From Candidatus Diapherotrites archaeon CG08_land_8_20_14_0_20_30_16 (GTDB lineage: Archaea > Iainarchaeota > Iainarchaeia > Iainarchaeales > 0-14-0-20-30-16), in the NCBI GenBank assembly GCA_002779075.1, contig PEXK01000003.1:1-28318 (forward strand): 28,318 nt of DNA, in the 5' to 3' direction. The notes beneath the pieces are model-generated. The model worked only from the letters and a program-made list of their open reading frames with translations, searched no databases and was not told the origin of the DNA. Positions 1-28,318 of this stretch are shown in pieces. Made by a program: the position numbers and the translations under genes. Each line of letters opens with the position of its first letter. Within the stretch, counting starts at the first letter, position 1.

Positions 1-102
1 ATTAACAGCATCTAATTCTGCAATCATCCCTAATCTCAATATTTCTTTATTAATATATTCTTTATTCACATTCTTCAAATCTATTGGCAAACTAGACATC
101 AT
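1..102 (-). CDS. 5' end of a CDS running off the left window edge (34 codons visible); product unknown, possibly a small ferritin-like protein
   Basis: Hand translation of the minus strand from the ATG at 102..100 gives MMSSLPIDLKNVNKEYINKEILRLGMIAELDAVN, open to position 1. It is absent from the ORF track because it is truncated. IAELDAVN weakly resembles the EELEA(V/I)D helix of encapsulated-ferritin-type proteins, but too little sequence is visible to rely on this. Confidence 0.4.
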   Translation of the reverse strand, partial: MMSSLPIDLKNVNKEYINKEILRLGMIAELDAVN

Positions 103-144
103 AAAATATCACCTTACAAAAATAATAACAGTAAGATATAAAAA

Positions 145-612
145 TTAATTCTTTAATAGACCAATTATTTTTATATTATTTGAATCGTAAATTTCTTGAG
201 GTGAAACAGAATAAATATATTTCCAATTAAAACCAGGATTCGAATCCAAATCAATTCCTATTTGTTTATAGGCCAGCCAAATAAGTTCGGAACAATAATA
301 CTTGTTGTCATCATTTTTAGTTAACCATTGCCAATCAAATTCGTAATCTAATTTTGATTTTGCCCAATCAATAACTGTTTGAATTTGCGAATCATTTAAA
401 TCTAACCTTCCAATACCAACAGATCCTCTTGTCAGAAAAAAGTTCAAATCAACAATTCTAACACCAGAAGTTGTTGATTCTATTACCTTAGCAATATTAT
501 TTTCGTCAAAGCCAATAATAATTCCTTGGTGAGTCCAATAGCCTGGAATTATATTATCATAAGTAAATATATGACTAAATAATATGTCCCCTTTTTTTAA
601 TTCATTAACCAA
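145..612 (-). CDS. Permuted papain-fold hydrolase (YiiX / NlpC-P60-like amidase/peptidase)
   Basis: 155-aa ORF. GDILF...YWTHQGII precedes YYCSELIWLAY, so His comes before Cys, as in circularly permuted papain-like (YiiX/C92-type) enzymes. The track start is a TTG. The same frame continues upstream into a TM segment after a single TAA (see feature 655-729). Confidence 0.6.
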   Translation of the reverse strand: MVNELKKGDILFSHIFTYDNIIPGYWTHQGIIIGFDENNIAKVIESTTSGVRIVDLNFFLTRGSVGIGRLDLNDSQIQTVIDWAKSKLDYEFDWQWLTKNDDNKYYCSELIWLAYKQIGIDLDSNPGFNWKYIYSVSPQEIYDSNNIKIIGLLKN

Positions 613-654
613 AAGGATATTTTTATCTAATAAATATCTTTGTTCATTAAATTA

Positions 655-729
655 ACTATTAATTAAAATTAGTAGAAATAAAATAATTATAACAACTATA
701 ACAATAATTATTACTTTCTTATAATTCAT
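655..729 (-). other. 25-codon hydrophobic mini-ORF (MNYKKVIIIVIVVIIILFLLILINS) in the same frame as the downstream hydrolase, separated from it by one TAA (654..652)
   Basis: Hand translation from the ATG at 729..727. 729-612 = 117 nt, so it is in frame with the 145..612 ORF. The ATG lies 2 nt after the stop of the upstream gene (732..1217). It looks like a detached signal anchor. Confidence 0.45.
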
Positions 730-731
730 AA

Positions 732-1217
732 TTATATCTTCTCTTTAACAATCAAATCTTTTTTTATTATTTTATAATTGTAGGGCCAGGGCAACTCAAA
801 AATTAATTCAATATAATATTTGTTCTCTATTTTTGCAGGCCAAAAAGCATCAAAGAATCTTTTCATTAATGTTTTATCTGCCAGTTCTTGCTTTTTAGGT
901 ATTAAAATTTGAAATTGCCACTTTTTTATTGTTCTTTCTCCAGTTTCTGTAGGACTATAATTATTTTGAACATCTAAAACATCACTAAACAAAAACTCTT
1001 GCTTTGTTTCTACTGTTTCTTTATTATCTAATTTAGACAAATAAGTTATTTTTGATTCCTTTACTAATCTTAATGAAAGTCTTTTTGAATAAAACTGTCT
1101 TTTTATTGTTAATTGTAATTTGCCTTTTATTTTATCTCCAAAAAAATACTCCCATTTATCATTTGGTTTCTCTAATTCTAATTTCAAGTCGTATTTTGTC
1201 AAATCAAATAATGCCAT
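732..1217 (-). CDS. Hypothetical protein; pattern reminiscent of an arrestin-N / Spo0M-like beta-sandwich
   Basis: 161-aa ORF with balanced composition, tightly coupled to neighbours (4 nt after the upstream gene, 2 nt before the next ATG). The N-terminal pattern 'L.LELEK...YFFGDKIKGKLQL' resembles arrestin-like folds. No catalytic motif was recognised. Confidence 0.5.
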   Translation of the reverse strand: MALFDLTKYDLKLELEKPNDKWEYFFGDKIKGKLQLTIKRQFYSKRLSLRLVKESKITYLSKLDNKETVETKQEFLFSDVLDVQNNYSPTETGERTIKKWQFQILIPKKQELADKTLMKRFFDAFWPAKIENKYYIELIFELPWPYNYKIIKKDLIVKEKI

Positions 1218-1221
1218 ATTC

Positions 1222-2064
1222 TCACAAAATCTTTTTCAATAAATCGTTAACGTAGCTCATATCAGAATCATTTGTTATTACAATATCATATTGCCTTTTG
1301 TATTCTTCTAAGTGTTCCAATTTAGGATCATTATAAAAACAAATAGTTATCTTAACATTATGTTCTAAGCCTTTAGACATTTCTAAATCTCCTAAATTAT
1401 CACCTAATAAGACAATATTTCTTCTTTGCTTTATATTCTTGTAATGTAAATCCTCTTTTATAGCTAATTCCCCTTTGTTTAATGAATGAATTATCTTGTT
1501 TTTATATGCTATAACTTTACCATTAGAATCAAAATCATATTCATTCGCAATAACTGAAATATTTGAATAAACACAATTGTATTTCTTAAGATAACCATCA
1601 ACAAAGTATTTTGCACCAGCACTAAAAATTAAAACAGGAATATCGTTCGTATACAAAATATCAAAAAATTCTCTTATTTTATCACGTAAAACAAAATGAT
1701 TACTATCCTTTAGAACTAGATCCAATATTTGTTTTGATAACCCAAAATCGGACAACACTTTAATGTGTTTAGACCACCAGTCTTCCATTGCTTTATATTT
1801 TTCTTCAAAAGGAACAGCAGAATTAATTTCTATAGGGTGATAAGTATTGTATAATAAATCATATTTTTCTTGATACTCTTTTCCCAAATAACCTAATCTA
1901 CGCACTTGACCAATCATAGATTGTGCTTTTTCACCATTTACATATGCTTTGCTTAATGTATTATCAAAATCAGAAATAATGTGTAGATTATCTTTACCTT
2001 CTTTTTTTATTTGCTCGATTTTTTCATTTAATAATTTTTCATCTTTAATAAATACATTATTCAT
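1222..2064 (-). CDS. HAD-superfamily pyrimidine 5'-nucleotidase (UMPH-1 / NT5C3-like)
   Basis: 280 aa. HAD motif I is DFDNTLS near residue 32. The SAG motif (IFSAGAKY) and a late GDNLGD acidic motif are present. Overall length and layout match the UMPH-1 family. Confidence 0.65.
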   Translation of the reverse strand: MNNVFIKDEKLLNEKIEQIKKEGKDNLHIISDFDNTLSKAYVNGEKAQSMIGQVRRLGYLGKEYQEKYDLLYNTYHPIEINSAVPFEEKYKAMEDWWSKHIKVLSDFGLSKQILDLVLKDSNHFVLRDKIREFFDILYTNDIPVLIFSAGAKYFVDGYLKKYNCVYSNISVIANEYDFDSNGKVIAYKNKIIHSLNKGELAIKEDLHYKNIKQRRNIVLLGDNLGDLEMSKGLEHNVKITICFYNDPKLEHLEEYKRQYDIVITNDSDMSYVNDLLKKIL

Positions 2065-2073
2065 ATTATCTAC

Positions 2074-2274
2074 TCACTTAACTAATTTTGCAAAATGTTT
2101 GAAACTTCTATCATAAGTTTTTTCTGCATCCTTGCTTAGTTTTGCAAAAACACAACCTGGTAATTCATTATTGCTTAAATGATATTTAATGCATTCACAG
2201 CAGATTCCCCTGCGATTACAACTTAAATATGTACAAGTACAATACTTCCTAATTTCATCTTTTTTACAACCCAT
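2074..2274 (-). CDS. Small cysteine-rich protein (likely metal-binding; conserved family of unknown function)
   Basis: 66 aa with a C-x-C, C-x5-CC-x-C, H and PGC pattern (YCTCTYLSCNRRGICCECIKYH...LPGCVF), typical of a small Cys-rich family found in anaerobes. Confidence 0.55.
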   Translation of the reverse strand: MGCKKDEIRKYCTCTYLSCNRRGICCECIKYHLSNNELPGCVFAKLSKDAEKTYDRSFKHFAKLVK

Positions 2275-2409
2275 CTAATCACTTTTAATATTTGCAAGAT
2301 AAGCGACAAACCAAACCATTATTGATCTGCAAACGCTTAGATTTGATTTGTCTACTTACTGCTTTAATTTATCTTACTATTAATTATCCAGATAAACTTT
2401 TTAAGATAA

Positions 2410-3645
2410 TTATTCAGTATTATTTTTCATTAATTCATTTAAAACAACTGTAGCATATGAATTCTTTGTTAAATTAAATGATATTTTTGCATATAATCTA
2501 TTTTCAAAAAATTCATCATTGCCAATTTCGACTAACTTAAAATCAAAAATATCTAATTTGATTGGTCTATAACTTCCTTGAACTGACATTTGAGGAAATC
2601 CACCCACTTTGAATTGTGCCAATTCAATATTTTCCTCTTTTAAAATTTGTTTTTCGATTTCTCCTAAAAAGCCTTCAGAAAACTCATAATCAAAACCAAA
2701 TAATGGTCCTAAAATATTGCCTTCTGAATCCAATTTATCGCCTTTTTGCACTTTGAAAAAATCTTTTCCTAATTTCTCTTTTCTCATATCCAAATATTTG
2801 TTAAAAAGATATGATTGATATGCGTGAGGAAATAAAATCATAAGGTTTTTGGGGAGTTGTTGAAATGCTTTTACAAAATCATTAGGATCTTTAATTAGTG
2901 AATTTAATATTGCTCTTTCATATCTAAATTCTCTGCCTTTAAATTTTTTAAATGCTTCTAAATATCTTTCCTTGGATGCTAATTCTCTGGCTTCTTGTAT
3001 TTCTGCAGATTCTTTGCTGTGCTGTTTTCCTAAATATAAAAGAACAGCTTCTTTTGTTTTGTTTTCAAAAAACAATTTTCCAACTAAATGTGTTACTTGC
3101 CTAATTCCCCCAAATCTTTGCTCACCAAAATAATTAGGAATCTCAAAATGGGTTTGCATTGCAAATTCACTTAAAATATTTCTTATTTCTTTTTCCTCTA
3201 AATTAATATCTCTGATTATAATTGTAAAACTATTTCCTTTTAGATTTCCTAATTCTATTTTTTCATTTTCCCAACTAAAATCAAATAATTTTATTTGTTT
3301 GTAATTGAACTTTCTTAGCAGATCTAAATTAGGGTCAAAAAGAGATATTCTTTGTGATGTTACTCCTCTTTTATCTTTTAATCCTGCAAAACCAATTCTT
3401 GATTTTCCGCATTTCAAACATAATGCAATTGATTTTATTGCACTCTGAACATCAACATTTATTTTATGCATTGTACAATGTAAAAATTGTCTTTGGTCTG
3501 AATTTTCTGGAATGCTATATTCTTCTGAGACACCTTCGGGTAATACTCTGCAAACAGTACCATACAAAGGCAGTTCTTGAACAATAAAATCAGAATAACG
3601 ATGTTTAATAGTTCCTTTTATGGATTTTGTGGTAGTGAAATACAT
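2410..3645 (-). CDS. truD: tRNA pseudouridine synthase TruD/Pus7 family
   Basis: 411 aa. Has the N-terminal IKHRYSDFIVQE motif, the catalytic-Asp motif GLKDKRGVTSQ, and NYFGEQRFG. Confidence 0.9.
   Translation of the reverse strand: MYFTTTKSIKGTIKHRYSDFIVQELPLYGTVCRVLPEGVSEEYSIPENSDQRQFLHCTMHKINVDVQSAIKSIALCLKCGKSRIGFAGLKDKRGVTSQRISLFDPNLDLLRKFNYKQIKLFDFSWENEKIELGNLKGNSFTIIIRDINLEEKEIRNILSEFAMQTHFEIPNYFGEQRFGGIRQVTHLVGKLFFENKTKEAVLLYLGKQHSKESAEIQEARELASKERYLEAFKKFKGREFRYERAILNSLIKDPNDFVKAFQQLPKNLMILFPHAYQSYLFNKYLDMRKEKLGKDFFKVQKGDKLDSEGNILGPLFGFDYEFSEGFLGEIEKQILKEENIELAQFKVGGFPQMSVQGSYRPIKLDIFDFKLVEIGNDEFFENRLYAKISFNLTKNSYATVVLNELMKNNTE
3581..3645 (-). repeat. Direct repeat copy A: the functional 5' end of truD (first ~22 codons)
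   Basis: Aligns by hand with 5011-5075 (about 54/65 identical) and with 6375-6439 (about 48/65). All three are in the same orientation and all end in the ATG. Confidence 0.85.
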
Positions 3646-3657
3646 GAAAAAATCCTC

Positions 3658-4908
3658 TTAATCAATTAACAATGCAAATAAATAAAATGGAATATATAAT
3701 ACATTATTTTTTAATTCCATATTCAAAAAGTCCCCTACTACAACAACATCTTTTGCTAAAGCTGTTTTATTGTTACCTATTTCAAATTTAACTCCTGCAA
3801 CCAAGTAATCGTAGCCATTTTGTTTATAGTTGTAAGCAATATCTAGATTTAGATTTCTAATTACAAATGCAAAATAATCTTCTCTACCAAATCCAATTAT
3901 AGAACTCATATGTATTTGATCTAAAGAAAACCTTAAAGAAGGAATATTAAATAATATCTTTTTAGTGGTTTTAAAAATTTTAGTAGGGATTACATCACGA
4001 ACAAAAAAGATCAACTGCGAACTGATTAAAAGACCAAATATTTTCTCTACAATATCTCTTTTCAAACCAGTGTTTTTAGAAATATTATCATAATTTGTTT
4101 TTTCATTAACTGCTAAAAACCTTAAAATGGTTTCTATTTTTGTAAGATTTTCGGAATACAAATTATCTAATTTTGAAATATCTTTGTAAATTACTTTATC
4201 AATAACTTCTTTGATTTTGGGCAATGTGTTATTTTCATTTAACAAAAAAGGGAATTGTCTTAATTTATAATCTTCAAAATACTTGTATAAATCAAATGGC
4301 AGCTCTAAAGATATTTTATTCAATTTATTATATCTATCCTCATTTTTATTTATTTTAAATATTGCATCAAACAATTTTTCTTTTGCATTCAAACTGATAT
4401 TTTGTACAATGAAAAGATATTCTGAAAAACTTAAAGGTTCAATTTTATATATATCTAATCTTCTACTAATATCTGCAGATAGCTCTTTTAAATTTAGGGC
4501 GGATGAACTTGAAATAATAAATAAAAACTTTTGATAAACATCACCCCATATTTTTAATTGATCTTGCCAATTATCAATATAAGTTATTTCGTCTATTATA
4601 ATTATTCTTTTGTTTAAAGTAGAATATATTTTTATTAGTTCTTTTAGAGCTATAGAATAATTTGATAAAAAATCACCACTTGTATAAAGAGTATCATATT
4701 CTTTGGCAATGGTGTTTAATATTGTTGTTTTTCCTGTACCTCTTAAACCTATCAAAGAAATAATGTTTAAACCACCTTTTTCTAAAAAAGCATCTATTTT
4801 TGATTTAATTTTAGTATAAATCACTCTTTGTGTTATTGATTTCTGCTTTTTTATTAAATCGTCATACTCTTTCAGTAAACCTAAACTTTTTGTATATTCT
4901 TCAACCAT
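3658..4908 (-). CDS. AAA-type ATPase of the COG1373 class (AAA_14-like N-domain + DUF4143-like C-domain)
   Basis: 416 aa. Walker A is GLRGTGKTT and Walker B is RIIIIDEITY. The C-terminal YDYLVAGVKFEIGNNK resembles the D...E.K core proposed for the nuclease-like DUF4143 domain. The stop lies only 12 nt before the truD ATG. Confidence 0.7.
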   Translation of the reverse strand: MVEEYTKSLGLLKEYDDLIKKQKSITQRVIYTKIKSKIDAFLEKGGLNIISLIGLRGTGKTTILNTIAKEYDTLYTSGDFLSNYSIALKELIKIYSTLNKRIIIIDEITYIDNWQDQLKIWGDVYQKFLFIISSSSALNLKELSADISRRLDIYKIEPLSFSEYLFIVQNISLNAKEKLFDAIFKINKNEDRYNKLNKISLELPFDLYKYFEDYKLRQFPFLLNENNTLPKIKEVIDKVIYKDISKLDNLYSENLTKIETILRFLAVNEKTNYDNISKNTGLKRDIVEKIFGLLISSQLIFFVRDVIPTKIFKTTKKILFNIPSLRFSLDQIHMSSIIGFGREDYFAFVIRNLNLDIAYNYKQNGYDYLVAGVKFEIGNNKTALAKDVVVVGDFLNMELKNNVLYIPFYLFALLID

Positions 4909-4948
4909 AAAGATATAATTAATAGAAAAGTTTATAAACGCGTGTGTA

Positions 4949-4992
4949 ACTACGGTTTTAATCGTAGTATGACAGAACTTTTGGGGTTCTGT
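4949..4992. other. Two adjacent stem-loops (6 bp: 4949-4954/4963-4968; 7 bp: 4972-4978/4986-4992) between truD fragment B and the ATPase promoter
   Basis: actacg-gttttaat-cgtagt and acagaac-ttttggg-gttctgt, read directly. This is the most GC-rich patch of the intergenic region. Confidence 0.5.
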
Positions 4993-5006
4993 ACCTAAAC
5001 CGAGGT

Positions 5007-5075
5007 TTCAACAATAAAATCAGCATATCGATGTTTAATAGTTCCTTTGAGAGGTTTGGAGGAGGTGAAATACAT
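5007..5075 (-). pseudogene. truD 5' fragment, copy B (encodes MYFTSSKPLKGTIKHRYADFIVE then stops)
   Basis: Hand alignment with the truD start. The reading frame terminates 3 codons beyond the end of similarity. The ATG lies 8 nt after the AbiEii stop. Confidence 0.8.
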
Positions 5076-5083
5076 GGGGATCA

Positions 5084-5818
5084 TTATTTCCTTAATTTGG
5101 AATCTAAAAATTTAATACATTCTATATAACCTAAATTATAATTAGTTAACTTCGAAATATCGTCTTTCCATCGAGAGTAAATTTTATTCGCATTTTTGAA
5201 AATCATATTAAAATCGAGCTTTTTATCTGCAGATAACAGTTTTTTCTCTGTTAATTTTAGATCTATAGAATCATTCTTAAGAATAAAATAAAGATCGAAG
5301 TAATCTCTTGGTTGGTTTCTTGTTATTGTTGCACACAATTTTTCGGCAAACAATTCTTTTTTGTTTAGTGTCGTAATCTGGAAATCCAAACTATAAAAAT
5401 TAGGCAAAACATATTTTTCAGGTTCTAATAAAAGTGTTGGTCGCCTATTGAAATCTAGCCAAATATAACTACTTGTAGAAAAAAAACTCTTGTAATATAT
5501 TTTTATGCGAATAAAATCGTTTAATTGTTTATCATACTCTTCTTTTATAAAAAAGGGTTTATTTTCAGCTACAATCTTGCCAATTATCTTCTTTAATTCA
5601 GAAATTTCTAATTTCGTAGTAAAATCCAGATCTTCAGACAATCTTTTCTGATTTAAAAAGATTTTATTAAGAGCTGTGCCACCTTTAAAGTAAAGACCAT
5701 CAATATCTTTTAAAAAATATAACAGTACAGTTAAAAAATAATCTTTCTCAATATATTCTACTGTATATTTATTTTCCTCAGCAATATCAATCAAATCTGA
5801 CAAATTTATTAGATCCAT
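5084..5818 (-). CDS. AbiEii/AbiGii-family nucleotidyltransferase toxin (type IV TA system)
   Basis: 244 aa. YFKGGTALNKIF...RLSEDLDF is the characteristic NTase motif of this family. It overlaps the upstream antitoxin-like gene by 10 nt. Confidence 0.8.
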   Translation of the reverse strand: MDLINLSDLIDIAEENKYTVEYIEKDYFLTVLLYFLKDIDGLYFKGGTALNKIFLNQKRLSEDLDFTTKLEISELKKIIGKIVAENKPFFIKEEYDKQLNDFIRIKIYYKSFFSTSSYIWLDFNRRPTLLLEPEKYVLPNFYSLDFQITTLNKKELFAEKLCATITRNQPRDYFDLYFILKNDSIDLKLTEKKLLSADKKLDFNMIFKNANKIYSRWKDDISKLTNYNLGYIECIKFLDSKLRK

Positions 5819-6318
5819 TTTCTGCTCTCCTTTTTCGTTGCAATTAAAAAACTGTGTTCTTTTATTTTCTTTTCGACAAAATCACGAAATTTTCTAATTC
5901 TTCTAAAACAAAATTTTGTTCCTAGGATTTCTTTTGTACCTTGCTTTGTTTTTGAAAAAATATCAATAACAGTAGGTATCTGGTCAATTAAACCCCAATA
6001 ATGTGCTGCTGCTTTACCCCCTATGTAATAATCCTTGCAATCAAAAAGCTCATCTGCAACAATAAACGAATGTTCTACCCAACTTTTTTTGGCATATATT
6101 GGAACAAGAAAATATTTCCTTTTTGAAATCCTTACCACTCTTCCCTTCAACAAAAGCCTACGCAAAAATAAGGTTAAAGTATTGTAATTATTAAAAAAAC
6201 TACATATATCCTCCCGCTTAAAAAAACGCTTGCTTTTAGATTCTAAAAAAGATATAACTTGAACTTCTTTATCTGACAACCCATATTTTTGTATTCTAAC
6301 CATAATTGTTACATCCAT
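5809..6318 (-). CDS. AbiEi-like antitoxin / wHTH transcriptional regulator
   Basis: 169 aa, sitting immediately upstream of and overlapping the AbiEii-like gene, which is the canonical AbiE architecture. The N-terminal region looks like a winged helix (LSDKEVQVISFLESK...REDI). The call rests on context plus weak sequence pattern. Confidence 0.6.
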   Translation of the reverse strand: MDVTIMVRIQKYGLSDKEVQVISFLESKSKRFFKREDICSFFNNYNTLTLFLRRLLLKGRVVRISKRKYFLVPIYAKKSWVEHSFIVADELFDCKDYYIGGKAAAHYWGLIDQIPTVIDIFSKTKQGTKEILGTKFCFRRIRKFRDFVEKKIKEHSFLIATKKESRKWI

Positions 6319-6374
6319 ATTTCTAAAACAGACATATTATGGTAACAATCGTTTATAAATATATCGGCTTCAAA

Positions 6375-6439
6375 GCAATAAAATCAGTATATCTGTGTTT
6401 CATTGCTCCTTTTAGAGGCTTGGATGAAGTAAAATACAT
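6375..6439 (-). pseudogene. truD 5' fragment, copy C (encodes MYFTSSKPLKGAMKHRYTDFIAL then diverges and stops)
   Basis: Hand alignment: about 53/65 identical to copy B and about 48/65 to copy A. Followed on the coding strand by TTTATAAA and then the AbiEi start. Confidence 0.8.
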
Positions 6440-6621
6440 GGGAGTCACTTAATTAATATGTTTTTAAATGTTATTTTGAATTGTCTATTATCTTGAGTAA
6501 ACCAAAATAATCCAAAGTATCATTATTCAAATTATAAATCATACCAATTATTCTTAAATTGAAATCCACAATTTCAATAAATACCCCCATTATTAATTTT
6601 AATTTTTGGTTAAAAATGCAT

Positions 6622-7662
6622 TTAAATCCTTCTTTCTCGTCTTAAATGTTTTATTCCATGGCTTAATATTGCTGAGTCAACTAAATTCTTAACAATATTA
6701 ACTTCATTCTGTGTTAATTTAGCTTGTTTATCTGCGTCTAACAACACAGATGGAAAGCAATAATCTTTTGCATAATTTGAAATGTGTGCGATAAAACCTT
6801 TTATATCTCTTAGTTTTTGTGAAGAGTAATTATTTTGTAAAAGTTCTAAGCGCAGAGGATAATCTTCATTTACTTTAATATATGATGCATAAAAATTGAA
6901 TTTGCCATATTGCTGGAGATCATTGTAAATCAAATTGCTTTCAGTTGCAAAAATTGGGAAAAAAGAAATGCAAGAATCTTTTTCCAAAATGTAATTCAAA
7001 AAGATAACATCATTAATGTTATTCAATAATGATTTTGAAGCAAAATCGTTTTGCGCTAATTTCAGGAAAGAGTTTGCTCTTGAATCTTCAACACAACCTA
7101 ACAAACTAATATTGTTAGAATTGCAATAATCATATATTTTAACAAAATCCTGCAGCAAATCTTCGTAATCTTTGTACAACACAGAGTTATTTTGTGGTCT
7201 ATCAACAGCTTGAGGCAAAACATTGCCATCAATTAATGCATATTCTGGATTTTTATTTTGCAACCCGCAAAATAATAGTGCTAATTCTTGGCGCAATCTT
7301 GAAATGGATACATATTTGGGCAATTCTTCTTTTTGTAAAGAATTCTCAGATGTTTTGAATTCGTAATTTGGATTTTGCAACAATTTCTCATATCTGCACA
7401 ATTTTTTGTCATAGACAAAAAAGGAACCTGCTGTTTTAATGTAACAAAAATCCAAACCAGTTAATGAACTTTCAAAAAATCCTGAGTCTACGCCAATAAC
7501 AGTCCCCTTAAAACTATATTCTATTTTTTGATATTGTTCTTGTTCAACAAAACCTTTTATTGAACCGTCAATCAATTTAGATTTGATTGCTTTGGCCAAA
7601 TTAGAGATTTCATTCAACCTTTGAGTGTATTTATCTACTTGGCCTTTGATTGAAGAAAACAT
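6622..7662 (-). CDS. NurA-like 5'-3' nuclease domain protein
   Basis: 346 aa. VIGVDSGFF (N-terminal catalytic Asp region), YALIDGNVLPQ, GCVEDSRANSF and CFPSVLLDADKQAK match the conserved blocks of the NurA family as I recall them. No HerA-like gene is adjacent. Confidence 0.6.
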   Translation of the reverse strand: MFSSIKGQVDKYTQRLNEISNLAKAIKSKLIDGSIKGFVEQEQYQKIEYSFKGTVIGVDSGFFESSLTGLDFCYIKTAGSFFVYDKKLCRYEKLLQNPNYEFKTSENSLQKEELPKYVSISRLRQELALLFCGLQNKNPEYALIDGNVLPQAVDRPQNNSVLYKDYEDLLQDFVKIYDYCNSNNISLLGCVEDSRANSFLKLAQNDFASKSLLNNINDVIFLNYILEKDSCISFFPIFATESNLIYNDLQQYGKFNFYASYIKVNEDYPLRLELLQNNYSSQKLRDIKGFIAHISNYAKDYCFPSVLLDADKQAKLTQNEVNIVKNLVDSAILSHGIKHLRRERRI

Positions 7663-7763
7663 ATTAAAATAACACAGTAAATAATTAAATGCTTTGGTAT
7701 ACGCTTTAAAAATCTGTTGGATTTAATTATTTTATAGCTGTCAGGAAAAGATTAAAAGAATGG

Positions 7764-8207
7764 TTGGGAAAAAATAAACCAAAAAGACGAAGACCATTAA
7801 CATTTGAACAACAATTGTTCCAAAGAATAAAAGTAACAATAAAAATATGTGTTGAGCCTTTAATTGAAGATTGGCCAGATCTGACAATAGATAAAAAAGA
7901 AGATTTTGTTGAATACATACATAGAGAATTATACAGAGGTATAAATTTAACAAGGGAATACATACCAGAATATACTGTATTAGCAAAATTCTGTTTTTGC
8001 GTCTTAAGCGATCCTAAAATGTCAGAGATCCCAAAAGAGCGAGCTGCGGAATTATTAGCAAACATTTTAAGCAAAGAGAATTCTCACCCAGCAAAGGGGT
8101 TGTTAATTTCTAATTTACAAACAATAAGACAATTACCTAAATATCTACGGGATCTATTAGCAAAAAATCAAGACAAGGCAACAAGAAATGCAATGGGCAT
8201 AGATTGA
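7764..8207 (+). CDS. Hypothetical protein with basic N-terminus (GKNKPKRRRP)
   Basis: 147-aa ORF with protein-like composition. The overlapping minus-strand ORFs (7727..8074, 7741..7986) are low-complexity and less plausible. Its only in-frame start is a TTG. It is divergent from the NurA-like gene. Confidence 0.5.
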   Translation: MGKNKPKRRRPLTFEQQLFQRIKVTIKICVEPLIEDWPDLTIDKKEDFVEYIHRELYRGINLTREYIPEYTVLAKFCFCVLSDPKMSEIPKERAAELLANILSKENSHPAKGLLISNLQTIRQLPKYLRDLLAKNQDKATRNAMGID

Positions 8208-8243
8208 AACACATTTTATATTCTTTTACAATATTATATTAAC

Positions 8244-8858
8244 ATGTACAAAATAGGACTAATATCAACCCATGGAACAGGAAAAACTACTTTGGCCTAC
8301 ACAATAGCTGGAGAGTTCAAGAAGCAAGGCATTAAAGTAAAGCCGATTGCTGAAATGGCTACAATAGCTATAGAAAGAGGCTTTCCAATTAATAAAGGGA
8401 CTACTTTAGAAGCACAAGGATGGATTTTTCATACACAAAGTTCATTAGAGCTTGAAGCTGAAATGTATAATTATGAAGTGTGTATATGCGATAGAACAGT
8501 TTTTGATAACTTTGTTTACATGATAAACAGCTTGGGGGAACAAAAAGAATATTTGGAAATGGTTTTGGGGCATATGAAATTACACCCCTATAATAAATTA
8601 TATTTAATCCCAATAACAAACGATGAAAAAGAATTGCAAGAAGATGGTGTCAGAGATACAGACTTAAATTTTCAAAGACAAATTGACATCAAATTACGCA
8701 ACTTACTGCAAGATTTGAAAATAGAATATATTGAATTGCCAAAACCAAAGTCCAAAGATACATTGAGACAAGAATGGACAAAACTAATTATTGAAAACAC
8801 ATTAAAAGATTTGGGTAGAAAAACTTTGTTTGATTTTGACAATAAACAAGATCTATAA
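8244..8858 (+). CDS. Small P-loop NTPase (AAA_28 / NadR-kinase-like)
   Basis: 204 aa. The N-terminal Walker A is GLISTHGTGKTTLA and the Walker B-like motif is VCICDRTVFD. The size and layout match stand-alone kinase-like P-loop proteins. Confidence 0.6.
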   Translation: MYKIGLISTHGTGKTTLAYTIAGEFKKQGIKVKPIAEMATIAIERGFPINKGTTLEAQGWIFHTQSSLELEAEMYNYEVCICDRTVFDNFVYMINSLGEQKEYLEMVLGHMKLHPYNKLYLIPITNDEKELQEDGVRDTDLNFQRQIDIKLRNLLQDLKIEYIELPKPKSKDTLRQEWTKLIIENTLKDLGRKTLFDFDNKQDL

Positions 8859-8868
8859 CACTAAACAG

Positions 8869-8888
8869 AACTAATTTATGTATTAGTT
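8869..8888. terminator. AT-rich 7-bp hairpin between convergent genes (aactaat-ttatgt-attagtt)
   Basis: Read directly. It lies between the stop of 8244..8858 (+) and the stop of pheT (-). The stem is weak. Confidence 0.3.
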
Positions 8889-8898
8889 AAAAATTTAA

Positions 8899-10575
8899 TC
8901 AATATTTATCAACACAGATTTCAAAATAAGCAACAGGCATGTTCAAGCCAAACATCAATAAAATGTCTGGATGCAATTCACCAATATATCCTGTGCATAT
9001 GTTTTTGCCTAATTTAAACGTTACTAATGCGCTTCTTTTAGAAATCAAATAAGATAAATCTACAGGCTCATACTTTATATCTTTAGCATCAATTGCTTTC
9101 AAAATAGCATCTAATCTTTGCTTTGCTTCAGTATAACTTGCTTCATTGTGGCAAAGAGTTACACACAAATTATTTTCCTCTTTTACAATTTCATTTTTGT
9201 TTTTTAATTCTATATGAACTGATTTACCAAATTCAAAAATATTCTGAGGATAAGAAATGTGTTGATTCTTAGATAATAACTCTAAATGTTCTGGCAATAT
9301 CCTTTGTCTAAATATTGCAATACTCCCAGACATAGGATTTGCTAATTCAACAAATGGTCTTTCTTTTTTATCAATGTTCAATAAATCGGATTGTTTTTTT
9401 ACATTTGTCAATGTAAATGTAACAACTTCTTGCAACCCCAAACCTATGCTTGCTTCTCTAACTAAATTACTCCATTCTGTGGTTTGCAATATCTTTCCAG
9501 TTGTTGCAGAACTAAATTTTGCTGGTTTTATAACATTATAACCATATTCAATAATCAAATCTTCAATAATATCAACAGGGTGTAAAATATCCTGCCTGTA
9601 TTTTGGATATTGCACATTAACTTTATTGCCAACTACTTTTATATTGTAGTGTTTTCTTTCTAAAAATTCAACAATTTGGTTATCTGTCAGAAACTCACCC
9701 AAATAATCAAATATTTTTTGTTTTTCAAAACTAATTTCTCCAGGTGTTGTGTCTAATGAAACAATTGCTTTTTTTTCATCTAAATAGTTTACTGTTATAC
9801 TTTCAACTTTAGCACCACGATCTGCAAAAGCCAAAGCACAAATCAATAAAACCAAGTCTACTTTCTCTTGACTGACCCCAGTAACCTCTAAAAATAAATC
9901 TTGCAATCCTAATTCTACTTTTCCAGATTCATTTGAATTAATAATTGGAGGCATAGACATTATTTTTCCTGCTTCATCAATCCAAACAGGATATTTATTC
10001 ATATCTTTCATTAAATGTGCAAATTCCTTTCCTTTGGGGTGTACTTTTAATATTTCTTCCAAAGTCATTTCCTCATTAAATTCCAAGGGTTTGAATTTTG
10101 TTTTTTTATCAACAACAGTATATCTTAACCTTTTTCCATTAACTTTATTTAATGCATAAATACCAATTGCAAATTCACTTCTTTTCCGTCCAAAAGTGTT
10201 GCATAATTTTTCTTGAAAATTAATCATACTAATTAGTAAATCTTCAGTAACATTAACATTCCTTATTATTGCTGATGTTTCTTTTGGATTGAATTTATTT
10301 TCTCCAGATACTTCAACAATATAATCACTTTTAGCAAACCTATATTTAGGTAATGCTTTTTCTAAACCTAAATGTGCTTTTAATTCTCTTGCAATACCTT
10401 CAACACTCCACAAATCAGGCCTATTAGAATCAGTAATCTCCACTGTAATAACGCCATCAACAAAATCATTTAATTCTCCTTTTGCTGGGAAGAAATATGT
10501 TTCTAATTGATTATTATCAATATCAAAACCCATTAAACTTTCTAAATCTCTTTTACTAAATACAATGTTTGGCAT
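8899..10575 (-). CDS. pheT: Phenylalanine--tRNA ligase beta subunit, archaeal type
   Basis: 558 aa, the typical archaeal PheT length. The N-terminal MPNIVFSKRDLESLMG... B3/4-like region is present, and the gene is directly downstream of pheS. Confidence 0.9.
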   Translation of the reverse strand: MPNIVFSKRDLESLMGFDIDNNQLETYFFPAKGELNDFVDGVITVEITDSNRPDLWSVEGIARELKAHLGLEKALPKYRFAKSDYIVEVSGENKFNPKETSAIIRNVNVTEDLLISMINFQEKLCNTFGRKRSEFAIGIYALNKVNGKRLRYTVVDKKTKFKPLEFNEEMTLEEILKVHPKGKEFAHLMKDMNKYPVWIDEAGKIMSMPPIINSNESGKVELGLQDLFLEVTGVSQEKVDLVLLICALAFADRGAKVESITVNYLDEKKAIVSLDTTPGEISFEKQKIFDYLGEFLTDNQIVEFLERKHYNIKVVGNKVNVQYPKYRQDILHPVDIIEDLIIEYGYNVIKPAKFSSATTGKILQTTEWSNLVREASIGLGLQEVVTFTLTNVKKQSDLLNIDKKERPFVELANPMSGSIAIFRQRILPEHLELLSKNQHISYPQNIFEFGKSVHIELKNKNEIVKEENNLCVTLCHNEASYTEAKQRLDAILKAIDAKDIKYEPVDLSYLISKRSALVTFKLGKNICTGYIGELHPDILLMFGLNMPVAYFEICVDKY

Positions 10576-10658
10576 AATATTTCCCCTTTAATTTTATGCT
10601 ATCTGTTGAAATATTTCACAAACTAAAAGAAATTTTCAACTGTGGCATTTTATCACCA

Positions 10659-12125
10659 TTAAATCTTCTCAACAATTGGCTTGTTTCTCAACCAATCTAA
10701 TTTTGTACTAAACAAATCTCTAATATCTGTTATATCTAAATTAAACATTGCTAATCTATCAATTCCTATACCCCAAGCAATAACCCGTTCTTTAATTCCC
10801 AAAGTTTCAGTAAACTCAGGTCTGAATATTCCTGAACCCCCTAATTCAACCCAACCTAATTTTGGGTGTTTAGCATGCAATGATGCTGAGGGTTCAGTAA
10901 ATGGATAATAACAAGGAGTAAACATTATCTCTTCTGCACCTGCAAATTCCTTTGCAAACTGAGACAACAACCCCAGCAAATGCTTAAATGAAATATCTTT
11001 TCCTAAAACAAATCCTTCTAATTGATTAAATTCAGATAAATGTGTTGCATCAATAACATCTGGCCTGTATACTCTTGAAAATGCAAAATATCTTTTTGGA
11101 GAATCTACTCCTTGTGATAATAATCTTGCTGAGAATGCAGTGCCATGCGCAACAGGCATTAATTTTTGTGCAATGCTTTCCTGCCAATTATATTTCCAAC
11201 CTTTAGAACCTGTATTTCCACCACTTTCGTGTGCTGCTTTTACTTTATTTACTAAATCCTTATTTGGCAGATCACCTAAACTGGGTCTTTTTAATGAATA
11301 GGTATCAGACCATGTTCTTGCAGGATGATTCTGAGGTTGAAATGGAACATCAAAATTATAAAATTCTGTTGTAATTAGATCTGTTGGCATTTCTTCAAAG
11401 CCCATTCCAACTAATTTTTGTTTTACTAAATCAAGAAATCGCAAATATGGCTGATACTTGCCTAAAAAAAGAGGGTCAACTTCGCTAACAACATTGTAAG
11501 GTTTGAAATTTACTTTTTTGTAACTTTGAGTTTTTAACATATCTTGTGTTAAATAAGTTTGCGTTTTTTGTACTTCTAATTTTGAATATTTCTCCCCTAA
11601 AGTATTTCTTTTAACAAAATAATCTGATTTGAAATGCGCTTCTAACAAATTCATTTTCAACAATTTCCCAATAACTGTTTTGTCTGATATTTCTTTGCCA
11701 GAATCTAAATCTTGCAATGCATTATGCAAACTAGCAAAACCAAAATCCTTCAAAGCATCTGTTTTTTTAACAAAGTCGCCATGACATTCTATTAATTTGT
11801 TTTTCATAGCATAACCAAAAATAAATGCACTCTTATCCCTCAACTGTTTTCTAAATGTGTCCAATAAAAGTTTGTCTGATGACAAAACTTTTAGAATTAG
11901 TTCTTCGGGGAATTGTTCTTTTGTGTAGAGTTTGCCAAATTTACTTAATTTGTATGTGCTTGCCTCTTTCTTCTCAATATCTACTAAACCTTTTTCCTGC
12001 AGAATGTTAATTGCTCGTCTAACAGAATCTATATTTATGCCTAAAGAGTCTGATAACTCCTGAAAAGATACAAACTTAGAACCCAAAGAACTCAAACACA
12101 AAATTTCGTCACTTGTAAATTCCAT
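10659..12125 (-). CDS. pheS: Phenylalanine--tRNA ligase alpha subunit, archaeal/eukaryotic type
   Basis: 488 aa with N-terminal wHTH-like repeats. Class II motifs are present: YRPDVIDATHLSEFNQLEG (motif 2) and GIGIDRLAM (motif 3). Confidence 0.9.
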   Translation of the reverse strand: MEFTSDEILCLSSLGSKFVSFQELSDSLGINIDSVRRAINILQEKGLVDIEKKEASTYKLSKFGKLYTKEQFPEELILKVLSSDKLLLDTFRKQLRDKSAFIFGYAMKNKLIECHGDFVKKTDALKDFGFASLHNALQDLDSGKEISDKTVIGKLLKMNLLEAHFKSDYFVKRNTLGEKYSKLEVQKTQTYLTQDMLKTQSYKKVNFKPYNVVSEVDPLFLGKYQPYLRFLDLVKQKLVGMGFEEMPTDLITTEFYNFDVPFQPQNHPARTWSDTYSLKRPSLGDLPNKDLVNKVKAAHESGGNTGSKGWKYNWQESIAQKLMPVAHGTAFSARLLSQGVDSPKRYFAFSRVYRPDVIDATHLSEFNQLEGFVLGKDISFKHLLGLLSQFAKEFAGAEEIMFTPCYYPFTEPSASLHAKHPKLGWVELGGSGIFRPEFTETLGIKERVIAWGIGIDRLAMFNLDITDIRDLFSTKLDWLRNKPIVEKI

Positions 12126-12228
12126 TTTAACACCACATTTAATAAGAAATCAAATAATATATAAGGATAGGGTTTTTAATAATATTTGAAGTAAAGGCAT
12201 AAAAACTCTTCTGTAGTAAGATTATCTA

Positions 12229-13743
12229 ATGCTTTTTGAGTTAGGGCTCAAAAAAGATATTAAGAAAGAAGGCCCAAAGAATTATAAAACGAATTTTAAG
12301 TATTCTGAAAGTAATATAGGCTATGATTCTGCTTTTTCTAAAAGATTAGTGTTAGACAACCCAAAAGACATATTTCAGGAATGCGCCCTGTATTACCTTT
12401 TTGATAAAAAAGAACCAAAAATGTTAATAAGAGATTTGGTAAAATTGTCTGCTCAGGAAAAAGGAGTTTTTAAAAAATTCTTTGATTTCCTGAAAGAACT
12501 ACCAATAAGCAATACAAAAAAGGAATTAGAGAGCTATTTTTTACAATTCTTAGAAGAAAATAAAATACTGCTCGATTCTGATCAAAAGAAATACCTCTAC
12601 AATTTGATAGATTTCGAAATAAATGGTTTTGGTGCTTTAACTCCTATACTACGAGACAAAGATAAAATTGAAGAAATTGCAGTAATTGGTCTTGGGATAG
12701 ATAATCCTGTTTTTGCATATGTTTCAAATACAGGGTGGACAAAAACAAACCTTTATTTTACAAATGAAGAATATGTAAAAGAATTAATTAATAAAATGGC
12801 AAGAAATATTGGAAGACAAATATCAATAAACTATCCTTTGCTAAATGCATCTTTGCCAGATGGATCAAGATTAAATGCAATAATCGCCCCTGTAAGTAAT
12901 AGGGATCCAATAATAACACTGAGACGCTTCAAATATAATCCTTTGACACCAATAAATCTAATTAAATATGATACTTTATCAGAAGAAGTAGCTACTTTTT
13001 TATGGCTTGCAATGCTAACTGACTCCAATGTATTAATTGCTGGCAACACAGGTTCAGGGAAAACAACAACATTAAATGCATTATTTAGCTTTGTTCCTCA
13101 AAATGAAAGAGTAATAATTTGTGAAGAAACACCCGAAGTGAATATACCTCACAAACATAAGGTAAAACTGAAAATTGATGAGAAAAAAGGAATAACAATG
13201 AATGAATTAATAATTTCAACTTTAAGAATGAGGCCTGACCGTTTAATAGTTGGAGAAATACGCAGTAAAGAAGAAGTAAATTCTTTTATAGATACTATTT
13301 TAGCAGGACAGGGAAAAGGCTCTTATGCTACCTTTCATGGTCTATCAATACCTGATACTGTTGAAAGATTATTGAAATTAGGGGTATTAGAACAGGACCT
13401 GAATGCTTTGGATTTAATAATTCTTCAGAGACGGTGGAACACAATAGATTTGAAAACAAAAAAACAGTATGAATTAAGAAAAATAGTTGAGATTGCAGAA
13501 TTAGTAGATAAAAAACCAGTACCAATATACAAATACGATTTTGGAACTGGCATTTGGCAAAAAACAAATGAAAGTACAAGAATAAAAAACAAAATAGAAA
13601 TAATCTTCAAAGATAAATTTGAGGATATTTTCAGAGTATATGAAAATAAGCTGAGTGATTTAAACACAAAAACACAAAATATGCAGCAATTCTTTGAAAG
13701 TGTAAATGATTTATGGAGTATAATTTATCATGATATTGAGTAA
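12229..13743 (+). CDS. Type II/IV secretion-family ATPase (archaeal type IV filament assembly ATPase, ArlI/PilB/EpdL-like)
   Basis: 504 aa. Walker A is AGNTGSGKTT, with the PDRLIVGEIR box and the ATFHG His-box typical of the T2SS-E/VirB11 superfamily. Confidence 0.85.
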   Translation: MLFELGLKKDIKKEGPKNYKTNFKYSESNIGYDSAFSKRLVLDNPKDIFQECALYYLFDKKEPKMLIRDLVKLSAQEKGVFKKFFDFLKELPISNTKKELESYFLQFLEENKILLDSDQKKYLYNLIDFEINGFGALTPILRDKDKIEEIAVIGLGIDNPVFAYVSNTGWTKTNLYFTNEEYVKELINKMARNIGRQISINYPLLNASLPDGSRLNAIIAPVSNRDPIITLRRFKYNPLTPINLIKYDTLSEEVATFLWLAMLTDSNVLIAGNTGSGKTTTLNALFSFVPQNERVIICEETPEVNIPHKHKVKLKIDEKKGITMNELIISTLRMRPDRLIVGEIRSKEEVNSFIDTILAGQGKGSYATFHGLSIPDTVERLLKLGVLEQDLNALDLIILQRRWNTIDLKTKKQYELRKIVEIAELVDKKPVPIYKYDFGTGIWQKTNESTRIKNKIEIIFKDKFEDIFRVYENKLSDLNTKTQNMQQFFESVNDLWSIIYHDIE

Positions 13744-14527
13744 TATTAATTTAAAAGAAAACATCCGATTTGTGAAATTCAAGTATCCTTGGGTCTATTT
13801 GAGTAGCTATAAAAAAATAATGTATTTTGTTACAATAATTACTACCTTGTTTTTTTCAACAATATGTTTTCTATATTTCAGAAACCTAGAATACACAATG
13901 TATGTTTTTGTTAGTATTGGTGTTGTTTCTATTGCTTTTTTTTATTATTATCCGTTTGTTTTAAAAAAAGTATTTAATGGAAAAATAGAGAAAGATCTAC
14001 CTTTTTTCTTAATCGATTTGGACATGAAATTAAGTATAGGCCAGGAATTTTTATTATCTTTAAAAGAATTGTCAAAGGAATATGACTTTTTAGGAACTGT
14101 TTTCCAAAAGATTATTGATAATTACAATAAGGGAACATCTTTGCAGAAAAGTTTTAGAGAATATGCAGAAATTTTTGATTCGCAAGATTTCAAAAGAGCT
14201 TTGACGCAAATATTAAATATATATGAGTCAGGCAAGAATTTTAAAGAAAAGGGCCCTTTATTTGAATTAGCAGAAGAATTAATAAATATTCAAACAACAA
14301 AGACAAAACTTTATTCAAACAAATTAGTGATGATTTCATTGTTTTTTATTGCGGTAACTGCAATTTTGCCTGCTTTATTTTTGGTTTTTATAAATATAGG
14401 AAGCATAATACTTGATTTGGGAATTACACCAATACAACTAATATTGATTTTTACAGTTTTGTTTCCCTGTGCTGATTTAGTGATAATTTTTATTATTTTC
14501 AACATTATGCCTGGTTTCTTGAGGTGA
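13730..14527 (+). CDS. Type IV filament platform protein, single T2SS-F domain (TadB/EpdJ-like half-size)
   Basis: 265 aa. An N-terminal TM pair is followed by a cytoplasmic helical domain (DLPFFLIDLDMKLSIGQEF...NKGTSLQKSF...ILNIYESG) and C-terminal TMs. It overlaps the ATPase gene by 14 nt. Confidence 0.7.
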   Translation: MILSNINLKENIRFVKFKYPWVYLSSYKKIMYFVTIITTLFFSTICFLYFRNLEYTMYVFVSIGVVSIAFFYYYPFVLKKVFNGKIEKDLPFFLIDLDMKLSIGQEFLLSLKELSKEYDFLGTVFQKIIDNYNKGTSLQKSFREYAEIFDSQDFKRALTQILNIYESGKNFKEKGPLFELAEELINIQTTKTKLYSNKLVMISLFFIAVTAILPALFLVFINIGSIILDLGITPIQLILIFTVLFPCADLVIIFIIFNIMPGFLR

Positions 14528-14530
14528 ATT

Positions 14531-15430
14531 ATGTTTTTAGACACAACATTGCAAAAGGTTTTAGGGCTGCAAAAATATGATTATTTTGCTTTGGTTTTGA
14601 ACAAGAGCAACAAAACACAACAGGATTTTCAAAAAGAGATTGCAATTATATTTTCTCTATTTATAATTGTAATAACTGCTCTCTTTGTTTTGAGCTATTT
14701 GTCTTTAATTATTTATATTTTGTTATGGCTGGTTTCTTTACCATTAATTTTTATTGGAGTTTATAGTTTAGAGTTGTTTAAAGAAGAGCAAAGACAAAAA
14801 ACAATTGAAAAAAATATTCAAGATATTCTGTTACAGGCGAGTTTATTTCCCAAAGGCACAGAAATTACTAAAATTATTGATTATATAGCAAACCAGAATT
14901 ACAAATACACCTCTGTTGAGTTTAAAATTGCTTTAAAACAAATAAAAAAAGGCTATTCTGTACAAAAATCTTTACAAGAAATCTGTACTAGGAACAAAAG
15001 TAAATTACTGCAAAGAGTAATTGGTTTGTTGATAATAGGATATAAATCAGGAAAAGATATGCATTTTGTTTTTAACAAAATAAGTCAATATATCCTGCAC
15101 ATTCATGAATTAGAAAGAGAAAGGTATTCGAGTTTGGCAATACAAAAATACACTTTATTAATTTCTGCAGCAGTTTTAGTGCCTTTGATCCTGGGTTGGA
15201 TTAAAAATATAATCGCGGGTTTTGATGTTTCAACATTTCAAACATTAGAAATAATAAGCCAGAGCCCAGAAATGAAGGAATATGCAGCAATTGCAACATA
15301 CATCTATTTAGCAGAGTTGTCTGTTATTTCCAGCTTCTTTGTTGCATTAGTAGATGGAAATAAAAAGAAATTTATCTGGTATTTGTTATTTATTCTTCCC
15401 TGTGCGTTTTTGGTTTTCTTTTTAGTTTAA
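14531..15430 (+). CDS. Type IV filament platform protein, single T2SS-F domain (TadC/EpdK-like half-size)
   Basis: 299 aa with the same TM-helical domain-TM layout (IQDILLQASLFPKGT...KKGYSVQKSL...LIIGYKSG). It starts 4 nt after the previous gene. Confidence 0.7.
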   Translation: MFLDTTLQKVLGLQKYDYFALVLNKSNKTQQDFQKEIAIIFSLFIIVITALFVLSYLSLIIYILLWLVSLPLIFIGVYSLELFKEEQRQKTIEKNIQDILLQASLFPKGTEITKIIDYIANQNYKYTSVEFKIALKQIKKGYSVQKSLQEICTRNKSKLLQRVIGLLIIGYKSGKDMHFVFNKISQYILHIHELERERYSSLAIQKYTLLISAAVLVPLILGWIKNIIAGFDVSTFQTLEIISQSPEMKEYAAIATYIYLAELSVISSFFVALVDGNKKKFIWYLLFILPCAFLVFFLV

Positions 15431-16842
15431 ATCTTTCTTGTCGCTGTAAAACCATTTGGAATATCACCAATAACAATACCTAAAGAATCAAACTCTTTTC
15501 TCAATGCATCACTTGTTGCAAAATCCTTTGTTTTTCTTGCATTGTATCTTTGCCAAAGCTTAGCCTCTAAATCTCCAGATATTTTTTCTTGAAATGTGAA
15601 CAAACCAAAAATAGAATCCAAATCTTTGAAATAATCTAGAATTAATTCTGCAATTTTCTTGCTTATTTCTCCTGAGGATATTAAAGAATTTGCAAAAGAT
15701 ATATAATCATATAAATGTGTTAATGCTAATGGCGAGTTCAAATTATCATCTAATGCAATTTTCACTTTTTTTATTATATCTTCAGACTTTTTTTGCACAG
15801 CATCGTGCTTTTCTTCATTAAATTGATTTTCAGAAAAATAATTTGTCAACTGACCCAATAACTGATTTATATCATTTAAATTTTTTTGCATAACATTTAA
15901 TGAATCGAAAGTAAAATTTAATTGATTTTTATAATTACAAGATAAAAACAGCAGTTTTAATGCTAACGGATTGTAATTTTGTTTTTCTAAATCTCTTATT
16001 GTGTAAAAATTTCCTAAACTTTTTGCCATTCTCTGGCCATTTATTAATAAGTGTTTGGAGTGCAACCAAAATCTCACAAAAGGTTTTGATGAAAATGCTT
16101 CGCTTTGTGCAATTTCATTTTCATGGTGTGGAAATATCAGGTCTTCTCCACCAGAATGAATATCTATTGTGGAGCCTAATAAAGAAATACTCATTACTGA
16201 ACATTCAATATGCCAGCCAGGTCTGCCTTTTCCTAATTTTGTTTCCCAAAAAACTTTGCCGTCTTTGGGGGTGTACGCTTTCCACAAAACAAAATCATTT
16301 AATTCTTCTTTTGAATATTCATCTGTTGATATTCTGCCTGATGCCCCCTGCTTCAAATCTCTTTTATCTAATTGACTTAATTTTCCATACTCTTTAAATT
16401 TTGATAGGGAAAAGTAAACTGAACCGTCATGCACTTTGTATGCAAACCCTTTTCTAATTAATTCATAAATAAAATCAACAATTTTATCTATATATTCAGT
16501 TGCTCTTGGGTAATAACTAGAATCTGTTAATCTCATTTTTTTGCAATCCTCAAAAAAAGCATCAATATAATATTTTGTATAATCCTTCAGATTTCTGTCA
16601 GGATTATTGTTGAGGGCTTTAATAATTTTATCTTCAACATCTGTCAGATTTCTAACATGTATTACATTATACCCTTTATATTTCAAATATCTGACTAATA
16701 AGTCATCAAAAGAAAAAGCCCTTAAATTGCCTATATGACAATAATCATAAACTGTAGGACCGCAAGAGTATATTTTCACTACTTGTTCTTGCACTTTGAA
16801 GGTTTCCTTCTTGCGTGTCAAATCATTAAATAGTTTCAGCAT
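15427..16842 (-). CDS. cysS: Cysteine--tRNA ligase
   Basis: 471 aa. The HIGH-type motif is CHIGNLRAF and the KMSKS-type motif is RMAKSLGN, with GWHIECS zinc-site context. The stop overlaps the stop of the convergent platform gene by 4 nt. Confidence 0.92.
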   Translation of the reverse strand: MLKLFNDLTRKKETFKVQEQVVKIYSCGPTVYDYCHIGNLRAFSFDDLLVRYLKYKGYNVIHVRNLTDVEDKIIKALNNNPDRNLKDYTKYYIDAFFEDCKKMRLTDSSYYPRATEYIDKIVDFIYELIRKGFAYKVHDGSVYFSLSKFKEYGKLSQLDKRDLKQGASGRISTDEYSKEELNDFVLWKAYTPKDGKVFWETKLGKGRPGWHIECSVMSISLLGSTIDIHSGGEDLIFPHHENEIAQSEAFSSKPFVRFWLHSKHLLINGQRMAKSLGNFYTIRDLEKQNYNPLALKLLFLSCNYKNQLNFTFDSLNVMQKNLNDINQLLGQLTNYFSENQFNEEKHDAVQKKSEDIIKKVKIALDDNLNSPLALTHLYDYISFANSLISSGEISKKIAELILDYFKDLDSIFGLFTFQEKISGDLEAKLWQRYNARKTKDFATSDALRKEFDSLGIVIGDIPNGFTATRKI

Positions 16843-16972
16843 AGTCTCACTTCAATCAATTCTTTAAGGGGGTTTTCTTCGCAAATATATCTAAAATTAC
16901 CGAAACATTTATTAATAGGTTCGTTTTATAATAATTAGATTTTATCTTTCGGAGAAAAGGAGGAGATATATA

Positions 16973-17137
16973 ATGGTATATAGTCATAAAAATAAAAAAG
17001 GAAATACATATTATCTGCATAAGAAAGGTAGATTATTTTATTTCTCAAAAGATCCTAAAAGCGGAATAGACATGCCTACAGGTTTTGTTGTAATTGAAAA
17101 CAAAAAAACCGGTTTGCCAATGTTAAAAAGAAAGTAA
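16973..17137 (+). CDS. Small basic protein, 54 aa (MVYSHKNKKGNTYYLHKKGRLFYFSKDPKSGIDMPTGFVVIENKKTGLPMLKRK)
   Basis: Not in the ORF track (too short). Hand translation gives ATG at 16973 and TAA at 17135-17137. It is preceded by a strong Shine-Dalgarno-like AAGGAGGAG 7-8 nt upstream, and a T-tract follows the stop. Confidence 0.55.
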   Translation: MVYSHKNKKGNTYYLHKKGRLFYFSKDPKSGIDMPTGFVVIENKKTGLPMLKRK

Positions 17138-17251
17138 ACCTTTTTTAATAAATTTCTGTAGCTTTGCTAAAGCTCCAAATTAGTGCTTCAGAGTATTTTG
17201 CTCTGGAGTTTTAACTAATTTCTAATTTTAATGTAAAATATATTATCTAGT

Positions 17252-17264
17252 TTACACCCTCGCA
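17252..17264. repeat. GC-rich core TTACACCCTCGCA flanked by TATA-like AT repeats (copy 1)
   Basis: The identical 13-mer recurs at 20576-20588. In both places it lies just 3' of a minus-strand gene and is flanked by TGTAAAATAT / ATATAAAAATAT-type direct repeats. Confidence 0.6.
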
Positions 17265-17314
17265 CTTTGTAAAATATTTGTGTCGATAGACATAAAATAT
17301 TCTACACTGTATGT

Positions 17315-17821
17315 CTAGTGTGTATATTTGCTTGATAAAACGAAAACAACCTGTTGGCCTATTCTTTGTTTTTCTAAATAGCCCTCTTTATGAAGCTTAT
17401 TTAGCCTCTGTGATGCTGCATTTAGACCTTTATAGCCAACACTATCTTTAATGTCTTTAGCACTAATCCAATCCTTTCCTTTGGCTTGCCTTAGGATAGA
17501 TTTATCCTGATCTGTTAAAAATAGCTTCTCAATATCTGTTACCTCTTGTTCAGAAAGAGGAGATAAAGAGTTTCCCCCTTGCTTTTGTTCTAAGATCTTC
17601 AATAAGCTATCGTATTTCTTATTGAGACCCTCCATCAACTCATTTGTATGCTTCCTCTCGAGCATTAACTTGTAAATAAGCAAGCCCAAAACTTCTGGGC
17701 GATCACTCAAAGCAAAAATCTGCTCTACCAGCTCTGTTTCATTTGTTTCGCTAAGCTGTTGCAACACAACCTGCAGACCATTACTTTGTACATAGTCCTG
17801 ATTTACAATTTGCTGAGTCAT
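17315..17821 (-). CDS. Putative winged-helix DNA-binding protein
   Basis: 168 aa. The C-terminal ISAKDIKDSVGYKGLNAASQRLNKLHKEGYLEK...VVFVL looks like a wHTH. Palindromic/tandem repeats overlap its promoter. GC content is visibly higher than in the surroundings. Confidence 0.5.
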   Translation of the reverse strand: MTQQIVNQDYVQSNGLQVVLQQLSETNETELVEQIFALSDRPEVLGLLIYKLMLERKHTNELMEGLNKKYDSLLKILEQKQGGNSLSPLSEQEVTDIEKLFLTDQDKSILRQAKGKDWISAKDIKDSVGYKGLNAASQRLNKLHKEGYLEKQRIGQQVVFVLSSKYTH

Positions 17822-17848
17822 AATATATCATGACTTAATCATGACTTT
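17816..17848. promoter_or_regulatory. Operator-like repeats at the start of the wHTH gene: AGTCAT-N8-ATGACT inverted repeat plus tandem TCATGACTT spaced 11 nt
   Basis: Read directly: agtcat (17816-17821, includes the start codon), tcatgactt (17828-17836), tcatgacttt (17839-17848). A TATA-like ATATATTTAAA lies just upstream on the coding strand. Confidence 0.4.
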
Positions 17849-17944
17849 AAATATATTGTGTTCGAAAAAATAAAATTAGACCCCCTCAAGGTTTAAAAAA
17901 CTTACCCTTTGGGAGGTAAAAGTTAATTTTGTAATTCCAGCCAG

Positions 17945-18223
17945 TTATTTGCTTAAAACAATCTCCATTGCAGAGACCCTTACTGTACTTCCGTCTTCGT
18001 TGCTTAGTTCTTCAGTAGCTATCTTTATATTTTCTACCTTTAGATCCTTCGCAAACTTGTTTCTGACCATTTCCGCAACGTCTACTGCTGTGCTAATCGC
18101 TTTTCCTCTAGCTTTCAATGTAATTCTAGTTGAACCTTGGTTTAATATCGTTATTACTGCCAAAACATAACTCTTTGTATTTTTCTTTCCTACGAGTATT
18201 ACACCATCTTTTGCATCTGTCAT
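17945..18223 (-). CDS. albA: Alba DNA/RNA-binding chromatin protein
   Basis: 92 aa. The pattern VLVGKK....YVLAVIT.L.QG...I.LKARGKAIS.AVDVAE..RN.F is the Alba signature. T-tracts follow the stop on the coding strand. Confidence 0.9.
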   Translation of the reverse strand: MTDAKDGVILVGKKNTKSYVLAVITILNQGSTRITLKARGKAISTAVDVAEMVRNKFAKDLKVENIKIATEELSNEDGSTVRVSAMEIVLSK

Positions 18224-18364
18224 TAGATCACCTCATACCAGACTTTTAGAAAAAGTCTAGGTTTGTCAAAACTTGTATGTCTTTGACTTTGTCAAGCTGC
18301 ATACATCTTTACTTTGAATATATTTGTAGTATTATACAATATTAAGATTTATAAATGTTAGGAT

Positions 18365-19147
18365 TTGTATAGTATACAAGAAAATTGTTTCTGGCAAGGT
18401 GAAACTGTGATTGCGCAAAAAATAACAAAAATTGTAGATTATGTTAAAGATGATTTCAAAGGATATTATTTAATAGAAGGAACACCAAGTCCAGATTTAA
18501 TTGCAACAATTGCAACAAGATATTTGGTAGACACTTTAAAATTATTAAAAATTGCACATATTGAAAATCCAAGTATTGTTCCAATTGTAAGAATCAGTAA
18601 TGGTATTGCTGAGCATCCTATAAGAATTTATGCATCAAAAGAATATAAAATTTTAGTTTTGCTTAGTGATCAATTAATTGATAACAACCAAATGTTTGGT
18701 TTTTCTGATGCTTTAATTGAATGGGCAGAAAAAAAGAAAGTTAAAGGAATTATTTCTTTGCTCGGAATGGCCCCAAACAACACTATGCAGGGAATTTATG
18801 GTGCAGGAAACACAAAGAATATTCATGAGTTATTAAAAGCTCATGGCGTACAAATATTAGAGAATGGATTAATTTCTGGTGTTAGCGCAGAATTATTAAT
18901 ACTCGCAAAAAAAATTGATGCCTGTATTTTACTTGCAAATCCAGGACACTCAACAAATTTTGACTGTGCAGCAAAACTATTAGAACTTTTAGGGGCTGTT
19001 TTCAAATTCGAAATAAACACACAGCCATTAGAACAAGAATCAAAAAAAATAATTAGTGCGATAAAAGAAAAAATGCAGCAAATATATGCACAACAACAAA
19101 CAACACAAGGAAATAAAAAAGAAGATAAAGGAATGATGTTCACCTAA
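18365..19147 (+). CDS. PAC2-family proteasome assembly chaperone-like protein
   Basis: 260 aa. YLIEGTPSPDLIATIATRYLVDTL resembles the N-terminal G-rich/hydrophobic block of archaeal PAC2 (COG1938) proteins. The track start is a TTG, so the true start may be slightly downstream. Confidence 0.55.
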   Translation: MYSIQENCFWQGETVIAQKITKIVDYVKDDFKGYYLIEGTPSPDLIATIATRYLVDTLKLLKIAHIENPSIVPIVRISNGIAEHPIRIYASKEYKILVLLSDQLIDNNQMFGFSDALIEWAEKKKVKGIISLLGMAPNNTMQGIYGAGNTKNIHELLKAHGVQILENGLISGVSAELLILAKKIDACILLANPGHSTNFDCAAKLLELLGAVFKFEINTQPLEQESKKIISAIKEKMQQIYAQQQTTQGNKKEDKGMMFT

Positions 19148-19161
19148 AAGTTAAATTAATA

Positions 19162-19587
19162 CTATTTACCTTCAAGACTGTCAAATGTTTTTAATGTTCC
19201 TAAAATTTGTCTTGCTGTTATTTGTAATTTGGATAATTCAGAATCAAAATTAGGACTTTGTTCTCTACCTTTATATTTTAAATATAAATCTTCTACTTTT
19301 ATATTCAATAATTGCAATTCTAAATCTGCAACAATGCGCAAACGACCCAAAACCATTTTTCGCACAACTGGAGTTAATTCATGAATATTCTTTGATCCTA
19401 ACAACAATTCTTTTGCAATAGAATCTAATTTAGACATTTTGGCTAATCTTGATCTTAGTTCTTTCATTTTACGTCTTAATTCTGCACGCTTTTTAATAAC
19501 ATCTATAGCTCTTCTGAGCTTAAATTTCACATCTTCTCTTTCAGCTCTTAACGCTTCTGGTCTTTTAAACTCTGGCTTTTTAGGCAT
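19162..19587 (-). CDS. Hypothetical basic coiled-coil protein
   Basis: 141 aa, rich in K/R/E/L heptad-like sequence. It has its own TATA-like TTTTTAAATC about 25 nt upstream of the ATG. No family was recognised. Confidence 0.5.
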   Translation of the reverse strand: MPKKPEFKRPEALRAEREDVKFKLRRAIDVIKKRAELRRKMKELRSRLAKMSKLDSIAKELLLGSKNIHELTPVVRKMVLGRLRIVADLELQLLNIKVEDLYLKYKGREQSPNFDSELSKLQITARQILGTLKTFDSLEGK

Positions 19588-19625
19588 AATAATAAGTGCA
19601 AAAATAGATTTAAAAATAGGTGCCT

Positions 19626-19658
19626 AAAAAAATAAAAAAAGATGAGGATTTCCCCTCA
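19626..19658 (-). terminator. Hairpin (tgagg-atttcc-cctca) followed by long T-tracts on the minus strand
   Basis: The stem is 19643-19647/19654-19658. The plus-strand A-runs at 19626-19640 become T-runs on the minus strand, directly after the stop of the 258-aa membrane protein gene. Confidence 0.5.
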
Positions 19659-19672
19659 ATAATGTTTTGTAG

Positions 19673-20449
19673 TTACTCTTTTGCAAAGTAGTATGCAATG
19701 CAGAACATATATGCTGAAATTATTGGCAGAATAAAAATCATTGCAATCCAGCCAACAACAGGAATCATACTTATTAAACCAGATACTAATCCCATTATTG
19801 CGCAAACAAACCCTAAAACAAGACCATATACTAAAAGTATTGGTTTCTTGAATGCCTGTGTGAATGCAATACCTAATCCTTGCACAATTCCTGCTCCTAA
19901 TGCAATTTTACCAATCATGCTTAAACAACCAACTATTACATACAATGTTAATGCAATCCCTAAAATTATCGCAATAACAATACCAATAAAAGGTATTAAA
20001 GCAATTAATGAAAGAATAAACAGAATTATTCCTATTGCTATGTAATAAATCAAGAGAGCAATAAATAGTTTAAATCCTGTGTTAAAACAAGAACCCAAAC
20101 CATCAAAAAACTCAATTTTTTTCTTGGCGTCTATTGCATTTATTCTGTTAACAACAAATACTGCAATAACTGATGACAAGTATAGAGTAATTAAACCAAA
20201 CACTATCAGTCCAATTATCAAGCCTGTGCTTAACCGTAAAAGTTTACCTAAACCATCACCAGTCATGAGACTAGTAATAGATGCTGATGTCAAAGAAGTT
20301 GTAATGCCTGCTAACATTATTGCTGAAAATATCAATGCAAAAATTCCGAATATTACTCCAACAATAAGATTTAGAACCAATGTTGGCCAATACAAATCTT
20401 TATTGAAAATTTTCCCAAACACATTTGAGAAATAATCTCCTAATTCCAT
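19673..20449 (-). CDS. Polytopic membrane protein (Gly/Ile/Leu-rich, about 6 TM)
   Basis: 258 aa, almost entirely hydrophobic helices. It is preceded by AGGAGGAG 5 nt upstream of the ATG and a TATA-like CTTATAAATATTT. No family was recognised. Confidence 0.65.
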   Translation of the reverse strand: MELGDYFSNVFGKIFNKDLYWPTLVLNLIVGVIFGIFALIFSAIMLAGITTSLTSASITSLMTGDGLGKLLRLSTGLIIGLIVFGLITLYLSSVIAVFVVNRINAIDAKKKIEFFDGLGSCFNTGFKLFIALLIYYIAIGIILFILSLIALIPFIGIVIAIILGIALTLYVIVGCLSMIGKIALGAGIVQGLGIAFTQAFKKPILLVYGLVLGFVCAIMGLVSGLISMIPVVGWIAMIFILPIISAYMFCIAYYFAKE

Positions 20450-20552
20450 TTTATCTCCTCCTATTCTTTTTTAAAATATTTATAAGTGGCAAACAAGTTG
20501 TAATCTGCAAAAGCTATATTTGATTTGCCAATTCAATATTCTTTTTTAATCA

Positions 20553-20614
20553 ACATATAAAAATATGCTTTAGTGTTACACCCTCGCAGTATATAAAAAT
20601 ATGCTGTTTAGTGT
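20553..20614. repeat. Composite element: direct repeats ATATAAAAATATGCT(G)TTTAGTGT (20554-20575 and 20591-20614) flanking the core TTACACCCTCGCA (20576-20588)
   Basis: Read directly. It abuts the stop codon of the giant gene (20616-20618). The core is identical to 17252-17264. Confidence 0.6.
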
Positions 20615-20615
20615 A

Positions 20616-23600
20616 TTATTCTTCTTTTCTAAATATTGATAAATATAATATTGCAATTACTGTAAATAAACTCAAACAAACAAACAAATATCTTTGTTGG
20701 CCTTCGAACAAAGGGATATCCCATGCCCCTTTGCTTCCTGTTGCTGTGCTTGGTTGATAAAGAGGATTTCCTCCGGGTTTTGTTACGCCAGCAGTATCCC
20801 TCCAACCCTCAGTTGCAAATTTATCACTAAAAGGAAGCATCTGTGAATTTGCAACTGTCCATTCTTTAGTACTTGGATCAAAATAAAATGAACCATTTCT
20901 TCCCTGTGCCATTAATAATGGTGATTTAACACCATTGTATGATAACATTGGTTTGCCATTTTCATTGCTGAATTCTATTGTATGTGGTTTGCCATCTGCT
21001 GTTGTTATTTTCACCCCTTTATCTGTTTGTTCAATTGATTTTATTTCTGAATCTGAAATTACTTTGCCTGTTTTCTTATTTATTGCTCTTAAATATTGTT
21101 TACATTCTCCATTTTCTAATTTAGAGTAAAACATCAAAGCAACATCTGGTGTTTCAAAATACTGGAAAGGCCCAGCTTTCTTTAATGCTTGGTCGAATTT
21201 TTCGCCTTTTTCTTTTGCTGAAACATCGTTTTGATTTCCTAAAACTGACAAATCAAATGTCTGTTCTTCACAGCCAGTTTCTGGATTTGTAACAGTTGTT
21301 GGTGTACCCCAAAATCTTTGAACATCTCTTCCATTTATTGATGCAATAACCTTAATCCAAAGAACAAAATCTCTGTCTGTTTTTCTGTAAATCATTACAC
21401 CTTTCTGGAATTGCACTGCTGCCAGTGTTCCTAAATCTGTTTTCTTTATTGGTGCAATAACATGAACATTTGAATCTACTATTAAACTGTCATCAATATT
21501 TAATCTTTCAACATTGCCGCCCAAAGCAGAGAAATATCTGCCATTAGGAGTTACACTTCCCACATTTTCTGTTTCTATTGCAGTAACTAGGCCAGTATAT
21601 TCAATAGAATTTGTATAGTTAAAGCCTGTTTGTTGTCTTGCGCCACCCATAAAACAAAGCATTGTGCTTGAATCAAGAATTTTGAAATCTCCATTAGGAT
21701 ACATTTGGAAATAATCAACACTTAAATCTGCAGGAATAAAAGTTGCACTCTGTGGAATTTCATAACCCCCAAATATTCCATTTTTAGCTGCAAGTTCAAT
21801 TAAATCGCTTTGCAAAACCTTATTTCCATTGACAAATATTGCATCCTGTGATTTATCTATCAAAACATTAAATGGTTTGTTATCAAATGTTTTGCCAGTT
21901 GCAGAAATCAAACTTTTTTTGTCCTCACCATTAACATTGCATGTTGATCTTGGACCAAACCATGCTAAAAAAATTCCTGGTGTTTCATATTTTCCTGTTG
22001 CAATATTTTTCGTATCATATTCAATTTGCAAAAATTCTTTTTCATTATCTTGAACCAAATTTACAAGTTTATTTTTTATATCATCAATTGCTTTATTCAC
22101 TTTGTCTAATGTATCTTCTGGCTTTGGTGCACCAGCAGTTGCAACAGTTTCTTTGCCTTTTGAAACCAGACCGCCAAGAATACCTTGATTTTCTGATTCT
22201 TTTGTAAACTTATGAACATAATGTATGTAATACCCTTCCTCACTATCAACACAATCTTCAAAATGGTCCATTACTTGAGTATCTATAAGATATGACCCCG
22301 TAGTACCTAAAAGCATTGCAGAAACTCCTGGCAAAAACAACATAGGTACATAGAAAATAGTACTATCAATAAGTCCTACTGCCAAACCAACACGTGATGC
22401 ATTTGCTTTAAACCAATCATCAAAAATAGGTATTTGCCCAAAGAAAGATGTTGCTACTTTATCAAAGCATGTTTCTTTTGCTGATATTGCCTGTTCAATA
22501 TTTATTTTATCATTTACATTTGTTCCTTTACTTGTATTGCCCATATTAAACTCAATATTTGTGTGGTGTGTAAACACAGCTAAACTCAACCCATCCTGCA
22601 AAGTTTTAGAATCTGGGAATTCCAAAATATAATTTTTAGTATCATTTTTTGCAAGTGTTATTACATTAATAATATTTCCTTTTTGTTTTCTTACAACAAC
22701 ACATTCTCTGCAATTTTCTAATGTTGTAATATAATGCACAACATCTTTAACATTATCTCTTGATTTTACACCTGCAAAATCAAAAATAGTTTTTTTCATA
22801 CCTTCATTAGGCATAATAGTTCCAATAGTTTTTGCAATTGTTTTTATAAAAACTTCCCCAAAAAAATCTCCACTTGAAAATGTTTCATTTACAAAAAAAT
22901 CAATATATGCATCATTATATACACCACTTGAGCCTGTAAAAATTTTAACATTGCTCATTTCTTTTTCGCCAACAAAATATGCTTTCAATGGTGAACTTTC
23001 AGATGTTTTCATCATCCAATATACTTGCGGTCCCAAAAAAGTTAACCCAAACTTTTTTATAAAATTTTGAGAGAATGTATATTTCTGTTGATATAGCATC
23101 CAATTTAATAAATTTGCATATTTAGCATCTTGCAATCCGCGAGTTTTCATTGCTATTAACATATCTGCAGACCTGGCCTCTATTTTGGGCATTGTTTTTC
23201 CACCAAATTCAGCAAACAGTTTATGCATTTCATCAACAATAGTTTGTGATTCTTTCTCGCCCAATGCTTTGAAACCACTTTTAGGAACTACGCTAACAGA
23301 TATTTGAGGTAGTCCAGGATATGCTGCTTTTATTGTTTCTAATGTTTGTTCATTTAAATGCACCCAAGAACCATTAACATTAACAACATATTTCTCTGCT
23401 GTTGCTTTAGCTAATCCTTCTAATTTATTTATTGCTACAGGATTAGGCAATGGCGTAGGCGATGCAACCTCTAGTAATGTACGTATCTTTTTATCCTTAA
23501 TGTCTTTGAAAGGTTCAAATTTAGGATCAGATAACCCAGTTCCCAAGATTCCCTTCTTTGCAGGCTTGCTAGCTAATCCTACTATCCCATCTGCACCTTT

Positions 23601-24983
23601 TACCTCTACAAAGTATTTAGCATATTGTGGGTTCTTTTCAAAGAATAAATCAACCATTGATTGCCCTAATCCTGCTGGTGTATCATTTGTTGCTATTAAT
23701 ATATCCCTAACAAGAGCAGGATTTGATTCTGCTGCTATTTTAAGTTGTGCCCCAAGTACACTGGAATATGCTTGCCTTGTTTCTAAAAATTTCGCTAATG
23801 CTCTTTTTTTCCGTGGAGTATCAAGCTTTTCGAAAACTGGTTTAAGAGCTGCTACTAATTTGTCTGAAGAACGTTCTGCAAATGCTTTTTCCAAAGCTTT
23901 AATTTTATCTGCATCTAATCCATCTAGAAGTCCCGTGGCTCTTAAATTTGCTGCTGCTTTTTCTGCAGCTCCTTGATAACCGCCACTAAAAAGTTTATAT
24001 TTTAATGCTTTTATTGGTGACCCTTCTTTATTCAACAAATCTGTTAATCCTGTAAGTTTTGCTGCTTTTTTTGTCAGACCCCAAACTGCGGGTCCTGCAG
24101 CAGTTGCAATCAAACTGCCAGAATAATAACTATTATAAAACCTGTTGAAAAAAGAATAAATGTAAATCTTGCATCTTTCACCTGCATTTGGTCCTGTGCA
24201 TATATCTTGAAAATAAGCAGTAAAATCATCTGTTTGAACATGATTTGGAATTAAAACATTTGATTTTGGTCTTTGAGGTACATCAGCTTTTGCATTCCCT
24301 AGAGCTTCAGGATCATTCCAATCATCTAAAGTTGTTTTTGGGGGGGGGCCAATACCCTCTGTTCCTTCTTTCTTTAAAAATTCGTCTTCTGCTTTTTTTA
24401 TTTCTTCTGGATTTTTCTTTGTAATATTGCTTGTCAAAGTTTTTTCATCAAAAATACCGAAAAAGCTTTGTTCTGCCAAAGCTACACCAGTAACTGAATT
24501 GGAAAACTGCAAACCGCCAACATTCACACTGCAGTTTTGCACTTGCCCCATGCATCTTGCTACCCTTAATGTTTTTTCTAAAATCATTCCATTTGAAAAA
24601 TCGCCAGTACAAGTTTCATGCAATTTAGCATCTTTTTCATCAACACCCTTTGTTTCACAGTCTATTTTAATAGCTCCACCCATTTCTTTTGTTTCATTTA
24701 AAACATTTATCTCTGGGCATTCTTCTGCTGGTGTTTTTTGCGTTTTTGCATTTGTATCATTTACTGCTTTCCCAGAACGCATTTCACTGGGCTTTGCATA
24801 TTGATACAAAAAATTGTTCCAAAGTGACTGTACTTGCTGGGGAGTTAAAACAATTGTTCTGCAAGAGCCCATAAAACAGGCTTCGCTTTTGCATTGATAA
24901 TCTTCAGCATGTACAAAATTAGTGACAAAAATAAATGCAAGGAAAATAAAAAGCAAAGAAAACAACAAAAGTTTAATATTCAT
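20616..24983 (-). CDS. Giant secreted/surface protein, 1455 aa, N-terminal signal peptide and C-terminal TM anchor; no recognised domain
   Basis: The N-terminus MNIKLLLFSLLFIFLAFIFVTNFVHA|EDYQC looks like a Sec signal. A Cys-rich N-terminal region follows. The C-terminus ...YLFVCLSLFTVIAILYLSIFRKEE is a TM helix with a charged tail. Several internal hydrophobic stretches occur. The long uninterrupted ORF in AT-rich DNA is itself strong coding evidence. Confidence 0.85.
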   Translation of the reverse strand: MNIKLLLFSLLFIFLAFIFVTNFVHAEDYQCKSEACFMGSCRTIVLTPQQVQSLWNNFLYQYAKPSEMRSGKAVNDTNAKTQKTPAEECPEINVLNETKEMGGAIKIDCETKGVDEKDAKLHETCTGDFSNGMILEKTLRVARCMGQVQNCSVNVGGLQFSNSVTGVALAEQSFFGIFDEKTLTSNITKKNPEEIKKAEDEFLKKEGTEGIGPPPKTTLDDWNDPEALGNAKADVPQRPKSNVLIPNHVQTDDFTAYFQDICTGPNAGERCKIYIYSFFNRFYNSYYSGSLIATAAGPAVWGLTKKAAKLTGLTDLLNKEGSPIKALKYKLFSGGYQGAAEKAAANLRATGLLDGLDADKIKALEKAFAERSSDKLVAALKPVFEKLDTPRKKRALAKFLETRQAYSSVLGAQLKIAAESNPALVRDILIATNDTPAGLGQSMVDLFFEKNPQYAKYFVEVKGADGIVGLASKPAKKGILGTGLSDPKFEPFKDIKDKKIRTLLEVASPTPLPNPVAINKLEGLAKATAEKYVVNVNGSWVHLNEQTLETIKAAYPGLPQISVSVVPKSGFKALGEKESQTIVDEMHKLFAEFGGKTMPKIEARSADMLIAMKTRGLQDAKYANLLNWMLYQQKYTFSQNFIKKFGLTFLGPQVYWMMKTSESSPLKAYFVGEKEMSNVKIFTGSSGVYNDAYIDFFVNETFSSGDFFGEVFIKTIAKTIGTIMPNEGMKKTIFDFAGVKSRDNVKDVVHYITTLENCRECVVVRKQKGNIINVITLAKNDTKNYILEFPDSKTLQDGLSLAVFTHHTNIEFNMGNTSKGTNVNDKINIEQAISAKETCFDKVATSFFGQIPIFDDWFKANASRVGLAVGLIDSTIFYVPMLFLPGVSAMLLGTTGSYLIDTQVMDHFEDCVDSEEGYYIHYVHKFTKESENQGILGGLVSKGKETVATAGAPKPEDTLDKVNKAIDDIKNKLVNLVQDNEKEFLQIEYDTKNIATGKYETPGIFLAWFGPRSTCNVNGEDKKSLISATGKTFDNKPFNVLIDKSQDAIFVNGNKVLQSDLIELAAKNGIFGGYEIPQSATFIPADLSVDYFQMYPNGDFKILDSSTMLCFMGGARQQTGFNYTNSIEYTGLVTAIETENVGSVTPNGRYFSALGGNVERLNIDDSLIVDSNVHVIAPIKKTDLGTLAAVQFQKGVMIYRKTDRDFVLWIKVIASINGRDVQRFWGTPTTVTNPETGCEEQTFDLSVLGNQNDVSAKEKGEKFDQALKKAGPFQYFETPDVALMFYSKLENGECKQYLRAINKKTGKVISDSEIKSIEQTDKGVKITTADGKPHTIEFSNENGKPMLSYNGVKSPLLMAQGRNGSFYFDPSTKEWTVANSQMLPFSDKFATEGWRDTAGVTKPGGNPLYQPSTATGSKGAWDIPLFEGQQRYLFVCLSLFTVIAILYLSIFRKEE
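24340..24348. repeat. G9 homopolymer (C9 on the coding strand, encoding GPPPK) inside the giant gene
   Basis: Counted directly: ...gttgttttt-ggggggggg-cc... I saw no other G/C run of this length while reading the window. Confidence 0.9.
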
Positions 24984-25004
24984 ATTTTATCACATAATTT
25001 CATT

Positions 25005-25523
25005 TCAAAAAATAATCATTGCTAATAATCCCCCGGGAATCCAGGGAAAAATCATTAAAATTATACTGAGTATTAACCCAATAATCAACATCGTTATATA
25101 TGTATTAAATAGTGAAGATTTAAACTTTAGCTTTTTTAGGAGATATGCCCCGAAGAAAACAAATATCTGCACTATAAAAGTTATGGCTAGAGAATACATC
25201 AAAAAAAGACCAATCAACTTCAAAACAAAAACTAGCTTGTCTGTTGCAATTTCATAACCTTTTAAGGGCAGACCAAAAAACCAAAGCGGGCAAAAGTATA
25301 TCAAAACAACAAAAACAAGCACTAAAATATAGGCTGAAAAAAATGTGGCAAGGTTCCAATTCATTTTCTTTGAAAAAAGATTGAACAAAAACAATCCTGG
25401 ATAATAAACAATTGTCAACACAACACTAGTAATTAGAGAATATATTACTAAACTCTTTAATGTATATAATATAGTTAATAATATAGAAGATACTTCGGGC
25501 ATCTTATAAATAAGGCACAACAT
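25005..25523 (-). CDS. Polytopic membrane protein (about 5 TM), first gene of the giant-protein cluster
   Basis: 172 aa of hydrophobic helices, ending 22 nt before the giant gene ATG. An alternative start at the ATG at 25502 (MPEVSS...) would leave a 50-nt divergent promoter region with two TATA-like boxes. Confidence 0.65.
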   Translation of the reverse strand: MLCLIYKMPEVSSILLTILYTLKSLVIYSLITSVVLTIVYYPGLFLFNLFSKKMNWNLATFFSAYILVLVFVVLIYFCPLWFFGLPLKGYEIATDKLVFVLKLIGLFLMYSLAITFIVQIFVFFGAYLLKKLKFKSSLFNTYITMLIIGLILSIILMIFPWIPGGLLAMIIF

Positions 25524-25537
25524 ATTTAAAGATATTT

Positions 25538-26698
25538 GTGTTCTTTATTTGGATGGTTAAAGATAGGGAAATTGAAAAATTAGTAGATATCTTGAAACCC
25601 CAAGCAAAAAAGTATTCTCAAAAGCAAATTAAATCTGCTATTTTATCTGAAGGTTATGATGAAGACACTGTTCAAGCAGTCTTAGATATTTTGTATCCTG
25701 TTGAAAATAAAAAACCAAATACAAGCAAAGAAGAAGCAAGAACTGAGAGAAGAAAGCAAGAAATAGGAGAAACAAGACAATCACAAAAACAAGAAACAAC
25801 AGTTCAACAAGCAGTTCAACAAAAACCAACAGGGGATGAAAATACACAAAAAGAAGAGTACAAAGACAAGGATTATTATAAAGAAGTAAACTATTTATTG
25901 GGGCAATTAAAAGAAATTAACAAGACAAAAATAACACCATTAAAAGAATTAGAACTTACAAATACGCAATTTGCACAAACTACAAAAACAAATTCTTTAA
26001 GTGCTACTAATTTACAAGATCTTAATACACAGATAGAAAAAAGGAGACAGGAATTAAACAGCATTAAAATAGAACCTGATGATGACTCGAAAATAATTTT
26101 ATCAGATGGAAAGATAATAAATTTAAATGATTATCAAAGAAGAGACTGGAGAAATTACAGAGACAAGGGAAAGACATTAGCAGAAACAAAAGAAGAACAA
26201 ATACAAAAACTAAGACAAGAAATTTACGCATTAAAAAGACAGGCAGGAAGAGAAAAGGAAGTTACACAAGAAGAAAATATTTCAAAAAAGATTTCAGAAA
26301 GAGTAAGGCAAAGGTCACATGGAAGAATACCTGAAAAACAATTAGATATAGCATCAAAAAATGCTGCAGAAAACCTGCGCGAAAAATATAAAACAGAAGA
26401 AATAGAAAGAAAAGATTTAGACACAGCAGCAGATAATATTTATATCCAAATGACAAAAAATCCAAACATTTATGGCGACGAAGAAAAAAAAGAGGAAAAG
26501 GAAAAAGATAAAAAAGTGGAGAATAAAAATAATGAAAAGAAAAAAGAAAGTGATGAGTTGTCTGATTTAAATATAAGCACTGATTTTAACCTTGATTCTG
26601 GTTCAGAAATAAAAGACATTGGTGAAGAATTTAATTTGGGATTAGACTTGAACCTAAATGAAGATGAAAACAAACAAAAAGACAAAAAGAAAAAATAA
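25538..26698 (+). CDS. Highly charged K/E/Q-rich protein with a small structured N-terminal domain; function unknown
   Basis: 386-aa ORF. The likely true start is the ATG at 25553 (MVKDREIEKL...). After about 50 aa the sequence becomes a low-complexity charged/coiled-coil region, ending in an acidic LDLNLNEDE tail and a KKKK terminus. The antisense ORFs here are artefacts of the purine-rich strand. Confidence 0.6.
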   Translation: MFFIWMVKDREIEKLVDILKPQAKKYSQKQIKSAILSEGYDEDTVQAVLDILYPVENKKPNTSKEEARTERRKQEIGETRQSQKQETTVQQAVQQKPTGDENTQKEEYKDKDYYKEVNYLLGQLKEINKTKITPLKELELTNTQFAQTTKTNSLSATNLQDLNTQIEKRRQELNSIKIEPDDDSKIILSDGKIINLNDYQRRDWRNYRDKGKTLAETKEEQIQKLRQEIYALKRQAGREKEVTQEENISKKISERVRQRSHGRIPEKQLDIASKNAAENLREKYKTEEIERKDLDTAADNIYIQMTKNPNIYGDEEKKEEKEKDKKVENKNNEKKKESDELSDLNISTDFNLDSGSEIKDIGEEFNLGLDLNLNEDENKQKDKKKK

Positions 26699-26699
26699 A

Positions 26700-28318
26700 T
26701 TATGAAACAAATACTGTGTTATACACATCAGTAGCAATTACTTTTGAAAACCCGTGTGGGTCTTTTGGCAAAACATTTTTATTAGCAATTATAATTTCTT
26801 GAGTAGTATCAACTACTATATCTACATTTTGGCTACTGCCCAAAGATTTTATCCAAGTATTTAAATTATCAACACCCTCTTTATTTGCTTCTCTTGGCAC
26901 AACAGTTACTGCTACAACTTTTGCACCGTTTGTTTTTGCTAAAGAATATATTTGCAATAAATTCCTTTTTACTGACTTTATATTTGTTCCTGCTGTGCCC
27001 AAATCATTTGTACCACCCAAAACAATTACTAAATCATATTTTTCTCCAGCAGTATATTTTTTTTGTAGTTGAGATAACATCCATGATGTTGGTGCACTAA
27101 CACAAGCTAATGAATCACTTGGGCAACTAGATTGGTTATATGCCGAAGCACTGCTTTTTGAAACTATTTTTCCACAATTTTCTAATATTTTAGATAAATA
27201 ACTAGAATATTTTGCAGTTATTGAATCACCTACTAAAGCAATTCTTATACTAGGGTTACATAATGCCGATGCACTTGTTGTTGTCGAACTAGTGTTTTCT
27301 GCAATTGCACTACCCGCAGATGCTAAACAAACACCCGCAGCACCAGCAATATATGATTGATAATTTGTCCAATAACTTCCTGGTTTTATTCCTGGATTTC
27401 CGGGATAATTTTTAGAGCAAGTAATACTATCGCTATAATTCCCTTCTCCAATTACACAACCTTCGCCAACAACATAAGATTCCGTTGTCATTCTCACACT
27501 ATGTTTATTTTTATATATGTTACCCAAAAGTATTGCCATATACATTATTGCAATTTCTGGATTTGCTCTTGGATCTTTTGAATAATCAATTGGTCCTTTT
27601 GGGTTTGCACCTATTAATAATCCACCACTTGATTGTGTTTTTCCGTTACATGCTTTTGAATATAATTCCCCAAAACTTGCTACACCAAACTTTTCTAATT
27701 GAGACATATCAAACACTGCTAAATAGTCAGAATATTTTCCTGCAGAAATATCTAAAGTAATCTTACAAAATGTTCCTTGCATAAATTGGCCCAGCCCTGT
27801 TGCACTAGAATCAGATCTTTTATTGTCTATATTTGTTTTAAATCCTGATTCATTATGTGCTTGTGTAATAATATTTTTTCCATCCATTGCACCAGCTGTT
27901 TTTGTTTTTAATACTTCGCCATATTTCGCAAATAAATTTGCATAACTTATACATTGCCCATCAGCACCAGTTACTCCAGGTCCAATTGATCCAGTTCCTG
28001 CGCCCAAAGTCCCTTTTGCAATATAACATTTCTTTAAATTTTCTTCAGAACAAAACCCTATTAAATTACTTGCAGAGGTCTCTTTTATTATTCCTTTATA
28101 TTCTCCTGCGCCATTTGGAGTTACATTAAACACATATGCATTTTGTTTTACAAAAAAATCAGGCAAGGCAATATCAATACTTTTTACACCAGAACCCAAA
28201 CTTGAGTTCATTGTTGTTTTCCACGCAAGATTATATGCAACAATTGCAGCACCAGCACTTATTGCTCCTTTCAGCAATCCTTTGCCAAAATTCTTTGTAC
28301 TTTTCCAAAATCTTCCTG
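26700..28318 (-). CDS. Lytic transglycosylase (SLT) domain + SGNH/GDSL hydrolase domain fusion protein; 5' end possibly beyond the window
   Basis: SLT motifs are AHNESGF (catalytic Glu-Ser) and SSATGLGQFMQGTF. SGNH block I is IALVGDSIT and block III is VLGGTNDLG. The hydrophobic LLKGAISAGAAIVAYNLAW near the N-terminus looks like a signal anchor. The frame stays open from the track's TTG (28277) to the window edge. Confidence 0.75.
   Translation of the reverse strand, partial: GRFWKSTKNFGKGLLKGAISAGAAIVAYNLAWKTTMNSSLGSGVKSIDIALPDFFVKQNAYVFNVTPNGAGEYKGIIKETSASNLIGFCSEENLKKCYIAKGTLGAGTGSIGPGVTGADGQCISYANLFAKYGEVLKTKTAGAMDGKNIITQAHNESGFKTNIDNKRSDSSATGLGQFMQGTFCKITLDISAGKYSDYLAVFDMSQLEKFGVASFGELYSKACNGKTQSSGGLLIGANPKGPIDYSKDPRANPEIAIMYMAILLGNIYKNKHSVRMTTESYVVGEGCVIGEGNYSDSITCSKNYPGNPGIKPGSYWTNYQSYIAGAAGVCLASAGSAIAENTSSTTTSASALCNPSIRIALVGDSITAKYSSYLSKILENCGKIVSKSSASAYNQSSCPSDSLACVSAPTSWMLSQLQKKYTAGEKYDLVIVLGGTNDLGTAGTNIKSVKRNLLQIYSLAKTNGAKVVAVTVVPREANKEGVDNLNTWIKSLGSSQNVDIVVDTTQEIIIANKNVLPKDPHGFSKVIATDVYNTVFVS

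Follow-up and report, generated by a model that had tools for sequence, protein, structure and literature searches.

The 5' end of truD, the gene for tRNA pseudouridine-13 synthase, occurs three times in a 28-kb stretch of DNA (28,318 nt, hereafter the window) from a Ca. Diapherotrites archaeon of Crystal Geyser, and the copies delimit two unrelated defence cassettes directly upstream of the intact gene. We consider it somewhat better than an even bet (probability roughly 0.55) that this locus was built by serial site-specific integration, or tandem accretion, of integrase-less cassettes, each of which would have supplied a replacement truD start. This reading builds on features that were observed directly, namely the anatomy of the repeats, the identity of the cargo, polymorphism of the site among relatives, a second independent case, and a divergence between copies that is shaped by selection.

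A repeat search of the whole window returned one standout family of direct repeats, comprising three co-oriented 70-nt copies (all features described here lie on the minus strand). Copy A (3577-3646) is the functional 5' end of truD, running from its ATG to the residues DFIVQ, and retains all family-invariant residues, while copy B (5007-5076) and the outermost copy C (6371-6440) are displaced fragments identified by repeat search, alignment and HMM. Other repeat families in the window measured 30-50 nt with ~70% match, a quality attributable to chance. The repeated portion corresponds to the first ~66 bases of truD. Successive copies are spaced 1430 and 1364 nt apart, dividing the DNA into a 1430-bp unit with an ATPase gene and a 1364-bp unit with AbiEi/AbiEii. 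All three copies open with ATG, and a stop follows 26 codons in B and 28 in C. An HMM built solely from the N-termini of 23 full-length TruD homologues, with B and C left out, was run as a six-frame search over 81 sequences and recovered copy B at 58.7 bits (E 1e-15) and copy C at 54.1 bits (E 3e-14). Identity over the 70 nt was 84% for A/B, 79% for B/C and 71% for A/C in the alignment (a range elsewhere given as 71-85%), close to the 74-83% of an initial annotation of this DNA, whose description of three copies in one orientation, each with an ATG and a TruD-like peptide, and of the partition into two units is borne out by these results.

The copies differ from one another in a manner expected of working genes. 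Among the 19 columns that vary between A, B and C, 7, 1 and 11 fall at codon positions 1, 2 and 3, respectively (binomial P = 0.005 for at most 1 of 19 at position 2), and the first 11 residues of B and C are identical despite five synonymous changes. Because only 1 of 19 variable columns lies at position 2, the copies appear to have diverged as working gene starts and not through local duplication; with the synonymous changes between B and C, this rules against a recent local duplication, as had been argued previously. If the truD start and its upstream region had long ago been duplicated locally in tandem, and unrelated genes had later entered between the copies, this would explain why the copies are direct, co-oriented and equal in length. 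We regard this as highly improbable, since dead copies drifting in place would not give such a pattern at second positions, since the DNA upstream of the three ATGs is mutually unrelated in alignment, and since the same structure with other cargo is present in a lineage (L081) that is not clearly a sister. Changes at family-invariant or conserved residues are limited to displaced copies (S18A at a conserved position in B, V22A at a family-invariant residue in C, and loss of M1 plus K14R in the left copy of L081). By comparison, truD itself (2410-3645; Pfam PF01142, E 4e-99) encodes a full-length protein of 411 aa with every family-invariant N-terminal residue present; truncation and mutation are confined to the distal copies. 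The protein is 100% identical to TruD of Ca. Diapherotrites archaeon CG08_land_8_20_14.

Cassette 1, adjoining truD, carries a gene for a 416-aa AAA_14 ATPase (3658-4908; Pfam PF13173, E 7e-22) that appears similar to the candidate defence family PDC-S01 (PADLOC, E 3e-20). Homologues of this ATPase at 60-72% identity occur in unrelated contexts, and none of those found elsewhere has a truD-like tail. Its upstream block (4909-5006; fold z-score -1.66), which starts <10 nt past copy B in the window, contains a pair of short hairpins, at about 4972-4992 and about 4949-4968, as well as a TATA box, TTTATAAA (4931-4938), 22 nt ahead of the ATPase ATG. Alignment showed that the block is conserved before homologues in lineages L093, L096 and L098, and the box is the gene's own conserved TATA box. 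The cassette is made up of 70 + 98 + 1251 + 12 nt (copy, upstream block, gene and linker, with one copy A base counted in the linker). Cassette 2 encodes an AbiEii nucleotidyltransferase toxin of 244 aa (5084-5818; Pfam PF08843, E 7e-27; PADLOC AbiEii, E 2e-33), the closest homologues of which are merely 58% identical and are spread across DPANN lineages, and an AbiEi antitoxin of 169 aa (5809-6318; PADLOC AbiEi, E 1e-18; Pfam gave a weak hit to AbiEi_1). These genes lie next to each other with a 10-nt overlap, and the pair is predicted to be a type IV toxin-antitoxin/abortive infection AbiE system. The leader of cassette 2 (6319-6370) has TTTATAAA as a TATA-like box (6352-6359), 33 nt ahead of the ATG of AbiEi; the box may act as a promoter, and the cassette totals 70 + 52 + 1235 + 7 nt. 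The box thus follows the truD fragment in each unit, as had been pointed out in the initial annotation; the motif is not enriched in the window (7 found versus 6.6 expected).

Both cassettes connect tightly to the gene start that follows them. Only 12 nt (3646-3657) separate the ATPase stop from the truD ATG, and a GAGGA motif (about 3654-3658) that runs from the ATPase stop codon into the junction, of which it covers the initial 4 nt, is a putative Shine-Dalgarno-like element. Cargo-to-start junctions are comparably short at copy B (7 nt), in L081 (8 nt) and in a further lineage, L090 (4 nt). These tight junctions suggest that the cassettes may tie their own retention to the expression of a housekeeping gene. 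At the far end of the array, the intergenic region between copy C and the NurA gene (6441-6621; GC 21%) is presumed from its position to hold the original truD promoter. The NurA-domain gene (6622-7662; Pfam PF09376) forms the conserved upstream flank, and every close relative whose contig reaches upstream preserves the gene order PheS-PheT-(x)-NurA-(variable)-truD.

The NurA-truD interval was surveyed in 15 related lineages. In one (L088/L089), the site is empty, with 49 nt between the NurA stop and the truD ATG; in another (L081/L085), a decayed truD 5' fragment is followed by an unrelated AbiE pair and then by truD, giving two truD 5' copies. The AbiEii of this second pair is 27% identical to that of the window and its AbiEi has no similarity to the window AbiEi. 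The L081 TruD is 75% identical to that of the window and 73-77% identical to those of fragment-free lineages, and on these values L081 would be no clear sister of the window lineage. A third lineage (L090) has a type IIG restriction island of 4.5 kb placed exactly before the truD ATG. No truD fragment or duplication was found at this island, so the site also takes DNA by another route. The eleven other lineages have small ORFs only or, in one case, a contig that ends upstream. Repeats were therefore seen in only 2 of the 15 close lineages, and in 0 of 77 genomes from more distant Iainarchaeia and other archaea by self-BLAST, which misses copies below about 85% identity. Defence cargo occupies the interval in three lineages: AbiE and the PDC-S01-like ATPase in the window, a different AbiE in L081, and a type IIG enzyme with HATPase_c/DUF4325 in L090. 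The interval is a defence-island hotspot, with variable, defence-enriched cargo between the same two core genes. These data answer two expectations of the initial annotation, that relatives would include an empty site with NurA next to truD and a truD 5' fragment flanking different cargo. Since L088/L089 is empty and L081/L085 carries other genes, the arrangement is not one that all relatives share, and the refuting outcome named in the initial annotation did not materialise. Together with the pattern of divergence, the empty site and the L081 case support the earlier reading that elements each brought their own selection-shaped truD start.

Where the exchange might have taken place is indicated by the boundaries of the repeats. 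A 12-nt block, CTGATTTTATTG, is identical in A, B and C (3582-3593, 5012-5023 and 6376-6387) and sits at the inner edge of the repeat; it is a candidate crossover core. Both truD copies of L081 have a differing version, CTGATTTTGTTGTT, so that the block is the same within one genome (three times in the window, twice in L081) and different between genomes. In the three window junctions and in L081, similarity runs from the ATG to a shared end point, with deviations of at most 5 nt. We infer the crossover point, a circular intermediate, a recombinase acting in trans, co-transcription of truD and an order of events, as follows. The first about 66 nt of truD would contain the attachment site, and the crossover would fall at or close to GATTTTATTG, at codons 19-22 (DFIV). 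An incoming cassette would comprise its own TATA-box promoter, one defence module, a Shine-Dalgarno-like linker of 7-12 nt and a replacement truD start reaching from ATG to core. Recombination between the core on the circular form and the core in truD would strand the previous gene start, now a short dead ORF, at the cassette's far end and fuse the replacement start to the body of truD, which would stay intact and become the final gene in the transcription unit of the cassette. Copy C would then be the original host start, the AbiE cassette would have arrived first, supplying copy B, and the ATPase cassette would have been inserted at B, supplying copy A as the most recent; the insertions may instead have happened in the reverse order, the later cassette entering at the outer copy.

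The same boundaries bear on a rival in which no recombinase took part, and in which DNA of a related strain with cargo beside truD was captured by homologous recombination in the conserved truD 5' stretch, the repeats being merely the homology used. Capture of this kind could have occurred by Campbell-type insertion of a circularised fragment or by homology-facilitated illegitimate recombination anchored in truD. Copies A and B agree at 37 of 39 positions in nt 28-66 yet at only 19 of 27 in nt 1-27, a mosaic expected for a crossover in the most identical segment, and truD starts are 70-87% conserved among relatives at the DNA level, enough for short identical blocks. The L090 site took up DNA without att-type duplication, no recombinase domain was found in the scanned ORFs of the window, and NurA, a homologous-recombination gene, adjoins the site, which may be coincidence. 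Against this, illegitimate joins should scatter, whereas the inner boundary lies within 5 nt of one point at three junctions with unrelated cargo in two genomes; the identical blocks are only 12-20 nt long; and a Campbell circle must already hold exactly that piece of truD, which only pushes the question back. On balance we view such capture as doubtful, with perhaps a chance in four or five.

Site-specific integration of the cassettes raises the question of its enzyme. No recombinase or transposase domain was found in the scanned ORFs of the window (17 of at least 90 aa and six shorter; unscanned ORFs of at least 90 aa all overlap a scanned one), in agreement with the initial annotation, which reported no integrase in or beside the island. 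Both cassettes are fully filled by cargo, with no spare room for an integrase. As they lack a recombinase gene, the enzyme must, if integration was site-specific, have acted in trans, with a larger sister element or the host as its possible source. No integrase-bearing element with a truD-like start was found in IMG/VR, GenBank phages or PLSDB plasmids, and no element with a cognate integrase of the same att specificity in the window, in 109 loci or in those viral, phage and plasmid collections. Eight contigs of the population from several samples were colinear and at least 99.9% identical, with neither polymorphism nor any sign of present-day mobility in these assemblies; the array is fixed in the sampled population. 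These negatives weigh against site-specific accretion, as do the presence of repeats in only 2 of 15 close lineages, the L090 island with no truD duplication, and the lack of a truD-like tail on ATPase homologues elsewhere. The fixation of the array and the decay of the outer fragments would suit remnants of two larger integrase-bearing proviruses or plasmids that targeted truD and then lost all but the defence module, and decay to att-flanked leftovers is common (PMC5704250; tycheposon islands, 10.1101/2020.12.28.424599). Such an origin seems unlikely to us, as three cassettes (two in the window and one in L081) pass from the core directly into the cargo promoter and stop 7-12 nt short of the ATG that follows, with no pseudogene scraps or spare sequence, and three independent deletions that clean would be improbable. 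Similarly unlikely, in our estimation, is a recombinase-less, integron-like capture platform in DPANN, in which the 66 nt of truD would be both attachment site and portable start module, and a host enzyme such as XerA, or the machinery of homologous recombination, would drive insertion in place of an element-encoded integrase. Here, too, each arriving cassette would carry its own promoter, a Shine-Dalgarno-like linker and a substitute truD start; truD would be rewired as the last gene of the newest cassette's operon, and selection on truD expression would guard the cassette.

The accretion of integrase-less cassettes has partial counterparts among known systems. In dusA islands (Farrugia et al. 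2015, PMC4482086), a tRNA-modification gene has its 5' end replaced by sequence that the island brings. As in these proteobacterial islands, the target at truD is the 5' end of a gene for a tRNA-modification enzyme, which would be supplied with a new start and is left intact, and semi-conserved direct repeats surround highly diverse cargo; target-derived repeats, an intact target gene and an empty site in relatives are all present here. By contrast, dusA islands always have a tyrosine integrase (DAI) beside att, whereas no integrase lies within the truD cassettes next to the repeats. They are also kilobases to tens of kilobases in size with att sites of 21-28 bp, as opposed to 1.4-kb units with repeats of about 66 nt, and are bacterial with demonstrated excision, while the host of the truD cassettes is an archaeon. 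Elements flanked by att sites but without integrase accrete in tandem (PMC5704250). Such CIMEs (Pavlovic et al. 2004; PMC5704250) resemble the truD cassettes in being att-flanked, lacking integration genes, stacking head to tail with internal att copies in common, and being presumed to mobilise in trans through the integrase of a related element. The order C, AbiE, B, ATPase, A, with B common to both units and with integration and transfer genes absent, follows this pattern. CIMEs differ in being recognisable deletion derivatives of same-species ICEs, where the truD cassettes have no known parent element, and in targeting 3' ends in Firmicutes. Tycheposon or additive islands (Hackl et al., bioRxiv 10.1101/2020.12.28.424599) likewise show serial integration that pushes older elements outward, partial target copies between cargo blocks, a streamlined genome and defence genes among the cargo, but have tRNA genes as targets, integrases in many elements and cyanobacterial hosts. 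With integron arrays the locus shares small single-function cassettes without their own recombinase, in one orientation and at one site. The integron-like logic put forward in the initial annotation holds as an analogy only, because the defining intI, attI and attC are absent: the window yielded no intI integrase with attI and Pc, the repeats do not form attC hairpins, and each cassette has its own TATA box as a predicted promoter.

The genomes of DPANN archaea, at about 1 Mb, contain few mobile elements that have been recognised. This locus offers a concrete, sequence-defined entry point to the acquisition and turnover of defence genes in these organisms, as unrelated defence modules entered a 66-nt site in a conserved gene on at least three occasions, in two lineages. 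The cassettes, if mobilised in trans, would rank with the smallest integrative units of archaea known so far, and 5'-end replacement of a tRNA-modification gene, the strategy of the bacterial dusA islands, would then extend to archaea as well; in the case that there is no dedicated recombinase, the locus would point to host-driven capture.

Two further observations concern the truD start itself. Copy A is 86% and 85% identical to the working truD starts of L081 and L002, respectively, a likeness that is not the simplest prediction for a copy of foreign origin. The weak dyad in the truD start is common to all orthologues, as a general feature of this part of the coding sequence; compared with shuffled sequences, copies A and B fold no better (z +1.1 and +0.9), and only copy C folds (z -2.6).

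A repeat search of the window (29.7% GC) returned a single outstanding direct-repeat family, consisting of three 70-nt copies on the minus strand at 3577–3646 (copy A), 5007–5076 (copy B) and 6371–6440 (copy C), at intervals of 1430 and 1364 nt; the remaining repeat families were short matches of chance quality. Copy A forms the genuine truD start (gene at 2410..3645, minus; Pfam TruD, E = 4e-99). On the coding strand, similarity runs from the ATG to just past GATTTTATTG, which corresponds to codons 19–22 (DFIV), with pairwise identities of 84% (A/B), 79% (B/C) and 71% (A/C). Copies B and C retain the ATG and encode TruD-like N-termini that reach a stop after 26 and 28 codons, respectively, and a protein HMM trained only on the N-termini of 23 full-length TruD proteins scored them at 58.7 bits (E ~1e-15) and 54.1 bits (E ~3e-14). 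When the repeat was written as a strict degenerate DNA pattern, it matched three times in the window versus zero times in shuffles. Taken together, the repeat search, HMM and Pfam results bear out the initial annotation, which had described three copies of the truD 5′ end bounding two defence-type units, and show that the arrangement is not due to chance. No tRNA gene was found in the window, an Rfam scan of 2300–7800 gave no match, and a bacterial promoter and terminator scan was uninformative, the host being an archaeon. A stable 10-bp hairpin was seen in copy C only (z = −2.6), where three unusual substitutions (GCA, ATG and GCT) all increase complementarity between codons 11–14 and 19–22; a weaker form of this dyad (6–10 of 10 pairs) is present in every truD orthologue. 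Dyad symmetry of the repeat was rejected as specific evidence of a recombinase site, because all orthologues have it equally.

The unit between copies B and A carries an AAA_14 ATPase gene (3658..4908, minus) with a match to PDC-S01, a candidate defence family, and the unit between C and B carries AbiEi (5809..6318, minus) and AbiEii (5084..5818, minus). Neither contains spare sequence: 52–98 nt, including a TATA-like box, lie between each truD fragment and its cargo ORFs, and the cargo stop is followed by the next ATG after just 7–12 nt. GAGG-like motifs occur in these linkers. Native truD starts, by contrast, appear leaderless and have their TATA box ~27 nt upstream; this difference suggests that truD becomes the final cistron of the cassette transcript.

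The closest homologues of the ATPase (60–72% identity) were found in unrelated contexts, and none of those on contigs L093–L098 has a truD-like tail beside it. The homologues share ~100 nt of upstream sequence (window 4909–5006, minus; L093:5900–6000, L096:5900–6000 and L098:2780–2894) with two short hairpins of the TACG-N8-CGTA type and a TTTATAAA box ~22 nt before the ATG, probably the operator and promoter of this AAA_14/PDC-S01-like family. In the window this block begins less than 10 nt past copy B, so the left end of the ATPase cassette is no more than the point where the control region of the gene itself begins. Mobilisation of the hairpin-ended IS200/IS605 type was rejected for the ATPase unit, since a right-end hairpin would not fit in and the hairpins present are part of a promoter-proximal block conserved across the gene family. 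On L093, the closest homologue (72% identity) is followed by an RHH/PIN toxin–antitoxin pair (7559–8193), forming a further small defence/TA cluster whose chromosomal context differs. L096 has a duplicated junction block (2179–2260, 3194–3318, 5785–5946 and 7225–7269) composed of an AbiEii 3′ end, a spacer, the hairpin block from upstream of the ATPase and a remnant of an ATPase 3′ end; it looks like a decayed tandem AbiE/ATPase array into which radical SAM and acetyltransferase genes were inserted, with no truD fragment.

Comparison with 15 lineages of the close clade (TruD at least 60% identical) revealed a conserved order, PheS-PheT-(x)-NurA-truD-UMPH1, with a variable interval between NurA and truD; in L084 the contig ends too near truD to cover this interval. 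The empty site that had been sought in relatives was found in L088/L089, where the NurA stop is followed by 49 nt and the truD ATG. A small opposite-strand ORF (83–130 aa) adjoins truD in seven lineages, with additional small ORFs beside it in L002 and L003, and in three lineages the small ORFs are of other kinds and match no family. The opposite-strand ORF, present in most relatives (L002, L003, L086, L090, L091, L092, L107 and L108), had no Pfam match and is missing from the window, L081 and L088.

One lineage, recovered from two sources as L081 (JGI) and L085 (ENA), provided the truD-like fragment beside other cargo that had been looked for. Here a second truD 5′ fragment, reading TYFTNTKPLKGTIRHRYSDFVV-stop, lies immediately after NurA and is followed by a TATA-like region, an AbiEi/AbiEii pair, 8 nt and the intact truD. 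This decayed fragment was missed by the strict repeat pattern, which is too stringent, and was found by reading the sequence. AbiEii is 27% identical to that of the window and AbiEi has no detectable similarity; at the cassette level the two AbiE pairs are unrelated. The lineage is no clear sister of the window: TruD identity is 75% to the window and 73–77% to fragment-free lineages. With a DNA profile of the 72-nt truD 5′ end (109 loci), no extra copies were detected outside the window's population and L081/L085. A scan of genome contigs gave 80 loci, three of them in the NurA–truD clade; the remaining 77 have a different upstream neighbour, and in none of these was an extra truD start detected. 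In all three left junctions, the inner similarity boundary falls within 5 nt of one point, and the 12-nt core at this edge is identical within each genome (CTGATTTTATTG in the window, CTGATTTTGTTGTT in L081) and different between genomes.

The 19 variable columns among copies A, B and C are distributed 7/1/11 over codon positions 1/2/3, where neutral drift would leave no more than one second-position change with a probability of ~0.005, and the first eleven residues are the same in B and C despite five synonymous differences. This codon-position bias and the synonymous differences indicate that the copies diverged while being read as protein. The sequences 5′ of the three ATGs are unrelated. 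The 7/1/11 pattern and the unrelated upstream sequence speak against a local duplication of the truD start, which we regard as very improbable; the initial annotation had likewise argued against a recent one, from diverged DNA with conserved peptides. Changes at family-invariant or conserved residues were confined to the displaced copies (V22A in C, S18A in B, loss of M1 and K14R in the L081 fragment), which have begun decaying since their displacement.

The observed anatomy is what single-crossover integration at the core inside truD would predict. The distal copy would be the host's old start, followed by element sequence, and the proximal copy the element's replacement start joined to the gene body; the divergence would be shaped by selection because a replacement start has to work as protein. 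In a series of such events, C would be the original start, B would have come from the AbiE cassette and A from the ATPase cassette. The cassettes are too small for an enzyme, so the most economical reading is a recombinase acting in trans (probability roughly 55%), in keeping with the main lines of the interpretation offered earlier. Capture by homologous recombination with no recombinase is a less probable explanation; copies A and B form a mosaic, with 37/39 positions matching over nt 28–66 versus 19/27 over nt 1–27, which is compatible both with long identity between att sites and with a crossover by homologous recombination. The cassettes could also be the decayed remains of larger integrated elements, but three equally clean cassettes make this rather improbable.

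No recombinase or transposase domain was found in the scanned ORFs of the window (17 of at least 90 aa and six shorter), as previously reported for the island and its flanks. The strict repeat pattern had no match in IMG/VR and only four in JGI metagenomes, all single-copy truD starts, and a tblastn search with the fragment peptide gave no match among GenBank phages or PLSDB plasmids; no element with a truD-like start was found in IMG/VR or in either the phage or the plasmid collection. A search for population variants via the exact ATPase protein led to eight places, on contigs drawn from several Crystal Geyser data sets, all with the same colinear array at ≥99.9% identity and no sign of current mobility. 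A 1455-aa ORF in the window (20616–24983, minus) had no Pfam match at E ≤ 0.001.

No relevant paper on integration at truD came up in a literature search. In their logic, the dusA-specific islands of Proteobacteria come closest: their target is likewise the 5′ end of a gene for tRNA modification, which they provide with a new 5′ end (PMC4482086); unlike the truD cassettes, these always contain the DAI integrase, their defining feature. As att-flanked, integrase-less units in tandem, the truD cassettes correspond to CIMEs and tandem accretion (PMC5704250), with a further counterpart in additive and tycheposon islands. What is distinct here is the DPANN archaeon host, the protein-gene 5′ end as target, and the tandem stacking of integrase-less 1.4-kb defence cassettes. 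The integron-like comparison made in the initial annotation fails on its defining features, as the array has no intI or attI, hairpins of the attC type do not form its boundaries, and a separate promoter belongs to each cassette. A capture platform of integron-like type driven by the host is rather improbable.

In L090 (Logan SRR21710569 contig; TruD P0014), a 4.5-kb block (2456–7000) lies exactly between the truD TATA box and ATG and carries an HATPase_c gene, a DUF4325 gene and a gene for a 1101-aa MmeI-like type IIG restriction-modification protein, with the cargo stop 4 nt before the truD ATG. By comparison with its relative L002 (82% identical), the left junction falls 5 nt ahead of the ATG and directly behind the TATA box, and there is no truD 5′ duplication, so the truD site also receives DNA by another route or is merely permissive. 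The PheT–NurA interval is variable too, with an AAA_28 ATPase gene and a 147-aa ORF in the window (7764–8858, plus), a 158-aa ORF in L001, 251-aa and 198-aa ORFs in L086, and a NUDIX gene in L003.

What the first reader, a model, noticed from the sequence alone, without database searches (positions are those of the whole stretch)
19162..25523. Membrane-protein / 1455-aa giant surface protein / membrane-protein cluster with no recognisable domains
On the minus strand a 172-aa polytopic membrane protein is followed 22 nt later by a 4.4-kb ORF. This ORF has a clear signal peptide (…FVHA|ED), a Cys-rich N-terminal region, several internal hydrophobic segments and a C-terminal TM anchor (…LFTVIAILYLSIFRKEE). 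Next come a 258-aa Gly-rich polytopic membrane protein with its own SD and TATA, a hairpin + T-tract terminator, and a basic coiled-coil protein. I recognise no known family in any of the five proteins. Giant anchored surface proteins flanked by dedicated membrane partners are strong candidates for a host-attachment or cell-cell contact apparatus in small-genome archaea. This cluster is the largest block of unexplained coding capacity in the window.
Basis: inference. Interest (0 to 1): 0.65.

Follow-up and report, generated by a model that had tools for sequence, protein, structure and literature searches.

The report
Iainarchaeota core envelope protein with partner
The 1455-residue protein is a single-copy surface protein of unknown fold, found in nearly every genome of the tiny-celled archaeal phylum Iainarchaeota, always with a small membrane partner, and in most relatives it sits at the end of a pilus-building and sortase gene cluster, so it is a good candidate part of their cell-contact machinery.

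Summary
The ORFs are real and match no known family. The "membrane–giant–membrane" triad holds only in part.

**The giant (20616-24983, minus strand)**
- It has a Sec signal peptide, a roughly 1400-aa ectodomain with 12 conserved Cys, and a C-terminal TM.
- It is present in 201 of 214 Iainarchaeota (Diapherotrites) genomes, and in 58 of 58 high-quality ones.
- It has only 226 relatives among 1.84 billion proteins.
- It has no Pfam, NCBIfam or PDB match by sequence or by fold.

**The neighbours**
- The upstream 4-TM gene is a true partner. It lies immediately upstream on the same strand in 53 loci.
- The downstream 258-aa membrane gene and the 141-aa coiled-coil gene are lineage-specific neighbours.

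**The wider cluster (outside this genus)**
The conserved gene order is: small archaeosortase, type IV pilus ATPase, platform, 4-7 pilin-like genes, a K/E-rich gene, the 4-TM gene, the giant, a PAC2-like gene, then a second pilus core.

**The C-terminus**
It carries a conserved [LI]P[LS]x motif, then a TM, then a basic tail. This resembles an archaeosortase sorting signal.

**Best reading (about 0.45)**
The giant is an anchored envelope component of a pilus-linked cell-contact apparatus and a probable dedicated sortase substrate. Function is inferred only.

The parts
25005..25523 (-). Small 4-TM membrane partner. The ORF is 172 aa; the likely real start is the ATG at 25502, giving 165 aa. It is co-transcribed with the giant across a 21-nt gap.
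   Evidence: ORF; sequence. The family profile finds it in 53 related loci. In the 51 loci with at least 0.9 kb of upstream flank, a BLAST-clustered member lies within 1.5 kb upstream on the giant's strand in 40; the median gap for the 48-locus cluster is 29 nt. Alignment A2 shows only Y76 and P79 nearly invariant and no conserved polar or catalytic residues. There is no Pfam, NCBIfam or PDB-sequence hit.
20616..24983 (-). 1455-aa core envelope protein, the 'giant'. It has a Sec signal peptide, a disulfide-rich ectodomain and a C-terminal anchor or sorting signal.
   Evidence: It is single-copy, in 201 of 214 genomes of the phylum and 58 of 58 high-quality genomes. It has 226 relatives among 1.84 billion representatives. 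No family or structure match was found.
24906..24983 (-). Signal peptide, residues 1-26. Predicted cleavage is after VHA.
   Evidence: Read from the sequence. The segment is hydrophobic in 100% of homologues. The cleavage site is an inference; no signal-peptide predictor was available.
24054..24905 (-). Cys-rich N-terminal region, residues 27-310. Conserved Cys are C41, C144, C151, C262 and C271. Conserved motifs are GDxAxGxxLxDTLRxGRC and IYSFFDKxYNxxxS...GP.
   Evidence: The AlphaFold model of this part is poor (pLDDT below 50).
23184..24053 (-). Least-conserved middle region, residues 311-600. It is mostly helical and has no Cys.
   Evidence: Conservation bins. The AF2 model shows helices, confident only for residues 340-440 and 510-620. 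Foldseek against PDB found nothing at E below 0.5.
22260..22400 (-). Moderately hydrophobic helical hairpin, residues 862-908. It is followed by the invariant acidic motif C911-V-D913-x-E-E-G917-Y918-Y-x-H.
   Evidence: Family mean Kyte-Doolittle hydropathy is 1.3. The segment reaches TM level in 25% of homologues.
20814..21866 (-). Best-conserved, beta-rich, membrane-proximal domain, residues about 1040-1390. AF2 pLDDT is above 90. Strands fall in groups of about four.
   Evidence: Foldseek gave only weak, non-significant hits, many of them beta-propellers (clathrin NTD, TolB, WD40, Kelch). Best E was 3.6e-3 in PDB and 9.6e-4 in BFVD, with probability 0.2 or less for the top hits and TM-scores near 0.1.
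20619..20720 (-). C-terminal three-part signal, residues 1422-1455. It reads DIPLFEG, then a TM helix (YLFVCLSLFTVIAILYLSIF), then RKEE. Family consensus is N-[LI]-P-[SL]-[LT]-P-E, then TM, then basic residues. P1424 is invariant in alignments A1 (9 sequences) and A3 (nearly invariant; one truncated row).
   Evidence: Among 14 genomes probed, the exact NLPSLPE word was found in 7: in 6 it lies at the giant's C-terminus, and in the seventh (G018) the single hit is on another contig. It matches no known CTERM model.
25538..26698 (+). 386-aa K/E-rich protein transcribed divergently from the 4-TM gene. It is a conserved neighbour. In other lineages it carries about 3 N-terminal TM helices or is split into two genes.
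   Evidence: Cluster 6 is present in 33 loci, always between the pilin block and the 4-TM gene and on the opposite strand.
19673..20449 (-). 258-aa Gly-rich polytopic membrane protein. It is NOT part of the conserved unit. It has its own SD/TATA and terminator.
   Evidence: Homologues occur only in the window's family. It is adjacent to the giant only in genus g1 and lies on other contigs in genus g2. The EI24/CysZ hit is weak (E 1.1e-5) and below the cut-off.
19162..19587 (-). 141-aa basic coiled-coil ORF. It is NOT part of the conserved unit.
   Evidence: No homologue in any of the 69 related loci, including the closest relative. No family hit.
18365..19147 (+). PAC2-family protein, convergent with the giant. 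It is a conserved member of the neighbourhood.
   Evidence: Pfam PAC2, E 2.1e-28. It is within 6 kb downstream on the opposite strand in 25 of 38 loci, and also in the deep orders.
12229..15430 (+). Second type IV filament core: a T2SSE ATPase plus two half-size T2SSF platform genes. It is convergent with the giant and sits at the conserved downstream end of the neighbourhood.
   Evidence: Cluster HMMs match C34 12220-13740, 13724-14524 and 14528-15427. The same arrangement is found in 18-22 of 38 loci and in the deep orders.
26700..28316 (-). C-terminal end of a giant protein carrying SLT lytic transglycosylase and GDSL/SGNH esterase domains. It runs off the contig. It sits where the pilin block lies in most other genera.
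   Evidence: Pfam. In the closest relative the corresponding gene is 2930 aa with an Amidase_2 domain.

Best explanation
The 1455-aa protein and the small 4-TM protein encoded just upstream form a two-gene unit that is a core, single-copy feature of the phylum Iainarchaeota.

Proposed life of the giant:
- It is exported by Sec and its signal peptide is removed.
- Its roughly 1400-aa ectodomain folds with up to six disulfides.
- It stays on the outer face of the membrane, held by its C-terminus.

The C-terminus has the three-part layout of an exosortase/archaeosortase sorting signal. That is a conserved [LI]P[SL]x(P)E motif, a TM helix and a basic tail. A small archaeosortase of a new subfamily, with the family's conserved Cys, Arg and His, is encoded in the same conserved neighbourhood in most of the phylum. 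I therefore propose that the giant is its dedicated substrate. By analogy with ArtA and PGF-CTERM, the TM would be cut off and the protein fixed to a lipid.

The conserved membrane-proximal beta-rich domain would sit on the membrane next to the 4-TM partner. The less-conserved helical middle and the Cys-rich N-terminal region would project outwards.

In 35 of 37 informative loci the pair ends a block of type IV pilus ATPase, platform and 4-7 pilin-like genes. It also faces a second pilus core. I therefore read it as the fixed envelope component (dock, collar or adhesin base) of a pilus-linked cell-surface or cell-contact apparatus.

Shown here: the gene pair, its distribution, the domain layout, conserved Cys, the C-terminal motif, the synteny, and the sortase residues.

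Inferred: export, disulfides, sortase processing, any contact with pilus parts, and any role in cell contact.
For: Distribution:
- 58 of 60 relatives.
- 201 of 214 genomes of the phylum, 58 of 58 high-quality genomes and 76 of 79 genera, almost always one copy.
- Only 226 relatives among 1.84 billion proteins.

Partner:
- The 4-TM gene profile finds it in 53 loci; in almost all of them it lies just upstream of the giant on the same strand.

Ectodomain:
- 12 Cys conserved in at least 94% of 52 sequences. They are spread over the N-terminal, middle and C-terminal parts.
- Only the N-terminal and C-terminal segments are robustly hydrophobic.

Context:
- Pilin-like genes lie upstream on the same strand in 35 of 37 loci, and the platform in 25 of 29.
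- A class III-type signal, [KR][GA]Q plus a hydrophobic 20-mer, occurs in 84 of 101 and 36 of 38 members of two pilin clusters.
- T2SSE and T2SSF Pfam hits.
- The same gene order is kept in three of six loci fetched from other orders of the class. Two more carry the same genes with part of the block inverted.
- Prepilin peptidase is present in 25 of 25 relatives, usually in two copies.

Sortase:
- Pfam Exosortase_EpsH hits in 23 of 30 relatives.
- In six genomes a cluster-linked copy lies beside or within a few genes of the pilus ATPase gene.
- It has conserved LCTG, FNxxRI and THDxLFR motifs.
- It passes the TIGR04178 signature cut-off but no named subfamily cut-off.
- In the sister genus, where the block is rearranged, the sortase lies 4.2-4.6 kb from the giant.

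C-terminal motif:
- Conserved across 51 sequences and in the deep orders.
- The exact NLPSLPE word was found in 7 of 14 genomes tested. In 6 of them it lies at the giant's C-terminus.

Precedent:
- Archaeal type IV pilus loci often include a large Cys-rich 'S-layer-like' protein with a C-terminal TM, or a PilY-like adhesin (Makarova et al. 2016, PMC4858521).
Against: - In this window's own genus the pair is detached from both the pilin block and the sortase. These lie on contigs C28, C37, C41 and C40. The linkage is therefore not obligatory.
- The sortase is 12-15 kb from the giant in most genomes and lies beside the ATPase and the giant-protein array instead.
- A housekeeping-looking PAC2 gene shares the same conserved synteny, so part of the neighbourhood may be historical rather than functional.
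- A TM plus a basic tail is what any type I anchor has. The motif matches no known CTERM class.
- No other protein in this genome shares the motif. That fits a dedicated pair, but it equally fits 'not a sorting signal'.
- No structural or sequence similarity to any pilus component, adhesin or S-layer protein was found.
Confidence: 0.45

Rival explanations
1. It is the main S-layer (cell-wall lattice) protein of Iainarchaeota. The 4-TM protein would be an assembly or anchoring helper, and the pilus neighbourhood would reflect only that pili must cross the S-layer.
For: - No canonical S_layer_N (PF05123) protein in 30 relatives.
- It is a universal, single-copy, large exported protein with a C-terminal anchor.
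- A sortase-type C-terminal signal is exactly how the Haloferax S-layer glycoprotein is anchored (established knowledge: ArtA/PGF-CTERM).
- Makarova et al. 2016 label similar proteins in pilus loci 'S-layer-like'.
Against: - 19 Cys, 12 of them conserved. [quoted passage not shown]
- The architecture mixes helical parts, a hydrophobic hairpin and a beta-rich part. From general knowledge, that differs from the Ig-like arrays of solved archaeal S-layer proteins.
- Sequon density is unremarkable, 0.82 per 100 aa.
- The same genome has a 730-aa Ig-like (ASH/Cep192-type) anchored protein with 1.9 sequons per 100 aa. It evolves like a typical outer-surface protein and is detectable only within the family.
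- Abundance could not be tested.
Confidence: 0.22
2. It is a stand-alone host-attachment adhesin with dedicated membrane partners on both sides. It would be unrelated to pili or sortase.
For: - An anchored ectodomain whose distal (N-terminal and middle) parts evolve faster than the membrane-proximal part.
- A conserved upstream membrane partner.
- In this genus the pair stands apart from the pilus block.
Against: - The downstream membrane gene is not conserved.
- Phylum-wide single-copy conservation, with E-values of 1e-60 to 1e-90 across families, is unlike diversifying adhesins.
- The fixed position behind pilin genes in 35 of 37 loci is unexplained by this reading.
Confidence: 0.15
3. It is a membrane-active protein, fusogen-like or pore-forming. 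Its internal amphipathic helical hairpin would insert into a partner cell's membrane to open a cytoplasmic bridge.
For: - It is a type I anchored, disulfide-rich ectodomain.
- It has one internal, moderately hydrophobic helical hairpin followed by an invariant acidic motif.
- DPANN archaea are reported to form cytoplasmic connections with hosts (PMC11329633).
Against: - No fold similarity to viral or cellular fusogens or pore-formers. Foldseek against PDB and BFVD gave only weak, non-significant hits, many to propeller-type folds. For the N-half, helical-bundle hits had E of 0.5 or more.
- The hairpin reaches TM-level hydrophobicity in only a quarter of homologues.
Confidence: 0.06

Closest known systems
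Large 'S-layer-like' proteins with a C-terminal TM domain encoded in archaeal type IV pilus loci, for example Thermoproteales clades 4B/D/E/G (Makarova, Koonin & Albers 2016, PMC4858521)
   Same: - A large exported protein with a C-terminal TM.
- Multiple conserved cysteines.
- Encoded beside a secretion ATPase, a TadC-like platform and several pilin-like genes.
- Function inferred from context only.
   Different: - No detectable sequence relationship.
- Restricted to Iainarchaeota, where it is universal and single-copy.
- Has a dedicated 4-TM partner.
- Lies between two pilus cores.
- Has a conserved sortase-type C-terminal motif.
- That survey's text contains no mention of DPANN, Diapherotrites or AR10.
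Haloferax volcanii S-layer glycoprotein and archaeosortase ArtA (PGF-CTERM system; Haft et al. 2012, from established knowledge)
   Same: - A C-terminal motif, TM and basic-tail layout.
- An exosortase/archaeosortase-family enzyme with conserved Cys, Arg and His in the genome.
- A large envelope protein as target.
   Different: - The motif is [LI]P[SL]x(P)E, not PGF, and matches no CTERM model.
- The sortase is half the size (about 180-190 aa) and reaches no named subfamily cut-off.
- It appears to have one dedicated target rather than many.
- Processing is untested.
PilY1/PilC pilus-associated adhesins of bacterial type IVa pili
   Same: - A large Sec-exported non-pilin protein encoded after a row of minor-pilin genes.
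- A C-terminal beta-rich domain. PilY1 has a modified beta-propeller; here there are only weak propeller-type Foldseek hints.
   Different: - No PilY1 or DUF2341 family hit.
- PilY1 is not among the 50 best PDB fold matches listed.
- The giant has a C-terminal membrane anchor or sorting signal.
- It is twice separated from the pilins by an opposite-strand gene and the 4-TM gene.
The five >1,800-aa membrane-anchored proteins in a 42-kb region of Candidatus Forterrea multitransposorum (Probst & Banfield 2018, PMC5905446)
   Same: - Same phylum.
- Same wider surface-protein neighbourhood. In two of six genomes examined, an N-terminally anchored giant lies next to the cluster-linked sortase, and a similar giant lies further out in two more.
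- Proposed role in cell-cell interaction.
   Different: - Those are larger, N-terminally anchored paralogues.
- The present family (1629 aa in Forterrea, locus L078) is unrelated in sequence and C-terminally anchored.
- That paper does not single it out.

Membership tests
Archaeosortase/exosortase substrate (CTERM sorting signal) | C-terminal three-part signal: a short conserved motif, a TM helix and a basic cluster at the extreme C-terminus | tested here: met
   The consensus is N[LI]P[SL][LT]PE, a roughly 20-aa TM, then R/K, in 51 sequences. P1424 is nearly invariant in A3 and invariant in A1. The deep orders keep the LP[LS] core. The window has DIPLFEG, TM, RKEE.
Archaeosortase/exosortase substrate (CTERM sorting signal) | Match to a described CTERM domain class (PGF-, PEF-, VPXXXP-, PIP-, PEP-CTERM) | tested here: not met
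   No NCBIfam hit for the whole protein, for its last 94 residues, or for a consensus-type tail at E up to 1.
Archaeosortase/exosortase substrate (CTERM sorting signal) | A cognate sortase with the family's conserved Cys, Arg and His in the same genome | tested here: met
   PF09721 hits in 23 of 30 relatives. TIGR04178 is above its cut-off for the cluster-linked copies and for two copies in the window's genome, on C40 and C15. The LCTG, NxxRI and THD motifs are conserved.
Archaeosortase/exosortase substrate (CTERM sorting signal) | Genomic linkage or co-occurrence of sortase and target | tested here: inconclusive
   The two share a conserved neighbourhood, 12-15 kb apart, in six genomes examined and in two deep orders. 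They are 4.2-4.6 kb apart in the sister genus. They are unlinked in the window's genus.
Archaeosortase/exosortase substrate (CTERM sorting signal) | Actual C-terminal cleavage and lipid attachment | not testable with these tools
   This needs mass spectrometry of the mature protein.
Archaeal S-layer protein | A recognised S-layer domain (for example Pfam S_layer_N PF05123) | tested here: not met
   No Pfam hit in the giant or in 51 homologues. PF05123 is absent from 30 relatives.
Archaeal S-layer protein | Very high abundance and a 2-D lattice on the cell | not testable with these tools
No proteomic or imaging data were available.
Archaeal S-layer protein | Typical composition: few Cys and many N-glycosylation sequons | tested here: not met
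   19 Cys, 12 of them conserved. 0.82 sequons per 100 aa against 1.9 for an Ig-like anchored protein in the same genome.
PilY1/PilC-type pilus adhesin | PilY1 C-terminal propeller or DUF2341 domain detectable | tested here: not met
   No Pfam hit. Foldseek gave only weak, non-significant hits. The top 50 PDB hits include generic propellers but not PilY1.
PilY1/PilC-type pilus adhesin | Encoded downstream of minor-pilin genes | tested here: inconclusive
   True in 35 of 37 related loci. Not true in this window's genus, where the pilin block is on other contigs.
Type IV pilus-locus 'S-layer-like' large protein (sensu Makarova et al. 2016) | A large exported protein with a C-terminal TM and conserved Cys, encoded in a neighbourhood with a T2SSE ATPase, a TadC/T2SSF platform and pilins | tested here: met
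   This is a contextual class, not a homology family. arCOG assignment could not be tested.
Fusexin or viral-type membrane fusogen | Fold similarity to class I, II or III fusion proteins | tested here: not met
   Foldseek of the C-half against PDB and BFVD, and of the N-half against PDB, found no such match.
EI24/CysZ (for the 258-aa neighbour only) | Pfam PF07264 above its gathering score | tested here: not met
   26 bits against a cut-off of 32, E 1.1e-5.

The most novel reading that the evidence does not exclude
The small cluster-linked enzyme would be a new archaeosortase class. The ~1500-aa protein would be its single dedicated substrate, carrying a new '[LI]P[SL]xPE-CTERM' signal. Once lipid-anchored and seated beside its 4-TM partner, it would form the base or docking collar of a phylum-specific, type IV pilus-driven cell-contact organelle. 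That organelle would also deploy the neighbouring giant fibre proteins, some tipped with bacterial cell-wall hydrolases.
Probability: 0.2. Interest if true: 0.75.

Novelty: new variant of a known kind. Interest (0 to 1): 0.55.

Why it matters
Iainarchaeota are uncultivated DPANN archaea with small genomes. How they touch, feed on or attack other cells is unknown.

This protein matters for four reasons:
- Every good genome of the phylum keeps it, in one copy.
- It takes about 0.6% of the genome (4.4 kb of this 0.75-Mb assembly).
- It has no relatives elsewhere and no known fold.
- Its gene is usually tied to pilus genes and a sortase.

That makes it a concrete, testable entry point. It could serve as an antigen or tag for locating the apparatus by cryo-ET in enrichments. 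It is a candidate first substrate for a new archaeosortase subfamily. It is also a phylum marker for surface biology. The work corrects the idea that both flanking membrane genes belong to it.

Tried and rejected
Searches that found nothing:
- Pfam and NCBIfam on all window proteins.
- Pfam on 51 homologues and on six distant relatives.
- PDB sequence search with the single protein and with three profiles. There were no hits below E 0.07.
- AlphaFold2 of residues 601-1455 (pLDDT 73.6) and of 1-620 (pLDDT 59.5). Foldseek of these against PDB and BFVD gave nothing convincing. One BFVD hit had E 9.6e-4, but with probability 0.18 and TM-score below 0.1.

Ideas rejected:
- The 4-TM partner as an archaeosortase, rhomboid or CPBP-type enzyme. 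It has no conserved Cys, His, Ser, Asp or Glu.
- Residues 287-307 and 641-660 as TM helices, which would have made the middle region cytoplasmic. They are not hydrophobic across the family.
- Another anchored giant in the genome (1005 aa) as a distant paralogue. hhalign probability was 0.1%.
- Joining contig C41 to the end of the window. The ends do not overlap, and C41 carries unrelated genes after the last pilin gene.

Searches that were uninformative:
- The word-index homologue search was insensitive here. It found 2 hits for the giant and 6 for the partner.
- Pfam does not recognise the pilin-like proteins even at E up to 5. They are called pilin-like from the class III-type motif and their context only.

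Full report
**1. Observation**

- 172 aa at 25005-25523
- 1455 aa at 20616-24983
- 258 aa at 19673-20449
- 141 aa at 19162-19587

A 386-aa K/E-rich gene (25538-26698) runs divergently on the plus strand.

Reading the DNA shows:
- a 21-nt gap between the first two genes;
- a 166-nt AT-rich spacer after the giant;
- a GGAGGAG Shine-Dalgarno in front of the 258-aa gene;
- a GAGGGGAAATCCTC hairpin with a T-run behind the 258-aa gene.

None of these proteins passes a Pfam or NCBIfam threshold. Flanking genes identify an archaeon: Alba and PAC2. The window has about 30% G+C.

**2. Who has it**

The word-index search found only one relative, at 51% identity. Whole-genome searches showed much more:
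- a ~1500-aa homologue in 58 of 60 relatives;
- with a profile of residues 601-1455, a homologue in 201 of 214 genomes of the phylum;
- this includes 58 of 58 high-quality genomes and 76 of 79 genera, almost always as one copy.

Record titles name the group: Candidatus Iainarchaeum, Diapherotrites, AR10 and Forterrea multitransposorum.

An exhaustive HMMER scan of 1.84 billion representatives found only 226 relatives. Distant ones carry no Pfam domain. This is a phylum-restricted core family, not a variable adhesin.

**3. Anatomy of the giant**

Across 52 full-length sequences, only the N-terminal signal and the C-terminal helix are robustly hydrophobic. A helical hairpin at residues 862-908 is moderately hydrophobic.

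Twelve cysteines are conserved in at least 94% of sequences: C41, C144, C151, C262, C271, C758, C761, C839, C911, C1110, C1238 and C1294. They are spread over the whole chain apart from the middle region (residues 311-600), which has none. This fits one long extracellular domain.

Conservation rises towards the membrane-proximal C-terminus.

AlphaFold2 results:
- Residues 601-1455 gave pLDDT 73.6. There is a very confident beta-rich block at about 1040-1390.
- Residues 1-620 gave pLDDT 59.5. Only the helical stretches are confident.

Foldseek found no convincing match. The best results were non-significant hits, many to propeller-type folds, and helical-bundle hits for the N-half at E of 0.5 or more. 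Profile searches of PDB sequences found nothing.

**4. Which neighbours belong**

In 69 loci fetched from species genomes:
- A ~165-190-aa, 4-5-TM gene lies immediately upstream on the same strand. A profile of it finds 53 loci. The median gap is 29 nt.
- Its alignment has only Y76 and P79 nearly invariant and no conserved polar residues. It looks like a structural partner, not an enzyme.
- The family alignment, and the 165-aa form on record, put the start at Met8.
- The 258-aa membrane gene exists only in the window's family. It is adjacent to the giant only in the window's genus.
- The 141-aa ORF has no homologue at all.
- The K/E-rich divergent gene is conserved in place in 33 loci. Elsewhere it often has N-terminal TM helices.

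**5. The wider neighbourhood**

Clustering all neighbours and annotating them showed the following.

In 35 of 37 loci with enough upstream sequence, the pair is preceded on the same strand by 4-7 small genes with class III-type signals. These signals are [KR][GA]Q or KGF followed by a hydrophobic 20-mer. Upstream of those lie a ~750-aa T2SSF platform (25 of 29 loci) and a 750-800-aa T2SSE ATPase.

Downstream and convergent lie a PAC2-family gene, two half-size T2SSF genes and a ~500-aa T2SSE ATPase. In the window these are at 18365-19147 and 12229-15430.

The same order is kept in three of six loci from other orders of the class. Two more (L084, L085) carry the same genes with part of the block inverted, and the sixth covers only the K/E-rich gene, the 4-TM gene and part of the giant. 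In these orders the giant has diverged far from the profile (E-values 1e-22 to 1e-129).

Prepilin peptidases are present in 25 of 25 relatives, usually in two copies.

In the window's own genome the pilin block, platform and ATPase exist, but on other contigs (C28, C41, C37). Contig C41 continues into unrelated genes. So in this genus the pair has been separated from the block. In its place lies the end of a giant protein with SLT and GDSL domains. In the closest relative that gene is 2930 aa with an Amidase_2 domain.

**6. Sortase link**

I tested this.

The enzyme:
- Exosortase_EpsH hits occur in 23 of 30 relatives, often in two copies.
- One copy lies 12-15 kb upstream of the giant. In six genomes it lies beside or within a few genes of the pilus ATPase gene, directly adjacent in two.
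- In two of them it also sits next to an N-terminally anchored giant like those noted in Forterrea (PMC5905446).
- These ~180-190-aa proteins keep LCTG, FNxxRI and THDxLFR motifs.
- They pass the TIGR04178 signature cut-off but no named subfamily cut-off.
- A profile of them finds a copy in the window's genome (C40), in two deep orders, and 4.2-4.6 kb from the giant in the sister genus.

The signal:
- The giant's C-terminus has a conserved N[LI]P[SL][LT]PE motif. The window reads DIPLFEG, and the deep orders read LPLFPQ, LPLLEP and LPSLGE.
- The motif sits directly before the TM and a basic tail.
- The exact NLPSLPE word was found in 7 of 14 genomes probed. In 6 of them it lies at the giant's C-terminus. 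In G018 the single hit is on another contig, and G021 has one extra out-of-frame hit.
- No other C-terminally anchored protein in this genome shares the motif.
- No known CTERM model matches.

**7. S-layer rival**

- Canonical S_layer_N is absent from the group. The Micrarchaeota S-layer protein, by contrast, has it (bioRxiv 10.1101/2021.04.28.441871).
- The giant's many conserved Cys and its mixed architecture are unlike typical S-layer proteins.
- The genome has a 730-aa Ig-like anchored protein, richer in sequons, that evolves like a typical outer-surface protein.
- Abundance data would decide between the readings.

**8. Comparison and verdict**

The closest described kind is the large, Cys-rich 'S-layer-like' protein with a C-terminal TM. 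A related kind is the PilY-like adhesin. Makarova et al. found both in archaeal type IV pilus loci (PMC4858521). The text of that survey does not mention DPANN or Diapherotrites.

Cryo-ET of another DPANN archaeon shows an unidentified barrel-shaped complex under its S-layer at contact sites (PMC11329633). This is a lead only.

I file the find as a new variant of a known kind. It is an orphan-fold, phylum-universal envelope protein with a dedicated 4-TM partner. It usually ends a sortase-plus-pilus gene cluster and carries a probable new sortase signal. All functional steps are inferred.

Noticed in passing
window 26700-28316 (-), runs off the contig end: An SLT lytic transglycosylase plus GDSL/SGNH esterase forms the C-terminal end of a giant protein in an archaeon. 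The closest relative's gene is 2930 aa with an Amidase_2 domain. It sits where the pilin block lies in other genera. It is a candidate tool for cutting bacterial cell walls.
   Followed up: partly
window 18365-19147 (+); second copy at genome contig C39 38574-39362: A PAC2-family ('proteasome assembly chaperone') gene is a fixed member of the pilus/giant neighbourhood. It is in 25 of 38 loci and in the deep orders, always between the giant and the second pilus core. A second, more distant PAC2 homologue lies elsewhere in the genome. The cluster-linked copy may therefore have a role other than proteasome assembly.
   Followed up: partly
window 24340-24348: A run of nine C followed by five A on the coding strand of the giant (GPPPKT). 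This is unusual in 30% G+C DNA. The closest relative reads EPRPN at that place in the protein alignment (PPP is not conserved).
   Followed up: partly
loci L088-L093 (for example L091 5153-5731, L092 12180-12752); genome contigs C40 12722-13342 and C15 2-514: Small (~180-190 aa) exosortase/archaeosortase-family proteins that pass the TIGR04178 cut-off but fit no named subfamily. Many Iainarchaeota genomes have two paralogues, one of them linked to the pilus/giant cluster.
   Followed up: partly
window 25524-25537: Only 14 nt separate the annotated divergent starts of the 4-TM gene and the K/E-rich gene. With the likelier starts (25502 for the 4-TM gene) the shared promoter region is still only a few tens of bases.
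   Followed up: no
window 20560-20615: Just after the giant's stop codon, a GC-rich core (coding-strand TGCGAGGGTGTAA) is flanked on both sides by the direct repeat CATATTTTTATAT. It may be a terminator or a processing signal.
   Followed up: no
loci L082, L083, L086, L089-L093 (for example L091 5809-8097): The ATPase of the upstream pilus system is unusually long (750-800 aa against about 500 aa for the downstream system). It carries an N-terminal extension with a Cys-containing motif (…HLIFDC.xC…).
   Followed up: no
loci L053 15217-16092 (-), L056 15335-16270 (-): In 21 loci a ~290-aa protein lies between the giant and the PAC2 gene. It has an N-terminal anchor and many short Cys-containing repeats. 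It is absent from this window.
   Followed up: no
genome contig C3 15171-17390 (+): A 730-aa anchored protein with Ig-like (ASH/Cep192-type) domains and a high density of N-glycosylation sequons. It is detectable only within the family. It is a more typical S-layer-like candidate for this organism.
   Followed up: partly
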